Shown: piece after piece, positions 1-64,000 of the stretch | Layout: the number at the start of each line of letters is the position of its first letter | How positions within the stretch are numbered: position 1 is the first letter of the stretch | Assembly (NCBI GenBank): GCA_038204855.1 | Contig: JBBRCM010000003.1 | Coordinates: 620 to 64,619, forward strand | Direction of reading: 5' to 3' | Origin: Chitinophagales bacterium | GTDB taxonomy: Bacteria; Bacteroidota; Bacteroidia; Chitinophagales; Chitinophagaceae | Length of the DNA stretch: 64,000 nt | Notes under the pieces: generated by a model | Database searches by the model: none | What the model was told of the DNA's origin: nothing | The model's input: the letters and a program-made list of their open reading frames with translations, nothing else | Made by a program: the position numbers and the translations under genes

Positions 1-2
1 TT

Positions 3-410
3 TTTGATCAGCGTGATTATTTTTTAAATAAGGATATTTTAAAAAAAATAGTCAATTCTAGTCCCCAACAATTTACAGATTCTAGTTCAATACTATTTGC
101 AAATTTCATCAATAATACTACGGATGTAAATGTTAGTTTTGAAAAACTTTATAGTTTTTATGTTGATAAAGTAAAATTTCTAACAAGCATAGAAAATATT
201 TTACAATATTCATCCCAAAATAACACTAATAATTCTGCTCCAAATTGTGCTTGGTATTGTTTGCTTTGTGGTTCAAGTTGGGGATGTTGTGGGAACTATA
301 GCGGTTGTTGCTTTTACGCAAACACTTTGTGCTATCTTCATGATCGGGCTTGCGCAATGTCTGGATGTCAGCCAGCATGGTTTTGTTTTCCAGGATGTGT
401 TGTTGAATAG
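3..410 (+). CDS. 5'-truncated protein with Cys-rich C-terminal domain (12 Cys in last 54 aa; CxxHDxxC motif)
   Basis: Manual translation of frame 3 is open from the window edge to TAG at 408-410, ending ...APNCAWYCLLCGSSWGCCGNYSGCCFYANTLCYLHDRACAMSGCQPAWFCFPGCVVE*. Missing from the ORF track because the start lies outside the window. Confidence 0.8.
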   Translation, partial: FDQRDYFLNKDILKKIVNSSPQQFTDSSSILFANFINNTTDVNVSFEKLYSFYVDKVKFLTSIENILQYSSQNNTNNSAPNCAWYCLLCGSSWGCCGNYSGCCFYANTLCYLHDRACAMSGCQPAWFCFPGCVVE

Positions 411-425
411 GAAAATTTATTACTA

Positions 426-731
426 ATGAGAAATAAATATTTATTCGGGTTAGCAATTTTTTTATTATCAGTGACTTGTATAGATTTCTATATAAAGATA
501 ACTTGCTCAAATATCTCTACAAATGGTAAAAATTATATTGAATTATATGAAAGCAGAAATTTGTACAAATTGAAAAATATCTATTTAATAACTTTTATAA
601 ATATTATTTTAGGAGTAATTTCAGTTTTTTTATTTATTAAATTCAGAAATTTTATTACCCCAATCCTGGCATACATTCTTATTGCTATTACCTCTTTAAT
701 TATTTTCTTAAATTTATTTAGCCTTCTTTAA
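426..731 (+). CDS. small membrane protein (about 3 TM), hypothetical
   Basis: 101 aa with three hydrophobic stretches; 15 bp after the Cys-rich ORF; very AT-rich. Confidence 0.7.
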   Translation: MRNKYLFGLAIFLLSVTCIDFYIKITCSNISTNGKNYIELYESRNLYKLKNIYLITFINIILGVISVFLFIKFRNFITPILAYILIAITSLIIFLNLFSLL

Positions 732-744
732 ACAAACCATTATT

Positions 745-975
745 TTATGGCACCGGATCATACCCATGTCCACCCCAGGGATGGCATTTACTCACTCTTT
801 TCAGCGTGAGCCAGAACGCTTTTATTGGCCCGTATTTTTTAAATGCTTCAATACCATATTGTGAGCATGTGGGTGTGTAGCGGCACTTGGGTCCCAGCAA
901 GGGCGATATGATCCACTGGTAAAGCTTTATTAAAGCTATAAATGGAAAACTAAATATTTGCCGGAGTATTTTCAT
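745..975 (-). CDS. yidD: membrane protein insertion efficiency factor YidD
   Basis: [10 protein letters not shown] and [17 protein letters not shown] motifs; follows rnpA. Confidence 0.95.
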
Positions 976-1360
976 TGCTTATTTTAGTGAGCCTATTAAG
1001 TACATGATGCATTTTTTCAAAAATAAAATTATATTCAGGCAATTCATTTCCTACATAAATAATAAAGACAGCGAGTTGCTTTTGTTGTTGCTTTAAATGG
1101 CTTTGCAGATCATTTTTTTGCAGCCGGTAAGCTTCTCTCATCAGGCGTTTGATGCGGTTACGGTCAACAGCTTTTTTAAAATGTTTACTGCTTACGGCAA
1201 ACCCGGTTTGTAACGGAGTGCCAACAGTACCGGTAAACTTCCACAATACCCTTAAGGGAAAACCAGAAAACGACTTTCCGTCCCTGAACAGTTCCTCGAT
1301 GGTTTTACGGCTCTTAAGTTTTTCTTCTTTTTTAAAGGTATATCGTTGCTTTGTTTCCAA
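950..1360 (-). CDS. rnpA: ribonuclease P protein component
   Basis: [18 protein letters not shown] (RNR motif); lies between rpmH and yidD; start uncertain (TTG 1360 or 1387). Confidence 0.93.
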
Positions 1361-1402
1361 GTATTCAAAATTACTGATTCGTTGCAATGCTTTGGGCAGA
1401 AA

Positions 1403-1431
1403 TAAAAATGTCCCCCGATAGATCGGGGGAC
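1403..1431 (-). terminator. intrinsic terminator after rpmH
   Basis: GTCCCCCGAT/ATCGGGGGAC stem (1410-1431) followed by a U-rich tract on the minus strand. Confidence 0.7.
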
Positions 1432-1474
1432 TGAATTATGTTAACCGGATTTCTTTTGAGAAAATCAGGCAATC

Positions 1475-1642
1475 TTATTTTTTATCACCATGTTCGCTGG
1501 AAACTGTAAGACTGTGACGTCCTTTTTTCCTACGGCTGGCCAATACCTTACGGCCATTAGCTGTTTGCATGCGTTGACGAAATCCGTGAACAGATTTTCT
1601 ACGACGTTTGTGGGGTTGATACGTTCTTTTTTTACCTGGCAT
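1475..1642 (-). CDS. rpmH: 50S ribosomal protein L34
   Basis: Manual translation [55 protein letters not shown] (55 aa); not in the ORF track. Confidence 0.97.
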
Positions 1643-1734
1643 TGTTTAAGTTTTTTCCTTTTACAAATTAAATTTCCGAATTCATTTTTGTTACACTCAA
1701 CAAGGCACCATCCCTGCTGTTTGTGAAAGGACGG

Positions 1735-1742
1735 CAAAAGTA
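1735..1742 (-). promoter_or_regulatory. Bacteroidota -7 promoter element for rpmH
   Basis: TACTTTTG on the minus strand matches TAnnTTTG. Confidence 0.6.
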
Positions 1743-1788
1743 GGTGAAATTTTTGATTTTAGATTGTAGATTTTAGATTATTTACAAG

Positions 1789-2610
1789 CTAAAGGCTTAA
1801 ATTTTTTGATTTTACCTGTTTACCGTAGAAAACAGCGGCATGGTTGTCAAAATCTTCGGGCGAGTCGGTTGTGAAAAAGGAAATTTGCCCGTTTTTGCTA
1901 CATTTTTGCTCCATTTCCCCGTGGTTTTGTAAGTAGTTTTCCAGGCTACGGGCAACAATTTCTCCTTGCGATAAAATAGTAACATGAGGCGGCACGGCTT
2001 TTTTTATCTTTTCCATTAATAAGGGATAATGGGTACAGGCCAGCAATATGGTATCAATATCAGCCGATTGCTTCAGCAGGTTGTTAATGTTCTTCTGAAT
2101 AAAATAATCGGCCCCGGGGCTATTGTACTCATTATTTTCTACCAATGGTACCCACATAGGGCAGGCTTCCTGAAAAACCTTTAAGCAGGGGTAAAATTTT
2201 TCTATTTCGATTGGGTAAGAATTTGAAATAACCGTTCCATTTGTAGCCAGGATGGCTACATTACCGGTTTTGGTGAATTTGCCTATTACCTCTGTTGTTG
2301 GCCTTATTACTCCCAATACTCTTTTTGAGGCACCAATTTTTGGCAAGTCGTTTTGCTGAATAGAACGCAGTGCCTTTGCCGAAGCCGTATTACAGGCGAG
2401 GATAATCAATGGGCATCCCTGGCTAAAGAACCATTTTACGCACTGCAGGGTGTATTCATAAACAGTTTCAAAGCTGCGGTTGCCATAAGGTGAGCGGGCA
2501 TTATCGCCCAGGTATATATAATCGTACTGAGGCAGCTTGGCAGTAATCTCCTTTAAAACAGTTAAGCCTCCATAACCGCTATCAAATACGCCAATTGGCT
2601 GTTGCTTCAT
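1789..2610 (-). CDS. murI: glutamate racemase
   Basis: FDSGYGGL, ACNTAS and LACTHYP motifs. Confidence 0.96.
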   Translation of the reverse strand: MKQQPIGVFDSGYGGLTVLKEITAKLPQYDYIYLGDNARSPYGNRSFETVYEYTLQCVKWFFSQGCPLIILACNTASAKALRSIQQNDLPKIGASKRVLGVIRPTTEVIGKFTKTGNVAILATNGTVISNSYPIEIEKFYPCLKVFQEACPMWVPLVENNEYNSPGADYFIQKNINNLLKQSADIDTILLACTHYPLLMEKIKKAVPPHVTILSQGEIVARSLENYLQNHGEMEQKCSKNGQISFFTTDSPEDFDNHAAVFYGKQVKSKNLSL

Positions 2611-2624
2611 TTGTCAAAAATAAC

Positions 2625-2652
2625 AAAGCCTCCCGATGAATCAGGAGGCTTT
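2625..2652 (-). terminator. intrinsic terminator after skp genes
   Basis: AAAGCCTCC...GGAGGCTTT hairpin. Confidence 0.6.
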
Positions 2653-2674
2653 ATTTATAATTTTAAAATAATTA

Positions 2675-3217
2675 TTAGTTACCGGCGGGTTTAGCACCAC
2701 CTTGTGCAGGTGGAGGGTCTTTAATTCCCAATTTTGCTTTAACCATTGGTAAAAGGTCATCTCCCTGCGGCATAACCAATAAAAGTGTTGTTGCATTATC
2801 TATCACATAAGTATAGCCTCTCTCTTTAGCTACCATTTTAATCGCATCCAGCGCTTTTGTACGTACCGGTGCAATTTTAGTCTGGGCATATTTCTGAGCC
2901 TCTTCCTGTGCTTCCTGATCGTAGTTTTGTAAACGGCTATATAACTTAACCAGATCATTCCTTCTGATCTCCTTCATGCTTGGAGATAATTTTATAGAAT
3001 CCAAAAAATACTGATCCCTTTTTGCATCTGCTTCTTTTTGTAAAGTCAGCCCCTGCTGCTGCAAAGAATTCTGATATTCGTTCAAATCAGTCTGTAGTTT
3101 GGCCGATTCCGGCATGGATGCCATTAATTCGTCGGTATTAATATAACCAATTTTAGTTTGTGCTGAAGCACTCATGATTCCTAATGCCATCGCAGCTCCT
3201 AGTAATAATTTTTTCAT
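2675..3217 (-). CDS. skp: OmpH/Skp family outer membrane chaperone
   Basis: Signal peptide, KIGYIN, coiled coil, GYTYVID; downstream of bamA; start placed at MKKLLL. Confidence 0.88.
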   Translation of the reverse strand: MKKLLLGAAMALGIMSASAQTKIGYINTDELMASMPESAKLQTDLNEYQNSLQQQGLTLQKEADAKRDQYFLDSIKLSPSMKEIRRNDLVKLYSRLQNYDQEAQEEAQKYAQTKIAPVRTKALDAIKMVAKERGYTYVIDNATTLLLVMPQGDDLLPMVKAKLGIKDPPPAQGGAKPAGN

Positions 3218-3299
3218 TGTTGTTTTAAAGTTTATTGATTTAGTGTTTATAAGATTGCTTTTTATAATCAAAAGTTGCTCCAAACTGCTCTATTAAGTA

Positions 3300-3812
3300 T
3301 TATTTAACACCCAGGTTCCGGATAATATCTGCACTCTTATCCAGTTTTGGATCGGCAAAGATAACAGTAATTCCTTCACTTTTATCTAATATGAAGTCAT
3401 ATTGTTTTTCCACAGCAAGTTTCTGCACTGCATTATAGACCCTGTCCTGTATTGGCTTTATAAGCTCCTGTCTTTTTTTAAACAGATCTCCTTCAAACCC
3501 GAAGCGCTTTTTCTGCAGGTCACGCAATTCCTTTTCCTTGTTATATAATTCGTCTTCTCTCTTTTTTTGCAGCACATCGGTAAGCATAACTCTTTCAGCA
3601 TCATAATCCTTGTACATTTTATCCATCAATGCCTGTTTTTGGTCAATTTCCTGCTGCCATTGCTCACTAAACTGGTCCAGCAGTTTTTGAGCATTTTTAT
3701 ACTCGGGCAGTTTATCTAAAATGTATTTAGAATCTATTACTGCATAACGTTGTGCATTTCCGGTAGAAACAATAAGCAATAGGCAATAAGCAATAAGCAA
3801 TATCTTTTTCAT
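3300..3812 (-). CDS. skp: OmpH/Skp family outer membrane chaperone
   Basis: YILDKLPEY, LFKKRQELIKPIQD and YDFILDK; directly after bamA. Confidence 0.9.
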   Translation of the reverse strand: MKKILLIAYCLLLIVSTGNAQRYAVIDSKYILDKLPEYKNAQKLLDQFSEQWQQEIDQKQALMDKMYKDYDAERVMLTDVLQKKREDELYNKEKELRDLQKKRFGFEGDLFKKRQELIKPIQDRVYNAVQKLAVEKQYDFILDKSEGITVIFADPKLDKSADIIRNLGVK

Positions 3813-3857
3813 TGTGTAATTTTTTACAAATTAACTAATAAACGGATTAACAATCAT

Positions 3858-6578
3858 TTACTCCGGTTCCTGCCCTAACATAAATGTAAACTTGGCTGCA
3901 CCTTTTAAACCGCTTGTATTATTATACCTGTCAAAACCAATACCGTAGTCAAAGCCCAGCAAACCAAACATAGGAAGGAAGAAACGTAAGCCTACCCCGG
4001 CTGACCTGCGCAATTTAAATGGATTATAGTCCTTGAAACTATACCAGCCGTTTGCTGCTTCAAAAAACGCAAGTCCGTAAATAGTACTTGACGCACTGGT
4101 GCTGAACGGATAACGCAACTCCATGGTGTACTTATTAAAAATTGTAAAGTACTGGGTTGGGGTTGTACCGTCGGGATTTATTTTTGGATTTGAGTTATCA
4201 TACACCGGGTATCCACGATGTGCAATAATATCATATCCCAGCAAAGCGGTATTGTTACTAAGCCCAGCATCTCCCAATTGAAAACGTTCAAATGGAGATA
4301 CATCAAGCTTGTTATTATACCTGCCAATGAACCCGTACTTCGCAGCAATTTTTAAGATAAACTGCTTATTCTTTTCTGCTCCTCTTGCCATTCCTATAGG
4401 TACATACCATTCTGCATTCATACGCCATTTATGAAATTCGGGCAGTTTATAACTGTTGGTTTTGTTTGATGTTATACCTATTAAAGAGTAAGGCAGTGTA
4501 AATTGTCCGCTTAAGAAAAAGTTAGAGCCGCTGGTGGGGAAAATTGGATTGGGTCCTGCGGAATTTCGAACCAGCGCAATTTTTAAACTGATATTGGTTG
4601 AGGTTCCATTTCTTATACCCTGAAAAATATTATCATAATTACGCAGTTTATACCGCTGTACATTCAATGAATAAATCAGGTTAAAATAATCATCGGGCCA
4701 TTTTAATTGCTTACCTAACGATACATTGAAGCTTGCTGTTTTTACAAACGATGTATCTCCGCAGGATTTACAATAACTGTTAGTTGATCTATCGTAGGCA
4801 TTGGCATATTTGGTGTTTGAATAGGCAACGGTAAATGAATTACGTTTCCGTCCGCCTAGCCATGGTTCGGTAAAAGATACATTATAAGAGCGGAAAGCCT
4901 TGCCGTTTGATTGTATCCTGGCACTAAACTTTTGTCCGTCGCCCGATGGAAGTGGATCCCAGGTTGATCTTTTTGTAATATTTTTTATAGAAAAGTTATT
5001 GAAAGTAACACCAAGGGTTCCGGTTAAACCAATTCCGCCGCCAAAACCCGCCGACAACTCAAGCTGGTCTCCCGACTTTTCTTCAATACCCCAGTTAATA
5101 TCTACCGTTCCGTTCTCGGCATTGGGCACCACCTGTGGGTTAATTTTTTCTGCATCAATAAAGCCAAGTTGGCCCAGTTCACGCTGGGTACGTATTATAT
5201 CTGAGCGGCTGAATTTTTCGCCGGGAATGGTTCTTAACTCCCTGCGTATTACATAGTCTTTTGTTTTTTTATTGCCCGAAATGGTAATGTTGCCATAAAC
5301 GGCCTGCGGCCCTTCACGTACACGCAACTCAAAATCAATGGTATCATTATAAACAGCAGTTTCAACCGGATCTACCTGAAAGAAAAGATAGCCATCATCC
5401 AGATACAGGCTACCTATATCTGCGCCTTCGGCAGATAATTGTTTACCTAGCCGCTTGTTTAAAAACTCCAGGTTATAAACATCTCCTTTTTTAATTCCGA
5501 GTAAAATATTCAGAATAGAATCGCTGTATTTGGTATTGCCACGCCAGACCATATCCCCAAAATGAAACTGATTTCCTTCGGCTACTTTTACAAACAAATT
5601 AATATTATTCTTCTCATCAAGTATAGCGGTATCTTTTAAAATAACCGCATTTCTGTAACCCCTGGAATTGTAATAGCTTAAAACACTTTCCTTATCATCT
5701 ATATATTTAATTTCGTTGAACTTGGCGCCGCTAAAACCCCTGATGCGGAAGTACGGATCAACGTAATCCCTGGTTTTTGTGATAGACATAAACCCAACGT
5801 CGTTAATATATTCGTTAAAGGTTTCTCTTTTAGCTGTATCGCCAAAGGGGTTCTTTACAACAACCGGAAACAAGGTAATGCGGTTCATTTCCTTGGTACT
5901 CTTCATACTCTTTTTTAAATTCTGTGAGGCCACATCCTTGTTACCGCTAAAATTAATGGAGTTCACTTTTACTTTACGGCCTTTCTTAATAATAAAAGTG
6001 ATGTTTACCGCATTGTTTAAAGCCGGCGCATTTTCTTCCTTTAGCTGAATTTCTACATTGCGGTATCCTTTATCAAAATAAAATTTACGAATGGCCTCTA
6101 CTGCACTCAGCCTCATGTTCTCAGTAACTACCCTATCCTTAACCAATGCTACTTTTGGTTCCAGGTCATCCCGCTCTCCTTTTTTTATGCCTTCAAATTT
6201 AAAACTGGCCAGACGGGGTCTTTCTGTAATGTCAAACTGAACGTATAAATTACGGTCTTCTAATTTTGTAAATGAAATTTCTATGTTGGAGATCAGGTTC
6301 TGGCGCCAAAGCTTTGCAATAGCTCTTGAAAAAACATCGGTACCTGGTATGGTTACTTTATCGCCAACGGCCAGGCCCGAAATTGAAATAATAAGATTTG
6401 CATCAAATGCTTTTGAGCCTACAACGGTAATACCTGCAATAGTATATTCTTTTGGTATTTTTGAAGTGAAAATTGCCTCTAATTCGGGATTTACAGAAAC
6501 GGGCTCCTGAGCGTACACAAACTGACTGCTTAAAATTAGGGTTGTAATAATAAAAATACCTTTGTAAATCCTCTCCAT
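3858..6578 (-). CDS. bamA: outer membrane protein assembly factor BamA
   Basis: POTRA repeats plus C-terminal barrel with HRGY (VRGF-like) motif and GLLGFDYG; uppS-bamA-skp synteny. Confidence 0.94.
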   Translation of the reverse strand: MERIYKGIFIITTLILSSQFVYAQEPVSVNPELEAIFTSKIPKEYTIAGITVVGSKAFDANLIISISGLAVGDKVTIPGTDVFSRAIAKLWRQNLISNIEISFTKLEDRNLYVQFDITERPRLASFKFEGIKKGERDDLEPKVALVKDRVVTENMRLSAVEAIRKFYFDKGYRNVEIQLKEENAPALNNAVNITFIIKKGRKVKVNSINFSGNKDVASQNLKKSMKSTKEMNRITLFPVVVKNPFGDTAKRETFNEYINDVGFMSITKTRDYVDPYFRIRGFSGAKFNEIKYIDDKESVLSYYNSRGYRNAVILKDTAILDEKNNINLFVKVAEGNQFHFGDMVWRGNTKYSDSILNILLGIKKGDVYNLEFLNKRLGKQLSAEGADIGSLYLDDGYLFFQVDPVETAVYNDTIDFELRVREGPQAVYGNITISGNKKTKDYVIRRELRTIPGEKFSRSDIIRTQRELGQLGFIDAEKINPQVVPNAENGTVDINWGIEEKSGDQLELSAGFGGGIGLTGTLGVTFNNFSIKNITKRSTWDPLPSGDGQKFSARIQSNGKAFRSYNVSFTEPWLGGRKRNSFTVAYSNTKYANAYDRSTNSYCKSCGDTSFVKTASFNVSLGKQLKWPDDYFNLIYSLNVQRYKLRNYDNIFQGIRNGTSTNISLKIALVRNSAGPNPIFPTSGSNFFLSGQFTLPYSLIGITSNKTNSYKLPEFHKWRMNAEWYVPIGMARGAEKNKQFILKIAAKYGFIGRYNNKLDVSPFERFQLGDAGLSNNTALLGYDIIAHRGYPVYDNSNPKINPDGTTPTQYFTIFNKYTMELRYPFSTSASSTIYGLAFFEAANGWYSFKDYNPFKLRRSAGVGLRFFLPMFGLLGFDYGIGFDRYNNTSGLKGAAKFTFMLGQEPE

Positions 6579-6707
6579 CAGTTTGTTTTTAACGTGCGGC
6601 AAATTAAGCCCAATAATTAAAACTATTTGTTAACCTCATCCTAAATCATCGGTTAAAGTGATGAAAAAAGGAGAAATTTATTTGTTCTGCCGTATTCCAA
6701 TGGCTTT

Positions 6708-7466
6708 TCAATCCGTTGCATCCTTTTCCCTGATCTGCTCGCCGGTTTTGCCAAAACGGCGCTCCCGGCTTTGAAAATCCAGGATGGCTTCATACAGGTT
6801 TTGCGTTCTGAAATCGGGCCAAAGCGTATTGGTAAAATACAGCTCTGCATAAGCCAGTTGATATAGCAAAAAATTACTTATTCTGTACTCCCCGCTGGTT
6901 CTTATCATCAGCTCAGGATCCGGAAAACTTTTAGTTGTTAGATATTGCTGAACCGTATCCTGATTTATGGCCTCCGGCATTATTTTTCCGACCTTTACAT
7001 CAGCGGCAATATTTTTCACTGCCCGTACAATTTCCCAGCGGCTGCTGTAACTTAAAGCCATTACCAGGTTTAATCCTGTATTAACACTGGTTTCGTTAAG
7101 CGCCTCTTCCAGTTCTTGTTTTGCAGCATCGGGCAGCATATCAATATCGCCTATTACGTGCAGTTTAATATTATTTTTATTAAGCGTTGGTACCTCGTTG
7201 TGTATGGTATCCACCAATAGTTCCATCAATCCCGATACTTCGTACTCGGGCCTGTCCCAGTTTTCGGTACTAAAAGCATAAAGTGTAAGATATTTGATGC
7301 CTAGTTCTGCAGCGCCTTCCACAATATTGCGTACGCTTTCAACCCCATGTAAATGCCCAAACAGGCGATCTTCACCTTTTTCTTTTGCCCACCTTCCATT
7401 GCCATCCATGATGATTGCAATGTGACTTGGCAAACGCAACATATCTATATTATCCTTCAGGGTCAT
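6708..7466 (-). CDS. uppS: undecaprenyl diphosphate synthase (isoprenyl transferase)
   Basis: HIAIIMDGNGRWA, AFSTENW and IRTSGEYRISNFLL motifs. Confidence 0.96.
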   Translation of the reverse strand: MTLKDNIDMLRLPSHIAIIMDGNGRWAKEKGEDRLFGHLHGVESVRNIVEGAAELGIKYLTLYAFSTENWDRPEYEVSGLMELLVDTIHNEVPTLNKNNIKLHVIGDIDMLPDAAKQELEEALNETSVNTGLNLVMALSYSSRWEIVRAVKNIAADVKVGKIMPEAINQDTVQQYLTTKSFPDPELMIRTSGEYRISNFLLYQLAYAELYFTNTLWPDFRTQNLYEAILDFQSRERRFGKTGEQIREKDATD

Positions 7467-7513
7467 AAAATGCTATAAAAGAGTAGTCAGGCTCAGGGCC
7501 TGACTTTGGGGTG

Positions 7514-7521
7514 CAAAAGTA
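7514..7521 (-). promoter_or_regulatory. -7 promoter element for uppS
   Basis: TACTTTTG on the minus strand. Confidence 0.55.
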
Positions 7522-7557
7522 ATAAATTTTAACTGGAATATGACTTTTAGGTCAAAC

Positions 7558-7667
7558 ATTATGCCGATGTACCACACTAGATAGTACGGGCACTTCACTA
7601 TCGGCATAATTCCATCTAAGATCTACTTGTAGCCCTTCGGACTACTTGGTAAATCAAGATGTTATTA
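7558..7667 (-). ncRNA. candidate structured RNA/ssDNA element, copy 1
   Basis: Homologous to 27068-27216; stems conserved with compensatory changes and G.U pairs that form only on the minus strand. Confidence 0.5.
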
Positions 7668-10600
7668 AAGCCTGACCAGCTTTCCCGAAAATTCTTTTTT
7701 ATCAACGATCAGTTTATACCAATACATTCCTGCCGGTAAATTGCTGATATTAAACTGTTTTACATTACTGAAAACTGCCACCGTATTTCCATGGGCATTT
7801 ATTATAAAAATCTGGTTTGCAGTAAGTTCTGCGCCGGTTTGTTGAAGTTTAAAAATGCCGGTTGAAGGGTTAGGGTAAATCACCGGCATTATAGAAACAA
7901 CAGGTTCAGCTTTAACAGCAGCACAGACATTTTTTGCCATAGCCAGCTTTTGATCATCACTTATTTTTTTGGTTAAACTGCAATCGGTGCCGTTGGCTAA
8001 GGTAACTATTGCGTTTGAAGTTATGTAGTGGGGTAATTCAACTATGCGTTGATTTGTGAAATAATAGGTTTGGCCCATGTCACTTATCTCCCAATCAAAC
8101 TGCCCTGAAGTTGAATTTGCAGTTAATTGGATGCTGCAAATACCATTTTTGTTTACGATATCTGATGTAAAATCAGCCGCCTGGCATGGCTGTGGCTTAG
8201 GTTGTGCATACCATAAAAAGTTATTTACGTTTGCAAAAACCAGGCTGTACTGATAAAACTTCCTGGTAACGCGACAGAATTTACCAACAGATTCACGGGG
8301 TATTTCAATATAAAACAAAGCAGAATCATTGGGGGTTGCAAAACGTGCTTTTAAAGTATTTCCATTATTGTCCTGTATGTTAAATGCACTGTTTATATGC
8401 GCTTCTGATTTAAAGCCTGTACCGCCTGCATTGCTGTTTGAAATACTGAAATACAGTTTATTAATTCCCTGCGGAATGTAAATGTAACCCGGCATCTCTG
8501 CCTCTTTTTCGTAAGACTCTGTTGCCTTTCCAAAAAAAGCACCACTCTTATAAAATGTATTTTTATTTGTTGTGATGTTCAGATTAACGGATGATTTATA
8601 CTTTGAACAAACAGTTAGTTTATAGCTGCCTGACGCAGGAAGTTTAATTACGATACTCCCCGCCTTTGCGCTTTTATCAATGGAAAAATCTTCAACTATA
8701 TCCAGTACCCTGTCTGTTGATTCTACCGTAAAATTGATATACCCTTTATCATCCATTTCAAATGTGGGATCGTAATTAATTGTAAAAGACCCTGCTGCAG
8801 GTGCTTTTATACTGAATTCGCAACGATTGTAATAATCCATACCGTTTGTATAACCCAGTTGCACATGTACCACTTTAGAAACCCTTAAACCGGCAGCATC
8901 AATACGGCTGGCAATTACATCGGTGGTTTCAAATTTATAGTTGTTGATTGTATTACTGAATCTTACTAGATCATTTCTAAAATCATTTTCAACTTCGGCG
9001 GTAGTTATTAAAGGCAAATTTCCATTAAGGTAAGCTGATCCGTTTGCAACATTGTATTGCTGATAAAAACTGGTAGTTGTTGCGTAGCTTCTGCTGATAG
9101 TAGATATGAGGTAGTAACTGTTAACCAGCTGCATTTTATTGATCTTTGCCAGGTACATACACAAAGCAGCAGCTTTGCTGGTTTTGACACTTGTACCCTG
9201 GTCTCCGGCCCAATCGTAAAACAGGGCCATATAGTGCATGTAGGCTTTTAACTCCCGTAATCTTTCTTTTACCAATGCAGGTTCATTTGCAATTTGCTGT
9301 TCTGCATCCTTAACCAGCTCAAAATATAAAGGCATTTTGTACTGGTTCGAAATGCCGCCTGCAAGCTTTTTGTTATCGGTCCACAATTGCAACAGGCTGT
9401 AAATAGTTTTGCCTGCACTGACAAACATGTTGTTGCAGAATTCTGCCAGGCTGCTATCTACAGAAATATTATCTTTTAAATTTTTATTGGCAGCCATTAA
9501 AAAAGGCAGGCTTGCAAATTTAGCTGGCGAAGCTTCCCATATCAGGCCCTGGCTTTTTTTATCCTTAGCAATCTGCAGCGTTGTTTTTAATGCATCTAAA
9601 TCAAACGATGGTGTTTCACCACTCCACCCGGAAAGGTTTAAATAATTATACTCAGATATGTTTTTTGTTCTGTTGTACCAGCGGTTGCGTAAACCATTTG
9701 TACTGGTGAGGTTTTGATATACTTCCGGTATTAACTGTACATCTAATTTTTCGTTTATGGCAAGATTTGCCGAAGGAATATCGGCATGAGTTGAATAAGC
9801 ATATAGCTGAAAACTTATATTCGGATATTTGGTGCCAATCTTTTGCGCAGTATGATTTGCCAGCGCAATACTTTGGTCGCTTTCCTTTGCATAACCAACA
9901 TTACTGCATCCTGAATTATCTTTCGAATTTCCCCAAAGAGCGCCATCAGTAACTTCTACTCCAACATTAAAGTTGCCATAGTTTAATGCCCTGTACTGGC
10001 TCATAAGTCCGGTAGGATTATTTAAAACCATATTTCTGTATGCTGTATATTTCTGTTCAATGCTGTTGGCCCACAAATCTTTAGCAGCCGCATTATTTAC
10101 ATCCGGCACCGACTGCGAACTTGCAACCCGTGAATTATTATACGAGGCTATATAACATGGATTATTTTGCCAGGCAGTAATGTTGGCTCCACCTATTATA
10201 TCGCTTCTGTGGCCCGAAAAGCTGTATTGACCAGTCATTCCATTGCGGCGCTGATACAATGACCAGTTGTGTCCGTTTAAGCCAAAATAAGATTCCCATC
10301 CATAGTTACTATCATTATCCATTGCCCAACGGTTGTGGCCCCCACTTAAATACCAGCCATTATATTTATAACTAAAACTGTATGTGCTATCGGTTTTTTT
10401 ATATGGATTTGTAAGAACCGGCGTTCCTTCCCAAATAGAACCAGGCAGATAAAAACGGAAACCAAGTTGTTGTAAATATTGATAAATACCAAAGCACATT
10501 CCATTATCTTCTGCCGCAGAAAATTTTATAAAATTGATGCCATCGCTTTCTACCTTACATGCCTTGTTGCCGCTAACGGTTGAATCATACACAAATATGA

Positions 10601-10802
10601 ACCCCGATTGCGGCAGGATGCTATAGGCAGTGGTTATAAAATGGCTGCCGTTAATTGCTTTTTGCAGCAAGAGGGCAACATCTTCGGCAGTTGCTTTTAG
10701 CACTTTTGAAGATTGTGCAGGATAGCTTACTGTTTGTGCATGTACAGATAATACACCCAGCATTGCTATTGCAATAACAAAGTATTTGCGAATGAACGCC
10801 AT
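7665..10802 (-). CDS. secreted T9SS type A CTD protein with DUF4838/GH-like N-terminal region
   Basis: Signal peptide; GMCFGIYQYLQQLGFRFYLPG and LYAYSTH motifs; C-terminal IYPNPS...LPAGMYWYKL...KLVRL. Confidence 0.8.
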   Translation of the reverse strand: MAFIRKYFVIAIAMLGVLSVHAQTVSYPAQSSKVLKATAEDVALLLQKAINGSHFITTAYSILPQSGFIFVYDSTVSGNKACKVESDGINFIKFSAAEDNGMCFGIYQYLQQLGFRFYLPGSIWEGTPVLTNPYKKTDSTYSFSYKYNGWYLSGGHNRWAMDNDSNYGWESYFGLNGHNWSLYQRRNGMTGQYSFSGHRSDIIGGANITAWQNNPCYIASYNNSRVASSQSVPDVNNAAAKDLWANSIEQKYTAYRNMVLNNPTGLMSQYRALNYGNFNVGVEVTDGALWGNSKDNSGCSNVGYAKESDQSIALANHTAQKIGTKYPNISFQLYAYSTHADIPSANLAINEKLDVQLIPEVYQNLTSTNGLRNRWYNRTKNISEYNYLNLSGWSGETPSFDLDALKTTLQIAKDKKSQGLIWEASPAKFASLPFLMAANKNLKDNISVDSSLAEFCNNMFVSAGKTIYSLLQLWTDNKKLAGGISNQYKMPLYFELVKDAEQQIANEPALVKERLRELKAYMHYMALFYDWAGDQGTSVKTSKAAALCMYLAKINKMQLVNSYYLISTISRSYATTTSFYQQYNVANGSAYLNGNLPLITTAEVENDFRNDLVRFSNTINNYKFETTDVIASRIDAAGLRVSKVVHVQLGYTNGMDYYNRCEFSIKAPAAGSFTINYDPTFEMDDKGYINFTVESTDRVLDIVEDFSIDKSAKAGSIVIKLPASGSYKLTVCSKYKSSVNLNITTNKNTFYKSGAFFGKATESYEKEAEMPGYIYIPQGINKLYFSISNSNAGGTGFKSEAHINSAFNIQDNNGNTLKARFATPNDSALFYIEIPRESVGKFCRVTRKFYQYSLVFANVNNFLWYAQPKPQPCQAADFTSDIVNKNGICSIQLTANSTSGQFDWEISDMGQTYYFTNQRIVELPHYITSNAIVTLANGTDCSLTKKISDDQKLAMAKNVCAAVKAEPVVSIMPVIYPNPSTGIFKLQQTGAELTANQIFIINAHGNTVAVFSNVKQFNISNLPAGMYWYKLIVDKKEFSGKLVRL

Positions 10803-11054
10803 AGTTGTCTTGTTGGTAGTGAGATAAACTATGGTTCAAACACAGAAATAAATGGATTCAGCTTTTGTTATTCTTTGGGAGAGACAAAAATGATGGGGTA
10901 AGTCATCATTTATTTGATTGGGGAAATGCTAAGATATAAAAAAAATCAGAAAAACAATAAAATAAAATTTTTATTTTTTCCAGCCTGCATCGAGGTACTG
11001 AAATGCTCATCAGCATTTCATCAGTATGTTTTAAAAAATCCGAAAGCTAAATTA

Positions 11055-11900
11055 TTATTTTGCTGATGGGCATTTGTAAGTACTGATATTGTAAGTTAAA
11101 CCAACTTCGGCAATGATGTATTGGTCTCTTTGCTTACTCCAGCCACGTTGCCTGCCTTCAGTACCTAGTGGACGATCGGGATCTATTTCTACAGACCTGT
11201 CCTGCAGCAATGCAGCTACCGGAGTACCGATAAATTTATCTGCGCCTGCATAGGTTGTACTTACATCATCCAGGTAATCGGTGGTAGTAAAGCGGTGTGC
11301 TATTTCAAAAGAGAAATTAATCTTTTCGCTGAGATTATATTTTATGCCTACCCCAATTGGTATGCAAATGGCCAGTGTATTATATGGTTTGCGGCCCTTG
11401 TAGCCTGCAAGTTGTCCTTCGGTACCCAATGGGCGTAAAAATTCTTTTTGGCCATTAGTATATGCATACGGATCGTACGTAAAAGCTCCAATACCCAAAG
11501 TAATATAAGGCGTAAAACCGTAGTCAGGGTCTGTTGGAATGAATTTGAAGAAATTAAAATCGCCCTGCAATGCCACCTCCCAAATATTTGTATTAAAACT
11601 GAGGTTGCGTGTTTTCTGGTAGTCATTTTTACTGTAGAGGTCGCTGTAGCCCAACTGGGCATAATGTGCACTTAACCTTAGCCCCACATAATTACCAAAT
11701 GCCTTTCGAAAGAACAGACCCAAAGCAGGCTTGGGACGGTTAAGGCCAACCCTTGTATTTAAGTCGCCAAAATAATGAGCTACGCCAACAGTAACACCAA
11801 ATTCGCCCTTTTGAACGTATTCGAGGTTTTGCCTTGACTGTGCATTTATTTTTGCGCTAACTGAAATAAAAAGAATAAGGGCAGCTATTTTCATTTTCAT
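11055..11900 (-). CDS. PorG-like/DUF6089 outer membrane beta-barrel protein
   Basis: YFGDLN, RNLSF, LGTEGQ and TDYLDDVS motifs; this family is usually upstream of uppS in Bacteroidota. Confidence 0.8.
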   Translation of the reverse strand: MKMKIAALILFISVSAKINAQSRQNLEYVQKGEFGVTVGVAHYFGDLNTRVGLNRPKPALGLFFRKAFGNYVGLRLSAHYAQLGYSDLYSKNDYQKTRNLSFNTNIWEVALQGDFNFFKFIPTDPDYGFTPYITLGIGAFTYDPYAYTNGQKEFLRPLGTEGQLAGYKGRKPYNTLAICIPIGVGIKYNLSEKINFSFEIAHRFTTTDYLDDVSTTYAGADKFIGTPVAALLQDRSVEIDPDRPLGTEGRQRGWSKQRDQYIIAEVGLTYNISTYKCPSAK

Positions 11901-11966
11901 AATATGCAAAATAAAGAATTGTTTTGAAAAAAACGGGTTACGGTTCAATTTGTGTTAAAGGCATTG

Positions 11967-12458
11967 TTAATCTTTTTTCTTTTCAATACGCAGGCCCGCA
12001 CTCATGATATGCAATAAAGGATTGTCCCGCATAATTTGTGAAATACTGAAACTGTACTTACCGGGCTGTTTAAATCTGCGGGCTGCTCCGTTCAGTAACT
12101 TCCGAACCTCCCAGATATCGTTCATTCCGGAGCCTTCCCAGCCATTTGCATCATCTCCCAAAATAAGATTCACTTTTTGAAAATGCATCGTATCGCCGGG
12201 AGGTTGCAAACCTATGTTAAGCCAAATATTATTGTATTTGTAAGCATCAGTATGGCGCAGTACCAGGTAAATACTGTAAGGTGATATAGTGTCGGCGATG
12301 ATAAAATCTCCTTTGGCAGAAAAATTTTGCTTCCATTCATACCCCGGTATGGAAGTATCTTTCTCAAAAATTTCAATTTGGGTACAGGAGTTAAAAAAAA
12401 GGCAATAAGCAACAGACAATAATAAAAACTGAAATTTAGTGTTGTTTACCTTTTTCAT
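11967..12458 (-). CDS. gldH: gliding motility lipoprotein GldH
   Basis: Lipobox FNSC; LRHTDAYKYNNIWL, GWEGSG and QIMRDNPL motifs. Confidence 0.88.
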   Translation of the reverse strand: MKKVNNTKFQFLLLSVAYCLFFNSCTQIEIFEKDTSIPGYEWKQNFSAKGDFIIADTISPYSIYLVLRHTDAYKYNNIWLNIGLQPPGDTMHFQKVNLILGDDANGWEGSGMNDIWEVRKLLNGAARRFKQPGKYSFSISQIMRDNPLLHIMSAGLRIEKKKD

Positions 12459-12491
12459 TATGGAAAACTCTTTATCTGATTTGCTTATTAT

Positions 12492-13367
12492 TTACAGAAT
12501 ATTCAATACCTGCTCTTTTGCTTTCTCCAGTTCATTCTTCATTTTTACAACGCATTTTTGAATATCGGCGTCATAAGCTTTGCTACCGGTTGTATTAATT
12601 TCACGACCAATTTCCTGTAAAATAAATGATAATTTTTTTCCTTTTCCTTCGTCTGATTCATTCAGAATCGATTCAAAGTACTCGCAGTGCTGGCGAAGCC
12701 TGATCTGCTCTTCATGAATATCAATCTTCTCCATATAGTAGATCAATTCCTGCTCCATGCGGTTATTATCAATATTCTCTTTGCCTACATGTTTTTCAAG
12801 CAACTGATTTATTTCATCCTTAATCCGCTTTTTACGGTTGGGTTCAAAAACAAGGATGGCTTCCTCCTGTTCTTTAATATTGCTTATGCGGAGTAACATA
12901 TCTTTTTCCAGCACAGCCCCTTCATCGCTACGATGCTGGTTTAAGTTAGCTAATGCTTCCAGCAATACTTTACTAAAGTCGGCAAAGTCTCCCTCACTTA
13001 AAATGTCATTGGTTGGTGTTACCACTTCCGGCAAACGTAACAACGCACTCAATACAGAGTTTGTATCAATTTTAAGTTCGCCTGCTAAAGTCTCTATCTG
13101 GGTATAATAGGCTTTTATCAGGTCGGTATTGATATTAACCGGCTTGGATGTCCCGTTTTGTTTAATGATTACCATACAATCAATGGTACCACGGATCAGG
13201 TGCTCCTGCAGTGTGTTGCGTATTTCAAACTCATAGGGTCTCAACAGAGGTGGTAATCTAAGTTGCAATTCAAATTGCTTGCCGTTAAGCGCCTTTATCT
13301 CTACTAAAAAAGTTTTTTCATTTACAGTTTGTTCCGCTCTTCCAAAACCGGTCATTGATTTAAGCAT
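12492..13367 (-). CDS. yicC: YicC/YloC family endoribonuclease
   Basis: SMTGFGRA N-terminus; GKKLSFILQEIGREINTTGSK; KEQVLNI. Confidence 0.93.
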   Translation of the reverse strand: MLKSMTGFGRAEQTVNEKTFLVEIKALNGKQFELQLRLPPLLRPYEFEIRNTLQEHLIRGTIDCMVIIKQNGTSKPVNINTDLIKAYYTQIETLAGELKIDTNSVLSALLRLPEVVTPTNDILSEGDFADFSKVLLEALANLNQHRSDEGAVLEKDMLLRISNIKEQEEAILVFEPNRKKRIKDEINQLLEKHVGKENIDNNRMEQELIYYMEKIDIHEEQIRLRQHCEYFESILNESDEGKGKKLSFILQEIGREINTTGSKAYDADIQKCVVKMKNELEKAKEQVLNIL

Positions 13368-13404
13368 GTATCAAATTTTAGGGTGCAAGTTAAGGATATA
13401 ATTA

Positions 13405-13869
13405 TCAGTTGGTTTCAGGGTATGCTTCAAATGGTTTAAAACCCATTATGCGTTCGGGTTTATCTAGTGCAGAAAAACCAAATTGCAAATACAAACGATG
13501 TGCATCTTTGGTTGCCAATAACCACCTGCGCAGTCCTTGCAAATCAGGGCAATTCATAATTGTCTGCATCATCCATTTTGAGAGACCTTTTCCACGATGA
13601 GATTCAATAATAAAAACATCCGCCAGGTAACCAAAGGTTGCATAGTCAGAAATCACTCTTGCAAAACCGACCTGCTTTAAAATTGAATTTCCATTTGCAT
13701 ACAAACCAAAACAACAAGAGCCTTCGATACTTTTTTTGACAGTTTGAACCGGAATATTTTTTGCCCAATAACTCTCGTTACATAAATAATCGTGAATGAA
13801 TTTAATGTCAAGTTTGCTTTTGTCTGTGCTGATGCAAAAATCATTTTGCTGTACTTCGTAAATTTTCAT
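13405..13869 (-). CDS. GNAT family N-acetyltransferase
   Basis: GFARVISD, DVFIIESHRGKGLSK, LYLQFGF. Confidence 0.88.
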   Translation of the reverse strand: MKIYEVQQNDFCISTDKSKLDIKFIHDYLCNESYWAKNIPVQTVKKSIEGSCCFGLYANGNSILKQVGFARVISDYATFGYLADVFIIESHRGKGLSKWMMQTIMNCPDLQGLRRWLLATKDAHRLYLQFGFSALDKPERIMGFKPFEAYPETN

Positions 13870-13900
13870 CTGTTAAATTTTCGCATTCAAGAACATCCAT

Positions 13901-13934
13901 AAAAAAATAAAGCCCGACTTTTAACAGTCAGGCT
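13901..13934 (-). terminator. orphan intrinsic terminator upstream of the GNAT gene
   Basis: Minus-strand stem AGCCTGACT/AGTCGGGCT followed by TTATTTTTTT. Confidence 0.6.
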
Positions 13935-14029
13935 CTAATATATATATGGGTTAGTAAGTACCAGGAACAAAATTCCTTACACAATATTAAAAATAATTTT
14001 TGCTAACAAAAAAGAAATCAGGGATTATT

Positions 14030-14060
14030 TTATTCACATTTTAAATACGGCTGTGGATAA
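14030..14060. promoter_or_regulatory. pair of inverted DnaA boxes (oriC candidate)
   Basis: TTATTCACA (14030-14038) and TGTGGATAA (14052-14060) in a roughly 0.5 kb AT-rich divergent intergenic region. Confidence 0.5.
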
Positions 14061-14397
14061 GGGTAGGCATTTTTCTTAAACATTTAGCTAAAAAAAATGA
14101 ACAGCAAAAATTCTATCCCTTTCCATTTTATCACAACAACAAAAACAGATGCAATGAAACCCTTTGTTCATCTATATTACAGAAGAAGCGTTTTCACTGT
14201 CATAAAAAGTCTAGAGTTTATTTTCGACTTCATATTTTAACAAGTGCAACCATTATTTTAGCTTTATTCGGTCTCGTTTTTCTTTAAAAAAGATTTTAAA
14301 AAAATACCAAAATCAAGTGCGTAAATGCCTTTTTTAAAGTTTTTATGATAAAAGCGGATAAATACAAAGCGATGTACCTTTGCTGAAATTTTTGATT

Positions 14398-15342
14398 ATG
14401 CAATTTCCATCTCCTGTTTCCCTGCAATGGATCGCTGAATTCATCGATGCAAAATTAGTAGGTAACACAAAAGAATCCGCAACCGGTATTAATGAAATAC
14501 ACAAGGTTGAAAAAGGTGATCTTGTTTTTGTTGACCATCCAAAATATTACGACAAGTGTTTAAACAGTGCTGCAAGTTTTATCATCATCAATAAAGAAAC
14601 AAATGTACCTGAAGGAAAAGCGTTGCTGATTGTTGACAATCCATTTGAAGCGTATTGTAAAATTGCAAATCACTTTCGTCCTTTTGAACCATCTCAAAAA
14701 ATGATCAGCGATTCCGCAGTGATTGGCGAAGGAAGTTTTATTTATCCGGGTGCTTTTATTGGCAATCATGTAAGTATCGGAAAAAACAGTATCATTCATC
14801 CCAGTGTATGCATTATGGACCATTGTATTATTGGTGATAATGTAGTCATTCAGGCTGGCACCGTTATAGGCAGCGATGCCTTTTATTATAACACTAAAAA
14901 AGACCGTGAACGCTGGTACAAAAAAATGCCCAGTTGCGGCCGTGTTATTATTGAAGATCATGTTGAAATTGGAGCAGGCTGTACCATTGACAGAGGTGTT
15001 AGCCACGACACCATCATCGGCACAGGCACCAAGATGGATAACATGATCCATATTGGCCATGATACGGTGATTGGTAAAAACTGCCTTATTGCAGCCCAGG
15101 TAGGTATTGCAGGTGTAGTAACGCTGAAAGATGGCGTAACTCTTTGGGGGCAGGTTGGGGTAAGTAAAACACTTACCATTGGAGCAGGTGCGGTGATATA
15201 TGGGCAAAGTGGTGTTGGTAACGATGTGGAAGGTGGCAAAACTTATCTAGGGTCACCGATACAGGAGGCCAGGATAAAAACAAAGGAATTGGTTTGGGTA
15301 AAAAGGATACCGGAGTTATGGGAAAAAGTGATGGGCAAATGA
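14398..15342 (+). CDS. lpxD: UDP-3-O-acylglucosamine N-acyltransferase (LpxD-like paralog)
   Basis: LpxD N-terminal domain, hexapeptide repeats, [16 protein letters not shown]; -7 element TACCTTTG at 14375. Confidence 0.82.
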
Positions 15343-15353
15343 TTTACGCTTAT

Positions 15354-16892
15354 TTATTTTATAGTTCTTGATTCTATTGCCACAAAATTTAACCCGTTGA
15401 CTTTTTGCAGGCGGGTGTATTTGAATGATGTGGCAGTTACAGTTACATTTTCGAGTGTAACTCTTAATGGGGTTGGATATAAAATAATCATTCCTATTTG
15501 TGCTTTTTCTGCATCCAGGTATTTCCAGGTAAATTTATAGTCCTGCCCGTTGAAAGTATAGATGCCTGTATTATCAGTATTGAATTTATAAAAATCATTA
15601 TCGAAGTTGATTGTGTTTTCCTGTACGCCTCTTTTGTAATACTGCATACTATTTCCATCAATTACCCTGCTCTCTTCAACTTTCCAGGTGTGTTCAGTTA
15701 ACAGGCTTTCCTTTGCTTTGGTAATATCTATCATAGGTATTGCAGGCTCTGCAGCTACCGGCACTACTACTTCTACTTTCTTTGCAGGCGCAGGTTTTCC
15801 AGAAAAATTATAATCATACGGCACCATATCAGCCACTTTCTCCCAACCTAAATAACCGGTTATGGTAATATCGTTTTGCTCAAAATAAAATCCATTTTGC
15901 TCAATATCTAAAGTTTCATTGGGTAAAAAAGAAAGTACAGAAAGCTGAAATTTTGCCGGTGCTTCCGGATTTTCTTCAAGGTATAAACCTGGCGATGTTT
16001 CGTTTTTATAGATAACCGCTACATCTTTTTGCCTGGGCAAAATCTCCACTACATTCGTGCTGTCATCAAGCAAATAATTAACTGCGCCATAAAAGTTTTT
16101 CAACGGTATCGCTGTTTCCTTTTCTGCATTTTTTACGATAAACTGAATTTCAAAACCTTCTTCCTTTAATTTTTTTTGATACATGCTGCGCATGAAATGA
16201 AGTATGGATCCGTTGTAAGCCGTTTTGCGTGCTGCATTCCATTTTTCAAGCTGGGCGGCTTCGGCAGACTGCATCTCCTGGAATAATGGATAACCCGAAT
16301 AAAGGCTTGTCTCTGTATTGTATTCATGTACAAAAGAATCCAGTTGATATTTAATAGTGTAACCCAATGCATCGTTTACAATTTCAAGCGGCTCTGTTGC
16401 CAGTATTTTCAGGCGCTTTGACCGGCGGTAATAAAAAAACTTTAACGCCTCTTTGTTTTTAATATAGCATTGTTTACTGTTGGTAGTTTTACCAATAAAG
16501 TTTTCTAAAAAGAAATCACCATACTTCTGCAGTCCATCAGCGACCTCCGATGTTGACTTTACTACAAATTCTTCAAGCGACTTTTCTTTTTTCTTTATTT
16601 CAATTACAATATCATTATTGCCGGCATCGCCTGCCGTAACTCTTTTTGTTTCTGTTTGATAACCGGTAAAAGTAACCACAATGTTGTAGCCGCCATTGGG
16701 CAGGCTTAAGTTAAAATATCCATGATCGTTTGTTGCTGTACCAAGTGTTGTATTTTCGGCGAATACTGATGCACCCTGCAATGTGAGTTTGGTTTCAGCA
16801 TCAATTATTTTACCACTGATGCTGTAGCCCGTTTGTGAGAAAGAGGCTACGGAACCAAAAGCAATTAATAGAAAGAGTACGCTTTTCTTCAT
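15354..16892 (-). CDS. carboxypeptidase-like regulatory domain protein with extra C-terminal domain
   Basis: ISGKIIDAETKLTLQGASV beta-sandwich; NDALGYTIKYQL; Pro/Ala linker followed by a lipocalin-like tail. Confidence 0.75.
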   Translation of the reverse strand: MKKSVLFLLIAFGSVASFSQTGYSISGKIIDAETKLTLQGASVFAENTTLGTATNDHGYFNLSLPNGGYNIVVTFTGYQTETKRVTAGDAGNNDIVIEIKKKEKSLEEFVVKSTSEVADGLQKYGDFFLENFIGKTTNSKQCYIKNKEALKFFYYRRSKRLKILATEPLEIVNDALGYTIKYQLDSFVHEYNTETSLYSGYPLFQEMQSAEAAQLEKWNAARKTAYNGSILHFMRSMYQKKLKEEGFEIQFIVKNAEKETAIPLKNFYGAVNYLLDDSTNVVEILPRQKDVAVIYKNETSPGLYLEENPEAPAKFQLSVLSFLPNETLDIEQNGFYFEQNDITITGYLGWEKVADMVPYDYNFSGKPAPAKKVEVVVPVAAEPAIPMIDITKAKESLLTEHTWKVEESRVIDGNSMQYYKRGVQENTINFDNDFYKFNTDNTGIYTFNGQDYKFTWKYLDAEKAQIGMIILYPTPLRVTLENVTVTATSFKYTRLQKVNGLNFVAIESRTIK

Positions 16893-16938
16893 TTTATGTT
16901 TTTAAGCATGTATGATGCACTTATTATGCGAAAGTAAA

Positions 16939-17916
16939 TTACCTGCTGTTAATATTTTGTTGTAATGCGATGCAGGTATCAGCAATGGTACTTTCAATTT
17001 TACGATAAGAAAAGCCGGGCAGGAATTTCTTTAGCTTACTGTTATCAAAGGTAACTTTTGCCATTGCCGTTGCGGAAGTTTCTTTGGTTAAGAGTGGGTC
17101 TTTACCTGTAAAAAAACTTTTAATTGCCTCCATCCGCCACACAATTTTTGCAAGTAGCAGTGTTACTTTTTTATAAGGAGGTTTTTTACCGAATGCATTT
17201 GCCATTAAATTAAACACCTCGGCATAGGTTTTATTTTCGGCACTAACAATAAAACGTTCTGCTGATACATTACTGTTCATCAATTCAATCATTGCTTTAA
17301 CCACATCACGCACGTCAACAAAGCCCGTACTGCCATCGGTGTACCAGGGAAATTCATCATACGCAGTTTTAAAAATCTGCGACGAGCCTCCATTCCAGTC
17401 GCCGGCCCCCAATATAATTACCGGGTTAACCATCACTGCATCCAGCCCTTCGCCAATGCCACGCCACACCTGCATTTCGGCCAGGTACTTGCTTTGCCCG
17501 TATGCACTGTTGCTGGTTTCTTCCGTCCAATTCATGGTTTCATTAATGGGTTCATTCTCCCTGATGCGCCCGAGCGCCGCAACCGAACTTACATAAACCA
17601 TTTTTTTTACGCCTGCATCCAGTGCCGCATTCACTACATTTGCCGTGCCTTCAATATTTATTTTAAACATCTCCTGCCTGCGCCTTGGATTAAAACTAAC
17701 GATGGCTGCACAATGATATACCTGTTCAACAGCATTCATGGCTTCTTCCAATCCAACAACATCCAAAATATCACATTGCACCTGCTGCAGATTATCATTA
17801 TGAAAGTTGGGAAGCTCTGTTTTGTTGTATATGGCTCTTACCTGTTTACCTTGCAGCAGTAATTGTGTAATTAATTCTTTTCCCAATAAACCTGCGCCAC
17901 CGGTTACTAAAATCAT
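16939..17916 (-). CDS. NAD-dependent epimerase/dehydratase
   Basis: TGGAGLLG and YGQSK (extended SDR motifs). Confidence 0.88.
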   Translation of the reverse strand: MILVTGGAGLLGKELITQLLLQGKQVRAIYNKTELPNFHNDNLQQVQCDILDVVGLEEAMNAVEQVYHCAAIVSFNPRRRQEMFKINIEGTANVVNAALDAGVKKMVYVSSVAALGRIRENEPINETMNWTEETSNSAYGQSKYLAEMQVWRGIGEGLDAVMVNPVIILGAGDWNGGSSQIFKTAYDEFPWYTDGSTGFVDVRDVVKAMIELMNSNVSAERFIVSAENKTYAEVFNLMANAFGKKPPYKKVTLLLAKIVWRMEAIKSFFTGKDPLLTKETSATAMAKVTFDNSKLKKFLPGFSYRKIESTIADTCIALQQNINSR

Positions 17917-17920
17917 TTTT

Positions 17921-18054
17921 AATGGATAATTTTTTAATGGATAATTGATAATGTTTTAGGATGCCGGTGTTTTCTTTCTTAATTTACTGCTTTAATAACT
18001 GAAAATGATTTTGCTTTAAGGAATTATCCATTATTTCATTATCAATTATCCATT
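17921..18054. repeat. inverted repeat built from heptamer-like units
   Basis: Perfect 18-bp IR AATGGATAATTGATAATG (17936-17953) / CATTATCAATTATCCATT (18037-18054), plus extra 11-bp copies. Confidence 0.75.
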
Positions 18055-18894
18055 GTACTCATAAAATCCTTTCTTCGTTTTTTTTCCCAGTTCTCCTTTT
18101 TCTACTTTATCAATTTGCAATACAGATGGTCTAAAACGCTCCGCTTGATTGCAGGCTTCATACAAAGACTGCGATACAGCAAGATTAATATCGTTGCCAA
18201 TCAAATCCATTAATTTGAAAGGCCCCAATTTAAAACCAGACGCTTCCATTATTTCGTCAACATTCTCTATCGTTGCAATATTGCTTTCTACTAGTTTCAT
18301 TGCCTCCAGGTAGTAATGCCGGGCAACACGATTTACAATAAAACCCGGTGCATCTTTACACATTACGGGAGTTTTTTTCATTTGCAAACAAAGGTCGTAA
18401 ACGGTTTGGGCAACAGCATCAAGGGTTTGGTTTCCTTTAACTACTTCAACTAATTTCATTACCTGTGCCGGGTTAAAGAAATGCATGCCAACCACTCTTT
18501 GTGGCTGCTGCACCCTTGCCTGAATTTCGGAAACCGACAAAGACGAAGTGTTTGTAGCAAAAATCACTTCGGAGTGATTTACCTCTGCCAGTTGGTTAAA
18601 GATGGCAACTTTTGCATCAACTTTTTCAATAATGGCTTCAATAATTATATCCGCCAGGCAATCATTGGTATCGGTTACAAAACGTATTCTTTGAAAGATG
18701 CTTTCTTTTTCTTCTACAGAAATTTTTTCCTTATCAACCAAAAACTGCAGACTTTTTCCGATTGCCTCTTTGGCCTTCTCCAGCATTTGGGCATTAATGT
18801 CGAATAACAAGGTATAGAAGCCGCTTTGCGCTGCTGTTTGGGCAATGCCGCTGCCCATCGTTCCGGCGCCAATAACGCAAATTGTATTAATCAT
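18046..18894 (-). CDS. 3-hydroxyacyl(butyryl)-CoA dehydrogenase
   Basis: GAGTMGSGIA, TNTSSL, GMHFFNPA, PGFIVNR, GPFKLMDLIG. Confidence 0.92.
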   Translation of the reverse strand: MINTICVIGAGTMGSGIAQTAAQSGFYTLLFDINAQMLEKAKEAIGKSLQFLVDKEKISVEEKESIFQRIRFVTDTNDCLADIIIEAIIEKVDAKVAIFNQLAEVNHSEVIFATNTSSLSVSEIQARVQQPQRVVGMHFFNPAQVMKLVEVVKGNQTLDAVAQTVYDLCLQMKKTPVMCKDAPGFIVNRVARHYYLEAMKLVESNIATIENVDEIMEASGFKLGPFKLMDLIGNDINLAVSQSLYEACNQAERFRPSVLQIDKVEKGELGKKTKKGFYEYNG

Positions 18895-18948
18895 AAGTAA
18901 AGATATTATTTATCATCTACTTTCTGCCAGGCATTAAACGGTAAAATA

Positions 18949-18986
18949 AAAAGCATCGTTGTTTATAAATAAACAGCGATGCTTTT
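18949..18986 (-). terminator. terminator after ompA-family gene
   Basis: AAAAGCATCG...CGATGCTTTT hairpin. Confidence 0.65.
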
Positions 18987-19004
18987 ATAGTTTCAAAAAG
19001 AAAA

Positions 19005-19721
19005 TTATTTTCCTACGGCTTCTTTTTTAGCTTCTTCTTTCATTTTGTCATTTGCTGTAATGGCAAACTCTACCCGCCTGTTTTCAGCACGATTTCCATC
19101 GCTGGTATTCTCTACCTTAGGTTGTGTTTCTCCATACCACTTTATGGTTAATCTTGATGATAAAATGTTATTGGCTTTTAAGTAATTGCCAACAGCCATT
19201 GCCCTACGTTCAGACAAAGAAAGATTGTAAGCGTCTCCTCCTTTATCATCCGTATGTCCTTCTACCAATAAATTTGTTTCAGGGTATTCTTTAAATATCT
19301 GTACCAGTTTATCCAGCGCAAGTTTTGAATTGGCAGTAATATCAGATTTATCAAAATCGAAATAGACTCCCATTTTTGAACCATCCGGATTTTTTTCGTT
19401 GAAGGTTACAATAATGCCTTCCCCTACCCTTTGCACTTCGGCTCCCGGGATTTCATTTTTAATTTTTTCTGCCTGCCTGTCCATCTTATTTCCGATAACA
19501 CCGCCGGCAACGCCACCAATTACACTGCCTATAATAGCACCCAGCACTGTATTTCCCTTACCCACATTATTGCCGATTACGCCGCCAATTACCGCACCGC
19601 CTGCGGCACCTATTACAGCACCTCTTTGTTGCTTATTTGTTTTTTTAACCGTGCTGCATCCAGATGCCATCAACATAATAACAGCCAATATTAAACTTGT
19701 ATTTCCAAATATCTTTTTCAT
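19005..19721 (-). CDS. OmpA family lipoprotein with glycine zipper
   Basis: Lipobox ASGC; Gly zipper; EGHTD...NLSLSERRA...NRRVE. Confidence 0.92.
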   Translation of the reverse strand: MKKIFGNTSLILAVIMLMASGCSTVKKTNKQQRGAVIGAAGGAVIGGVIGNNVGKGNTVLGAIIGSVIGGVAGGVIGNKMDRQAEKIKNEIPGAEVQRVGEGIIVTFNEKNPDGSKMGVYFDFDKSDITANSKLALDKLVQIFKEYPETNLLVEGHTDDKGGDAYNLSLSERRAMAVGNYLKANNILSSRLTIKWYGETQPKVENTSDGNRAENRRVEFAITANDKMKEEAKKEAVGK

Positions 19722-19741
19722 AAAATTCCGTTTTACTTGAT

Positions 19742-20236
19742 TTAATTTTTTACAAAATTGTAAATGATCGCACTATTACGTCCTTCAAAAACTATATCCG
19801 ATCTTAATTTTAAATTATTTTCGCTGTACTCTGTAACTATTAACCGGTAACCATCTCCATTATCCATCGCATTTTTCTTATCGTCAAGCCTTTTAAACTG
19901 AAACTCCTTTGCAGCATCTTTTGGTTCAAATATCGACCAGCGGATAAAACGTTTTAACGACGTACAGTTTTTGCTTTTATCAACCAGTGTATAACTGCCC
20001 ATGCTGTTGTTTGAAACAAAATTCCATTCACTTCCAATAAAGCAGCTAAGATCAGCCTCGTTAAATACCGTGGTTTTCACCACGCCGGTAATACCTTCGA
20101 CAGTTACAGTTTGAAGCACCCAGTTTCCGTTAATGCTGCTTTTTATACTTCTTGCTTCTTTTGATACCGAGCAGGATCCAAAAGCCACTATAACCAACAA
20201 AGTGATTACACCGTAAAATCTACTTCTTAATTTCAT
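19742..20236 (-). CDS. lipocalin-like lipoprotein
   Basis: Lipobox FGSC; INGNWVL lipocalin-type motif; operon with ompA. Confidence 0.7.
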   Translation of the reverse strand: MKLRSRFYGVITLLVIVAFGSCSVSKEARSIKSSINGNWVLQTVTVEGITGVVKTTVFNEADLSCFIGSEWNFVSNNSMGSYTLVDKSKNCTSLKRFIRWSIFEPKDAAKEFQFKRLDDKKNAMDNGDGYRLIVTEYSENNLKLRSDIVFEGRNSAIIYNFVKN

Positions 20237-20296
20237 AAATTTATTTTTATTGCCGATGACATGCTTTAATCCACCAAACTCATTAAAGCTACCTTT

Positions 20297-20311
20297 TCAA
20301 TTATGATGCCA
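20297..20311 (-). promoter_or_regulatory. putative sigma-54 -24/-12 promoter
   Basis: Minus strand TGGCAT-CATAA-TTGA versus consensus TGGCAC-N5-TTGC. Confidence 0.4.
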
Positions 20312-20403
20312 AAGGCAAAGAGGGATGTTATATAATTATCAGTATTGCAGATACATGCGTATTATGCACCGAATAGAATTTGGTAACCGGGGTTAGAAAA
20401 TAG

Positions 20404-21423
20404 CTATACCGCCGAAGTAAATTGTTTTAAAAAGCGTACATCATTCTCGCTAAAAAGCCTGAGGTCTTTTATCTGGTATTTTAACATGGTAATTCTTTCG
20501 ATACCCATGCCAAATGCAAAGCCGGTGTATTTATTGCTGTCGATTCCGCAATTATCCAGCACATTGGGATGCACCATACCGCAGCCTAAAATTTCGACCC
20601 ATCCGGTCTTTTTGCATACGCTGCACCCTTCGCCGCCGCATATTAAACAACTAATATCCATTTCGGCACTTGGCTCAGTAAAAGGAAAATAACTCGGGCG
20701 AAAACGCACCTTAAAATCTTTACCAAACATTTCCTGCACAAAGAAATAAAGCGTGTGCTTCAGGTCGGCAAAAGAAACATTTTCGGCAATGTACAAACCC
20801 TCTACTTGGTGAAAAAAGCAATGCGCCCTTGCACTGATCGTTTCATTACGGTACACACGGCCCGGGCAAATAATGCGGATGGGCAATTTGCCTTTCTGCA
20901 TTTCACGAACCTGCACACTGCTGGTATGCGTGCGCAAAAGCCAATCGGGATTTTGAGAAATATAAAACGTGTCCTGCATATCCCTTGCAGGATGATTTTC
21001 TGGTAAATTAAGAGCGGTAAAATTATGGAAGTCGTCTTCAATCTCGGGGCCTTCTGCAACTGCAAAACCAAGCCTTTGAAAAATAGATATGATCTTATTT
21101 TTTACAATACTGATAGGATGGCGGCTGCCGAGGGGTAAAAAGTCTGCCGGTAAAGAGAGATCAATTTCGTAAGTGGTGAGTGGTGAGTGGTGAGAAGCTG
21201 CTTTAAGCTCCTCGTATTTTGCTTCTGTAAAAAGCTTAAACTCGTTTAGCAATTGGCCGGCTTCTTTCTTGTTTTCGGCAGCTACATTTTTCATTTCGCC
21301 CATGATGGCTTTTACCAAACCTTTGGAGCCCAGGTATTTAATGCGAAAGGCTTCAGCATCGGTATCATTAAACGCTGCGATTTCTGTTCTTAAAGCTTCC
21401 ATTTCTTGTAACAACTGTTCCAT
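20404..21423 (-). CDS. pheS: phenylalanine--tRNA ligase alpha subunit
   Basis: HPARDMQDTF, LRTHTS, FPFTEPSAE, GFAFGMGIER. Confidence 0.98.
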   Translation of the reverse strand: MEQLLQEMEALRTEIAAFNDTDAEAFRIKYLGSKGLVKAIMGEMKNVAAENKKEAGQLLNEFKLFTEAKYEELKAASHHSPLTTYEIDLSLPADFLPLGSRHPISIVKNKIISIFQRLGFAVAEGPEIEDDFHNFTALNLPENHPARDMQDTFYISQNPDWLLRTHTSSVQVREMQKGKLPIRIICPGRVYRNETISARAHCFFHQVEGLYIAENVSFADLKHTLYFFVQEMFGKDFKVRFRPSYFPFTEPSAEMDISCLICGGEGCSVCKKTGWVEILGCGMVHPNVLDNCGIDSNKYTGFAFGMGIERITMLKYQIKDLRLFSENDVRFLKQFTSAV

Positions 21424-21528
21424 AAGGGCAAATATAATACATGGATTCGGAAGGAAATCTAAAAAGCCATTTGTTATGAAAATTGTTTTAAATGTATTAA
21501 ATTCACTTTGCTAAAAGTTGTACACATA

Positions 21529-22242
21529 ATGGTACATGTAAAATTATTTATTTCTTATGCTCATAAAGATGATGAAAGCTTTAATGTGTTCAGGCCGGCC
21601 ATTAAAGAAGCACTTAACAAGTCAGATTTTTTTATTTTTGATGCATGGGAAGACTCCGGAATACCGGTTGGTACAAACTGGCATGCTTATATTCAAAAGA
21701 AATTAAACAATTGTAAAATCGCAATACTCTGTGTGTCTGATAATTTTTTTGCATCCAGATATATATTAGAATCGGAGTTTAAGGAGCTATTAAACCGCTA
21801 TAACAATGTTTTAATATTACCCGTTTACTTTGGCAATTGTAAAATTGATACCTGGCAAGACCTGGCTGCTATTCAGTTCTTTAAGCCAAAAGGCGCCGAA
21901 TATGGACTACCCGACATTCCGAATTTTTCCTTTTCGGATCTGAGTAAGGCCGAAATTCTGTCGCAGGCAAGTAAAAGTATAGCGATAAGTAAATATTGCG
22001 AGAATTTATCACTACACCTGCAACAGGCATACATTGAAGCAAAGATTGGTGATGACGAACCAAAAAAACTCTCAGACAAAATTGTTACCTATGTAATTAT
22101 AGCTGCAATAATCGGGGCACTTGTTTTTACTTTTTATTCGCTTTTGTTTGAAAAAGAAACCAAACAATTTAACAGCATAATGGGCAGCGGTGTTTTCTTT
22201 GGCAGTTTTGCAGCTTTTACTTACAATAAAAAATCTCATTAA
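21529..22242 (+). CDS. TIR domain protein with two C-terminal TM helices
   Basis: LFISYAHKD, W-x-D-x2-I-x2-G-x2-W, AILCVSDNFFASRYILESEF, ILPVYF; two hydrophobic segments at the C-terminus. Confidence 0.85.
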   Translation: MVHVKLFISYAHKDDESFNVFRPAIKEALNKSDFFIFDAWEDSGIPVGTNWHAYIQKKLNNCKIAILCVSDNFFASRYILESEFKELLNRYNNVLILPVYFGNCKIDTWQDLAAIQFFKPKGAEYGLPDIPNFSFSDLSKAEILSQASKSIAISKYCENLSLHLQQAYIEAKIGDDEPKKLSDKIVTYVIIAAIIGALVFTFYSLLFEKETKQFNSIMGSGVFFGSFAAFTYNKKSH

Positions 22243-22253
22243 ACTTAACTTGG

Positions 22254-22823
22254 ATGAATAAAAATATAATAATATTAATTTTTTTAAGCCTGATGGTTGG
22301 TTCTGCTGTTTATTTAGGTGTTGAATTTAAAAGATTAGAGCAGCAAAGAAAAGAGTTGGCTGTGGAAAAAGCAGATGTTGTAAGGCAAAGAAATAAGATT
22401 GATTCGTTAAAGAATATCTTTCAATCGCAGAATGAAATTGCTCAAAAAATTGTAAGTGAAATAAAACCAAAAAATTTGCCCGACAGTTTACACAGGTTAA
22501 TTTCAAGGTACGAAAATTCGGAAGCTGTAATACAGAAAAGTATTAGTGATCCCGAGAAAAATGCCTTAGCTTTTGAAAGAGCCGGTTTTGAAGGTATTAT
22601 AAATGACAATTTTGCTGTCGCGAGGAGCCAGTTTAATAATGCAGAAAAAGCATTTCCATCCTTCCATATGTCTTACGAAATATCCAAATTATTAAAAAGC
22701 AGGCAAGCCGATTTTGGTGACAAAGAAAAGGAAGAAAATATAAAAATACAGATCTACAAAAAATATAGCTGGAAAGCACCTAAAGATTTAATATCCCGGC
22801 TTGGCAATCAAATAACTCCCTAG
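22254..22823 (+). CDS. membrane-anchored coiled-coil/helical protein (TIR partner), hypothetical
   Basis: N-terminal TM, coiled coil and helical C-terminus; 11 bp after the TIR gene. Confidence 0.75.
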   Translation: MNKNIIILIFLSLMVGSAVYLGVEFKRLEQQRKELAVEKADVVRQRNKIDSLKNIFQSQNEIAQKIVSEIKPKNLPDSLHRLISRYENSEAVIQKSISDPEKNALAFERAGFEGIINDNFAVARSQFNNAEKAFPSFHMSYEISKLLKSRQADFGDKEKEENIKIQIYKKYSWKAPKDLISRLGNQITP

Positions 22824-22919
22824 TTTAACAGAGGCTTTTACTAACCAATGTTAATTTTTAAGCCGTAACAGAATTACAGCAGAATTATACTTATTTTTAT
22901 CCTCTAAATTTTATAAAAA

Positions 22920-23705
22920 ATGGACTTATTTAAATCAGGAAATCCTGCCTTATCTGAAAAAAGATTTAAGGATACAGTACTTGACCAGGTGGTAACGCAT
23001 GAAAATGCCATGACGGTGAACGGCACCATGCAAAAATTTGGTATATTATTTTTAATGACGCTGGCCACTGCTTACTATAGCTGGAAAGAAGCTGTGGAAG
23101 GTGGTAATGCCATGACTCTTGTGTTGGTGGGTGCTTTTGGCGGCCTGGGCGTGGCGTTAGTGATTGCTTTTAAAAAACAATGGAGCCCGTTTTTAGCGCC
23201 TGTTTATGCATTGCTTGAAGGCTTGTTCGTTGGTGCCGTTTCTGCCTATTTTGAATATGCTGTTGCCAGCAGGCAGGGCGGTTATTCCGGCGGATATTCG
23301 GGTATTGTTATGCAGGCTGTGGGACTAACCTTTTCGGTTGTTGTTGCGATGTACCTGTTGTATAAATTTCAAATTATAAAAGTTACGCAGCGCTTTAAAT
23401 CAGTCATCATGATTGCCACAGCAGGTATCGCTATATTTTACCTTGTTTGCTGGGGATTGTCGGCTTTCAGCGTAAATGCCCCTTCATTTGTTTTTCAAAG
23501 CACTCCGCTTGGAATTGGATTTTCAGTTTTTGTGGTTGCACTAGCTGCGCTGAATTTACTGCTGGATTTTGACATGATAGAGAAAGGTGTAGAAATGGGT
23601 GCACCCAAATACATGGAATGGTACGGAGCTTTTGGTTTACTGGTAACCATTGTTTGGTTATACCTGGAAATATTAAGATTATTGGCCAAACTTAATAAGA
23701 GATAA
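22920..23705 (+). CDS. Bax inhibitor-1/YccA family membrane protein
   Basis: SGNP...MTVNGT; LLLDFDMIEKG; WYGAFGLLVTIVWLYLEILRLL. Confidence 0.9.
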   Translation: MDLFKSGNPALSEKRFKDTVLDQVVTHENAMTVNGTMQKFGILFLMTLATAYYSWKEAVEGGNAMTLVLVGAFGGLGVALVIAFKKQWSPFLAPVYALLEGLFVGAVSAYFEYAVASRQGGYSGGYSGIVMQAVGLTFSVVVAMYLLYKFQIIKVTQRFKSVIMIATAGIAIFYLVCWGLSAFSVNAPSFVFQSTPLGIGFSVFVVALAALNLLLDFDMIEKGVEMGAPKYMEWYGAFGLLVTIVWLYLEILRLLAKLNKR

Positions 23706-23720
23706 GCATATTTTTTAAGG

Positions 23721-23756
23721 AAAAGGCCGTTCAAAATTTTTGAACGGCCTTTTTTT
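23721..23756. terminator. bidirectional terminator
   Basis: AAAAGGCCGTTCAAAA/TTTTGAACGGCCTTTT between convergent genes. Confidence 0.8.
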
Positions 23757-24150
23757 ATTTTAATACCGCCAGCAGATTTTTCACTTGCTCGCCAATAAAA
23801 TCTCTTACTTCATTAAACTGTTCCGGCTCCATATTTTTTGGGTCGGGTATCTGCCAGTCAATAAATTGTTTGGCGGGCATCCAGGGGCAGGCATCGCCAC
23901 AACCCATGGTTACAACTGCATCAAAGGGTGCAAACGTTTTTACTTCATCCAGACTTTTGCTGTCATGGATGCTTAAATCGTAATCAAGTTCCTTCATGGC
24001 CGCTATGGCTTTGGGGTTTACAATGCCGCTGGGTCTACTGCCTGCACTATAGGCTTCTACATTCTCGCCACCTAATATTTTGGCAAATGCCTCGCTCATT
24101 TGAGAACGGTTGCTGTTTTCTATACAAACAAAAAGTAGTTTCTTTTTCAT
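23755..24150 (-). CDS. arsC: arsenate reductase (LMW-PTPase fold)
   Basis: CIENSNRSQ P-loop, TMGCGDACP, DWQIPDP; ars operon context. Confidence 0.85.
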   Translation of the reverse strand: MKKKLLFVCIENSNRSQMSEAFAKILGGENVEAYSAGSRPSGIVNPKAIAAMKELDYDLSIHDSKSLDEVKTFAPFDAVVTMGCGDACPWMPAKQFIDWQIPDPKNMEPEQFNEVRDFIGEQVKNLLAVLK

Positions 24151-24209
24151 GATATAGTATTTTGCGGTGAGCCATCCGCTACCCAGCGGAGTGACTCACC
24201 GTAGTTAGA

Positions 24210-25067
24210 TTAACAACATCCGCTTCCCGGCTCGCAGCAATTTCTTTCATCTTTACCTGGCTTATCGGCATACACAGTAATGCTGGTAATTTTTGTGTTC
24301 CCTTTTTTGTAGTCAGCAATTTCAGCTTCTGATAAATAATTTTTCAAAATATCATCGGGTATAATAATTTCCTTTTCTTTTTGCAGTAAGATGTTTTTAA
24401 AACCTGCCGCTTCAATCATTTCCAGGTAAACCTGCTTTTGTATGGCACCGCTTACGCAGCCAGCATACAATTCTGCCACTTCTTTCCATTTTGAAGGCAG
24501 TGCACCTTCCAGCACAATATCAGAAATAGAGAAATGAGCACCGGGCTTCAACACCCTGAAAATTTCACTGATCACTTTATGTTTGTTGGGTACGAGGTTT
24601 AAAACACAGTTGCTTACAATTACATCTGCATAATTGCTGGTAACAGGCATATCATCAATATCGCCCAACCTGAATTCAACATTGTTAAAACTCAGCTTTT
24701 CGGCATGGGTTCTGGCTTTGTTAATCATGGCTTCGGTAAAATCAATACCCAAAACCTTTCCGTTTTCCCCAACAATTTTACGGGCAATAAAAGCATCGTT
24801 ACCGGCACCACTTCCCAAATCAATAACCGTATCGCCTGCTTTAATTTTTGCAAATTCGGTTGGCAGGCCGCAGCCCAAACCAAGGTCTGCATCTGCATTG
24901 TAACCTTCCATTTTGGTATAGTCATCACTCATGATGTTATACACTTCATCGCCACAGCAGGATGAGGTGGCTCCGCAGCAGGAAGTAGCATTCTGTGTAA
25001 GACTTTGTTCCGCAATGGCAGCATACTTTTCTTTTACAAGTTCTTTAATTTGTGTTTCGTTGTTCAT
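24210..25067 (-). CDS. arsM: arsenite S-adenosylmethionine methyltransferase
   Basis: GLGCGLP, DLGSGAG, SNCVLNL and AGCVSGA; CC pairs at both termini. Confidence 0.9.
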   Translation of the reverse strand: MNNETQIKELVKEKYAAIAEQSLTQNATSCCGATSSCCGDEVYNIMSDDYTKMEGYNADADLGLGCGLPTEFAKIKAGDTVIDLGSGAGNDAFIARKIVGENGKVLGIDFTEAMINKARTHAEKLSFNNVEFRLGDIDDMPVTSNYADVIVSNCVLNLVPNKHKVISEIFRVLKPGAHFSISDIVLEGALPSKWKEVAELYAGCVSGAIQKQVYLEMIEAAGFKNILLQKEKEIIIPDDILKNYLSEAEIADYKKGNTKITSITVYADKPGKDERNCCEPGSGCC

Positions 25068-25082
25068 GGTGTAGTTTTTGGA

Positions 25083-25126
25083 CCTCACCCCAACCCCTCT
25101 CCAAAGAAGAGGGAACTGGGAGTTGG
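25083..25126. repeat. GC-rich REP-like palindromic element
   Basis: CCTCACCCCAACCCCTCTCCAAAGAAGAGGGAACTG...; 41/44 identical to 37987-38030. Confidence 0.8.
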
Positions 25127-25217
25127 CAGTTAATAAATTAAATACATCTTTTTGTTAAGCATTAGTTTGGTTTAATCTCCTAACTACTCTTCCCTCTTTT
25201 CATACCCTTCAGGGTGC

Positions 25218-25553
25218 TTAGCAACAGGCTTTCTCGTTCTGATCTTTCATCTTATTAAAAAGAAAGCTGAACTCGCTGTTGAATTTTTCAAATGCTTTCC
25301 AGTTAATACAATAGCAGCTTCTTGGCCCGTCTATACTTCCGTCAATAAGCCCTGCATTTCTTAATTCTTTTAAATGCTGGCTTACGGTGGATTGAGAGAG
25401 TGGCAACACTTCTACTATTTCGCCACAAATGCAACCGTTGTGCTGCGCCAGCATTTTTAAAATTGCAATACGGGCAGGATGTGCAATTGATTTTGCAAAA
25501 GCAGCCAGGTCTTGTTCCTTTTGTGCAAATGCTTCTTTTTTATGAATGGCCAT
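25218..25553 (-). CDS. arsR: ArsR/SmtB family transcriptional repressor
   Basis: HPARIAIL, CICGEIV, SQSTVSQHLKEL, C-terminal CC. Confidence 0.9.
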   Translation of the reverse strand: MAIHKKEAFAQKEQDLAAFAKSIAHPARIAILKMLAQHNGCICGEIVEVLPLSQSTVSQHLKELRNAGLIDGSIDGPRSCYCINWKAFEKFNSEFSFLFNKMKDQNEKACC

Positions 25554-25554
25554 C

Positions 25555-26172
25555 TTAAATACTTATTTTTTGAAAACTACAGAATAGAAAATTTTGAATT
25601 GTTTTAAACGGCGTAATGTGGTCTGTTGTGATGCACCTGATTTTTTTAAACCATTTTTGCAAGGTAAATGTCAATATATTTTCATTGTATTGCATTACGG
25701 GCAGCCCACTGCATTTTTCCGGTCCATCGGTAGAGAATGTGCCAATGATTAATTTCCCTTCAGAGGTAAGATGCTGTTGCGCAATTGCCAGGTATGCATT
25801 CACTTCGTCTGCAGTCGTTAAAAAGTGAAAGGCCGCCCTGTCGTGCCAGCAATCAAACTTTACACTACTCTTAAATTCAAGTATATCCGACACCACCCAT
25901 TTAACCAAGGCTGCTTTATTGCCCAGTCTTTGTTTTGCTTTATTAATTGCTGTAGCAGAAATATCCAGCACCGTAATATTGCAGAAGCCCATTTGTAAAA
26001 GATGATCAACCAAAAAACTATCGCCACCGCCAATATCAATAATAGCGGCTGTTTTTGGCAAAGCCAGTTGCTGCACAAAGTCCAGCGATTGCTGAGGCTT
26101 TTGCTGATACCAGCTTACTTCATCAACTTGTTTAGTGATAAATACTTTTTCCCAATGTTGCTTTTTAGTCAT
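25555..26172 (-). CDS. class I SAM-dependent methyltransferase
   Basis: HWEKVF..VSWYQ, IDIGGGDS, WHDRAAFHFL, GPEKCSGLP. Confidence 0.87.
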   Translation of the reverse strand: MTKKQHWEKVFITKQVDEVSWYQQKPQQSLDFVQQLALPKTAAIIDIGGGDSFLVDHLLQMGFCNITVLDISATAINKAKQRLGNKAALVKWVVSDILEFKSSVKFDCWHDRAAFHFLTTADEVNAYLAIAQQHLTSEGKLIIGTFSTDGPEKCSGLPVMQYNENILTFTLQKWFKKIRCITTDHITPFKTIQNFLFCSFQKISI

Positions 26173-26184
26173 CTTTTATCTTAT

Positions 26185-26200
26185 ATCGCAAATATACGAT
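26185..26200. promoter_or_regulatory. putative ArsR operator overlapping the -7 promoter
   Basis: ATCG-N8-CGAT dyad that contains TATATTTG on the minus strand. Confidence 0.6.
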
Positions 26201-26335
26201 TAATAAATTTACAGAAACAAATATTTTTTATAAAAAGGCCAGGCTACCTGCCTGGCCAATATAAATACGATTGAAAACTCCGCCGATGTTGGTACTGGGT
26301 AAAGTACATTGACCAACAAAAGTGAAAGTTTTGTT

Positions 26336-27037
26336 TTAGTTAAAAATTGATGGGTCTAACTTAATATTCGTGTCTATTTTATCAAAATTAATATCGCCGG
26401 TAGGCCCGCTTATTGCATATGCAAACATATATCCATCCCCATTTTTTTTATAATCGCTGTATGTAGTTTCCATATCTTTTGTTTCGCCATTAATAGTCCG
26501 CTTACCCCTGCTTTTATTAAGCATGTTATTTTTAGCGCCGATAAAAAAAGTGGTAACCAACCCATTTTTAAAAGTAACTTTTAATTTGTAGTTATCCTCT
26601 TCGCCAATTTTTTCGGTACCATCCAATTCAACTGTGCTTCCCTTTTCCTTGTAATTTAAAAAAGGCGATTGCAAATCCAACTGTGTTTGTGCGACCTTTA
26701 ATTGATCAGCTGGCATAGCTTGTGGGTCTGTCATGCCCTGCACGGGCATAAAAACAGTGCCTTTAGCAAGAGTTACAATCTGGTAATTGCTGCTACCCAT
26801 AACTTCAATATCAGTGCGGGAACCTACATTGTTCTGTTTGGTAAGGGTTAAGGATACATCGGTACCTTGTATGCTCATGCCACCCAACATTTTTATAGTA
26901 TTAAGGCTTAATAATTTGTCCTTGCCACCCAGGGCTGTAAGATGTTTGGCAATAATTTCATCAACCGTTTGGGCATTGGTTGACTGAACAGCTATTAATG
27001 AAGCTGCAAAAAATGCAAAAGCTATTAATTTTTTCAT
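26336..27037 (-). CDS. secreted protein, lipoprotein-sorting (LolA-like) fold candidate
   Basis: Signal peptide; QTVDEIIAKHLTALGG; YSDYK. Confidence 0.7.
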   Translation of the reverse strand: MKKLIAFAFFAASLIAVQSTNAQTVDEIIAKHLTALGGKDKLLSLNTIKMLGGMSIQGTDVSLTLTKQNNVGSRTDIEVMGSSNYQIVTLAKGTVFMPVQGMTDPQAMPADQLKVAQTQLDLQSPFLNYKEKGSTVELDGTEKIGEEDNYKLKVTFKNGLVTTFFIGAKNNMLNKSRGKRTINGETKDMETTYSDYKKNGDGYMFAYAISGPTGDINFDKIDTNIKLDPSIFN

Positions 27038-27067
27038 GGTTTAATTTTTTAGATGCACAAGATAGAA

Positions 27068-27216
27068 ATTATACCGATTATACCGGTAAATAGTCCAAAA
27101 CAGGTTTCTATCAGTACCCCGCTGTGACGGGGCCATCTAATATTTACGCATAATCCTTCGGACTATTTAACCCAGATTCAGTTGAAATCTGGGTTTAATA
27201 AATAAAGATGGTATTA
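27068..27216 (-). ncRNA. candidate structured RNA/ssDNA element, copy 2
   Basis: Homologous to 7558-7667, with two additional self-contained hairpins inserted. Confidence 0.5.
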
Positions 27217-27374
27217 GTTGGGGATGTTGCAAAAGAATGTAAGCGTAATTTACCAGGCTTTGGCGAAACAGAGAATCTATGCTTTTAAATCCCTCACACA
27301 TTCTGACTGATTTAACCGTTATCAACCAGCCGCTTCAATAGTCCAGCGCTATTTGAGTCAACCTAAAATATTGA

Positions 27375-27734
27375 TTAGATTATATGTTTTTGTATAGTTT
27401 CGATGAAATTGCTGACTGTAAAAGGCTTTTCTATATAACCATCTGCATGTACTTTTTTACTGATGTCCTTAATATCTGCATTGGCAGAAAATATTAAAAC
27501 AGGTGTTTGTTTAGTACTTTCATTTTGCTTCATAATTTCAATAGCTTTTTCACCACCAATTTGGGGAATCCATAAATCCATAAGAATAATATGAGGATTA
27601 AATGTTTGAATATCGGTTAGAATATTTTCGCACTTTGATAAAGTTTCTACAACATAATCATACCTTGATAAGATAGCTTTACATAAAAGTAAAATCTCTT
27701 CATCATCATCGTAAATAAGGATATTTTTTTTCAT
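27375..27734 (-). CDS. single-domain response regulator
   Basis: IYDDD, LMDLWIP, FSA, EKPF. Confidence 0.9.
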   Translation of the reverse strand: MKKNILIYDDDEEILLLCKAILSRYDYVVETLSKCENILTDIQTFNPHIILMDLWIPQIGGEKAIEIMKQNESTKQTPVLIFSANADIKDISKKVHADGYIEKPFTVSNFIETIQKHII

Positions 27735-27768
27735 ATTGATTAATCGATGTAAATAAAGAACTTTTCTT

Positions 27769-30700
27769 TCAATAATTTAATGGTAACGTAAAATAAAAAA
27801 TACTTCCCTTACCAGGTTCACTGTCTACCCACATTTTACCTTCGTGCCTTTGTATAATATTGCTGGATATATAAAGCCCGATACCCAATCCCTGAAAATG
27901 GACTGCATGTTCCTCAACCCGGTAATACCTGTCAAATACTTTATCTAAATGCTGACTTGACATACCCACACCAAAATCCTGAACTGATACCTGAATGTTT
28001 CCATGTTGTTCTTCCACTTTAATAAATACTTTCTCGCCATCGGGAGAATATTTTACAGCATTGCTTAATAAATTAATCATTACCTGCTGCAGCCTCTCTT
28101 TATCGCCTTTTATTTGATGTACACTATTTCCGGTTTTTTGTATGGTATGATTTTTTGCAGTAAGCTGAATGTTTCCAATGGCATCATCCATCATTTCATT
28201 AAAATCAAACGTGGTTATATTATAATCCAGTTTTCCATTTTGTATTTTACTGGCATCTAATAATTCTGTAACTAAACTGTTCAGCCTTTCTACTGCCCCA
28301 TTAGCTTTACTGGCGTATAACAAAGCAGTTTGGTCTTCTTCGCTTAACTGCAGTTGCAATAATTCAAGATACCCTTTGGCAGTAGTTAAAGGCGTTTTCA
28401 TTTCATGGCTTGCAATACTGATAAAGTCATCTTTTTGCTGCTCCTTTGTTTTCTGCTCATGAATATCCGTATTGGTTCCTATCCATCGCTCAATATTTCC
28501 GTAGGCATCTTTTACAGGATAGCCACGGGTGAGAAACCAACGATATTCCCCATCATCCCTGCGAAGCCGGCAGGTTATCTCAAAAGGTTCGTCTTTTTTC
28601 CATGCTTCTTTTAAAAACTTACTTACTTGTTCAACTTTATCGGGGTGATGCACTTTTTGCCATCCCGATCCTTCCATTTCTTTAAGTGTGGTTCCGGTGT
28701 AATCATACCATTGCTGGTTGTAAAAATAAATCCAGCCGTCGGCATTGGCAATCCATGCAAGGTTTTGAATGTTGTCGGCAAAAATCCGAAATTGCTTTTC
28801 ACTTTCCGTAATTTTCTCCTGAGCCTGTTTCTGTTCGGTAATATCAATACTAATCCCGGTAAGTGTTTCTGCTTCGCCTTCATCGTTATAATAATATTTT
28901 CCTACAGAACGTATCGAGCGGATATCATGATCATCAGCTTTATGTATCCTATATTCTACATCATAAATGCTATGATTAACCTTCGACTCTTCTATTTTTT
29001 TGAAAGCCAATTTTTTATCTTCCGGCAAAATCGCTTTATGCCAGTCTTCATAAGTGACGTCTTGATAAGGGGCATTATATCCCCACATCATTTTATGCGT
29101 TTCAGACCACTGCAATTTCGATAATACCACGTCGAGAGACCAAATGCCAATGTTGGCCGAATCTGTGGCCAATTTTAATTGGCTTGCCAATTTTTTTTGT
29201 TCCGCTTCGTTTTCCTCAATTTGCTTTTTTGCCTGCACATAATCGGTTACCTCCGTGCCAATAACCGTTACGCCAGAGATCGTATTATCTACTTCGGTAT
29301 AAGGTTGAATAACAACACTGAAAAAACGCTCTTCGGATATGCGGTTGTTCATCAGGATAGCCCTGTTTTCGTTGAATGTGTACGGTATTCCCGTTGTAAA
29401 AACATCGTTTAATTGCTTTGGGAACGCCTGGCTTGCTAATTCTGGCATCACCTCAAACAAGGGCTTGCCTATTATTTCAGGTCCTTTCCCCCAGATTTTA
29501 AGCAGCGGTTCGTTCGCTAAAGTCACTACCATATTTGCTCCTTTTAAAATACCGATTGACATAATGGATTGCGAAAGGATATTACTGATACGCTTTTCGC
29601 TTTCTTCAATTTGTTTTTTTGCGTGCACCTGTTGAGTTACATCGGTCGCAAGCACGGTTATACCCGTAATGGTATCATCCACATCCCGGTAAGGCTGATA
29701 CACAAAATTAAAATAAGCATCTACAGGTATTCCGTTGCGTACCAAAATGGCTTTAGTTTCGATTCCTTCGTAAGCAACTCCGGTAGTGTAAACATCAGCA
29801 AGCAATTGCGGAAATACCTGGTCTTTTAATTCGGGCACTCCCTCCAGTAGGGGTTTGTTAAGTACTGCATTGCCTTTTCCAAGCACATTGATCATTGGCT
29901 CATTGGCAAATTCGACTACCATTTCGGGTCCTTTAAAAATAGCGATTGCCATAAGCGATTGCGACAGGATATTGCTGAAACGTTTTTCGCTTGCTTCAAT
30001 TTGTCTTTTTGCAAACACAGATTCGGTTACTTCGGTTGCGAATACGGTAATGCCAGTAACAGCATCATCCACATCCCTGTAGGGTTGGTAAATTATATTG
30101 AAATAACATTCTTCCTCTTTCCCGTTGCGATTGATAATGGCTCTGATTTCGTTTGTTGCAAAAGCTACTCCGGTAGTATAAACATCCAGCAGCAATTTTG
30201 GAAAGATCTGGTCTTTTACTTCGGGCAGAAATTCTAACAAGGATTTGCCGATCACATTTTCTTTTGCCCACATTGTAAGAATGGGTTCATTAGCAAATGC
30301 AACCACCATTTCGGGGCCTTCAAATATGCAAATTCCCATGAGAGATTGCATAAGCATATTGCTGAAACGCTTTTCGCCTGCTTCAATTTGCTTTTTTGCC
30401 AACACCTGTTCGGTTACATCGGTGGCAAGTATAGTAATGCCAGTTATACTATTGTCAACTTCAGTATAGGGTTGATATACAAAATTATAATAAACGTCTT
30501 CTTCTTTCCCGTTGCGTATGAGGGTGGCTTTTACTTCGTATCCATAATAAGGTACTCCTGTAGTATAAACCTGGTGAAGCAATTCTGGAAATCCCTGGCT
30601 TCTTAATTCAGGCAACACTTCAAAAAGAGGCTTTCCAATTATATTCCCCCCTTTCCCCCAGGTAGCTATAATCGGATCGTTGGCAAAGGTTACTACCATA

Positions 30701-32049
30701 TCAGTTCCTTTTAAAATCCCAATGGCCATAATAGATTGAGAGAGGATATTGCTGAAACGCTTTTCACTTTCTTCTATTTGTTTGCGGGCATTTACAGTTT
30801 CTGTTACTTCCGTTCCTATGGATATAATGCCGTAAATTTTATAATCCGCATCACGCAATGGCTGATACACCGAATTGAAATAAGCGGTTTCGGGTTTTCC
30901 CGGGCGTTTAAGTTGAACCATGTATTCGTTGGCAATAAAGGCTTCCCCGGTATCATATATATTCGTGAATATAGTTTTTAACCCATCTTCCGTTTCAGGC
31001 GACACTTCAAACAACGGTTTGTTGATTACCTGCCCGTAAGATTTTCCCAAAACTTCAAGCGCTTTTTTATTAATTGTTGTTACTCTATTAGAAGGGCCCT
31101 CAAATGTGGTAATGAGCACCGGTGCCTGTAATATGAGATTGCGGAAACGCTCTTCGCTTTCTTCTAATTTTATTTTGGCAATTGACTGTTCTGTAACATC
31201 CTACAGCGTTCCGTTAAAACGGTAAGCTTTTTTATCATCTCCAAACCAAGCCCGGCCCTTGGCTCTTACAATACGGTCCTGTTTTGTTAACGGATCCAGT
31301 ATACTGTATTCAATATCATACAACCCACCCGATTCGTATTGTAAAGTTTTTTGTATAGCATTCGCAACACGGCTTCTGTCTTTTTCAACCATCACATCTA
31401 TTGCCAGGGTAAGATCAACCTCCCTTTCATGCGGCAGGCCAAACCAATCTTTAAGCCGGTTATTGGCAATAAATTTATTTGTTAATGGATTTAAATCGAA
31501 GGTGCCTAGCTCTGTTGCTTCAATTGCAAACCCTAACTGATCATTGGTTTCTATTAAATTTTTAAGATTGTTTACTTTTTCAGTGGTTTCGATGAGGGTT
31601 AAAAATACGCCTGCTGTCACATTGCTTTCGTTTTTAACCGGGCTAAAGCTGAAAGTCCAATAGGCATCTTTCAGTGCTCCTTCACGATATATGGGAACGA
31701 ACTGATCTTCACTCCAGGTGGCTTCACCACCTTTAAGCACCTGATCAATTGGAGGTTTTACAATATGCCATGTTTCAGGCCAGGCTTCTTCGCCCTTCAT
31801 CCCCAATAGTAAAGGGTGCTTCCCATCATTACCCAAGCTGAAGCGGTAGGCATCGTTGTAAAAACAAACCAGGTCGGCACCCCAGTATAGGAACATCGGA
31901 AATTTGGAGTTAAGCAAAATACCAAGCGTAGTCCGCAGGCTTTGTGGCCATTCATCTGCCGGGTCCAGGGTAGAAGATTCCCAGTTGTATGTTCGCATTA
32001 AAGCGCCCATTTCTCCGCCGCCTGAAAGAAATTGCAAAGATTTAGTCAT
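27769..32049 (-). pseudogene. multi-PAS sensor histidine kinase interrupted by one in-frame TAG at 31201-31203
   Basis: ORFs 31201-32049 and 27769-31119 share a frame: RFNGTL*DVTEQSIAKIKLEESEERFRN; HisKA SHEMKTPLT, NAVKYS, GLGIGL. Confidence 0.8.
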
Positions 32050-32108
32050 TTAATTTTATTTAGTACAACCGGCAAAAAAGCTGTTAGTTATCTGTTCTTA
32101 AGACTTCC

Positions 32109-32252
32109 TTAAATTTTGAGTGCAGTTTCAACATCTGTCTCCATAACAAAAGAAAGACCCTGAAATGTGGCAATAAGTAGCGGTGCCTGAAAAACGACGT
32201 TGGAAAATGTAGCCTTTCTGGTTTTTGTTTCATCGTTTGTCACTTTGTACAT
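32109..32252 (-). pseudogene. degenerate PAS-module fragment
   Basis: TFSNVVFQAPLLIATFQGLS resembles the kinase repeat RFRNLILQAPVLITTFEGPS; stops and a frameshift follow. Confidence 0.5.
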
Positions 32253-32431
32253 TTTAGGTATGTTAGGTTCCTAAAGGTATACTTAATTTATTTTTGTGAG
32301 ATGCGATGTACATGTTTTTGTATCTGTTGCTTTTCCTGACAAAGTTTAACCGATTCAGTAGCTCCGCCTCTCCAACCCAATAGGCGAGCCTACTCCTGAA
32401 ACAGAATACATATTCCCTTGCACGTTACTGC

Positions 32432-32464
32432 AAAAAAAGACCGGCAAAATTTTACCGGTCTTTT
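32432..32464 (-). terminator. terminator after TIGR00266 gene
   Basis: AAAAGACCGG...CCGGTCTTTT. Confidence 0.7.
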
Positions 32465-32484
32465 CTATCTTTTAAAGCGATTCG

Positions 32485-33273
32485 TTATTCTCTGCCATCC
32501 AGTAAATTACCGAGGCCGCCCAAAATGCTGCCTTCTTCTTTACGGTGATAAGTGTATTGCTGTAACCTGGCGGCCAGGCGGCTTATAGGTAAACTCTGTA
32601 GCCAAACTTTGCCCGGACCGGTTAGTTTGGCAAAAAATAAACCTTCGCCGCCAAACATCCAGTTTTTAATGCCACGTACCATTTCCACATCAAAATCAAT
32701 ACCTGCGGTGTAGGCAACCACACAACCGGTATCTACCTTTAAAATTTCGCCGGGTTGCAATTCTCTTTCAATCACATAGCCGCCTGCATGTGCAAAGGCG
32801 AAGCCGTCGCCTTCCAGTTTTTCCATAATAAAACCTTCGCCGCCAAAAATGCCGGTGCCCAGTCTGCGCTGAAATTCAATACCAATGCTTACACCTTTGG
32901 CAGCGCACAGGAATGCATCTTTTTGTGCAATGATCTTGCCACCGAGCTGCTGCAGATCGAACACCACAATTTTTCCTGTGTATGGTGCGGCAAAACTCAC
33001 TTTCTTTTTTCCTTGCCCCGTGTTCGTAAAAGCGGTCATAAATAAACTTTCGCCTACCAGCAATCTTTTACCGGCACTAAAAAGTTTACCCAGCAAACTG
33101 TTATCCTGTTGCTGGCTGCCATCACCAAAAATGGTATGCATTTCAATGCCGTTGTCCATCATCATAAAGGCGCCGCTTTCGGCAATGGCGGTTTCGTTGG
33201 GGTCGAGTTCAATTTCTACAAACTGAAGTTCTTCTCCGTAAATTTTGTAATCAATTTCATGGTTTGTTCGCAT
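32485..33273 (-). CDS. TIGR00266/AIM24 family protein
   Basis: AESGAFMMM, GESLFMT, repeated FGGEG motifs. Confidence 0.88.
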   Translation of the reverse strand: MRTNHEIDYKIYGEELQFVEIELDPNETAIAESGAFMMMDNGIEMHTIFGDGSQQQDNSLLGKLFSAGKRLLVGESLFMTAFTNTGQGKKKVSFAAPYTGKIVVFDLQQLGGKIIAQKDAFLCAAKGVSIGIEFQRRLGTGIFGGEGFIMEKLEGDGFAFAHAGGYVIERELQPGEILKVDTGCVVAYTAGIDFDVEMVRGIKNWMFGGEGLFFAKLTGPGKVWLQSLPISRLAARLQQYTYHRKEEGSILGGLGNLLDGRE

Positions 33274-33284
33274 GGCTATAGTTT

Positions 33285-33698
33285 TTATAGTAGTTGTAAA
33301 ATTTCATTAGATGAGTATACAGGTATTGATGATAATTTATAATCAGCAATATTCCGGGTAATGATATATTCAATATCTCCTTTTTCCATAGCAGAAAAAT
33401 ACTGGATGGCATCTTCTATATCTGTAAATTTTGAAGTGAATGCTTTTTCCAAAATCAATTTACTTACAGGAATAATATCCAGGTGTTTTATAATATTATA
33501 AATGAGTTTATCGGCGTTGCTGATCTTCATCCGTTGCGACAGGATGTAGTAAGTAGTTGCAATACTGTTGGACGAAGTGAACAATCTTACTTTTTTATCT
33601 ACACCCAAACTGAAGATTTTAGCTGCATGTAAAGAAAAATCCTTTCTGTCGCTTAATAAGTCTATAATTATATCCGTATCAATAAACAGGTTAGTCAT
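33285..33698 (-). CDS. PIN domain toxin (VapC-like)
   Basis: IDTDIIIDL, DIEDAIQY, ITRNIADY. Confidence 0.88.
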   Translation of the reverse strand: MTNLFIDTDIIIDLLSDRKDFSLHAAKIFSLGVDKKVRLFTSSNSIATTYYILSQRMKISNADKLIYNIIKHLDIIPVSKLILEKAFTSKFTDIEDAIQYFSAMEKGDIEYIITRNIADYKLSSIPVYSSNEILQLL

Positions 33699-33939
33699 AC
33701 TTTTTCTTTTTAGCCATAATTTTTTTTATTTCTGTCTTATGATTAAAATTTGTGCCAACCACAATTTTACCCATCAGTCGTTTTATTTCAGGATGTATTT
33801 CATCGTCATCCACTTCCTTGGTTAAAACTTTTAATTGAGATTCTACCAGGTTCGACAAAGTCCTGCCATTGCTTTTTGCAAAACGCCTGGCTTTATCAAT
33901 TACCCCCTTATCCAGGCTTAACGTGAGCTTTGTATTCAT
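33691..33939 (-). CDS. antitoxin, DUF6364/RHH-like
   Basis: MNTKLTLSLDKGVIDKAR...LSNLVE; overlaps the PIN gene start. Confidence 0.82.
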   Translation of the reverse strand: MNTKLTLSLDKGVIDKARRFAKSNGRTLSNLVESQLKVLTKEVDDDEIHPEIKRLMGKIVVGTNFNHKTEIKKIMAKKKKYD

Positions 33940-34030
33940 ACGTAAAAATTTTATCAAAAATACGTAAAATAAATAAAATGCCACCCATTTGCATGAACGG
34001 CATTAAAAATTTAAGTGTTAAAAGGAATGG

Positions 34031-34216
34031 TTACAAAGACTTTATCCAGGTAACCAATTCATCACGCCCCTTACCTACCTTTTGCTGAAGTTTACCCAAC
34101 ATCTCCTCGTCTTTTCCTTCTTCATACTTCAGGTCATCATCTGTAAGATCGGCATAAGCCTGTTTTATTTTACCTTTCACTTCTGTCCAGGTTCCTTTAA
34201 ATTCTAACTTATCCAT
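34031..34216 (-). CDS. CsbD family stress protein
   Basis: [23 protein letters not shown]...GKLQQKVG. Confidence 0.9.
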
Positions 34217-34333
34217 AACTATTATTTTAAAATGATAAAAAGGTTTACAAATAAGCAGCACTATTTTCATGCCAAAAAAAAATGCCGCTCATTTGCATGA
34301 GCAGCACTTCAGATTTTTCATATCCGGAATAAG

Positions 34334-37300
34334 TTATGCTTTGTTGTCCTGCTTTATTTCTTTCAACTTTCCGTTCCATACTTTTTTACCCTGCAGTCTT
34401 CTTACCAAATACATCAGCCCTACAAATATGAAGAAGAAGGGACCAGCAAAACCGAGTAACCCGATGAATTTGGTACCATAGAATTTTTCCATCGGTCTGC
34501 GCAACCTTTCAGAAATAAGGTACATACTGGGCACCATTATCAACGTAAGGAAGAAGGCGAATATTAAACCAAAGATCATCGTCCAGCTTAACGGCCCCCA
34601 GAAAACAACACTATCGCCTCCGAAGAAAATATGCGGATTCAGGTGCTGGAAGAACGAAACGAAATCAATATTAAAACCAACAGCCAGTGGCAACAGACCC
34701 AGTATGGTTGCAATGGCAGTAAGCATTACCGGAATAATACGGATCTTGCCGGCTTCAATAGCAGCGGCTCTTGTACGCATGCCCCTGCCCCGCAACTCAT
34801 CAGTAAATTCTATCAATAAAATTCCATTTTTAATTACAATGCCTGCCAGTGCAATAATACCTACACCCAGCATGATGGTAGCTATCGTCATACCGGTTAA
34901 GGCATAACCCAGCAATACACCAATGATGCTGAAGAATATTTCGGTGATAACAATAAAGGGTTTACTGATGCTGTTGAACTGCAAAACCAATATCAAAAAT
35001 ATAATTGCCAATGCACCAAGTAAAGCCATGCCTAAAAACGAAGTTGTTTCTTTTTCCTGCTCACTTTGTCCGCTTAGTTTTAAAGTAACATCAGATGGTA
35101 TTTTATTTTTCGATTTAAAATCATCCAGCTTTAACTGCAGTGCGGCATTTACAGGGCCTACCATGGTAGGATCAAGCACATTACTCTGCAACTGTATGGT
35201 ACGTTTAACATTTTTACGTTTTACAGCACCAGTTGCAGTAGTGTAATCAAGGCTTGCCACCGAACTTATGGGAATACTTTTTACCCGCATGGTATTCATA
35301 TCCATAAATGTAATTCGCATGTTCATCAGGTCGGTAATATTGTGGCGCACCAGGTCGGTAGTGCGTAGCTGAATCTTGTATTCATCTTCGCCATCTTTTA
35401 GTTTACTTACCTCTTTACCAAATAAAGCGGTACGTATTTCCATACCTATCTGGCCGGTGCTTAATCCTTCGATCATGGCTCTTTCCCTATCTACATTAAT
35501 CGTTATTTCCGGGCTGTTCAGGTCCACATCCATCTGCAGGTTTTCAATACCGTTGATCTGGTTGGTATCCATGTAATGCGAAAGATCATTGGCCACTTTT
35601 GCTATACTTTCAAAATTATCGCCCTGTATTTCAACGTTCACCGGCGGATCAGTTGGTGGACCCCCATCTTCCTGTGCCACTTCAATACTGGCGCCGGGTA
35701 TACCTGTCATCTGCCTGCGTATCTCATCTTTAAACGGCAATGTTTTTTTACCCCCTCTTTTATCATATTCTACAAACGATACCTGTATGCGGCCCAGGTT
35801 TGGCTGTACACTCCGGTTGTTATCCCGAGGGTTGTTGGCACTAACAGCCACATTGGTAATGATACTTTCTACAATACCGCCGGGTTGTGTTGGTAATTCT
35901 TTTTCTAATATTTTTTGTACACGGCCTTCCAGTAAATGTGTAATACTGTCTGTGTATTTTATATCGGTGCCAACCGGCAATTTTAAATAAACATAAACAA
36001 AATTAGGATCGCCGCTGGGGAAGAAGGTTGACTTGGTTCTACCTGCTTTTACACTTAGCATTACTAATATAACAGATACTGCAAACAAACCAAACAACGA
36101 TGCAAATGCCCACACCGGCCTCCAGCCAACCAATATCCATTTCAATAAACGTTCGTAATGATTCATCAACCAGGGCAATGCCTTTTTCTGGAAAGCATGT
36201 ATGGCATCGTTTAACACGTAAGCATTAAGCACCATTAATAATGCCATCATTATAAGAAAATTTGCAAACCCGTGCATACCAAATACATGCAACAGCAACC
36301 CGGTGATTGCAAAACTTATAAACCATTTATTTGTCCAGATGGCCTTTTTAGGTTTTTCATATTCTTTGCCCTCGGGCTTCATAAAGCTCACAGCAAAAAC
36401 CGGATTAAAAATAAATGCTACAATTAAGGATGCGGCTAAAGTAAGAATGAGCATTGCAGGCAGGTAAATCATAAACTTACCAATTAAACCTTTCCACAAA
36501 AGTAGCGGGAAGAATGGTGCCAACGTAGTTGCCGTACCGGCCAGCACCGGGATAAAAACCTCGCCTGCAGCCTCTTTAGCACTTCGGACTATGGGTACTT
36601 TACCATTGCTATAAATACGGTGGGTATTCTCAATAACCACAATCGCATCATCCACAATAATACCGAGGCCCAGCAATAATGCAAAGAGTACAATAAAATT
36701 CAGGGTAACTGTTGTGCCAATAATTCCATCTGCCAACGGCAAAAACATAAAAGCCACAAACACACTCAGTGGTACACTTAATGCCACAAAAAAGGCATTG
36801 GTAACACCCATAAAAAACATCAGAATAATTAATACCAGCACAAAACCAATGATGATGGTGTTTACCAGTTCGTTAAAAGAAGTTTTGGTGGCTTTACTTA
36901 AATCGCCGGTTATCACCACTTTTAAATCTTTAGGCAGGTCTTCCTTCACCTTCATATCTTCCACAATGCCTTTTATTTTATCGGCAGCATTAATTAAATT
37001 TTCGCCGGCACGTTTTACTATGTTAAGCGTTACCACATTCTTACCATCTAAACGTGCATAACTGTCTTTTTCTTTAATGGTATCTTTTAGCTCGGCAATA
37101 TCTTTTAAATAAACAGTAGCGCCCTGTACACTGCTGCGTACTACAATATTATTTAGGTTAAGTGCGCTTATGAATTGTCCCTTTACTTTAATGGTGCGCC
37201 GCATATCGCCTACTTCCAATGTACCGCCGGTAATATCCCTGTTCTCCCGGCTGATGGCATTTTCAATATCCATAAAACTCACACGGGCCTGGCTCATTTT

Positions 37301-37915
37301 GTAAGGATCTACATTTACCTGTATCTCTCTTTCAGGTGCACCCACAATTTCGGCACGGGTAATCTCTGTTAGTTCTTCAAACCTGTCCTGCAGTTTATCG
37401 GCATACTGTTTCAGTTTTATGCCATCATAATCACCACTTACATTTACAAACATGATGGGCATTTCACTGAATGCAAATTCAGCTACATTGGGTTCAGCCG
37501 TAAGGTCGTTTGGCAGATCTGTTTTTGCTTTATCTATAGCATCCTTAACTTTCTGTTTGGCTACTTCTGTTTTTACATCGGTATCAAACTCGGTTACAAT
37601 CAGGCTGTAATCTGCCTGCGAGGTGCTGGTAATTTTTTTAACCTTGGCACCGCTAATTCCTTTCAATTGCTTTTCAATTGGCCTGGTTACCAGGTTTTCA
37701 ATATCTTTTGGTGAGTTACCAGCATAAACCGTAACTATGGAAATAGTGGGCACCACAATATCCGGAAACTGCTCCTTGGGCATGGTATTGAACTTGATAA
37801 GGCCAAAGGCCGATATCAGTACTGCAATAATATATATTGCCGTTCGGTTGTCAATAGCCCAGCTTGTAGGTTTAAACTGTTTAAATTTCTCTTTTACTCC
37901 TTCAATGAAATTCAT
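34334..37915 (-). CDS. RND efflux permease subunit
   Basis: FPDIVVP, GIIVDDAIVVIEN, RIIPVMLTA; 12+ TM. Confidence 0.93.
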   Translation of the reverse strand: MNFIEGVKEKFKQFKPTSWAIDNRTAIYIIAVLISAFGLIKFNTMPKEQFPDIVVPTISIVTVYAGNSPKDIENLVTRPIEKQLKGISGAKVKKITSTSQADYSLIVTEFDTDVKTEVAKQKVKDAIDKAKTDLPNDLTAEPNVAEFAFSEMPIMFVNVSGDYDGIKLKQYADKLQDRFEELTEITRAEIVGAPEREIQVNVDPYKMSQARVSFMDIENAISRENRDITGGTLEVGDMRRTIKVKGQFISALNLNNIVVRSSVQGATVYLKDIAELKDTIKEKDSYARLDGKNVVTLNIVKRAGENLINAADKIKGIVEDMKVKEDLPKDLKVVITGDLSKATKTSFNELVNTIIIGFVLVLIILMFFMGVTNAFFVALSVPLSVFVAFMFLPLADGIIGTTVTLNFIVLFALLLGLGIIVDDAIVVIENTHRIYSNGKVPIVRSAKEAAGEVFIPVLAGTATTLAPFFPLLLWKGLIGKFMIYLPAMLILTLAASLIVAFIFNPVFAVSFMKPEGKEYEKPKKAIWTNKWFISFAITGLLLHVFGMHGFANFLIMMALLMVLNAYVLNDAIHAFQKKALPWLMNHYERLLKWILVGWRPVWAFASLFGLFAVSVILVMLSVKAGRTKSTFFPSGDPNFVYVYLKLPVGTDIKYTDSITHLLEGRVQKILEKELPTQPGGIVESIITNVAVSANNPRDNNRSVQPNLGRIQVSFVEYDKRGGKKTLPFKDEIRRQMTGIPGASIEVAQEDGGPPTDPPVNVEIQGDNFESIAKVANDLSHYMDTNQINGIENLQMDVDLNSPEITINVDRERAMIEGLSTGQIGMEIRTALFGKEVSKLKDGEDEYKIQLRTTDLVRHNITDLMNMRITFMDMNTMRVKSIPISSVASLDYTTATGAVKRKNVKRTIQLQSNVLDPTMVGPVNAALQLKLDDFKSKNKIPSDVTLKLSGQSEQEKETTSFLGMALLGALAIIFLILVLQFNSISKPFIVITEIFFSIIGVLLGYALTGMTIATIMLGVGIIALAGIVIKNGILLIEFTDELRGRGMRTRAAAIEAGKIRIIPVMLTAIATILGLLPLAVGFNIDFVSFFQHLNPHIFFGGDSVVFWGPLSWTMIFGLIFAFFLTLIMVPSMYLISERLRRPMEKFYGTKFIGLLGFAGPFFFIFVGLMYLVRRLQGKKVWNGKLKEIKQDNKA

Positions 37916-37928
37916 AAGTAAATATTTG

Positions 37929-38114
37929 GCCCCCTCTATCTCCCCCAACGGGGGAGGATAAGGAGAAGATTATGTTTTATTTTTGGCCTCACCCCAACCC
38001 CTCTCCAAAGGAGAGGGAACTGAAAGTTGGTACTCTGTAATTCAAAATTTCTGTAATTTATCTTCGCTTCTATCTTCCACATTTCCTCCCCCTTCGGGGG
38101 AGATAGAGGGGGGC
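37929..38114. repeat. composite REP/MITE-like element
   Basis: About 30-bp inverted arms (37929-37958 / 38084-38114), each an internal hairpin, flanking a central REP copy at 37987-38030. Confidence 0.75.
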
Positions 38115-38121
38115 TGGGGCT

Positions 38122-39318
38122 TTACTTCGTTGTTATCCCCTGACCTTCGTACAAATTCTGAAAACCTTCGGTAACCAATTGATCACCTGCACTAAGGCCC
38201 GCCTTTATTTCAACCTTTTCGCCATACACTTCGCCAAGTGTTACAATTACACGGTGTGCAACAGTTTTTCCATTGCTGCTTTTGCTAAGTACAAAAACAT
38301 ATTTTCCTGTTTCATCGCTTTGTACCACATTAACGGGTATTACAACAACATTTGCTGCTGCGTAATCAAGAATTTTTACTACCGCCGACTGGCTTGGTTT
38401 TAAAATGGGATCGTAAGGAATTTTTGCTTCGGCAATAAAACCCCGTTGGTTTGGATCAACTGACTGGCTGACTAGTGAAATGGTTGAATTAATTGTTTTG
38501 TTTGCATCCGGAATAGTTATCTGCACCTGCGAACCCTTGCGCAGTCTGGTTAAATAATTTTCCGGCACATTGGTAACAACTTTTAATGAAGAGGTATTTA
38601 CAATTTTTATTTGCCCCATTCCCGGAAAACTTTCTCCAACTCTAACTGTTACCACATCAGCAATACCGGTAACGTCACTGTAAACATTTGCAGTGTTCAA
38701 TTGCTCCTGTAGTGTTTTTATGTTTTCGCCTGCGGCAGATAATTGATTTTCTAAACTGGTTACACTTGTTTTGGCTGTAATAAGCTGCACTTCAGTACCA
38801 ATACCTTCTTTCCAAAGATTTTGCTGGCGTTGATAAATATTCTTTGCATAGCCCAGTTGCGTTTTTATACCTTCCAGTTGTTGCTTTGCCGCAGTTACAC
38901 TCTGGCGCATAATAGCATCATCAAGCTTTAAAAGCAGTTGCCCCTTTTTTACCAACTGACCCTGCTGTACATACAATGCTCTGACCTGCCCACCCATACC
39001 CCTTGTGGATATGTACGAAATGTTTTCGGCATCTACCCTGCCCTGCAGATCTATATAATGTTTAAAATCCTGCGTGGTTACGGGAGCCACTGCAACCAGT
39101 TTAATCTTAGCAGCATTGGCAGTTGCGCTGTCCACTTTTTCCAGTTCGGCCTGTAGTTTGGCAATCTCTGCTTCGTTTTTCGCCTTGGTTGATTTTAATT
39201 TTTCAAGCTCAGCTTTTTTATCATTAATGCCGGCAGCATCATCTTTTTTACTTCCTCCGCAGGATGCAAATAGAACTGTTGCAAAAAGGGCTATCGAAAT
39301 TTGTGTTATTCTTTTCAT
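38122..39318 (-). CDS. RND efflux periplasmic adaptor (MFP) lipoprotein
   Basis: Lipobox FASC; GQLVKKGQLL; GLSAGDQLVTEG. Confidence 0.92.
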   Translation of the reverse strand: MKRITQISIALFATVLFASCGGSKKDDAAGINDKKAELEKLKSTKAKNEAEIAKLQAELEKVDSATANAAKIKLVAVAPVTTQDFKHYIDLQGRVDAENISYISTRGMGGQVRALYVQQGQLVKKGQLLLKLDDAIMRQSVTAAKQQLEGIKTQLGYAKNIYQRQQNLWKEGIGTEVQLITAKTSVTSLENQLSAAGENIKTLQEQLNTANVYSDVTGIADVVTVRVGESFPGMGQIKIVNTSSLKVVTNVPENYLTRLRKGSQVQITIPDANKTINSTISLVSQSVDPNQRGFIAEAKIPYDPILKPSQSAVVKILDYAAANVVVIPVNVVQSDETGKYVFVLSKSSNGKTVAHRVIVTLGEVYGEKVEIKAGLSAGDQLVTEGFQNLYEGQGITTK

Positions 39319-39338
39319 CTGTTTATAGTTAATCTGTT

Positions 39339-40742
39339 TTAATTAAATTTTCCGGTGGCTTTTAAAAAGTCAATCTTTGCAATAATGGCATCGTACAATG
39401 CAGTGATATAATTGGTTTGTGCTGTCTTCAGCTCAACCTGCGCCGCATTAATAGCGGTTGCATCACCGGTTCCAATCTCATATTTCTTTTTTGTCTGGCC
39501 GTACACTTTTTCTGCAAGCTCCATATTCTTCTTTTGAAAGTCCATGGAGGCGATGGCTGAAATAAAATTATTTTTAGCAGTTTCAACTTCGCCATCAATA
39601 TTTATTTTCAATGCCTCTGACTGATTTTGTGATTTCTGCAACTCCAGCCTTGCCTTTTGGGTACGGGCCTTTAATGCAAACCCATTAAATATCGGCACCT
39701 TCATCTGCAATCCCAGGTAAGAGCTGGTAAACCAATCTCCTTTGCCAAAGAAATCAAATTTATAACGCTGTGCCTGCTTGCTGTAACCACCTACCAGGAA
39801 CACAGATGGTAACTGGCTTAACTTATACCTGCGCACATTTAACCCGTTTAATTTATTGGCAGTTTCGCTTATCTGAAAATCTTTCCGGTCTGTATATTTA
39901 TACTGACTGGCTTCCAGTACTCCATCTCTTATTTTACTGTCATCAAGTGTATCAGTAAGCACTAAGCTGTCTTTAACAGGCATACCCATCAAAACCTTTA
40001 AACCAGAATAGCCGTTGGCAATCATATTGTTTGCCTTCAATTTTTCTGTTTGCAGGTTGGCAAGCTGTACCGAAAGTTTGTCAATATCTACCCGTTCGGT
40101 AAACCCATTGTCATACATAATCTGCACATCATGTTTTAGTTTTTCCAGTCTGGTTATATTGGCATCCAGCAATTGAATCTGCACTTTACCCGTCACCAGT
40201 TGATAATATACTTTATGCACGTTTGCTATAATATTCTCTTCTGTTAATTTTTCGATTTGCTCCATGTAACTAACTGTACCATTGCGTGCTTTCAAGGCAA
40301 TAAAAACCTGGCCATCAAAAACGATCTGGCTTAATGTTACACCTGCATTGGCATTCCACGGAGTACCAAATTGAAATGGCAGGTTTCCAAAACCACCAGA
40401 CGGGTACTTGATTGCCTGGCCATTACCATCTTTAACACCGTTATCAACCAGCACTTTATAGGTAGCCGGACTTATAAAATCCGGAACAACCTGAACCGGA
40501 ATATCAATATTACGGGTTAGTGCCATACTTCCGTTTATTTGTGGCAAGGCAATCGAAGTAACATCCCTGTTCGTTTGTTTCTGTATTAGAACATCCAGCA
40601 GTGCATTTTTTACCTGCACAGCATTCTTTTTGGCATAATCTGCTGCCTGTTGCACGGTAAACGAGTTTACTGTTTGTGCATTTGTTATGTTTAAAGCCAG
40701 CATACATGTTATCAGTAAACTATAATTCCTTAATTTTTTCAT
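39339..40742 (-). CDS. TolC family outer membrane efflux protein
   Basis: Signal peptide, duplicated OEP helices, VPIFNG; operon with MFP and RND. Confidence 0.9.
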   Translation of the reverse strand: MKKLRNYSLLITCMLALNITNAQTVNSFTVQQAADYAKKNAVQVKNALLDVLIQKQTNRDVTSIALPQINGSMALTRNIDIPVQVVPDFISPATYKVLVDNGVKDGNGQAIKYPSGGFGNLPFQFGTPWNANAGVTLSQIVFDGQVFIALKARNGTVSYMEQIEKLTEENIIANVHKVYYQLVTGKVQIQLLDANITRLEKLKHDVQIMYDNGFTERVDIDKLSVQLANLQTEKLKANNMIANGYSGLKVLMGMPVKDSLVLTDTLDDSKIRDGVLEASQYKYTDRKDFQISETANKLNGLNVRRYKLSQLPSVFLVGGYSKQAQRYKFDFFGKGDWFTSSYLGLQMKVPIFNGFALKARTQKARLELQKSQNQSEALKINIDGEVETAKNNFISAIASMDFQKKNMELAEKVYGQTKKKYEIGTGDATAINAAQVELKTAQTNYITALYDAIIAKIDFLKATGKFN

Positions 40743-40762
40743 CACGATTTTTTTATTACTTT

Positions 40763-41398
40763 TTATTTTTTTGCTGATTCATTTTCTTTTTGTTCAGTAT
40801 ACTTTAAAATCAGTTTATACCCTTTAAGTGATACAAGGCCAAAAAGGTAATGGGTGATAATTTCCTCCTCAATCTTTAACAGGCTTTGTTTTACGCTGCG
40901 TTGAAATTCGGGATTAAACGCGGTGAGCATGGTTTCCACTCTATACCTTGCCAGGATATCCACATTTATTTCGGGCCGGTACAATTCTTCAGCTATGCCT
41001 CTTTGCAGGTTTTGCCTGCATATATTATACAGGTAATCATTCCGATGTTTCTGAAATTTTACAAATGCTGCAGGGTGGTATTTCTGCATATCAAAAAGAA
41101 TGGAGGGGTTCATGGTTTTAAACATTTCTACCATCATATCCATTACCAGAAAGATTTCGTGAACCGCATTATCAGCTTTTTCCCGGTCAGCGTTGCACAC
41201 GCATTGGTTGGTATCAATGATATCATCGACTACCGCCTCCACCAGTTCATCCTTATCTTTAAAATACTGGTAAATGGTTTTTTTGCTCATGCCCAGGTGT
41301 GCCGCAATATCATCCATACTTACACTGCGTATGCCGTATTGCATTACCAGGTTGTGTGCCGCCTGCTTAATCCGTTGTTTTGTATCTATCTCTGCCAT
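40763..41398 (-). CDS. TetR/AcrR family transcriptional regulator
   Basis: GIRSVSMDDIAAHLGMSKKTIYQYFKDKDEL HTH; start placed at MAEIDT. Confidence 0.92.
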   Translation of the reverse strand: MAEIDTKQRIKQAAHNLVMQYGIRSVSMDDIAAHLGMSKKTIYQYFKDKDELVEAVVDDIIDTNQCVCNADREKADNAVHEIFLVMDMMVEMFKTMNPSILFDMQKYHPAAFVKFQKHRNDYLYNICRQNLQRGIAEELYRPEINVDILARYRVETMLTAFNPEFQRSVKQSLLKIEEEIITHYLFGLVSLKGYKLILKYTEQKENESAKK

Positions 41399-41416
41399 AA
41401 TCGGGCACAAAACTAA

Positions 41417-41444
41417 GGAAACTTTTTGTGTAACTAAAGTTTCC
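41417..41444. promoter_or_regulatory. putative TetR operator
   Basis: Perfect 9-bp IR GGAAACTTT-N10-AAAGTTTCC next to -7 element TAGTTTTG (41408-41415, minus strand). Confidence 0.7.
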
Positions 41445-41575
41445 GTCATGTTTTTTCTCAGTTGATAACAATTATTTAATAAGCGGTCATATTTAATGAT
41501 GAGTGAGTAATAGCCAATCACCGGGTCTTTTGTAGCTCTTTAAACAATTATCTTTGTTTAGCTAAACAACTAATT

Positions 41576-42193
41576 ATGAACAAGCGTTTCCATTATCAAA
41601 GAATGCTGCAGTATTTGCTGCAGGGGTTACTTATTTTAGGGCCGGTAACTATAACCGCCTATTTTATTTACTGGGCCGTTTCATCAATCGATGGGTTGAT
41701 TCCTATTTTTTCCTATACGGATGCACAGGGCATTGTACATGTTAGAAATTATGGAATCGGGTTTGTGATCATTATTGTTTTTTTAATTATGATCGGGTAT
41801 TTCAGCTCTTTTTTTATAACAAGCCGCTTTGTAAGTTTTATTGATAAACTGCTTGAAAAAACACCAGGCATTAAACATATTTACGCAACCACCCGTGATT
41901 TTTTTGAGGCTTTTGCTGGCGAGAACAAAAAATTTACCAAACATGTGCTGGCCAATGTTGATGATAATGATGTTTGGCGTTTTGGTTTTATAACCAGGGA
42001 AGATATGGCCGATTTTGGTTTCAATGATTATGTAACCGTATATATTCCGATGGCTTACTCCATTGCCGGTAATGTATATGTAATACCTAAAAGCAGGGTA
42101 CGGCTTATCGATAACATAAGCGCCTCCCAAACCATGAAGTTTGCCTTAAGTGGCGGTGTAACCCATATTGACGAGGATGAAACAAAAAAATAA
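41576..42193 (+). CDS. DUF502 family membrane protein
   Basis: GLLILGPVTIT, PGIKHIY, GFIT, YIPMAYSIAG, SGG. Confidence 0.85.
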   Translation: MNKRFHYQRMLQYLLQGLLILGPVTITAYFIYWAVSSIDGLIPIFSYTDAQGIVHVRNYGIGFVIIIVFLIMIGYFSSFFITSRFVSFIDKLLEKTPGIKHIYATTRDFFEAFAGENKKFTKHVLANVDDNDVWRFGFITREDMADFGFNDYVTVYIPMAYSIAGNVYVIPKSRVRLIDNISASQTMKFALSGGVTHIDEDETKK

Positions 42194-42229
42194 ATAAGCT
42201 GTATATTTAAGCAGCTAAATAAGGTAACG

Positions 42230-43210
42230 ATGAAAAAAGCTGTTCAATATTTACTGCTGCTTTTTGTTTTACTATTCCCAGCTCAACAGCTCTACTGTTG
42301 GGGGTTTTACGCTCATCAAAAAATAAATTACTACGCTGTTTTTTTGCTGCCGCCCGAAATGTTGGTATTGTACAAACCAAACATCAGCTTCCTGAGCGAA
42401 CACGCCATTGACCCCGATAAAAGAAGATATGCAGTGCCGGATGAAGGTCCGAGGCATTATATAGATATTGATCATTACGGTACTTATCCATATACCGGCT
42501 TACCCAGGAAATGGAAAGATGCAGTTGAAAAATTTGGCGAAGATTCTTTAAAGCAGCACGGTATTGTACCCTGGCATGTACAAAACATGTTGTACCGGTT
42601 AACGGATGCTTTTAAAGAAAAAAATTACAGCAACATCATGAAATACAGTGCCGATATTGGCCATTACATTTCAGATGCACATGTGCCGCTGCACGCCAGC
42701 AGCAACCACAACGGGCAGCTTACCAATCAAAAAGGTATTCACGGGTTTTGGGAAAGCCGTGTGCCGGAATTACTGGCCGAAAAGGAATTTGACTTTTTTA
42801 TTGGTAAGGCAGACTACATACAAAACCCCGGAGACTTTATCTGGAAGCGGGTTTTGGAAAGTGCCGCTGCTGCCGATACTGTTTTAACATACGAACGTGA
42901 GCTTACAAAAAAATTCCCTGACGATAAAAAATATGCTTTTGAAAACAGGAATGGCAAAACAATTCGCCAGTATTCATCAGCATTTACCATTGTTTATAAT
43001 AAAATGCTGGATGGTATGATTGAGCGGCGGATGCAGCAATCAATTTATGCCATTGCATCATTCTGGTACACAGCCTGGGTTAATGCAGGCCAGCCGGATT
43101 TGAAAGGACTGGTTAGTCAAAAATTTACTGAAGCAGATATAAAAGAATTTGAAAACCTTAATAAACAATGGGCTTCGGGTGGTAAAATGATTGGGAGAGG
43201 TGAAGATTAG
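42230..43210 (+). CDS. S1/P1 nuclease / zinc-dependent phospholipase C family protein
   Basis: Mature N-terminus WGFYAH; HYIDID, HYISDAHVPLH, IHGFWES. Confidence 0.85.
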   Translation: MKKAVQYLLLLFVLLFPAQQLYCWGFYAHQKINYYAVFLLPPEMLVLYKPNISFLSEHAIDPDKRRYAVPDEGPRHYIDIDHYGTYPYTGLPRKWKDAVEKFGEDSLKQHGIVPWHVQNMLYRLTDAFKEKNYSNIMKYSADIGHYISDAHVPLHASSNHNGQLTNQKGIHGFWESRVPELLAEKEFDFFIGKADYIQNPGDFIWKRVLESAAAADTVLTYERELTKKFPDDKKYAFENRNGKTIRQYSSAFTIVYNKMLDGMIERRMQQSIYAIASFWYTAWVNAGQPDLKGLVSQKFTEADIKEFENLNKQWASGGKMIGRGED

Positions 43211-43230
43211 CGATCATTGCTTAAACCATA

Positions 43231-43773
43231 TTGATTTTGAAAATTAATTTTAAATATATCCTCCTTACTGCTGTTGCAGTTTTTTTATCTTTTGAGCTGC
43301 ATGAGTTAGCGCATTTTTTTACCGGTGAATACCTGGGGAATAAAATGGCCATGACGTTAAATTCAGGATACCCGGTTAATGGTTTTTACCTGGAGGAATG
43401 GCAATATTCCGTAGTAAGTGCTGCCGGACCATTATTTACTATTTTACAAGCCCTCATTTTTTATTTTTTGCTGAAGAAGAACAATAATTATTATTTATAC
43501 CCCTGGTTATTAATTCCGTTCTTTTTACGGTTTAGCGCTATGGTATTGAGTTTTAGAAACCCCAATGATGAAGCAAGAATAAGTACATATCTGGGGCTGG
43601 GTAAGTTTACACTTCCGTTACTTGTAAGTATCTTTCTGTTTTTTTTAGTCTTTAAAGTTAACCAAAAGTATAGTTACACAAAACGTTTTAATCTTTTTTC
43701 TGTTTTGCTGATAATCTTTTTTTACTCAGCTATAATCCTTACTGATAAATATTTTCACATCAGGTTATTATAA
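43231..43773 (+). CDS. membrane protein with HExxH motif (M50-like candidate)
   Basis: HELAH near a TM, SAAGP and NPND motifs; 5-6 TM. Confidence 0.6.
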   Translation: MILKINFKYILLTAVAVFLSFELHELAHFFTGEYLGNKMAMTLNSGYPVNGFYLEEWQYSVVSAAGPLFTILQALIFYFLLKKNNNYYLYPWLLIPFFLRFSAMVLSFRNPNDEARISTYLGLGKFTLPLLVSIFLFFLVFKVNQKYSYTKRFNLFSVLLIIFFYSAIILTDKYFHIRLL

Positions 43774-43847
43774 ACAAGCGGGAAGAAATTTTTTATTTTG
43801 TATTTTTGCAGCTTCTTTATTTTTAATCGCAAAAATCTACGTCATCA

Positions 43848-44903
43848 GTGGTTCACAATTTCAACGCAGGCCCATCTATCTTACCAAAATCAGTTTTTGA
43901 AGAAGCATCACAGGCAATTCTTAATTTCAACAATACGGGTTTATCTATTTTAGAAATTGGCCACCGCACATCGCTTTTTCAGGAAGTAATGGATGAGGCA
44001 AGGGCATTGGTTAAAGAACTGATGCTGTTGGATGATGATCACGAAATATTATTTCTGCATGGCGGTGCATCTACCCAGTTTATGCAGGTGCCTGTTAATT
44101 TGCTGGATGATAAAGAAACCGCTGCATTTACCGATACCGGTGTATGGAGTACAAAGGCCATAAAGGAAGCGAAGCTTTATGGCAAGGTTGAAGTGGTATG
44201 CAGTAGCAAGGAAAGTAATTTCACTTTTATTCCTAAAGATTTTGCAGTACCGAATGATGCAAAATATCTACACATTACCACCAATAATACCATTTACGGT
44301 ACGCAATGGCAAAAGATACCCAAAACCAGTAACAGCCTTGTTGCCGATATGAGCAGCGACATTTTAAGCAGGGTTTTAGATTTTAACGCTTTCGATCTTA
44401 TTTATGCAGGTGCACAAAAAAATGTTGGCGCTGCTGGGGTTAACCTGGTGGTGGTAAACAAAAATATTTTAGGAAAAGTAAAACGCACCATACCAACTAT
44501 TTTAGATTACCGCAATCACATTAAGGAAGGCAGCATGTTAAACACGCCGCCTGTGTTCGCCATATATGTATGTATGCTTACACTACGGTGGCTAAAGGCA
44601 CAAGGTGGTGTGGCCGCAATTGAGAAACTTAACGATGCAAAAGCTGCTTTGCTGTATGCTGCTATTGATGAAAGCCCTTTATTTACCGGCACCGTAAATA
44701 AAGAAGACCGAAGTAAAATGAATGTTTGTTTTGTGATGAACGACACATCGCAGGAAGAAGCATTTTTAAAATATACCAAAGAAAATGGCATTGTTGGTAT
44801 TAAAGGGCATCGGCTTGTGGGCGGCTTCAGGGCATCGCTGTATAATGCCCTACCAATAAGCAGTGTAGAGGTTCTTGTTAAGTTAATTAAAGACTTTAAA
44901 TGA
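43848..44903 (+). CDS. serC: phosphoserine aminotransferase
   Basis: NFNAGPS, DMSS, AGAQKN, NTPP, GHRLVGGFRASLYNA. Confidence 0.96.
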   Translation: MVHNFNAGPSILPKSVFEEASQAILNFNNTGLSILEIGHRTSLFQEVMDEARALVKELMLLDDDHEILFLHGGASTQFMQVPVNLLDDKETAAFTDTGVWSTKAIKEAKLYGKVEVVCSSKESNFTFIPKDFAVPNDAKYLHITTNNTIYGTQWQKIPKTSNSLVADMSSDILSRVLDFNAFDLIYAGAQKNVGAAGVNLVVVNKNILGKVKRTIPTILDYRNHIKEGSMLNTPPVFAIYVCMLTLRWLKAQGGVAAIEKLNDAKAALLYAAIDESPLFTGTVNKEDRSKMNVCFVMNDTSQEEAFLKYTKENGIVGIKGHRLVGGFRASLYNALPISSVEVLVKLIKDFK

Positions 44904-45430
44904 AAAAATGTATTTGTCTTGCACTGATAATCTGTTTTGGTACGCTTGCTTTTTCGCAGGACGTTATAATTAATGGAGTAATTAAAAACAGGCCATTAAT
45001 TTGGGCTGATTTTAAAGGAGAGCCTGATAGAGGTTCATCCTATGATGCAAGCACTTATTGGACCATGAATTATAATATTAAAGGCATCAGTTTTAGGGGA
45101 GATACGGCAAAAATCAGTGGCTTTTCTATAGTACTTTCTTTGCAGGAAAAGCTTTCCTGGTCGAAATCGGAGAAACAAACAGATGTTTTATTAAAACACG
45201 AACAAGGGCATTTTGATCTGGCGTTGATTTGCCAGCGTGAAGCTATCCGGGAATTAAGCAGCACTATTTTTTTTAAGAACGATTTCAAAGATAAAATACC
45301 AACTATTTTTTCATCTATTCTTAAAAAATATCAGTCGTTGGAATCTAAATATGACGAAGAGACCGACCACAGCAAGAACCGGGCAGCACAGGATACCTGG
45401 AATAATTTCATTGCCGGCGAACTGAAATAA
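44900..45430 (+). CDS. DUF922-like secreted Zn-peptidase candidate
   Basis: LIWADFKG, SW, LLKHEQGHFDL, YDEETDH. Confidence 0.75.
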   Translation: MKKCICLALIICFGTLAFSQDVIINGVIKNRPLIWADFKGEPDRGSSYDASTYWTMNYNIKGISFRGDTAKISGFSIVLSLQEKLSWSKSEKQTDVLLKHEQGHFDLALICQREAIRELSSTIFFKNDFKDKIPTIFSSILKKYQSLESKYDEETDHSKNRAAQDTWNNFIAGELK

Positions 45431-45488
45431 TTCTTTTATTTCATTAACCCGAAACTGGCTATTTTTATAATCGTTTTAATATTCATTT

Positions 45489-46727
45489 ATGGTAACTATA
45501 TCTCCCTTTAAAGCACTAAGGCCCGCAGCAGAACTGGCAAAGCAGGTAGCATCACGCCCCTATGATGTATTGAACAGTAAAGAGGCTAAAACAGAGGCCC
45601 AGGGAAATAATGTAAGTTTTTTGCACATCACTAAAAGCGAAATTGATTTGCCCGAAACCATCGACATACATGCACCAGCAGTGTACGAAAAAGCAAAAGA
45701 AAACCTGGATGCTTTTTTAAGCCATAATATTTTATTTAAAGAAAGCAAAGCCTGTTATTACATTTACGAATTGCAAATGAACGGCAAAAGCCAAACCGGT
45801 TTGGTTTGCGGAAGCTCAGTTGAAGATTATGAAAACGACCTGATAAAAAAACACGAATTTACCCGCCCTGAAAAAGAGCAGGACAGGATCAACCATATAA
45901 AAACAACCGGTGCTCAAACCGGAAATGTATTTTTAGCTTACCGCAATGTTGATGCAATTGATGCACTGATAAACAAGTGGAAAGAAAAAAGTCCTGTTTA
46001 TAATTTTACCGCCGACGATAATATTCAGCATACAGTTTGGATTGTAAACGATGATGATACCATTGAAAAAATCTCCGCCTTATTTAAAGAAAAAGTGCCC
46101 TGCACTTACATTGCAGATGGGCACCACCGGGCAGCTTCTGCAGCCAAAGTAAGGGCAGCGTTTGGCAGCCAGGCACCTGCGGGCGCAAATATTTTTTTAA
46201 CCACGCTGTTTGCTGCAAATGATTTACACATTATGGATTATAACCGTGTGGTTAAAGATTTAAACGGACTTACTGATGACGATTTTTTATCGATGGTAAA
46301 AGATAAATTTTCTGTAGAAAAAGCAGATAAAGCATTTTCGCCGGCAATACTACATGAGATTGGTATGTATTTAAATAAGCAGTGGTATAGGCTGACTGCG
46401 CATGAAAATAGTTATACCGAAGACCCGATTGGAGTCCTTGATATATCAATCTTACAAAATAATTTATTAGATCCCGTTTTAAATATAAAAGACCAGCGTA
46501 CCGATAAAAGAATAGATTTTATCGGCGGTATCAGGGGTTTGCAGGAACTGGAGAAAAGGGTAAACAGCGGTGAAATGGCTGTGGCATTCAGTTTGCACCC
46601 CGTATCTATTCAGCAGTTATTCGATATTGCCGACAGCGGCAATGTAATGCCGCCTAAAAGCACCTGGTTTGAACCCAAGCTGAGAGACGGCCTGCTTACA
46701 CATTTAATAGCAGATGCGGAAGCTTAA
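45489..46727 (+). CDS. DUF1015 family protein
   Basis: PYDV, KKHEFT, IADGHHR, MPPKSTWFEPKLRDGL. Confidence 0.9.
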   Translation: MVTISPFKALRPAAELAKQVASRPYDVLNSKEAKTEAQGNNVSFLHITKSEIDLPETIDIHAPAVYEKAKENLDAFLSHNILFKESKACYYIYELQMNGKSQTGLVCGSSVEDYENDLIKKHEFTRPEKEQDRINHIKTTGAQTGNVFLAYRNVDAIDALINKWKEKSPVYNFTADDNIQHTVWIVNDDDTIEKISALFKEKVPCTYIADGHHRAASAAKVRAAFGSQAPAGANIFLTTLFAANDLHIMDYNRVVKDLNGLTDDDFLSMVKDKFSVEKADKAFSPAILHEIGMYLNKQWYRLTAHENSYTEDPIGVLDISILQNNLLDPVLNIKDQRTDKRIDFIGGIRGLQELEKRVNSGEMAVAFSLHPVSIQQLFDIADSGNVMPPKSTWFEPKLRDGLLTHLIADAEA

Positions 46728-46790
46728 TTACAACTGTTAATCTTTAAAGCACCACACTCTTTTATTACTTTACATTGTATCTTTAATTTG

Positions 46791-47792
46791 ATGAAAAAAA
46801 TACTTTTAATACTGGTTGCGGTTGTTTGCCAAACCATTTTGTTTGCACAGGATGCAAAACAGTTACAGGATAATGCAAGGGATTTTATGCATAAAGGAGA
46901 TTATGCCAATGCAATTCTTATACTTAACCGGGCATTGACCAAAGAACCCGGCAACATTGAAATTGCCAAAGACCTCGGGCTTAATTATTATTACTCCAAA
47001 GATTATAATAAATGTATTGAGGTATTAAAATCTTTATTCGAAAGGAACGATGTGGATGACCAATGCTTCCAGATAGCGGGAGATGCCTATTGGGCTTTGG
47101 AAGATGCCAAGGGTGCAGAACAAACTTACAGAAAAGGCATTAAAAAATTGCCAACCAGCGGCCCGCTATACAACGAGCTTGGTAAAGTACTGTGGAGCCG
47201 GAGTGATTTTGGTGCAATTAAAGAATGGGAAAAAGGAATTGAAAATGACCCAGGTTTTGCGGGCAATTATTACAATGCCAGCAAGTATTATTATTTTACC
47301 TCCGATAAAGTGTGGAGTTTATTGTATGGCGAAATCTTTATAAACATTGACCCGAAAAGCCCTTACACCCCCGAAATAAAAAATATTTTACTGGAAGGTT
47401 ACAAAAAATTGTTTGCAGATGCCAACCTGGAAAAAAACAGTAAAGACAAAAGCCCTTTTGCAACTTCCTATTTAAAAACTATGAACAAACAAAGTTCACT
47501 GGTAAACTCAGGTATAAACACTGAGACTTTAACCATGATCAGGACTCGCTTTATTTTAGAATGGGATGCCAATGGCAATGCAGCAAAATTTCCATTTAGA
47601 TTATTTCAATTGCAAAAGCAATATATACAGGAAGGTTTGTTTGATGCCTATAATCAATGGGTTTTTGCGACTGCCGAAAATTTACCTGCTTATCAAACAT
47701 GGACAAATACACACAGCAAAGAATATATTGCATTAAACCGGTTTTTACAGGACAGGATATTTAAAGTGCCTGCCGGGCAGTATTATCATTAA
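46791..47792 (+). CDS. tetratricopeptide repeat protein
   Basis: Signal peptide and TPR-like repeats; YGEIF. Confidence 0.8.
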   Translation: MKKILLILVAVVCQTILFAQDAKQLQDNARDFMHKGDYANAILILNRALTKEPGNIEIAKDLGLNYYYSKDYNKCIEVLKSLFERNDVDDQCFQIAGDAYWALEDAKGAEQTYRKGIKKLPTSGPLYNELGKVLWSRSDFGAIKEWEKGIENDPGFAGNYYNASKYYYFTSDKVWSLLYGEIFINIDPKSPYTPEIKNILLEGYKKLFADANLEKNSKDKSPFATSYLKTMNKQSSLVNSGINTETLTMIRTRFILEWDANGNAAKFPFRLFQLQKQYIQEGLFDAYNQWVFATAENLPAYQTWTNTHSKEYIALNRFLQDRIFKVPAGQYYH

Positions 47793-47847
47793 TAGTGGGT
47801 TGTAGGGTTGTTTCTGAGTTCAAATAATTTTTTTCTAAAACTCTTTT

Positions 47848-48594
47848 ATGAAACATTTACTCATTTTAGGATTGGTGTTTCTGTCACTGCCCATGCTGGG
47901 ACAAAAATCAAAACAGGCAAACAAAATTACTATTGGTTTCACCTTTTCTCCAGACTATAGTTTCAGAACACTTAAGAATGATGATGGCGGTAGTGCTGCC
48001 GACCTGGTAATAAATACCAGGAACGATATTGAAAAAGCAAAATTTGGTTACACTTCCGGTTTACGGGTAACCTTTAACTTCTCCCACTTAATTAGTTTTG
48101 AAACCGGTGTTCAGTACTCCAATAAAGGATATAAAACGATTGAGCAACAATTAATTTATTTTCCGCCAGACCCTGGTTCACCTGATAGAGCAACAACAAT
48201 TTATTCGTACCAATACATTGGCATTCCTTTAAAAGCAAAATTTGCATTCGGTAAAAGCAAAGCCCGTTTTGTTACCAGCGCTGGCTTCATCACCAATTTT
48301 TTAATTAACGTAAAGCAGTCAATCAATCTTAAATACGCAGATGGTACAAAAGAGAAAAAAAATCAAGCTTCAACTTCGCGATTTAACAAGGTTGATATTT
48401 CTCCATTAGTAAGTATTGGCGTTGATTACAAAATATCAGATAAAATTCATTTATCAGCAGAGCCAATTTTTAGATTCGGATTAATTAAGACTCAAAACGC
48501 TCCAGTTAAAGAAAATCTTTGGAGTGCAGGATTGGTTTTGGGTTTCTTGTACAGTTTAAATAACAAACATAAACATGGTTGCAACATTCCTTAA
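47848..48594 (+). CDS. outer membrane beta-barrel (porin/PorT-like) protein
   Basis: Signal peptide; GVQYSNKGY, YIGIPL; alternating strands. Confidence 0.75.
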   Translation: MKHLLILGLVFLSLPMLGQKSKQANKITIGFTFSPDYSFRTLKNDDGGSAADLVINTRNDIEKAKFGYTSGLRVTFNFSHLISFETGVQYSNKGYKTIEQQLIYFPPDPGSPDRATTIYSYQYIGIPLKAKFAFGKSKARFVTSAGFITNFLINVKQSINLKYADGTKEKKNQASTSRFNKVDISPLVSIGVDYKISDKIHLSAEPIFRFGLIKTQNAPVKENLWSAGLVLGFLYSLNNKHKHGCNIP

Positions 48595-48664
48595 GCCTAA
48601 CCCAGGCGCTAACCGTGTGCAAATCACTATTTTTTATTAACTTGTTGCTTAAACTCATATTTTT

Positions 48665-48943
48665 ATGGAAGAGCAACGCGATGAAAAATTATGGCAGCTT
48701 GCCAAACGCCGTGCTGATTTCCAAAACAGCCTGGTTGGATTTGTAATAACAACGGGAATTTGCTGGGTTATATGGTATTTAACCGCAGGCCGCCAAGGTA
48801 TTAATACGGGCACTCCCTGGCCTTTATGGGTGATGCTGGGTTTGGGTATTGGTCTGGTTTTTAAATTTACGAAAGCCTATAAAACTGATAAGGACACGAT
48901 TGCTGAACGTGAATACGAAAAGCTGAAAAATCAAAATAAATAA
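48665..48943 (+). CDS. 2TM domain-containing protein
   Basis: LWQLAKRRADF, PWPLWVMLG, EREYEKL. Confidence 0.8.
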   Translation: MEEQRDEKLWQLAKRRADFQNSLVGFVITTGICWVIWYLTAGRQGINTGTPWPLWVMLGLGIGLVFKFTKAYKTDKDTIAEREYEKLKNQNK

Positions 48944-48962
48944 AAAACGAACGATTGCATAT

Positions 48963-50750
48963 ATGAACGAACACTCCAGGTTATTTGATTACATCGATTT
49001 TCAGTTAAACAAGTTTCCGAAAACCGACATGTTTAGCGGAAAAGAAAATGGCAGTTGGATAAAATACAGCACAGCGGAAGTAAAAAATATTGTAAATAAT
49101 CTCAGCGCAGGCTTATTAAAAATTGGTGTAAGTGGTAATGATATGACCATTGAAAACCAGGATAAAATTGCCCTTATTTCGAAGAACCGGCCTGAATGGC
49201 TGATGCTGGATATGGCCTGCCAGCAAATTGGCGCTGCACTTTGCCCCATTTACCCAACAACCAATGTTAGTGAACTGGAATTTATTTTTAATGATGCTAC
49301 AGTAAAACATGTGTTTGTAAGCGGGCAGGAAATTTTAGAGAAAGTAAATATCATTAAAGGCAATGTACCTAGTCTGCTGAATGTTTACAGTTTTGATGAG
49401 TTGCCCGGGGTTTCATTCTGGAAAACATTATTGGCAGGCATTACAGCCGCTGACCTTGAAAAAATGGAAGCAGTAAAAGCAACGATTAAGGCCGAACATT
49501 GCGCCACCATCATTTACACATCCGGTACAACAGGTACACCCAAGGGTGTAATGCTCAGCCATCGTAATATTGTTACCAATGTCATCAATTCAAAAAACAG
49601 TTTTCCTTTTCCTGATAATCCAGATGGAAGAGCATTGAGTTTTCTACCGCTCAATCACATTTTTGAAAGGATGGTTTCATTTATTTACATCAGCAGCGGC
49701 AATTCAATTTACTACGCTGAAAGCCTGGATACCATTGCTGAAAATCTGAAAGAAGTAAACCCGAGTTTGTTTTCAACTGTGCCACGGCTTTTGGAAAAAA
49801 CCTATGAAAAGATAATGGCAAAAGGTGCTGAACTTACCGGCGCCAAAAGAAAATTATTTGATTGGTCGGTTGACCTTGCAAATGAATACGATAATATAAA
49901 ACCGATGAGCCTTTGGTATAAATTACAACTGGCAATAGCAAATAAATTAATCTTCAGCAAATGGCGGGAGGCACTGGGAGGTAACATAGATTTTATTGTA
50001 ACCGGCGGTGCCGCATGCCAGGTAAGATTGATACGGATTTTTACAGCCGCAGGCATCCCCATTTATGAAGGATATGGACCAACAGAAAACAGCCCGGTGA
50101 TAAGTGTTAACTGCAAAAGAAAAGGAGGTACTAAATTCGGCACAGTAGGTTTGGTTATTGAAGGCCAGGAAGTAAAGCTGGAAGCAGATGGAGAAATTTG
50201 CGTAAAAGGACCGAGCGTGATGTTGGGGTATTATAAAAGGCCCGAACTTACTGCTGAAACCATTATAGATGGCTGGTTGCATACCGGTGACATTGGTATT
50301 TTTGAAGATGGTAAATATTTAAAAATAACCGACCGCAAGAAAGAATTATTTAAAACCAGCGGTGGTAAATATGTAGCTCCCCAACCCATTGAAAACAAAA
50401 TGAAAGAGTCGCCATTTGTAGAGCAGATGATGGTGGTTGGTGCCGAGCAAAAATTTGTGGGGGCGTTAATTGTTCCATCGCTTACTAATTTAAAAGAATG
50501 GATGCTGCATAAAGAAATACCGTTTACAACCATTGAAGATGCCATTCACAATCCAAAAGTGCTGGATCTTTACAAAGAACTGATTGATTCGTTCAATAAA
50601 TTTTTCAATCATGTGGAACAGATAAAAAAGTTTGAGTTGTTGCCGAACGAATGGACAATTGACAGCGGCGAACTTACGCCCACCCTTAAATTGAAGCGTA
50701 AGGTTATCATGGAAAAATACAAAGCTGCGTTCGACCGGATTTACAGTTAA
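48963..50750 (+). CDS. long-chain fatty acid--CoA ligase (FadD family)
   Basis: YTSGTTGTPKG, EGYG, WLHTGD, TPTLKLKR. Confidence 0.93.
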   Translation: MNEHSRLFDYIDFQLNKFPKTDMFSGKENGSWIKYSTAEVKNIVNNLSAGLLKIGVSGNDMTIENQDKIALISKNRPEWLMLDMACQQIGAALCPIYPTTNVSELEFIFNDATVKHVFVSGQEILEKVNIIKGNVPSLLNVYSFDELPGVSFWKTLLAGITAADLEKMEAVKATIKAEHCATIIYTSGTTGTPKGVMLSHRNIVTNVINSKNSFPFPDNPDGRALSFLPLNHIFERMVSFIYISSGNSIYYAESLDTIAENLKEVNPSLFSTVPRLLEKTYEKIMAKGAELTGAKRKLFDWSVDLANEYDNIKPMSLWYKLQLAIANKLIFSKWREALGGNIDFIVTGGAACQVRLIRIFTAAGIPIYEGYGPTENSPVISVNCKRKGGTKFGTVGLVIEGQEVKLEADGEICVKGPSVMLGYYKRPELTAETIIDGWLHTGDIGIFEDGKYLKITDRKKELFKTSGGKYVAPQPIENKMKESPFVEQMMVVGAEQKFVGALIVPSLTNLKEWMLHKEIPFTTIEDAIHNPKVLDLYKELIDSFNKFFNHVEQIKKFELLPNEWTIDSGELTPTLKLKRKVIMEKYKAAFDRIYS

Positions 50751-50940
50751 AAAAATGAAGCCGGAAATTCTGTAAAAATATTTATCTGATATTTCCGGCT
50801 TACTCACTCATGCTTGAACGGTCTTAGTCTTTAAAGGAATAGATTTTGATAAGTTGATTTTTCAATAAGAATTTTGGTGTTTAATACAATTTAAGGTTAG
50901 TCATAGTATTAATATTTTATGGCTGTTGTAGTTTTTTATG

Positions 50941-51318
50941 CTAAACTGACAATATCAGTTCAGGTATTTTGTCAAAATCTTTTGATTTATCGATAAAGTA
51001 AAAAGCCCCTTCTGTTTTACATAATTTTTGGTAATAATCACTCACCAGGTTGCTTAAAACAATCACTTTAGTTTCAGGAAAATGAAACACGATGTGCTTT
51101 AATAAGTCAATTCCGCTTTTATCCGGCATCTGAATATCTAATAAAACAATACTTGTTTTTTCGCTGTATAAAACTTCAAGAGCTGTGTCATAATTGGTTG
51201 CTGTAAATATTTTTTCAATATTTTTAACCTCCTCAAGCATGCTTACAAGGCGTTCAATAATAAATACAGAACTGTCAATTATCAATAAAATTTTTGAAGA
51301 TTTATCGGCTTGAGGCAT
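50941..51318 (-). CDS. single-domain response regulator
   Basis: LLDIQMPDKSGIDLL, FIDKS. Confidence 0.87.
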   Translation of the reverse strand: MPQADKSSKILLIIDSSVFIIERLVSMLEEVKNIEKIFTATNYDTALEVLYSEKTSIVLLDIQMPDKSGIDLLKHIVFHFPETKVIVLSNLVSDYYQKLCKTEGAFYFIDKSKDFDKIPELILSV

Positions 51319-51382
51319 AAAATTATTACACCTTAAAATTATACTATTACCTGCCGAAGAATGTAGTAATATTTACGGTACG

Positions 51383-51402
51383 TTGTAGATTTTCTACTAC
51401 AA
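51383..51402. promoter_or_regulatory. dyad TTGTAG-N8-CTACAA, putative NarL-type regulator site
   Basis: Perfect 6-bp arms; related box TATAG-N8-CTACA at 56789-56806. Confidence 0.45.
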
Positions 51403-51427
51403 GAGGGAGGTGTCATAGTAATTTACC

Positions 51428-52057
51428 TCAAAGCAAATTATTTTCTATAGCATATCTTGTAAGGTCTGAATTGGATTTTAAATCCATCTTCGCCATAATT
51501 CTTGCCCGGTAAGTACTTACCGTTGTTACACTTAAAGAGAGCATATCGGCAATTTCCGAGACCGATTTGCCATTTGCCAGAAATTTCATCACGTCAAACT
51601 CCCTGTCACTAAGGTTTTCGTGCAGTTGCATAGAAGCATCCGAAGAGAAAGTGTTGGCCAGTTTTTCTGCAATGCCTTGGGATATATATTTTTTTCCCAA
51701 CAACACTTTCTGTACTGCTTTCACCAATTCATCAGGTGCAGTATCCTTACTTAAGTAGCCTGCCGCTCCGGACTTAAGTGCCCGTAATGCATATTGCTCC
51801 TCCGGATGAATACTTAATATAAGTACGGGCAAATGCGGGTGGGTTAACTTTATTTGCTGTAGCGCCTCCAACCCGCTGCGACCCGGCATTGACAGATCGC
51901 TTACTACCACATCCCACTTGGCAGTCATTACTCTCTTTACCAATTCGCCACCGTCTGCCACTTCTTCAATTTCGGCTCCCGGAAATTCATCCAGTAAAAT
52001 CTGTCTCAGCCCTTTTCTTACAACAGTATGGTCATCGGCAATTAATATTCTTAACAT
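51428..52057 (-). CDS. NarL/LuxR family response regulator
   Basis: IADDH, DLSMPGRSG, LSDREF..., TVSTYRARI. Confidence 0.93.
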   Translation of the reverse strand: MLRILIADDHTVVRKGLRQILLDEFPGAEIEEVADGGELVKRVMTAKWDVVVSDLSMPGRSGLEALQQIKLTHPHLPVLILSIHPEEQYALRALKSGAAGYLSKDTAPDELVKAVQKVLLGKKYISQGIAEKLANTFSSDASMQLHENLSDREFDVMKFLANGKSVSEIADMLSLSVTTVSTYRARIMAKMDLKSNSDLTRYAIENNLL

Positions 52058-52082
52058 AAAATAAATTTTATACAGTTGGCTA

Positions 52083-55000
52083 TTATTGCACAAGCGGTAT
52101 TGAAATAATTGTTTCTGATCCTTTACCTGGTCTGCTTTTAAATTCATACGTGCCTCCTAAAATCAGCGTTCGCTCTTTTATGCCCAATAATCCAAGCGTC
52201 TTTTTTTGTGTGATGGTTTCCGGATCAAAACCGGTTCCATTATCTGTTAAACTAAAAAACACACTATTATCCATTTTTTGCAAAAGTACTTTTACTAAAG
52301 AGGCTTTTGCATGCCGTGCCACGTTGGTTAACAATTCCTGGTAAATTCTGAATATTGCTGTAATTGAATCAGGCTTTAATATAACGTCATCCGCCTCATT
52401 AGTGAATTCAACACGAATACCCGATCTTTTTTCAAATTCTTCCCCCTGCCATTCCAACGCAGCTATCAGACCAAGATCATCCAGGATACTTGGTCTCAAA
52501 TCAGTCGCAATCTTTCTTACAGTGGCTACTGTTGCATTTATCAATTCTATGCTTTCCTTAAGTTTGGCTGCAATTTCATTATCGGAGGTATTTATTTTCC
52601 TTGTTAGCCAATAAATATCCATTTTAAGACCCGTTAATTGCTGACCGAGTTCATCATGTATTTCACGTGCTATACTTGTTCTTTCTTCTTCCCGTATGTT
52701 TTGCAGGTTAGAAGCAAGTTGCCTTATATCCTGATACGATTTTTGTAACCGCTCTTCTGCCATGTATTTATCAGTCACATCGTACGATAAGCTAAGCCAT
52801 ACCCACTTTCCTTCGTACATAATCTGATGGCTGTTTGTTTCCACCTGTATAACTGTGCCATTCTTTTTTTTGTGTCGCCAGGCTCTGGTGTTAATTTCAT
52901 CCTGTTTCATCTTTTTTACTTCTTTCAAAAAATTTGCTACATCTTCAGCCGGCCTTAAATCTCTTGTGTTCATACATAAAAACTCTTCCCTGCTATATCC
53001 GTACTGCTTTATTGCCGATTCATTTACATCAATAATATCCAGGTCCGGAATTGTAGTCATCCACATTGGCAAAGGATTATTATAAAACAGCAACCGGTAT
53101 TTTTGTTCAGATTGAATAAGTGCTTCCTCGGCCTGCTTACTATTGCTTACATCCTGTATGGTACCAACCATAGTCGTCGGCTGGCCGCTTTCGTTAAATT
53201 TAAGTGTTCCTATTCCATGAACCCATCTTTCCGCTTTATCATTTTTCCTTTCTATTTTGTATTCTTTATCAAACTTTATTTTTTTTCCTAACACTTCGTC
53301 TCTAAAATATGCACTCATTATTTCTCTCCAGTCCGGATGAATAATACCTACCCAACTTTCCACATTTTTTTCAAAGCTATCCTCAATTCCAAAAATATCA
53401 TTCAGGATTTCTGAGCTTGTCCATCTGTCGGAATAAATATCCAACGTATAGGTTCCTAGTTTGGCAATGAGCTGGGTTTCTTTTAAAAACCGCTCACTGT
53501 CACCCAATACTTCTTCTGCCATTTTACGCTCAGAGATATCCCTTGCAGCTACGGAGACACCATTTACTGTTTTTGATTCATCATAGACCGGGGTAAACCG
53601 TACCATCACCCAGGAAGGAAGGCCGGGGTTAATGAGTTTTATTTCATACTCTATACTTTCGCCTGCAAATGCTTTTTCGAAACTCTCTTTTATGGGTTCT
53701 TCGCCATGCTCAGGTATTATATCAAGAAGATTTGTACCCTGCTTTACCGGTTTTCCCCAGGCTATTTCAAGGTTTCTTTCTGCAACTTTATTAATTAAGA
53801 TAACTGTATAATTTACATCAACAACATAAAAATTATCTACTGAGCTCGATAAAACCTGCTGTAGCTTTTTCTCCTTTTCAATTAATTTCTCCGCCGTTTT
53901 TTTACGTTCGGCAATATTTCTTACAAACAATTGATAGCGGCCATCTAACAGTTTTTGAGCACTTATCTCAACATCAATTAGGGTTCCGTCTTTACAAATT
54001 AATCTCCGTTCATTGGTAATCGATTGCCCTTTTGCCATCATTGTAATTCTAAGTGGGTTACAGGCAAGGTCTTCGGGGGGAATCACGTCTTCAAATTTTA
54101 ATTTTTGCAGTTCTGTCTTGGTATATCCGCTCATCTGGCAACCCGCAGTGTTTACATCAATTAAGCAGGTGTTTTCATCAGCAATAAAAATACCATCAGC
54201 AGCCTGTTCTATTATAGTACGATATTTTTCTTCGCTTACAATTATTGCTTTCTGTGCTTCTTCCCTTTCACTAATATCCTGCATGGCGCCTAATATTCTT
54301 ACGGGGTTTCCTAAATCATCATACTTAATATAGGCCCTGTCATAAAATGTGTTGTATTCACCCTTTGCATTTTTAAACCGAAAAATTTCCGATAGCGAAA
54401 CCTCTTTGTTCTTAATAGCATCTTTCATCCTGTCTTCAATACCTGCCTGTTGTTCGGGAAGAATGTGCCCCAGGAACATTTCAAAATTTATTTTTTCTTT
54501 TCTATAATCAAGCCCGTAAATACTGTAGAGGTTTTTATTGCCCCATGTTTCGTTTTTAATAATATCATGATCCCATATAGCATCATTGGTTGCCTGTGCT
54601 ATCAGCTCAAAACGCTCATTTGATATTCTGATTTCTGCTTCCGCTTTAATTCTGTCTGTAATATTCTTGCTGGTTATAATGAACCCACTGCTCATCCCTT
54701 TATTATCCTTAAGCAGGTTAATATTACTGAGCAGGTTAATTTTTTCTTTGGTTTTAGGATGTATAAAATTAAACTCACCTTTCCATTTTCCTTCGGTAAA
54801 AACCTGCTTAAACACTTCCTCGCTATTTGTATTCGGGTATTCAAATGTTACCAGTTCCGGTACTCTTTTTCCAACAACCTCTGCTGTAGTAAATCCATAT
54901 AATTCCTCACAGGCTCTGTTCCAGCTTACTATACAACGATTCATATTCAGCGATGTAACCGCATCTGAAACGCTCTCCAGCAAACTTGCCTGGTACACGA

Positions 55001-56639
55001 GTTTGTTTTCATTTTTTTTTCTTTCGGTAATATCTCTTATAAACCCAATTAAAGTGTGAGAGCTTGCCATTTTGGAATTTAATTCCACATCCAGATATGT
55101 TCCGTCTTTTTTCTTCAGCCTTCTTTCGTATAAAAGGCTTTTGCCCTGCATTAGCTCCTGTATTCTTAATGGGTTTGATTTAATATCTTCTTCCGGTAAA
55201 AAATCTGTCAGGTGATAACCGATCATTTCGTCATCGGGGTAATCGATCATTTGCTGTATACTTTTATTTACTTCCAGGATAATGCCTTCCATATCGGTTA
55301 TCACAATGCCATCAGATGCCTGTTCAATAAGTGTTCGGTATTTTTCTTCTTTATTTTTTAAAGCCTGTGTTATCTGCTTTATATCAGTAACATCTTTAAA
55401 AAAAACAGTTAATCCGTCTTTCGAAGGATAAATATGATTTTCGAGCCACTTATCTAATGCTGGATAGTACTCTTCGAGGTATTGATATTCCTGAATTTCC
55501 ATAGCCTGGTGGTATGCTTGGTAAAAAGGCTGATCTATCCCGGCAGGAAACTCTTGCCAGATATTTTTTCCAATAAGGCTTTGCGGTTCTTTTTCCAGCA
55601 GTTCTCCTGCCTTTTCATTTACATAAGTGTAAAGCCAATTACTATTAAGGGCCACAAACGCATCAGATACACGTTCAACAAGTGAGCGGTAATTATTTTC
55701 ACTGCTATTTAGTTCACTCGTCCGGCTTAATACCAATTCATTCAATTTCTTTGGTCTCATTGCAATACGGTAGGTAAATACGGCTGCCAGAAAGGAGAGG
55801 AGCAAACCCAGCATGGCAAGTGTAAAAAGATCTCTGTAATCAGCGCTGCCTGCAGCGCTGATTACAGAGATCTTCCATTCGCCATCCGGCACAAAAATTG
55901 AAATTGATTTAGCCGAGGATAATTCTTTATGTTCAGGTAAAAAAAATTGTTCTTTTTTAGTATCGGGGTTAAGTTTTGAAAGTTGAAAATAATAACCATT
56001 GTTACCCAAACTGTCAATGCCGGCAGTTTTGAACAATGTTGACATTTTTATAATTACAGCCGAAAACCCCCAGAATTTATTGTGCCTGTAAACAGGCAAC
56101 CGGCCCACAATACCCATTCCTCCCTGTGTTAACTCAAAGGGGCCTGCAAAAAATAATTTCTTCTTTTCAATAGCTTTAAAGGCTTCTTTGCTTCTTGAAG
56201 AGTCCAGTAAAATATTATACCCAATTGCCTTTTCATTTCCCTTTAAAGGATAAGTATATTTTATAACTCCGTCTGGTACCAGTTGAAGGGCATCAATACC
56301 TTTTCCAGACTCAAGCACTTGTGCTGCTATAGAATCAAAATTATTTATCTCCCCGTTTTTATCTATTAAAAAAGCAAGGATTTTGGTGGCAGAAAGGCTT
56401 TGAGTTAAAACTTCCTGCAACTTATCTTTTGCCTGGTGAACAATTTCAATAGCTTCTTTTTCCCTGTTTTCTTTAGTCAGTTGATAGCGGTCAAAAATGA
56501 GTACAGTAAATAATAATGAAATAATGATAAACACCAGGCAACTCAAAAATACCGGTCGGTTAAATATAGAAAACGCCACAGTGCTTTTATGGTGCTGCCC
56601 GGTCATTTGGTTATTTCTTATGTTTTCCTGATCTGACAT
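52083..56639 (-). CDS. CHASE + multi-PAS NarX-type (HisKA_3) sensor kinase
   Basis: 2 TM around a CHASE-like region (AGPFELTQGG); multiple PAS; IAREIHDELGQ; ELLTNVARHA. Confidence 0.9.
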   Translation of the reverse strand: MSDQENIRNNQMTGQHHKSTVAFSIFNRPVFLSCLVFIIISLLFTVLIFDRYQLTKENREKEAIEIVHQAKDKLQEVLTQSLSATKILAFLIDKNGEINNFDSIAAQVLESGKGIDALQLVPDGVIKYTYPLKGNEKAIGYNILLDSSRSKEAFKAIEKKKLFFAGPFELTQGGMGIVGRLPVYRHNKFWGFSAVIIKMSTLFKTAGIDSLGNNGYYFQLSKLNPDTKKEQFFLPEHKELSSAKSISIFVPDGEWKISVISAAGSADYRDLFTLAMLGLLLSFLAAVFTYRIAMRPKKLNELVLSRTSELNSSENNYRSLVERVSDAFVALNSNWLYTYVNEKAGELLEKEPQSLIGKNIWQEFPAGIDQPFYQAYHQAMEIQEYQYLEEYYPALDKWLENHIYPSKDGLTVFFKDVTDIKQITQALKNKEEKYRTLIEQASDGIVITDMEGIILEVNKSIQQMIDYPDDEMIGYHLTDFLPEEDIKSNPLRIQELMQGKSLLYERRLKKKDGTYLDVELNSKMASSHTLIGFIRDITERKKNENKLVYQASLLESVSDAVTSLNMNRCIVSWNRACEELYGFTTAEVVGKRVPELVTFEYPNTNSEEVFKQVFTEGKWKGEFNFIHPKTKEKINLLSNINLLKDNKGMSSGFIITSKNITDRIKAEAEIRISNERFELIAQATNDAIWDHDIIKNETWGNKNLYSIYGLDYRKEKINFEMFLGHILPEQQAGIEDRMKDAIKNKEVSLSEIFRFKNAKGEYNTFYDRAYIKYDDLGNPVRILGAMQDISEREEAQKAIIVSEEKYRTIIEQAADGIFIADENTCLIDVNTAGCQMSGYTKTELQKLKFEDVIPPEDLACNPLRITMMAKGQSITNERRLICKDGTLIDVEISAQKLLDGRYQLFVRNIAERKKTAEKLIEKEKKLQQVLSSSVDNFYVVDVNYTVILINKVAERNLEIAWGKPVKQGTNLLDIIPEHGEEPIKESFEKAFAGESIEYEIKLINPGLPSWVMVRFTPVYDESKTVNGVSVAARDISERKMAEEVLGDSERFLKETQLIAKLGTYTLDIYSDRWTSSEILNDIFGIEDSFEKNVESWVGIIHPDWREIMSAYFRDEVLGKKIKFDKEYKIERKNDKAERWVHGIGTLKFNESGQPTTMVGTIQDVSNSKQAEEALIQSEQKYRLLFYNNPLPMWMTTIPDLDIIDVNESAIKQYGYSREEFLCMNTRDLRPAEDVANFLKEVKKMKQDEINTRAWRHKKKNGTVIQVETNSHQIMYEGKWVWLSLSYDVTDKYMAEERLQKSYQDIRQLASNLQNIREEERTSIAREIHDELGQQLTGLKMDIYWLTRKINTSDNEIAAKLKESIELINATVATVRKIATDLRPSILDDLGLIAALEWQGEEFEKRSGIRVEFTNEADDVILKPDSITAIFRIYQELLTNVARHAKASLVKVLLQKMDNSVFFSLTDNGTGFDPETITQKKTLGLLGIKERTLILGGTYEFKSRPGKGSETIISIPLVQ

Positions 56640-56855
56640 GCGGCTTTTAGACTGTAAGTAGTAAATGGTTAAATGAAAGAAGCCGGAACAATTTAAGTTA
56701 CGACTTTTATACCGATAAATAAGTTTGTTATCACTTGTAAAAGCCGGTATAGACATTTACAAATTTATCTGACTATTGAAATATAAACTATAGACATCCT
56801 TCTACACCAGCGGGTAAGAGCGGTATTTATCGCAGTGCTGCTGTATTTAAAGCAG

Positions 56856-57491
56856 CTATTGATCTAAAGCTGGCAGTAATTTTATTTCGTTTCGGTATAA
56901 AATAATTTTTTTATTGTTTTCAAGCTGCTTCAGCAGCCTTGATATTACAACTCTTGAAGTTGCCAGTTCATCTGCTATAAGATGGTGGGATACTTTTATG
57001 GCACTGGACCCGGTTATGCGTTGTTTTTCTTTTAAATAGTCTACCAGTCTTTCATCCAGTTTATGAAAGGCTATACTCTCAATTGATTTTAATAATTCGA
57101 TAAAGCGTTCATTAAAACTTCGCATGATATAATTTTTCCAGCCGGGATAGTTACAAAGCCATTCGTCCAATTTCAAGTGGGGTATGGCAATCAGCTCAAC
57201 ATCATCCTCGGCTATCGCTTTCACCTCGCTTTTTTTAGCTTCGATGCAGCAACTGTATGCCATGGAGCAGCTTTCGTTACTGGATAAATAATACAATAAA
57301 ATTTCATTGCCGTCTTCATCCATTCTCAACACCTTAACTGTTCCATTTAAAATAATGGGCATCATACGAATGTATTTTCCGTAATCCATTATCAGGTCAG
57401 CTTCTTTAAAATGCTGAATGATGCCGAACTGCTGAATTTCTTTCAACAAAGCTGGTTCAAAAATATGGGACAGGCTATCTAAACTCATCAT
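56856..57491 (-). CDS. Crp/Fnr family transcriptional regulator
   Basis: EILLYYL..ESC, LDERL, IADELATSRVVISRLLK. Confidence 0.92.
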   Translation of the reverse strand: MMSLDSLSHIFEPALLKEIQQFGIIQHFKEADLIMDYGKYIRMMPIILNGTVKVLRMDEDGNEILLYYLSSNESCSMAYSCCIEAKKSEVKAIAEDDVELIAIPHLKLDEWLCNYPGWKNYIMRSFNERFIELLKSIESIAFHKLDERLVDYLKEKQRITGSSAIKVSHHLIADELATSRVVISRLLKQLENNKKIILYRNEIKLLPALDQ

Positions 57492-57496
57492 GTAAT

Positions 57497-59191
57497 TTAA
57501 CGAAACTTATAATCTACCCCCGTAATCTGGGTAAGTAATGTTTGTGGGGCATCCAGTATATACGCACTTCCTGGCGGCGTTGGTGTAACTGGTGAAGCGG
57601 CTGCCAGGTAATCTCTCATAACAGCATGCAAAGTGTACTGCGTATTGGCTGCGTTTGCAACATGCTTCATCCGGCAAAGCATATCACTTGGGTCGCCATC
57701 CCGTTCGCAGGCACATATCCTGTACACTTTATCCGGTTCAAGTGCTGTATTTGCAATGGTTACTGTCTGCACCCTTTTACCTTTTTCTGCAAAAGCATTA
57801 AAGGCAACTTTCATTCCTTTAAACTTTATAATCCAGCCACCAAGCCGTTCCGATGCATCTTTGGCAAAAACATTGTGCAATTCTTTTTCGAGCCACTCTT
57901 TAATTTGTTTACCCGCTACCATTCCTGTTCTTACTGTACTATCCACCGGAAACATATCATAAATATATCCGTTGGTGATGGGGATGTTGCCGGTATGATC
58001 GGGCGTTGTACGTGGCGGACAAAAACGAAAACCATTTGATAAGACAATATCCATTTCAGGAACTTTCCATTTCAGCGCATCCAGTATCATGGTATCAATC
58101 GTATTTTCTACCACAAAATATCTGTACAACGGAATAGTGCTATATCCTGCTATGGTATGCATATCCTTTATAAAAGCTGTTTCATTTTCTTTAATTAAAG
58201 CAGTTATTGCTGTTGAGGGTTTAAATTTGTCTGCTGTTATTTCCACCAGTTCATATTCGTCTTTAATTACTTTTCCATTTTGTACGGTAAGATTTAGTTT
58301 GCCCACAAAAGACCCAAAAGCGCCTGGCTCCACCACCTTACTGAATTTACATTGAATTGGCTTTCTTACTCTTTCATGTGTATCGCCGCCAAGAATATAA
58401 TCAACACCCTTGCACTCCGGTAAATTTGCCAGGTAAATCTGTTGCGATAATCCCAGGTGAGCTACTATTAATACATAAGCACATTGCTCCTGGTTTCTTA
58501 ATACATCAACATAATGTTCCAGATTTTCTTCAGGCTTGGTATAAATAATTCCTTTGCTGTAATTGGGTGATTGCCGGATGGGTACCAAAGGATCGGTGTA
58601 ACCGATAAAACCTATTTTAACCCCTTTCACATTCCAGATATAATATGGAGGAAAAATCAGTTCTCCTTTTTTTCCATCACCTAAATCGTGATACATATTT
58701 GCACAAACCTTGGGTGCATTTAAAGATCCCAATAAAGTTTGCATGGCTTTTTTGTGATAAATAACTTCCCAGTTGCCGGGTAAATACAAATCGTAACCCA
58801 ATGCATTTAAAATGGGCACCATGGCTTTACCGGTTGTTTTTACAGATAGCTCACTACCCTGGAACATATCGCCGGTATCAATTAAAAAACTATCTGGATT
58901 TTTCTTTCTTTCATTTTGAAGATATGTAGCTACATGTGCATAGCCACCGGTTTTACGAAATACAGCTTTATCATTTTCCCAAAACAATTCATCATGTGGA
59001 TGAACCTGGCAATGCACATCGGTTGTTTGTAAAATTGAAATAGTAAAGGGTTTGTCATCAGCCGCAGTTTTATAATCCGGCTTTGAATTTTCTTTTGAGG
59101 CTGCAACTGCCATGATTGGCGAAGATGCCAATAAACCTGCACCACCAAGCGTACTTATTTTTTTTATAAAATCTCTTCTGTTATTGTTCAT
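57497..59191 (-). CDS. Tat-exported SoxB-like thiosulfohydrolase / 5'-nucleotidase family protein
   Basis: RRDFIK Tat signal; TDVHCQ, GGYAH, DTGDMFQGS, GNWE, GGDTHE, NGFRF. Confidence 0.75.
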   Translation of the reverse strand: MNNNRRDFIKKISTLGGAGLLASSPIMAVAASKENSKPDYKTAADDKPFTISILQTTDVHCQVHPHDELFWENDKAVFRKTGGYAHVATYLQNERKKNPDSFLIDTGDMFQGSELSVKTTGKAMVPILNALGYDLYLPGNWEVIYHKKAMQTLLGSLNAPKVCANMYHDLGDGKKGELIFPPYYIWNVKGVKIGFIGYTDPLVPIRQSPNYSKGIIYTKPEENLEHYVDVLRNQEQCAYVLIVAHLGLSQQIYLANLPECKGVDYILGGDTHERVRKPIQCKFSKVVEPGAFGSFVGKLNLTVQNGKVIKDEYELVEITADKFKPSTAITALIKENETAFIKDMHTIAGYSTIPLYRYFVVENTIDTMILDALKWKVPEMDIVLSNGFRFCPPRTTPDHTGNIPITNGYIYDMFPVDSTVRTGMVAGKQIKEWLEKELHNVFAKDASERLGGWIIKFKGMKVAFNAFAEKGKRVQTVTIANTALEPDKVYRICACERDGDPSDMLCRMKHVANAANTQYTLHAVMRDYLAAASPVTPTPPGSAYILDAPQTLLTQITGVDYKFR

Positions 59192-59200
59192 GGGTGGATA

Positions 59201-60274
59201 TTAATTTTTAGCAACCGTAGTTTTTTGTTTCGCCGTTTCTTCTCTTTTCTTTTGTTCTTCCACAATGGGTTTAAAGGGTCCGTACTTGTGTTGCTTTTCA
59301 GCAAATGAATCTATGTAAGGTCCAAAAGGATGATCAACCGGTTTCTTTGTTATATCGGGCCAGTCTTTGGGTGTATTGATATGTGGCCTTTGTTGTGAGA
59401 TGACAAATGCAGCAATATCCCAAGCTTCTTCATCGGTCAGTTGCGGGCTTTGATAGTTTGTGCCCTGGGGCATATTGTACTTTACATATTTTGCAAAGTT
59501 GCTGATGCGGTACAAGCCGGCGCCATCATTAAAACTGTTTTTGCCCCATAAGGCAGGATATGTGTATTCCGTTTTATCTGATGTAAAAACTCCCTCCCCA
59601 TTTGCCTGGTGACAGCTTTGGCATTTTGTGGTATAAACGGTCATACCTTTTTCGGGGTCAGAGGCACGGTCGAGCCAGGCAAGGTCTTTAAATCCTGAGC
59701 CTGCCGCTTTTTTACCTTTTGCCACATTCGATCCTACAAAATTGATGTAGGTTGCAATGGCCTGCATTTCTTTTCCCAATGTATCAATTACCTTTCCGTT
59801 CAAGCTTCTTTCAAAACAATCATTTACTCTTTTATAAATATTTTCAATACTTCCACTTCTTGCCCTGAATTTTGGATAGAGTGATGCAACCGAACCATAA
59901 TTATTTCCGAAAATCATTGTGCCTGCCTGCAGATGACAATTCTGGCAATTCATGCCATTGGCTATTTTTAATACCGTTCCGTTGGGGCCCAGGTATTTGG
60001 CCGTGTGTGCAATTAATTCTTTACCATACTCAACCGCTGCTTTTTGTTTTGCATCTGTAATAGTATTGATATCGGGTGCCGCCCAATATTTTGTTGTATC
60101 AGTTTTTATAATCTCGGTTGAAGTTGCACTATTTTGTTTTTCGGATTGATTTTGATAAGATAATATAAATGGCATGGCAACAATGCCGATCACCAATACT
60201 ACTATTACAAACAGTAATTTATTTATAATGGAAATCAGTCCCTCTGATTTTTTGTCTTCCTGTTCGTTGTGCAT
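59201..60274 (-). CDS. tsdA: TsdA-like diheme cytochrome c (thiosulfate dehydrogenase)
   Basis: CQNCH and CQSCH; YPKFRAR; RVNDCFERSLNG (active-site Cys); SFNDGAG; NMP; N-terminal TM. Confidence 0.78.
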   Translation of the reverse strand: MHNEQEDKKSEGLISIINKLLFVIVVLVIGIVAMPFILSYQNQSEKQNSATSTEIIKTDTTKYWAAPDINTITDAKQKAAVEYGKELIAHTAKYLGPNGTVLKIANGMNCQNCHLQAGTMIFGNNYGSVASLYPKFRARSGSIENIYKRVNDCFERSLNGKVIDTLGKEMQAIATYINFVGSNVAKGKKAAGSGFKDLAWLDRASDPEKGMTVYTTKCQSCHQANGEGVFTSDKTEYTYPALWGKNSFNDGAGLYRISNFAKYVKYNMPQGTNYQSPQLTDEEAWDIAAFVISQQRPHINTPKDWPDITKKPVDHPFGPYIDSFAEKQHKYGPFKPIVEEQKKREETAKQKTTVAKN

Positions 60275-60291
60275 AAGCAATCAATTTAAAA

Positions 60292-60789
60292 CTAGTGCGG
60301 AAGTTTCTCTCTAACAAAACCATATACCCAGGTGCCTGCAAGTGCACTCACTAAAGTTATCACTATTACATAAGCACCCGAACCTATTTGGGCATATAAA
60401 GGCCCCGGGCAGGCCCCGGTAATTGCCCAGCCAAGGCCAAATAGCAACCCTCCATAAATCTGTCCTTTATTAAAAGACCGTGGATGAAATGTTATGGTTT
60501 CACCATAAATGGTTTTTACATTTAATTTTTTAATTAGCCACACAGAAATAATACCCACTACAACCGCACTGCCAATTACGCCATACATATGAAAGGATTG
60601 CAGGCGGAACATTTCCTGTATCCGGAACCAGCTTATGATCTCTGCCTTTACAAAAACAATTCCGAAAGCCAGGCCTACAATCATGTACTTGATATTATGA
60701 TACCACTTATGTGTTAACCTGCTTTCGTTTACACACATGGCATCTAATGAACGTGCTTCAAAATCTGTATTTGTATCTGTGTTATGCAT
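60292..60789 (-). CDS. YeeE/YedE family sulfur transporter subunit
   Basis: SWFRIQEMF, GGLLFGLGWAITGACPGP. Confidence 0.88.
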   Translation of the reverse strand: MHNTDTNTDFEARSLDAMCVNESRLTHKWYHNIKYMIVGLAFGIVFVKAEIISWFRIQEMFRLQSFHMYGVIGSAVVVGIISVWLIKKLNVKTIYGETITFHPRSFNKGQIYGGLLFGLGWAITGACPGPLYAQIGSGAYVIVITLVSALAGTWVYGFVREKLPH

Positions 60790-60798
60790 ATTGTTTTT

Positions 60799-61368
60799 TT
60801 AAAGAGAAAGAATATATGGAAGAATGAGGTTTGACATGATAAAACCACCAGCCATAAAACAAGCTGTTGCCACCAGTGATGGCCATTGCAATGTTGATAA
60901 GCCCATGATGGAATGACCGCTGGTACAGCCGCCTGCATAGCGGGTTCCAAAGCCTACCATAAAGCCGCCAAGCACCATCATGATTAGCCCTTTAACAGTT
61001 AAAAGGCTTTGCCAGTTAAATAATTGATTGGGTACCATTCCGGAATAATCAGTTATGCCATATCCTGCCAGGTCGTCGGCCAGTTTGGGGCTGATTTGAA
61101 CAGGTGACGGGTTTGCCAAAAAATTGGCAGCAATAACGCCCCCAACAAAAATGCCCAGCACAAAAAAAAGATTCCATATTTCTTTTTTCCAGTCGTACTT
61201 AAAAAAAGGAATATTTGCAGGCAAACATGCCGCACAAATATGGCGCAGCGATGAACTGATACCAAAAGATTTATTGCCAATGATAAGTAAGGCAGGCACA
61301 GTTAATCCAATTAACGGCCCTGCAACATACCATGGCCAGGGTTGTTTAATAAACTCAACTATACTCAT
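60799..61368 (-). CDS. YeeE/YedE family sulfur transporter subunit
   Basis: PWPWYVAG, FGISS, GFGTRYAGGCTSGH. Confidence 0.9.
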   Translation of the reverse strand: MSIVEFIKQPWPWYVAGPLIGLTVPALLIIGNKSFGISSSLRHICAACLPANIPFFKYDWKKEIWNLFFVLGIFVGGVIAANFLANPSPVQISPKLADDLAGYGITDYSGMVPNQLFNWQSLLTVKGLIMMVLGGFMVGFGTRYAGGCTSGHSIMGLSTLQWPSLVATACFMAGGFIMSNLILPYILSL

Positions 61369-61438
61369 ACATTTTTTATTGGTTAAAAGAAAAGGTTGCC
61401 AACTTTTTCAAAGCCGGCAACCCTTTAAATTTACGAAT

Positions 61439-61750
61439 TTATTTTACAAACTGATTAACATTATTCCACGTACCTCCATTTATCACATTGGTAAAACCAT
61501 TTTGCTGTAAAATGCTTTTTGCCTGTCCGCTTCGGGCACCGCTGCGGCAAAATACTATAATATTTTTTTTGTTTTTGAATTTAACAAGTTGGTTTGAAAT
61601 ACTGTCTAAAGGAATATTTACAGATCCTTTTACATGGCCCGAACCAAACTCGCCGGCTGTTCTTACATCTACTAAAAAAGCGCCTTCATCAATAACTGTT
61701 TTTAAATCAACCGCAGGTGTGCTGCTGAATAACCTCTGCAATAAGTTCAT
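61439..61750 (-). CDS. rhodanese domain protein
   Basis: VDVRTAGEF..GH, CRSGARS. Confidence 0.9.
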   Translation of the reverse strand: MNLLQRLFSSTPAVDLKTVIDEGAFLVDVRTAGEFGSGHVKGSVNIPLDSISNQLVKFKNKKNIIVFCRSGARSGQAKSILQQNGFTNVINGGTWNNVNQFVK

Positions 61751-61761
61751 CTTTTGTTTTT

Positions 61762-62058
61762 TTAAGTTGTGAATTTTTTTATAACGCTTACTAATCCTGC
61801 CTTGGGCACAACCCCGCTTTGTCGCCAAAGTGGTTTCCCATTTTTAAAAAGTATTAGTGTAGGCACTCCCTGCACCTGGTATTCCTGTGCGGCCTTCGGG
61901 CTTTTGTCCACATCAACCTTAATAATGGTTACAGCATCGCCAACTTCCTTTTTTACATCTTTAAGTATGGGTGCCATCATTTTGCAGGGGCCACACCACT
62001 CTGCAAAAAAATCTACCAGTACCGGTTTCTCTGTATTTATAATTTCGCTAAACGTCAT
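61762..62058 (-). CDS. trxA: thioredoxin
   Basis: WCGPC and VPT motifs. Confidence 0.92.
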   Translation of the reverse strand: MTFSEIINTEKPVLVDFFAEWCGPCKMMAPILKDVKKEVGDAVTIIKVDVDKSPKAAQEYQVQGVPTLILFKNGKPLWRQSGVVPKAGLVSVIKKFTT

Positions 62059-62281
62059 GATTATTTTCTCCTTCTTTAATAACTTCTTTTTTTTCTTTTT
62101 TAAACAAGCCAAATAATAACGAACCCATAACAGCACCGTAAACAGTACTGTTAACCGGTTTAGATGTGATCATACAAGTACCTGATGAGCACCCTACCTG
62201 TTGCCAATAAATATAGCCTGCAATAGACCCAACAACAGCCCCAATCAGATACAAGGCATTATTTTTAAACCACTTCTTCAT
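62048..62281 (-). CDS. DUF6132-like small membrane protein
   Basis: GYIYWQQVGCSSGTCMITSKP. Confidence 0.75.
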   Translation of the reverse strand: MKKWFKNNALYLIGAVVGSIAGYIYWQQVGCSSGTCMITSKPVNSTVYGAVMGSLLFGLFKKEKKEVIKEGENNHDV

Positions 62282-62501
62282 AAATAATTTCTTTTGCTTT
62301 ATCCTGGTTTTTATCAGGTGGTACGTAACATCCCTGCGTACCACAACAGCCAATATTAAAAACAGGCATCGCAGTAAATATTAAGCCAAAAATGGCAAAT
62401 AAAATATCCATGGCAATAATTGCCTGAACCAGTATGGCAATCCCCACACCCAACCTCAGTAACCTTATAAATGTCCAGTTTGATAATATAGTTTGTTTCA
62501 T
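62265..62501 (-). CDS. small membrane protein with GCCG motif
   Basis: NWTFIRLLRL, 2 TM, NIGCCGTQGC. Confidence 0.72.
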   Translation of the reverse strand: MKQTILSNWTFIRLLRLGVGIAILVQAIIAMDILFAIFGLIFTAMPVFNIGCCGTQGCYVPPDKNQDKAKEIIYEEVV

Positions 62502-62549
62502 GATCTTCTTTTTCTAATGCAAATTTAAGTTAACCAGATTCCTCTTTGA

Positions 62550-62563
62550 GTAACAAAGGTTAC
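62550..62563. promoter_or_regulatory. Crp/Fnr-type box GTAAC-N4-GTTAC
   Basis: Perfect dyad; 22-nt gap from -7 element TAAATTTG (62520-62527, minus strand). Confidence 0.65.
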
Positions 62564-62587
62564 ATCCAAACCAAGCGCATATGGTTT

Positions 62588-63043
62588 TTAGGTAGAAAGT
62601 ACTGCCTCTGCTATTTTCACAACCGGCTTAAAAATAATGGTTGCTTTAACTGAATTTGAGATCAGGCAGGCAGCATCTGATTTTTCTAATATTCGGATAG
62701 CTTTTTCTTTATCAGCATCCGGGGCAATGGTTAATACAGGAGATAACACAACTTCGGTGATCATATATTTTCCTTCAACTTTTTCAAGCTTGCCATCGGC
62801 ATTGCTTTCAAAATGTATAAAATCAAATTTGAAATTTTCGGCAATGGCTAAAAAGGTTGTCATCAGGCAACTATTTACAGCAGCCACCAGCAAATGCTCC
62901 GGCGACCAGATGCCCGGCATGCCTTTGGCAAACTCAGGCGGCGTTGCCACTTCTATTGCTTCCTTTAAAACCGGCGAACTTATGATTCCTTTCCGGTCGG
63001 ATTGCCAGTTTACTTTTACTTCGTAACGATGAACGTTTTCCAT
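62588..63043 (-). CDS. OsmC family protein
   Basis: ATPPEF, WSPEHLLVAAVNSCL, CLISNS. Confidence 0.88.
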   Translation of the reverse strand: MENVHRYEVKVNWQSDRKGIISSPVLKEAIEVATPPEFAKGMPGIWSPEHLLVAAVNSCLMTTFLAIAENFKFDFIHFESNADGKLEKVEGKYMITEVVLSPVLTIAPDADKEKAIRILEKSDAACLISNSVKATIIFKPVVKIAEAVLST

Positions 63044-63088
63044 GATTTTTTTTGTTTAAAATATGGCAAAAAAAATTTCCGGCTATTA

Positions 63089-63298
63089 CTAATTCTTTTT
63101 TGCCGGGCAGGTGTTTAAGCCTATTAAAGTGTAAAGCGGACAAAAACTAATCAGGCTGGTTACCAGAAATATGCCGCCTAATACCAGCAACACAATACCA
63201 AATACTCCTGATACGGTATTGGTAAAGTAAAGCACTGCAAATAAAATAGCTAAAAATGTTCGGATTACGCGGTCTGTAGTTCCCATATTCTTTTTCAT
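63089..63298 (-). CDS. DUF2892 (YgaP-like) membrane protein
   Basis: NMGTTDRVIR, FCPLY. Confidence 0.88.
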   Translation of the reverse strand: MKKNMGTTDRVIRTFLAILFAVLYFTNTVSGVFGIVLLVLGGIFLVTSLISFCPLYTLIGLNTCPAKKN

Positions 63299-63386
63299 AT
63301 AAATAGTTTTTAGTTAAATGATATTATGGTAAATAATTTTTCGAATGAATACATAACAAAAGTAAAACCAACTGCTCCAGCGTATG

Positions 63387-63400
63387 GTGACTTATGTTAC
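63387..63400. promoter_or_regulatory. Crp/Fnr-type box GTGAC-N4-GTTAC
   Basis: Same 22-nt gap from -7 element TACTTTTG (63357-63364, minus strand). Confidence 0.62.
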
Positions 63401-63433
63401 TTTAAATGAGGCTTATTTATGATTGTTGTCATA

Positions 63434-63467
63434 AAACAAAAAGCAGCCCCGGGCTGCTTTTTGTTTA
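63434..63467 (-). terminator. intrinsic terminator
   Basis: AAACAAAAAGCAGCCC/GGGCTGCTTTTTGTTT. Confidence 0.75.
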
Positions 63468-63488
63468 TGGGGTTTTTCCAAATTAATA

Positions 63489-63998
63489 TTATACGGGCAT
63501 TGTTTTGCTCTGGCAAACAAAATCTGTTTTTGAAATATCTGTTTTATTGATAGCTGCAAAACCGCCTTCCACTTCGGTAAAATTCCGATATCCCCGTGCC
63601 TGCAAAATAGAAGCTGCTATCATACTGCGATAGCCGCCGGCACAATGAACATAAAAGTGTTCTTCGGGATTTATATCCTTTACCCATTCATTAATAAAAG
63701 CCAGCGGTCTGTTATATGCTTCATCAACGTGCGCTGCGGCATACTCTGTGTCTTTACGAATATCAATTACTTTATCTTCTCCAATTTTCAGTTCTTTTGA
63801 AAACTGATCTGCTGTAATCCTGTCCACCACATCAGCTTCTTTACCGGCTTGCAGCCAGGCAGTAAAGCTTCCCTGCAAATGACCGATTACATTATCAAAA
63901 CCAACACGGCTTAAACGGGTTACCGATTCTTCTTCTTTACCCAAATCGGCTACCAGTAAAATCGGTTGCTTTACATCAACAATCAATGCGCCAACCCA
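63489..63998 (-). CDS. C-terminal rhodanese part of a probable MBL-fold persulfide dioxygenase-rhodanese fusion (5'-truncated)
   Basis: Frame open to the window edge (WVGALIVD...); RLSRVGFD, HCAGGYRS; the MBL domain is inferred, not visible. Confidence 0.72.
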   Translation of the reverse strand, partial: WVGALIVDVKQPILLVADLGKEEESVTRLSRVGFDNVIGHLQGSFTAWLQAGKEADVVDRITADQFSKELKIGEDKVIDIRKDTEYAAAHVDEAYNRPLAFINEWVKDINPEEHFYVHCAGGYRSMIAASILQARGYRNFTEVEGGFAAINKTDISKTDFVCQSKTMPV

Positions 63999-64000
63999 GG

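Follow-up and report, generated by a model that had tools for sequence, protein, structure and literature searches.

A rare two-gene cassette encoding a membrane-anchored TIR protein in a soil Chitinophagaceae bacterium: a candidate conflict module

Introduction

What is a gene pair that encodes a membrane-anchored TIR protein and a second membrane protein doing among housekeeping genes? To our knowledge, the known bacterial TIR immune systems employ soluble TIRs and sense phage inside the cell. The question was raised by a locus of a soil Chitinophagaceae bacterium, located within a stretch of 64,000 nucleotides that was analysed as a whole (the window), where an initial annotation made from the sequence had proposed an undescribed defence or signalling system. 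Here we characterize this 1.5-kb accessory cassette, which we regard with moderate confidence as a TIR conflict module of two inner-membrane proteins, most likely serving in anti-phage defence or abortive infection. If this is true, TIR signalling would reach as far as the cell envelope, by means of a TIR that is permanently anchored in the membrane and has a probably periplasm-facing protein as its obligate partner, and the cassette would offer a simple two-gene model of TIR activation coupled across a membrane.

Results

The cassette consists of two genes, hereafter gene 1 and gene 2 (Table 1). Both ORFs, as well as the 11 bp between the stop side of gene 1 and the start of gene 2, were located where the initial annotation had placed them. 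Its description of an AT-rich two-gene unit between pheS and a BI-1/YccA gene also held, with a GC content of 0.327 for the cassette versus 0.427 for pheS and 0.420 for the downstream gene, which was identified as BaxI_1 (Pfam PF12811, E 3e-75). An alternative TTG start of gene 1 is present at position 21508, while the homologs use an ATG start. Because the pair is conserved in other genomes, we consider both ORFs to be real rather than chance reading frames. The neighbours of the cassette are pheS, lipoprotein genes, BaxI_1 and ars genes. No mobile-element genes were found near it, and no ORF for SIR2/SLOG, a CD-NTase, a cyclase or a pAgo was present within several kb on either side, in line with the earlier remark that none of the partner genes known from Thoeris, CBASS, Pycsar and SPARTA is present. 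Furthermore, the cassette is not part of a defence island; all nine loci described below are flanked by housekeeping genes.

Table 1. Coordinates of the features of the cassette and its surroundings in the window
Feature	Position	Strand	Details
pheS/gene 1 intergenic region, presumed (candidate) promoter region	21424..21528	+	Inside the exchanged tract
Gene 1, TIR-2TM protein	21529..22242	+	237 aa
TIR_2 domain of gene 1	21529..21903	+	Residues 1-125; Pfam TIR_2 and Foldseek matches
Codon of E83, candidate catalytic Glu	21775..21777	+	GAG; invariant; aligned to known TIR Glu
Family-specific conserved post-TIR segment of gene 1	21874..21948	+	Residues 116-140; QFFKPxG...F.F..L; invariant columns
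C-terminal membrane hairpin of gene 1	22081..22224	+	Conserved FFGS..F..NKK
Gene 2, 1TM/coiled-coil/TPR-like-domain protein	22254..22823	+	189 aa
TM helix of gene 2	22263..22319	+	Residues 4-22; M1, N4, I5, I7, L11 and M14 invariant in TIR-linked members
Coiled-coil/helical stalk of gene 2	22320..22541	+	Residues 23-96; least conserved part
C-terminal domain of gene 2, ~90 aa	22542..22820	+	One TPR-like hairpin and three helices; motifs FHxxYEI and KYSWKAP
BaxI_1-family membrane protein, core gene	22920..23705	+	Constant downstream neighbour; outside the exchanged tract
First terminator-like hairpin downstream of the cassette	23718..23756	+	After BaxI_1
Recombination tract	21240..22800	.	~99% identical to metagenome contig L088, both flanks differing by ~8-16%; sliding mismatch profile and dS

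The N-terminal part of gene 1 matched the TIR_2 family (Pfam PF13676, residues 7-119, E 2.5e-12, 47.8 bits versus a cut-off of 28). The AF2 model of the protein had a pLDDT of 78 overall and of 75-94 in the TIR part, and Foldseek aligned it with RPPT-TIR, TcpB/BtpA, PdTIR, the SPARTA TIR-APAZ, RPP1 and L6 at E values of 1e-4 to 1e-3; the modelled fold is the flavodoxin-like fold of TIR domains. The initial annotation had noted a Glu at the catalytic position within SRYILESE, a motif that holds two. This was borne out for the second one, E83 of SRYILESEF, which is invariant in 20 family members and aligns, with a one-residue insertion, with the catalytic Glu residues of AbTIR ('NYELD') and the plant TIR AT1G72930 ('CLDEL'), but not for E81, which is not conserved. 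With a Glu at the catalytic position of the alpha-C helix, the TIR domain of gene 1 looks catalytically competent. When the domain was compared with the models of known defence systems, PADLOC returned weak matches to ThsB models (E 2.9e-9) and a SAVED-TIR match at only E 0.0028, and NCBIfam listed Thoeris type III at E 0.13.

The two C-terminal TM helices predicted for gene 1 were likewise recovered. TM1 (residues 185-207) is strongly hydrophobic and is joined by a 9-residue loop to TM2 (residues 217-232), which is rich in Gly, Ser and Phe and has a weaker hydropathy, yet forms a helix in the model, is conserved and has NKK directly after it. Together with the TM helix of gene 2, TM2 is among the best conserved parts of the two proteins. 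No N-terminal domain other than the TIR was ever seen joined to the remaining half of gene 1.

For gene 2, the N-terminal TM helix, coiled coil and helical domain that had been read from the sequence were also seen in the structural model (pLDDT 92.6), in which the TM helix, one long helix reaching residue 69 and a five-helix C-terminal domain follow each other. No family match was obtained in Pfam, NCBIfam or PADLOC, and a Foldseek search of the PDB gave nothing significant. Structure alignment (VIA-align wide) yielded only TPR hairpins or long coiled coils at Z ≤7.8, the rows with TPR hairpins lying at a Z of ~7, which is the noise level for helical proteins; a TPR domain of YbgF was among the weak fold rows, and the structure-search lists contained no Death-fold chain for the head of gene 2. 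The ESM Atlas leads were all TPR, with scores of 0.87-0.89, all below 0.9. The gene 2 protein itself (P0002) had no TPR match in Pfam; in its relative P0042, TPR_2 and TPR_1 scored above their cut-offs over the first two helices of one copy of the domain. In PHROG, a weak match to an Rz-like spanin (phrog_739, E 1.2e-4) covered the TM helix and coiled coil. In architecture only, gene 2 resembles CpoB/YbgF in its putative periplasmic coiled-coil stalk with a small helical or TPR-type head, and the Rz i-spanin in its presumed N-in TM helix with a periplasmic coiled coil. It differs from both by the lack of a significant sequence or fold match, of a Tol-Pal or lysis-cassette context and of an o-spanin; no holin, endolysin or o-spanin gene was found near the cassette.

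The C-terminal domain of gene 2 founds a wider, unnamed family of 541 representative clusters, in which it is fused to trypsin-like peptidase, STAND-NTPase and peptidoglycan-binding modules. One relative (P0090) carries a Sec signal peptide and PG_binding_1, another (L084) has a lipoprotein signal, and in a third (P0152) nSTAND1, a TM segment at residues 504-522 and WD40 precede the gene 2-type domain; P0042 and P0163 were counted as further relatives with respect to a periplasmic placement. Since the relatives carry Sec or lipoprotein signals, PG_binding_1 or a domain positioned after a TM segment, the C-terminal domain of gene 2 is probably extracytoplasmic and located in the periplasm. The envelope-facing placement suggested in the initial annotation fits these relatives. 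By the positive-inside rule, the charges around the gene 2 TM helix are ambiguous, with slightly higher counts of Lys and Arg on its C-terminal side. The distant relatives of gene 2 have no adjacent TIR genes.

The expectation that the two genes form a unit was supported by their co-occurrence. Gene 1 and gene 2 were adjacent or overlapping in eight of the eight loci that keep the upstream DNA, with a spacing that varies between a gap of 11 bp and an overlap of 4 bp (loci with both genes: G000, G023, G077/L020, G902/L017, L018 and L088); in the ninth locus, L019, the contig stops inside gene 2 and the upstream gene is out of view. The linkage of the two genes is obligate. Moreover, the two proteins have parallel pairwise identity matrices, both ORFs are intact in every locus, and many residues are invariant at an overall identity of 41-48%. 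Prediction of a complex of the two proteins with alignments gave a score of 0.00, which speaks neither for nor against binding.

The cassette proved to be rare and patchily distributed. Only 4 of the genus's 201 species genomes carry it, 400 genomes of the family contained no close relative of it, and a metagenome scan added only the close locus L088 and the distant locus L089. On the BaxI_1 tree its occurrences are scattered, which requires at least three gains or losses. In all nine loci BaxI_1 directly follows the cassette in the same orientation, and the cassette fills a variable slot with either pheS or a korA-like gene (named by eye) as the upstream context. BaxI_1 was present in 52 of 61 genomes of the genus, and the sequence just upstream of it is kept with or without the cassette. 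A clean 1.5-kb indel separates G077 from its sister species G005. As its other cargo, the slot holds a polysaccharide deacetylase (Polysacc_deac_1), an envelope enzyme and not a defence gene. As a third member of the module BaxI_1 is unlikely, being a core gene outside the exchanged tract whose upstream sequence is kept where the cassette is absent.

Comparison with the metagenome contig L088 indicated a recent horizontal exchange, since a 99%-identical cassette (dS of 0.021 for the TIR gene and 0.028 for gene 2) lies between flanks at a dS of ~0.5 (0.49 for BaxI_1). The exchanged tract stops before BaxI_1. Within the cassette dN/dS was ~0.4, a value obtained from only 8-9 substitutions per gene. 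Together, the variable slot at a core gene, the clean indel between sister species and the 99%-identical tract in ~10% diverged flanks show that homologous recombination at core-gene flanks can carry small cassettes from one species to another without any help from mobile-element genes. Close to the two ends of the tract, at 21307 and 22833, a 12-nt sequence is directly repeated; we judge this to be a chance occurrence, and the left copy is located inside pheS. No tblastn match at E ≤1e-3 was found for gene 1 or gene 2 among 50,697 phage records, nor for gene 2, the only one searched there, in a plasmid collection.

Several experimentally validated anti-phage systems combine a TIR protein with TM proteins in one operon, namely the phage AC1 system (PMC9122126), E. 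coli TIR-I to IX (PMC11350192), and Thoeris II, V and VII (bioRxiv 10.64898/2025.12.03.692087). According to Rousset et al. (2022, PMC9122126), the AC1 system from the phage P2_AC1 hotspot consists of a TIR protein and two transmembrane proteins and confers protection from lambda, LF82_P8 and P2. Compared by layout, the cassette and AC1 have three building blocks in common, namely a TIR, a membrane element of two helices and a protein that spans the membrane once, all encoded within a small operon. However, the TIR and 2TM parts are here one polypeptide, so that there are two genes instead of three, and the cassette is chromosomal, between core genes of a Bacteroidota host, whereas AC1 belongs to a prophage hotspot of E. 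coli. We take AC1 to be the system listed in DefenseFinder as Rst_2TM_1TM_TIR.

A parallel architecture is provided by a three-gene cluster of the same genus (G001, G027 and G032), which encodes a TIR-like-2TM protein together with a 1TM protein and a ThsB-like TIR that is soluble. Gene A of the cluster resembles gene 1 in having TIR_2, a linker and a C-terminal 2TM hairpin, followed by the 1TM gene; in hhalign it aligned with gene 1 across 155 columns with an E value of 1.7e-4 and a probability of 50%. In contrast to the cassette, the membrane TIR of the cluster is degenerate and lacks the catalytic Glu, which is kept by the separate soluble TIR; gene 2 is no relative of its 1TM protein (hhalign probability 0.4%), and the cluster lies elsewhere than the BaxI_1 slot. 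It is similarly rare: the 1TM gene was detected in 6 of 200 other genomes searched, with matches in G894, G932, G952 and G978, and the cluster is present in G027 as well. The soluble TIR (gene C) had no tblastn match in the 50,697 phage records. In its layout, the cluster echoes the "TIR + two TM proteins" of AC1.

PADLOC assigned no system to the cassette, and our literature search on bacterial TIR-TM, TM-TIR or TIR-2TM proteins found no paper. In this respect the proposal of an undescribed system stood, but it has to be qualified, as TIR systems with 2TM and 1TM elements have been described (PMC9122126) and the genus itself harbours a three-gene relative. CBASS, Pycsar and SPARTA are set apart by their CD-NTase, pyrimidine cyclase and short pAgo, none of which is adjacent to the cassette. 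The cassette looks like a variant of the TIR-plus-membrane-protein anti-phage systems.

Discussion

Our reading of the cassette as a conflict module is based on the TIR_2 match and TIR fold of gene 1, the invariant E83, the linkage of the two genes, their rarity, patchiness and exchange, and the low GC content, as well as on the validated TIR and TM-protein operons and the parallel cluster within the genus. Against this reading are the lack of a defence island, mobile-element genes, phage matches and a PADLOC system, the distant gene 2 relatives without a TIR neighbour, the non-defence cargo of the slot, and the ambiguous charge bias. In such a module, the TIR of gene 1 would be cytoplasmic and tethered by the C-terminal hairpin. 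Gene 2, translated in tight linkage, would be a single-pass protein with its N-terminus inside, and with its stalk and TPR-like domain most likely in the periplasm. The two proteins may associate via their conserved TM helices, and a trigger, conceivably an event at the envelope that gene 2 senses or a phage cue that the TIR perceives in the cytoplasm, would alter the oligomeric state of the complex. Subsequently, the TIR domains could associate with each other and cleave NAD+, and/or the TM helices, once clustered, could damage the membrane.

How the roles would be divided between the two proteins can be viewed in different ways. In the initial annotation, gene 2 was proposed as a sensor that would cluster the membrane-anchored TIR. 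An equally good account, analogous to the proposal for AC1 (PMC9122126), would have the TIR as trigger and the 2TM hairpin with gene 2 as the membrane effector. Tentatively, and with less confidence than for a conflict module as such, the cassette might be a split bacterial Toll-like 'outside-in' receptor, in which the periplasmic head of gene 2 senses an event at the envelope, for example phage adsorption or penetration, or cell-wall damage, and switches on the cytoplasmic TIR NADase by a relay through the paired TM helices. The likeness to Toll-like and IL-1 receptors, which also couple a cytoplasmic TIR across the membrane to an extracytoplasmic module, here of helical-repeat type, is an analogy only: the cassette is split into two proteins, keeps an enzyme-type Glu and has no LRR or Ig ectodomain, and there is no evidence of common descent.

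Conceivably, the membrane TIR could instead make an ADPR-derived signal for gene 2, which would then be a Thoeris-like effector that binds the signal with a cytoplasmic TPR-like domain and disrupts the membrane through its TM helix and coiled coil. Like the cassette, Thoeris types II (ThsC, Macro-TM), V (ThsF, DUF2270) and VII (ThsH, SLATT) pair a TIR with a small membrane protein in two genes, and the catalytic Glu and weak ThsB-model similarity of gene 1 would suit this idea, as would the slight excess of Lys and Arg on the C-terminal side of the gene 2 TM helix. In addition, many Thoeris effectors are small TM or unknown-domain proteins, and a TPR domain was proposed to perceive cADPR in ThsI (bioRxiv 10.64898/2025.12.03.692087). 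However, known ThsB proteins are soluble while the TIR of the cassette is membrane-anchored, and Thoeris effectors have a cytoplasmic signal-binding domain, whereas gene 2 has no recognisable one (PADLOC, Pfam and NCBIfam gave no SIR2-SLOG, Macro-TM, caspase-like, DUF2270, DUF6650 or SLATT domain) and, judging from its secreted, peptidoglycan-binding and post-TM relatives, probably exposes its domain to the periplasm. The cassette also lacks a defence-island context, and we consider a Thoeris-like pair unlikely.

To a similar degree, we doubt that the cassette is a non-immune module of envelope homeostasis or stress signalling tied to BaxI_1. Its invariable position upstream of this gene, on the same strand in nine out of nine loci and in two upstream contexts, would be consistent with such a role, as would the absence of a terminator-like site before the end of BaxI_1, the cell-wall domains linked to gene 2 relatives, and the envelope enzyme that occupies the slot elsewhere. 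On the other hand, BaxI_1 is core (52/61 genomes) while the cassette is rare (4/201), the exchanged tract ends before BaxI_1, the sequence upstream of BaxI_1 is kept irrespective of the cassette, and distant gene-2-like genes have no BaxI_1 neighbour. It is even less likely that a toxic TIR-2TM protein and a protective partner form a selfish addiction pair, or that a functionless module persists only by recombinational spread: patchiness, recent transfer, tight linkage and raw nonsynonymous differences that equal or exceed the synonymous ones in the recent comparison would fit, but the ORFs are intact everywhere with many invariant residues at 41-48% identity, no antitoxin-like DNA-binding or neutralising domain is present, and the substitutions are too few to show relaxed selection.

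Irrespective of the role of the cassette as a whole, the unnamed ~90-aa domain of gene 2, which recurs in hundreds of protein clusters, merits a family description of its own.

A TIR protein and its membrane partner form an exchangeable cassette

The two same-strand open reading frames of the initial annotation are both present as it had placed them, separated by 11 bp (see the table of features). Together they form an obligate pair of defined domain content that is accessory and exchangeable: gene 1 encodes a TIR protein with two transmembrane (TM) helices, and gene 2 a protein with one TM helix, a coiled coil and a helical domain. We consider that this cassette has an even chance of being a membrane-embedded TIR conflict module; whatever goes beyond domains, pairing and exchange is what we infer. 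Its AT-richness, noted earlier, is borne out by a GC content of 0.327, against 0.427 for pheS and 0.420 for the BaxI_1-family gene.

The proposal that both genes form a unit recurring elsewhere held up as well, since a TIR-2TM gene lies directly 5′ of every close gene 2 relative with intact upstream DNA. The linked loci are in G000, the genome of the window, in the genomes G023 (L015/L016), G077 (L020) and G902 (L017), and on contigs L018 and L088, the latter from a metagenome; L019 ends inside gene 2. The two genes are at most 11 bp apart and, at the other extreme, overlap by 4 bp, and the identity matrices of both proteins run in parallel (73% and 69% for L017 versus L018; 46% and 48% for G000 versus G023). 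The distant relatives that share the gene 2 domain (L053, L081-L084 and L089) had no TIR genes beside them, indicating that the TIR pairing is specific to this Ferruginibacter-like clade of Chitinophagaceae.

Features of the cassette locus and of related loci (window positions unless a locus or contig is named)
Feature	Position	Strand	Details
pheS	20404-21423	minus	one flank of the cassette
Slot 5′ of BaxI_1	21424-22919		homologous in L022-L050
Gene 1	21529-22242	+	237 aa
Gene 2	22254-22823	+	189 aa
BaxI_1-family gene	22920-23705	+	Pfam PF12811, E 3e-75
Strong hairpin	23718-23756		18-bp stem, T-runs on either side, between convergent BaxI_1 and arsC; probably a bidirectional terminator
Four more TIR_2-domain ORFs of G000	C8:4993, C15:39934, C69:4279, C2:52141		open frames of 129-430 aa
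Three-gene cluster, same genus	L008:38-1941 (G032:C253)		also L006 (G027:C76) and L009 (G001:C7)
Distant gene-2-like protein	L053:5995-7437 (G114:C92)		64 bp 3′ of a secreted Endonuclease_NS gene
Gene-2-like gene	L082:5472-6983 (G779:C29)		convergent with a Glyco_hydro_19 + PG_binding_1 (lysozyme/chitinase-like) gene
Gene-2-like protein	L081:144-8465 (G835:C242)		between type I restriction-modification hsdS/hsdR and resolvase + transposase (by eye)

Gene 1 joins a TIR domain to a TM hairpin

Pfam assigned a TIR_2 domain to residues 7-119 of gene 1 (47.8 bits; cut-off 28), while the PADLOC matches to TIR models were all weak (ThsB1, 2.9e-9; PDC-S66; SpbK). Residues invariant in an alignment of 20 full-length relatives (identity 38-91%) include F7, S9, Y10, A11, H12 and D14, and further on S76, Y78, I79 and E83. 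The last of these is the Glu that had been recognized at the expected catalytic position; indeed, in profile alignments to solved TIRs the catalytic glutamates of both AbTIR ("NYELD") and a plant TIR ("CLD-EL") lie opposite it, with a one-residue insertion. The AF2 model had a mean pLDDT of 78, higher in the TIR part, and was matched by Foldseek to RPPT-TIR, TcpB/BtpA, PdTIR, SPARTA TIR-APAZ and plant NLR TIRs.

An invariant, family-specific segment (QFFKPxG...F.F..L) follows the TIR and leads into a long helix. Next come a linker whose length varies greatly among relatives and a pair of hydrophobic helices, of which TM1 is strongly hydrophobic and TM2 is conserved and rich in Gly, Ser and Phe. 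Lys residues flank this hairpin at each end, which would fit a cytoplasmic location of both ends. When used as a query, the non-TIR half was found nowhere except behind this TIR.

Gene 2 carries an unnamed and probably periplasmic domain

Gene 2 had no family match in Pfam, NCBIfam or PADLOC. In its AF2 model (100-sequence alignment; pLDDT 92.6), residues 3-69 form one helix comprising the TM segment and coiled coil; behind it come another helix of the stalk and, at residues 100-187, a compact C-terminal domain made of five helices. No solved structure matched this model significantly. Helices 1-2 of the domain are similar to a TPR hairpin at a Z of about 7, the noise level for helical proteins, and in P0042, a relative in which the domain occurs four times in tandem, TPR_1 and TPR_2 scored above their cut-offs on those same helices. 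When 1.84 billion representatives were searched exhaustively with a profile, 541 relatives were retrieved at E ≤ 1e-3; of these, 196 reached 1e-10 or better and 26 reached 1e-30 or better. They are typically ~200-250 aa long and mostly have a single N-terminal TM helix. What they share is a C-terminal stretch of ~90 residues that contains the motifs E..GF, AEK..P.FH..YEI..LL and KYSWKAP. Widespread (541 representative clusters) and so far without a name, this domain merits its own family definition.

Several relatives combine the domain with other modules: a trypsin-like peptidase in P0061; a probable Sec signal peptide and a C-terminal PG_binding_1 in P0090; nSTAND1, a strong TM helix (504-522) and WD40 repeats, in this order, before the domain of P0152; three preceding TM helices in P0163; and a probable lipoprotein signal in the L084 relative. 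These arrangements speak for a domain that acts outside the cytoplasm, and gene 2 would thus probably have a periplasmic head. The K/R count around its TM helix is ambiguous for orientation, and the net-charge difference weakly favours N-in. A weak PHROG match to Rz-like i-spanins (E 1.2e-4) reflects a like layout, an N-in TM helix with a periplasmic coiled coil, and nothing beyond. A less likely rival view is that of a Thoeris-like pair, in which gene 2 would be cytoplasmic and signal-binding.

Among the distant family members, the surroundings of L053 resemble a defence or mobile island, in which patatin-like (GGGS motif), MazG-like and DUF2075-like ORFs were named by eye. The neighbour at L082 hints again at a cell-wall connection of the domain family, and the setting of L081, which has no TIR gene, would be a mobile or defence-related one.

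The cassette moves through a slot beside a near-core gene

Within the genus, 4 of 201 species genomes carry the cassette, and 400 further genomes of the family gave two distant matches only. Neither gene was matched in the phage collection, nor gene 2 in the plasmid collection. A BaxI_1 gene, near-core in the genomes surveyed (52/61), lies directly 3′ of the cassette at every cassette locus. The slot 5′ of BaxI_1 is variable: in some species it is empty (about 100 bp), in many it holds a Polysacc_deac_1 gene (~285 aa, membrane-anchored) and in few the TIR pair. On its 5′ side lies pheS or else a gene that by eye, from its N-terminal sequence, is korA-like.

Pair-bearing genomes are scattered on the BaxI_1 tree, whose well-supported branches require at least three changes. 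Between the sisters G077 (pair) and G005 (no pair), 36 bp are cleanly replaced by about 1.5 kb, and the DNA immediately 5′ of BaxI_1 is common to both. Furthermore, the metagenome contig L088 has a four-gene order identical to that of the window. Identity is about 99% in a tract that begins at ~21240, in the 5′-terminal part of pheS, and stops at ~22800, at the end of gene 2; either flank differs by about 8-16%. The dS values of 0.021 (gene 1) and 0.028 (gene 2), against 0.49 for BaxI_1, together with this tract indicate a recent transfer of the cassette between diverged lineages. The route was homologous recombination that did not include BaxI_1; the cassette has neither a transposase nor an integrase gene beside it, and no flanking repeat of any meaning. 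Two further rival views, likewise less likely, are an envelope-homeostasis module tied to BaxI_1, the constant neighbour left out of the transfer, and a selfish or addiction-type pair.

Relation to known systems and possible mode of action

The partner genes that define Thoeris, CBASS, Pycsar and SPARTA, reported missing in the initial annotation, were sought and none was found, which places the cassette outside these systems. We rate it among the TIR plus membrane-protein conflict systems. Distinctive are its active-looking TIR fused to a 2TM element, its partner, whose domain family is unnamed and probably periplasmic, and its position in a core-gene slot rather than a defence island.

If the cassette is such a conflict module, contacts between the conserved TM helices would hold the two proteins together, and the complex would change its oligomeric state in response to a trigger. 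In an outside-in version, as originally proposed, the probably periplasmic head of gene 2 would sense an envelope event and switch on TIR NADase activity. In an inside-out version, the TIR would be the trigger, and clustered 2TM hairpins together with gene 2 would damage the membrane. The latter draws on the TM effectors through which Thoeris types II, V and VII act (bioRxiv 10.64898/2025.12.03.692087) and on the system of the P2-like phage AC1, which shields E. coli from lambda, LF82_P8 and P2 and in which the TIR was proposed to activate membrane proteins (PMC9122126). We regard both versions as about equally likely; given the invariant Glu, catalysis would matter under either.

The cassette shares its building blocks with AC1-type systems, a likeness seen at the level of layout. 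A three-gene cluster in the same genus has the AC1 layout of 2TM element, 1TM protein and TIR: gene A has a TIR_2 domain and a C-terminal 2TM hairpin, gene B is a 1TM protein of about 260 aa without a family, and gene C is a soluble TIR (PADLOC ThsB model PDLC00420, 1e-49). The catalytic Glu is missing in gene A but kept in gene C. Gene A aligns weakly with gene 1, in 155 columns that take in the hairpin (hhalign E 1.7e-4, probability 50%), and gene B proved unrelated to gene 2. Compared with this cluster, the cassette would read as a two-gene version in which the active-looking TIR is itself membrane-anchored. The cluster's 1TM gene matched 6 of 200 other genomes of the genus searched, and these matches suggest that G894, G932, G952 and G978 may also carry the cluster.

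Follow-up and report, generated by a model that had tools for sequence, protein, structure and literature searches.

Does a bacterium that encodes TsdA beside a SoxB-like hydrolase, with neither SoxXA nor SoxYZ, oxidize thiosulfate, and by which route? This question is raised by a locus of a Chitinophagales bacterium, found in a window of 64,000 nucleotides (C3:620-64619 of the source genome contig). The initial annotation proposed a self-contained, carrier-independent pathway from thiosulfate through tetrathionate and sulfane sulfur to sulfite, in a lineage not known for sulfur oxidation.

Gene Content and Extent of the Cluster

All of the genes listed initially were found, with family assignments made by domain profiles; they share the minus-strand orientation and are separated by intergenic gaps of 5 to 190 bp (Table 1). 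The cluster continues past the window edge, as had been anticipated, and within the further 3.3 kb the CstB-like fusion gene is completed and followed by genes for a TPMT methyltransferase and TauE, after which a diverging integrase fragment lies at the contig end. The 78-aa membrane protein with a Cys motif has no family match in Pfam and NCBIfam. The mechanical ORFs of the rhodanese, thioredoxin and DUF6132 protein begin too early, and the lengths given correspond to the likely starts.

Table 1. Features of the cluster, in window positions, or in contig positions where preceded by C3.
Feature	Position	Strand	Support or remark
Crp/Fnr-family regulator, 211 aa	56856-57491	-	cNMP_binding and HTH_Crp_2 domains
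SoxB-like dimetal hydrolase, Tat-exported, non-canonical, 564 aa	57497-59191	-	Metallophos and 5_nucleotid_C domains
TsdA, membrane-anchored dihaem thiosulfate dehydrogenase, 359 aa	59201-60280	-	PDB 4wqc/4wq7, E 1e-37
YeeE/YedE-type half transporter, DUF6691/Sulf_transp, 165 aa	60292-60789	-	Pfam; 55/80 related loci
YeeE/YedE-type half transporter, Sulf_transp, 189 aa	60799-61368	-	Pfam; 54/80 related loci
Single-domain rhodanese, PspE/GlpE-like, about 103 aa	about 61439-61750	-	PF00581 E 1.5e-15; PspE model 54 bits
Thioredoxin, WCGPC, 98 aa	61762-62058	-	TIGR01068 118.5 bits (cut-off 96.8)
DUF6132 two-helix membrane protein, GCSSGTC loop, about 77 aa	62048-62281	-	PF19628 E 1.5e-7; seen in related loci
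Two-helix membrane protein, GCCGTQGC tail, 78 aa	62265-62501	-	Homologue in 33/80 related loci
Exact GTAAC-N4-GTTAC box	62550-62563	-	49 bp before start of 78-aa gene
OsmC-family protein, 151 aa	62588-63043	-	PF02566 E 1.2e-14
YgaP-like TM domain protein (DUF2892), 69 aa	63089-63298	-	PF11127 E 8.5e-23
One-mismatch box GTAACATAAGTCAC	63387-63400	-	Ahead of YgaP-OsmC unit
Terminator-like hairpin and T run	63433-63461	-	After PDO-rhodanese gene; read from sequence
MBL persulfide dioxygenase-rhodanese-rhodanese fusion (CstB-like), C-terminal part	63489-64000 (window end)	-
Whole fusion gene, 471 aa	C3:64108-65523		3tp9 E 5e-65; 3r2u E 3e-57, full length
One-mismatch box	C3:65578-65591		Between fusion gene and TPMT
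TPMT	C3:65614-66243		Outside window
TauE	C3:66254-67051		Outside window

TsdA and the SoxB-like Hydrolase

Regarding TsdA, its sequence supports the assignment well, as both haem motifs (CQNCH and CQSCH), the Cys ligand (NDCFERS) and the Met ligand (NMP) are present and invariant among 82 TsdA orthologues. An N-terminal hydrophobic segment occurs in 78 of these, and a C-terminal extension of about 45 residues is conserved. The membrane-anchored TsdA named at the outset is thus a true one, with the anchor and all haem ligands identified. The dihaem core, with His/Cys at haem 1 and Met at haem 2, is common to the enzymes of Allochromatium vinosum (4wq7) and Campylobacter jejuni. Compared with these, the cluster enzyme has no cleaved signal but a membrane anchor, adds the C-terminal extension, lacks an adjacent tsdB and has Asn, not Lys, preceding the Met ligand. 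The Asn-Met pair at haem 2 is shared with the Campylobacter enzyme, and among PDB entries the K208N variant 4wqc matches best (A. vinosum TsdA structures, E 1e-37). TsdA enzymes catalyze both directions, and the Campylobacter TsdA, with its Asn-Met, favours tetrathionate reduction.

The neighbouring hydrolase had been described as a Tat-exported SoxB-like protein, which holds for its export and its relationship to SoxB. It bears the twin-arginine signal RRDFIK (TIGR01409 17.2 bits, cut-off 16.7), its best NCBIfam profile match is SoxB and the nearest protein by sequence is SoxB 2wdc (E 8e-30). However, a canonical SoxB identity was rejected, as it reaches 235.5 bits against a cut-off of 550 for TIGR04486 (SoxB), lacks the SoxB insertion of about 40 residues after motif I and falls in a separate, well-supported clade of its own in the tree. 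With SoxB (2wdc/4uwq) of the canonical Sox system (SoxXA, SoxYZ, SoxB, SoxCD) it shares the two-domain dimetal fold (TM about 0.8), the Trp in motif III, the conserved C-domain arginines and Tat export, differing by Asn for His in motif III, Asp for the first His in motif V and an extra Cys pair.

An ordinary periplasmic 5'-nucleotidase or phosphoesterase, merely a neighbour of sulfur genes, is what the public annotations would make of this protein. The Asn of GNHE is retained, and fold comparison does not separate the two groups: the AF2 model (pLDDT 91) has SoxB 4uwq/2wdc as top Foldseek hits, with TM values of 0.78-0.81 for SoxB and an almost equal 0.73-0.84 for 5'-nucleotidases. It is nevertheless not a plain nucleotidase, because Trp stands in for the catalytic His (GNWE), as in SoxB, in nearly all clade members. 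In addition, GFRF replaces the GGIR motif of nucleotidases, SoxB is the best profile match and the adjacency to TsdA is kept across at least five orders, so that this reading is considered highly improbable.

Missing Sox Carrier and Completeness of the Route

No SoxY, SoxZ or SoxA was found in the assembled DNA of the source genome, which is 82% complete, nor a second SoxA/TsdA domain, in contrast to the canonical system with its SoxYZ and SoxXA. SoxY and SoxZ were likewise not found in five same-family genomes carrying the hydrolase gene, each at least 99% complete. The lack of SoxXA/YZ, first noted from the window, is therefore seen in the source genome and, for SoxY and SoxZ, in these relatives. 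The term carrier-independent may hold as far as SoxYZ is concerned but is overstated, since 51 of 81 related loci have, next to the SoxB-like gene, a gene for an exported DsrE-like protein whose cysteines are conserved; it is absent here. The pathway can neither be called self-contained: the source genome yielded no SQR-type (FCSD_central) gene by profile search or by tblastn, no SUOX-type sulfite oxidase and no DsrE-family gene, and the route is therefore not visibly complete.

Distribution and Known Systems

The 80 best related loci come from other species of Bacteroidota, and 68 of them have TsdA immediately upstream of the SoxB-like gene, so the arrangement is not due to chance. No other pair of genes in the cluster is as constant, PDO being found in 34 of 80; the two YeeE halves occur in 54-55, Crp in 44 and TPMT in 13. 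The pairing spans Chitinophagaceae, Sphingobacteriaceae, Saprospiraceae, Haliscomenobacter, Cytophagales and Flavobacteriales, and is kept in most same-family loci even at 45-50% hydrolase identity. In 8-11 of 81 relatives the cluster also contains SQR, DsrC and DsrE2. The cluster is real, widely shared and mobile in Bacteroidota, with plasmid-borne copies in cultured Runella, Hymenobacter and Pontibacter. In keeping with mobility, the hydrolase gene was found in none of four same-genus genomes, 23 of 200 same-family genomes and 17 of 400 genomes sampled from the phylum. A relative of the SoxB-like protein occurs in at least 574 species. The lineage cannot be presented as one not known for sulfur oxidation, and Hymenobacter and Maribacter (Bacteroidetes) were already listed as having TsdA and SoxB without SoxYZ (Zhang et al. 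2020, Table S5, PMC7608252).

In Erythrobacter flavus 21-3, deletion of tsdA or 'soxB' abolished the thiosulfate-derived sulfur globules (Zhang et al., ISME J 2020, PMC7608252). The parallel drawn initially is borne out by cluster content: both have an enlarged TsdA, a SoxB-related hydrolase and an MBL-rhodanese dioxygenase in one cluster, without SoxYZ. The hydrolases are alike in their annotation, NCBI naming both as metallophosphatase/5'-nucleotidase and not as SoxB, with the E. flavus 'soxB' (D0Y83_01365) entered as 'bifunctional metallophosphatase/5'-nucleotidase'; SdoA/SdoB are also described there, and the pathway was assigned by genetics and stoichiometry, with no purified protein (PMC7608252). 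Its resemblance to this genetically demonstrated pathway makes the cluster another representative of a type already described. E. flavus, however, is an alphaproteobacterium with three SoxB-like paralogues, whereas the Bacteroidota cluster adds a split YeeE pair, thioredoxin, rhodanese, small Cys membrane proteins and a Crp-type regulator, and most Bacteroidota relatives an exported DsrE-like protein and an OprD porin. The cst operon of Staphylococcus aureus (CstR, TauE, CstA, CstB, SQR) also has a CstB-type fusion (3r2u E 3e-57), TauE and a dedicated regulator, which there is of CsoR type and here of Crp/Fnr type; SQR was not found here, and the periplasmic TsdA/SoxB-like branch is added.

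Proposed Function and Alternatives

We consider it rather likely that this is an accessory, horizontally mobile cluster of Bacteroidota for reactive-sulfur and thiosulfate oxidation in two compartments; every substrate, the direction of TsdA, the signal sensed by the regulator and all of the chemistry are what we infer from its genes. In the periplasm, the anchored dihaem TsdA would interconvert thiosulfate and tetrathionate, passing electrons to the respiratory chain, and the SoxB-like hydrolase would remove the terminal sulfonate as sulfate from tetrathionate or other S-sulfonated species, leaving sulfane sulfur without involvement of SoxYZ. The split YeeE/YedE channel may carry thiosulfate or sulfane sulfur across the membrane. 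In the cytoplasm, the rhodanese and thioredoxin would mobilize sulfane sulfur, the CstB-like dioxygenase-rhodanese fusion would convert persulfide to sulfite or thiosulfate, and TauE would export the oxyanion, with TPMT, OsmC and the small Cys-motif membrane proteins as possible accessory parts. The order from thiosulfate to tetrathionate, sulfane sulfur and sulfite proposed initially was drawn by analogy, and the fusion is CstB-like; the documented CstB product is thiosulfate rather than sulfite.

An alternative is a cst-like detoxification of sulfide and persulfide stress, where the fusion would make thiosulfate from persulfides, TauE or the YeeE pair would export it, and TsdA and the SoxB-like protein would merely dispose of it in the periplasm, with external thiosulfate not being a substrate and no energy gained. 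The CstB architecture, the typical thiol-stress partners (TauE, rhodanese, thioredoxin and OsmC), the in-cluster SQR, DsrC and DsrE2 of some relatives and a regulator resembling a thiol-based sensor are consistent with it. The source genome, however, yielded no SQR-type gene, and the TsdA-hydrolase pair is more constant than PDO (68 vs. 34 of 80 loci); we hold this account to be unlikely. It overlaps with the oxidation cluster described above and does not exclude it.

A reverse direction is less probable still: TsdA would reduce tetrathionate to thiosulfate, as the Asn-Met at haem 2 and the match to 4wqc could suggest, for respiration or for assimilation, where the YeeE pair would import thiosulfate, the adjoining rhodanese and thioredoxin would cleave it to sulfite and sulfide that feed cysteine synthesis and the SoxB-like protein would desulfonate S-sulfonates. 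YeeE (TsuA) is a thiosulfate importer (PMC11073785). Nevertheless, a persulfide dioxygenase and a sulfite exporter fit such a route poorly, no adjacent cys genes occur within the window and the E. flavus genetics favour oxidation. A role in uptake, reduction and methylation of selenium or tellurium oxyanions, through the YedE-type channel, rhodanese, thioredoxin and TPMT-type methyltransferase, would account for the TPMT family gene and for the weak similarity of the rhodanese and both YeeE halves to NCBIfam models linked with selenium. It is very doubtful, as no more than 13 of the 80 related loci contain TPMT, the enzymes TsdA, PDO-rhodanese and TauE act on sulfur, and no selenoprotein machinery was seen near the cluster.

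Probable Regulation by a Cysteine-Bearing Crp-Type Protein

The regulator encoded at the operon end has Cys75, Cys81 and Cys82 (ESCSMAYSCC) in the nucleotide-binding roll, where CRP binds cAMP, plus Cys113; they are conserved in 46, 45, 43 and 39, respectively, of 46 cluster-linked Crp orthologues. The cAMP-contacting residues of CRP are replaced by this Cys-X5-Cys-Cys motif, and the N-terminal Cys cluster of FNR type is lacking. The exact box lies 22 nt upstream of the -7 element TAAATTTG (62520-62527) and is probably the Crp site of the nine-gene operon ending in tsdA, the soxB-like gene and crp. For the box preceding the YgaP-OsmC unit, the -7 element is TACTTTTG (63357-63364), again 22 nt downstream, so the spacing to the TAnnTTTG element is exactly the same in two promoters; the PDO gene is preceded by a box with one mismatch, for which no clear -7 element stands at the 22-nt distance.

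As in class II activation by CRP, FNR and NtcA, the site is a 14-bp palindrome with the 5-N4-5 geometry of the FNR box, with its centre some 41 nt ahead of the start predicted from the -7 element, whereas its half-site, GTAAC, differs. The Cys-bearing regulator probably activates the operons through these boxes, and would switch on all units together. The locus has three intergenic sites, against 0.26 matches expected in 11.9 kb. Exact boxes number 36 in 33 kb of cluster upstream regions and 25 in the other 1.31 Mb, an enrichment of about 57-fold. Where the crp gene is present, 32 of 44 loci have sites, compared with 11 of 39 where it is missing; most of these 11 are cut contigs.

Gene content of the cluster

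The genes named in the initial annotation were all found, co-oriented on the minus strand, with each assignment backed by Pfam and NCBIfam, and for this particular window the outcome is mainly confirmatory. The mechanically called reading frames of the rhodanese, the thioredoxin and the DUF6132 protein start too early, their likely products being of about 103, 98 and 77 aa, respectively. Beyond the window, the contig continues for 3.3 kb and holds the remainder of a 471-aa MBL-rhodanese-rhodanese fusion (PDO-rhodanese), a TPMT-family methyltransferase and TauE. The fusion possesses an MBL domain with a HxHxDH-type motif (THFHADF) followed by two rhodanese domains, the last one bearing the active-site cysteine (HCAGGYRS), and it matches 3tp9 and 3r2u over its full length, thus showing the features of the CstB type.

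Regarding the pathway, it had been read as a self-contained, carrier-independent conversion of thiosulfate to sulfite in a lineage not known for sulfur oxidation; the outline is right, but its novelty and self-sufficiency were claimed too strongly. Relatives of the SoxB-like protein are encoded on at least 574 contigs, and Hymenobacter and Maribacter are already listed in Table S5 of Zhang et al. 2020 (PMC7608252) as carrying TsdA and SoxB without SoxYZ. As for self-sufficiency, no FCSD/SQR-type central domain, DsrE family member or SUOX-type molybdoenzyme was matched in the genome assembly, which consists of 245 contigs and is 82% complete.

Positions of the features discussed (window positions, except those with C3, the contig JBBRCM010000003.1, or an L-number, a locus; L001 is the locus of this cluster)
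Feature	Position	Remark
Kinase, response regulator and receiver genes	50941-56756	just downstream of crp
Crp/Fnr regulator	56856-57491	minus strand
SoxB-like hydrolase	57497-59191	minus strand
Cysteine pair C494/C506 of the hydrolase	57674-57712	CxR.G....D..CR
TsdA	59201-60280	minus strand
C-terminal extension of TsdA	59201-59360	residues ~305-345
YeeE/YedE pair	60292-61368	minus strand
Candidate box, exact	62550-62563	intergenic, ahead of transcription unit
Candidate box, one mismatch	63387-63400	intergenic, ahead of transcription unit
Candidate box, one mismatch	C3:65578-65591	intergenic, ahead of transcription unit
Tyrosine recombinase fragment	C3:67361-67934 (L001:11362-11934)	diverging from tauE at contig end
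Exported DsrE-like protein, 147 aa (example from a related locus)	L098:11734-12177	carries a signal peptide; two cysteines conserved, in EVVCHG and FxACE

The tyrosine recombinase fragment (Phage_int_SAM_5) is not considered part of the conserved cluster, since no related locus has a counterpart; it could represent an insertion point or merely an assembly break. On the other side, next to crp, lie three genes, for a CHASE/PAS histidine kinase of 1557 aa, a response regulator of the LuxR type and a receiver with a single domain. Close relatives (e.g., L030, L031 and L070) keep these three in synteny with the cluster; an AMP-dependent ligase comes next, encoded on the opposite strand.

The SoxB-like hydrolase

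The SoxB-like protein carries a twin-arginine signal, and its best profile match is SoxB (TIGR04486). It does not qualify as a canonical SoxB by the score, 235.5 bits against a curated equivalog cut-off of 550, by the lack in the alignment of the ~40-residue insertion that follows motif I of the canonical enzyme, by motif III, which reads GNWE and not the canonical HWE form, and by the absence of SoxYZ matches from the genome; with the same profile, representatives of its clade score 255-322, compared to 649 for a canonical SoxB control (P0202). Nor does it qualify as a 5'-nucleotidase of the UshA/CD73 type (a plain nucleotidase was named in the initial annotation among the outcomes that would refute its reading), as the catalytic His of GNHE is a Trp and GGIR is replaced by GFRF. 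Motif III is of a mixed kind, its Asn being the nucleotidase state and its Trp the SoxB state. The combination of GNWE and GFRF is shared by the window protein and its clade, whereas the nucleotidase-type rows of the alignment have GNHE or GNHD together with GGIR. Motif V is GGDTHE, and the ligand motifs of dimetal phosphoesterases are kept (D58, H60, D108, N140, H245 and D270/H272).

In a quick maximum-likelihood tree, which leaves the order of the deepest branches unsettled, the protein groups within a clade of 60 rows (SH-aLRT 99) that is separate from that of canonical SoxB. The AlphaFold model (pLDDT 91) has SoxB structures as its best Foldseek matches (TM 0.78-0.81), but nucleotidases score almost as high, so the fold alone decides nothing and the distinction between SoxB and nucleotidase was drawn from motifs and tree. 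At the sequence level, the protein is thus neither a canonical SoxB nor a plain nucleotidase. In addition, its clade conserves the cysteine pair C494/C506, absent from canonical SoxB, which may form a disulfide or be a site of chemistry; a pair of this type is also present in a neighbouring GNWD group.

TsdA and the missing Sox partners

The diheme cytochrome (359 aa) matches the structures of TsdA from A. vinosum with an E-value of about 1e-37, having the heme motifs CQNCH and CQSCH and combining a SoxA/TsdA-type domain (PF21342) with a class I cytochrome c domain (PF00034). The Cys ligand of heme 1 (A. vinosum Cys96) is found in the window as RVNDCFERSLNG, aligned with RIGDCFERSLNG of 4wq7, and the Met ligand of heme 2 lies in KYNMP, aligned with KHKMP/KHNMP; as the residue preceding this Met is Asn, the K208N variant 4wqc tops the PDB matches. 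Both CxxCH motifs, the Cys ligand in NDCFERS and the Met of NMP are invariant across 82 TsdA orthologues, 78 of which have a N-terminal hydrophobic segment. By these ligands and motifs, the cytochrome is TsdA, and the interconversion of thiosulfate and tetrathionate is its predicted reaction. All 82 orthologues also possess a C-terminal extension of ~45 residues not present in the solved enzyme of A. vinosum; its pattern DWPD..KKP.DHPFGPY.D.F.E.QHK.GPF is common to the Bacteroidota orthologues.

The initial annotation had set the search for soxYZ, soxAX and sqr as one check on its reading, and for SoxY, SoxZ and SoxA the results agree with it. SoxY and SoxZ families (PF13501 and PF08770) had no match in the 82% complete genome and, because of this incompleteness, the search was repeated in five genomes of the same family, each with the hydrolase gene and a completeness of at least 99%, again with no match. 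The genome holds a single SoxA/TsdA-type domain, and therefore no SoxA.

The Crp/Fnr regulator and its candidate box

The regulator combines a cNMP-binding roll (PF00027, 30.2 bits) with a C-terminal Crp-type HTH (PF13545, 29.3 bits), both above the cut-offs. Cys75, Cys81, Cys82 and Cys113 are near-invariant in the Crp proteins linked to the cluster, the first three being located in the region of the roll that corresponds to the cAMP-binding site of CRP. No paper linking a Crp/Fnr protein to persulfide sensing was found in the literature search.

When palindromes of two 5-nt arms were counted without bias, for varying spacers, in the regions upstream of cluster genes, GTAAC-N4-GTTAC was the single clear winner, with 36 exact sites in 33 kb compared to 25 in the remaining 1.31 Mb. 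Three boxes, one exact and two with one mismatch, are present at this locus, against 0.26 matches expected in 11.9 kb; a one-mismatch box within tauE and the one-mismatch matches elsewhere in the window were treated as chance. From the end of each of the two boxes inside the window, the distance to a TAnnTTTG -7 element is exactly 22 nt, which places the box centre near -41, a class II position, while the third has no clear -7 element at this spacing. Of the 44 loci with a crp gene, 32 have exact boxes, compared to 11 of the 39 without it, most of these 11 being cut contigs. None was found in loci that are fully covered and have a different regulator or none seen (Runella, Hymenobacter with ArsR and Haliscomenobacter). 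This co-occurrence is support rather than proof, as the relatives are not independent.

Conservation, gene order and mobility

Relatives were collected with a five-sequence alignment as the query, using one genome per species. The best 80 of the at least 574 relatives are all from Bacteroidota, of several orders, including the cultured Daejeonella rubra DSM 24536 and with no Erythrobacter locus among them. Among these 80 loci, TsdA immediately precedes the hydrolase in 68, and the other partners are the YeeE pair (54-55 loci), rhodanese (50), Crp (44) and PDO-rhodanese (34), while SQR, DsrC and DsrE2 occur in a minority of related loci. The consensus order begins with TauE-(TPMT)-PDO/Rhd, continues with Cys78 (a 78-aa Cys-motif membrane protein)-DUF6132-Trx-Rhd-(Rhd)-Usp and ends with YeeE1-YeeE2-TsdA-SoxB-like-DsrE(exported)-OprD porin-Crp. 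Compared to it, the window cluster is a reduced variant without exported DsrE, porin, Usp and SQR, and four related loci (L039, L045, L062 and L070) likewise have the SoxB-like gene joined to Crp, with neither DsrE nor porin.

The hydrolase gene was present in 23 of 200 sampled genomes of the same family, 17 of 400 across the phylum and none of four of the same genus, that is, in 12% of the sampled family and ~4% of the sampled phylum species. In the tree, the window subclade has mixed orders and short branches; a second subclade, with 45-50% identity, occurs in many genomes of the same family. Moreover, variants of the cluster are carried on plasmids of Runella slithyformis, R. rosea, Pontibacter akesuensis and Hymenobacter sp. 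NBH84, some adjoining relaxase or conjugation genes, and a Spirosoma linguale plasmid is known from its TsdA homologue only. The patchy counts, the mixed-order subclade and the plasmid copies thus indicate that the cluster is accessory and mobile.

As a side observation, the YeeE pair is of two types among the close relatives L030-L062, either 80-94% or only 45-55% identical to that of the window, with intermediate identities in the remaining related loci. The type near-identical to the window's occurs in clusters without the Usp gene, which suggests module swapping within the cluster.

Relation to Erythrobacter flavus and the possible sulfur carrier

In E. flavus 21-3, the formation of sulfur globules from thiosulfate was shown by deletion to require both TsdA and a gene whose annotation is metallophosphatase/5'-nucleotidase, and this 'SoxB' was proposed to hydrolyze tetrathionate, the cluster also including a MBL-rhodanese dioxygenase (Zhang et al. 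2020, PMC7608252). The TsdA-SoxB-Sdo pathway of this type and the present cluster have in common TsdA, a non-canonical SoxB-like hydrolase that stands alone and a MBL-rhodanese dioxygenase, clustered and lacking SoxYZ; by this analogy, the present cluster would turn thiosulfate into tetrathionate and this into zero-valent sulfur. The hydrolases themselves, the window protein and D0Y83_01365, were likened by gene content and annotation. The literature search returned no purified-enzyme work and no paper mentioning both 'tsdA' and 'Chitinophagaceae'.

Carrier independence can be claimed only tentatively, because an exported DsrE-family protein with conserved cysteines directly adjoins the SoxB-like gene in 51 of 81 related loci, often followed by an OprD-family porin; it is absent from the window variant and from the genome as assembled. 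This protein is a candidate periplasmic sulfur carrier replacing SoxYZ. With tetrathionate, DsrE3A gives a Cys-S-thiosulfonate adduct (PMC4175335). The substrate of the hydrolase could then be either free tetrathionate, as the DsrE-less window variant would require, or Cys-S-thiosulfonate borne on the exported DsrE-like protein encoded beside it in most relatives, and in the latter case DsrE would take the place of SoxYZ. Taken jointly, we tentatively propose, as a possible rather than a probable reading, that the SoxB-like clade would comprise neutral-pH periplasmic polythionate/S-sulfonate hydrolases, with no relation to the enzymes that hydrolyze tetrathionate in acidophiles, and that the Crp-family protein with its Cys-X5-Cys-Cys pattern would represent a new class of reactive-sulfur sensor, activating all of the cluster through class II sites.

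If true, a SoxYZ-free route by TsdA and the SoxB-like protein would allow the turnover of thiosulfate and tetrathionate by common heterotrophic Bacteroidota of freshwater, soil and activated sludge. It would be missed by marker-gene surveys, because 'soxB' and 'tsdA' are scored separately or a non-canonical soxB is discarded as a nucleotidase. Cultured carriers exist, namely Daejeonella rubra, Runella slithyformis DSM 19594, Pontibacter akesuensis and Hymenobacter, besides Spirosoma linguale for the TsdA homologue, so both the hydrolase chemistry and the signal perceived by the Cys-bearing regulator are directly testable.

Two alphaproteobacterial plasmids were considered as stand-ins for E. 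flavus and rejected, the Chelatococcus TsdA having no sulfur neighbours and the Novosphingobium cluster having no TsdA. The latter (L111, N. resinovorum plasmid pSA3) is a sphingomonad sulfide-detoxification cluster with ArsR, MBL, the YeeE pair, a DUF442-SQR fusion, TauE, TlpA and DsbA, and it also holds a 480-aa 5'-nucleotidase-like gene whose product is 28% identical to the window protein. SoxB-related hydrolases recur in more than one type of sulfur cluster. On plasmid Paks1 of Pontibacter akesuensis (L114), three SoxB-like/5'-nucleotidase-like genes, TsdA, DsrE, TlpA and DoxX lie beside conjugative transfer genes, a variant that recalls E. flavus with its three SoxB-like paralogues.
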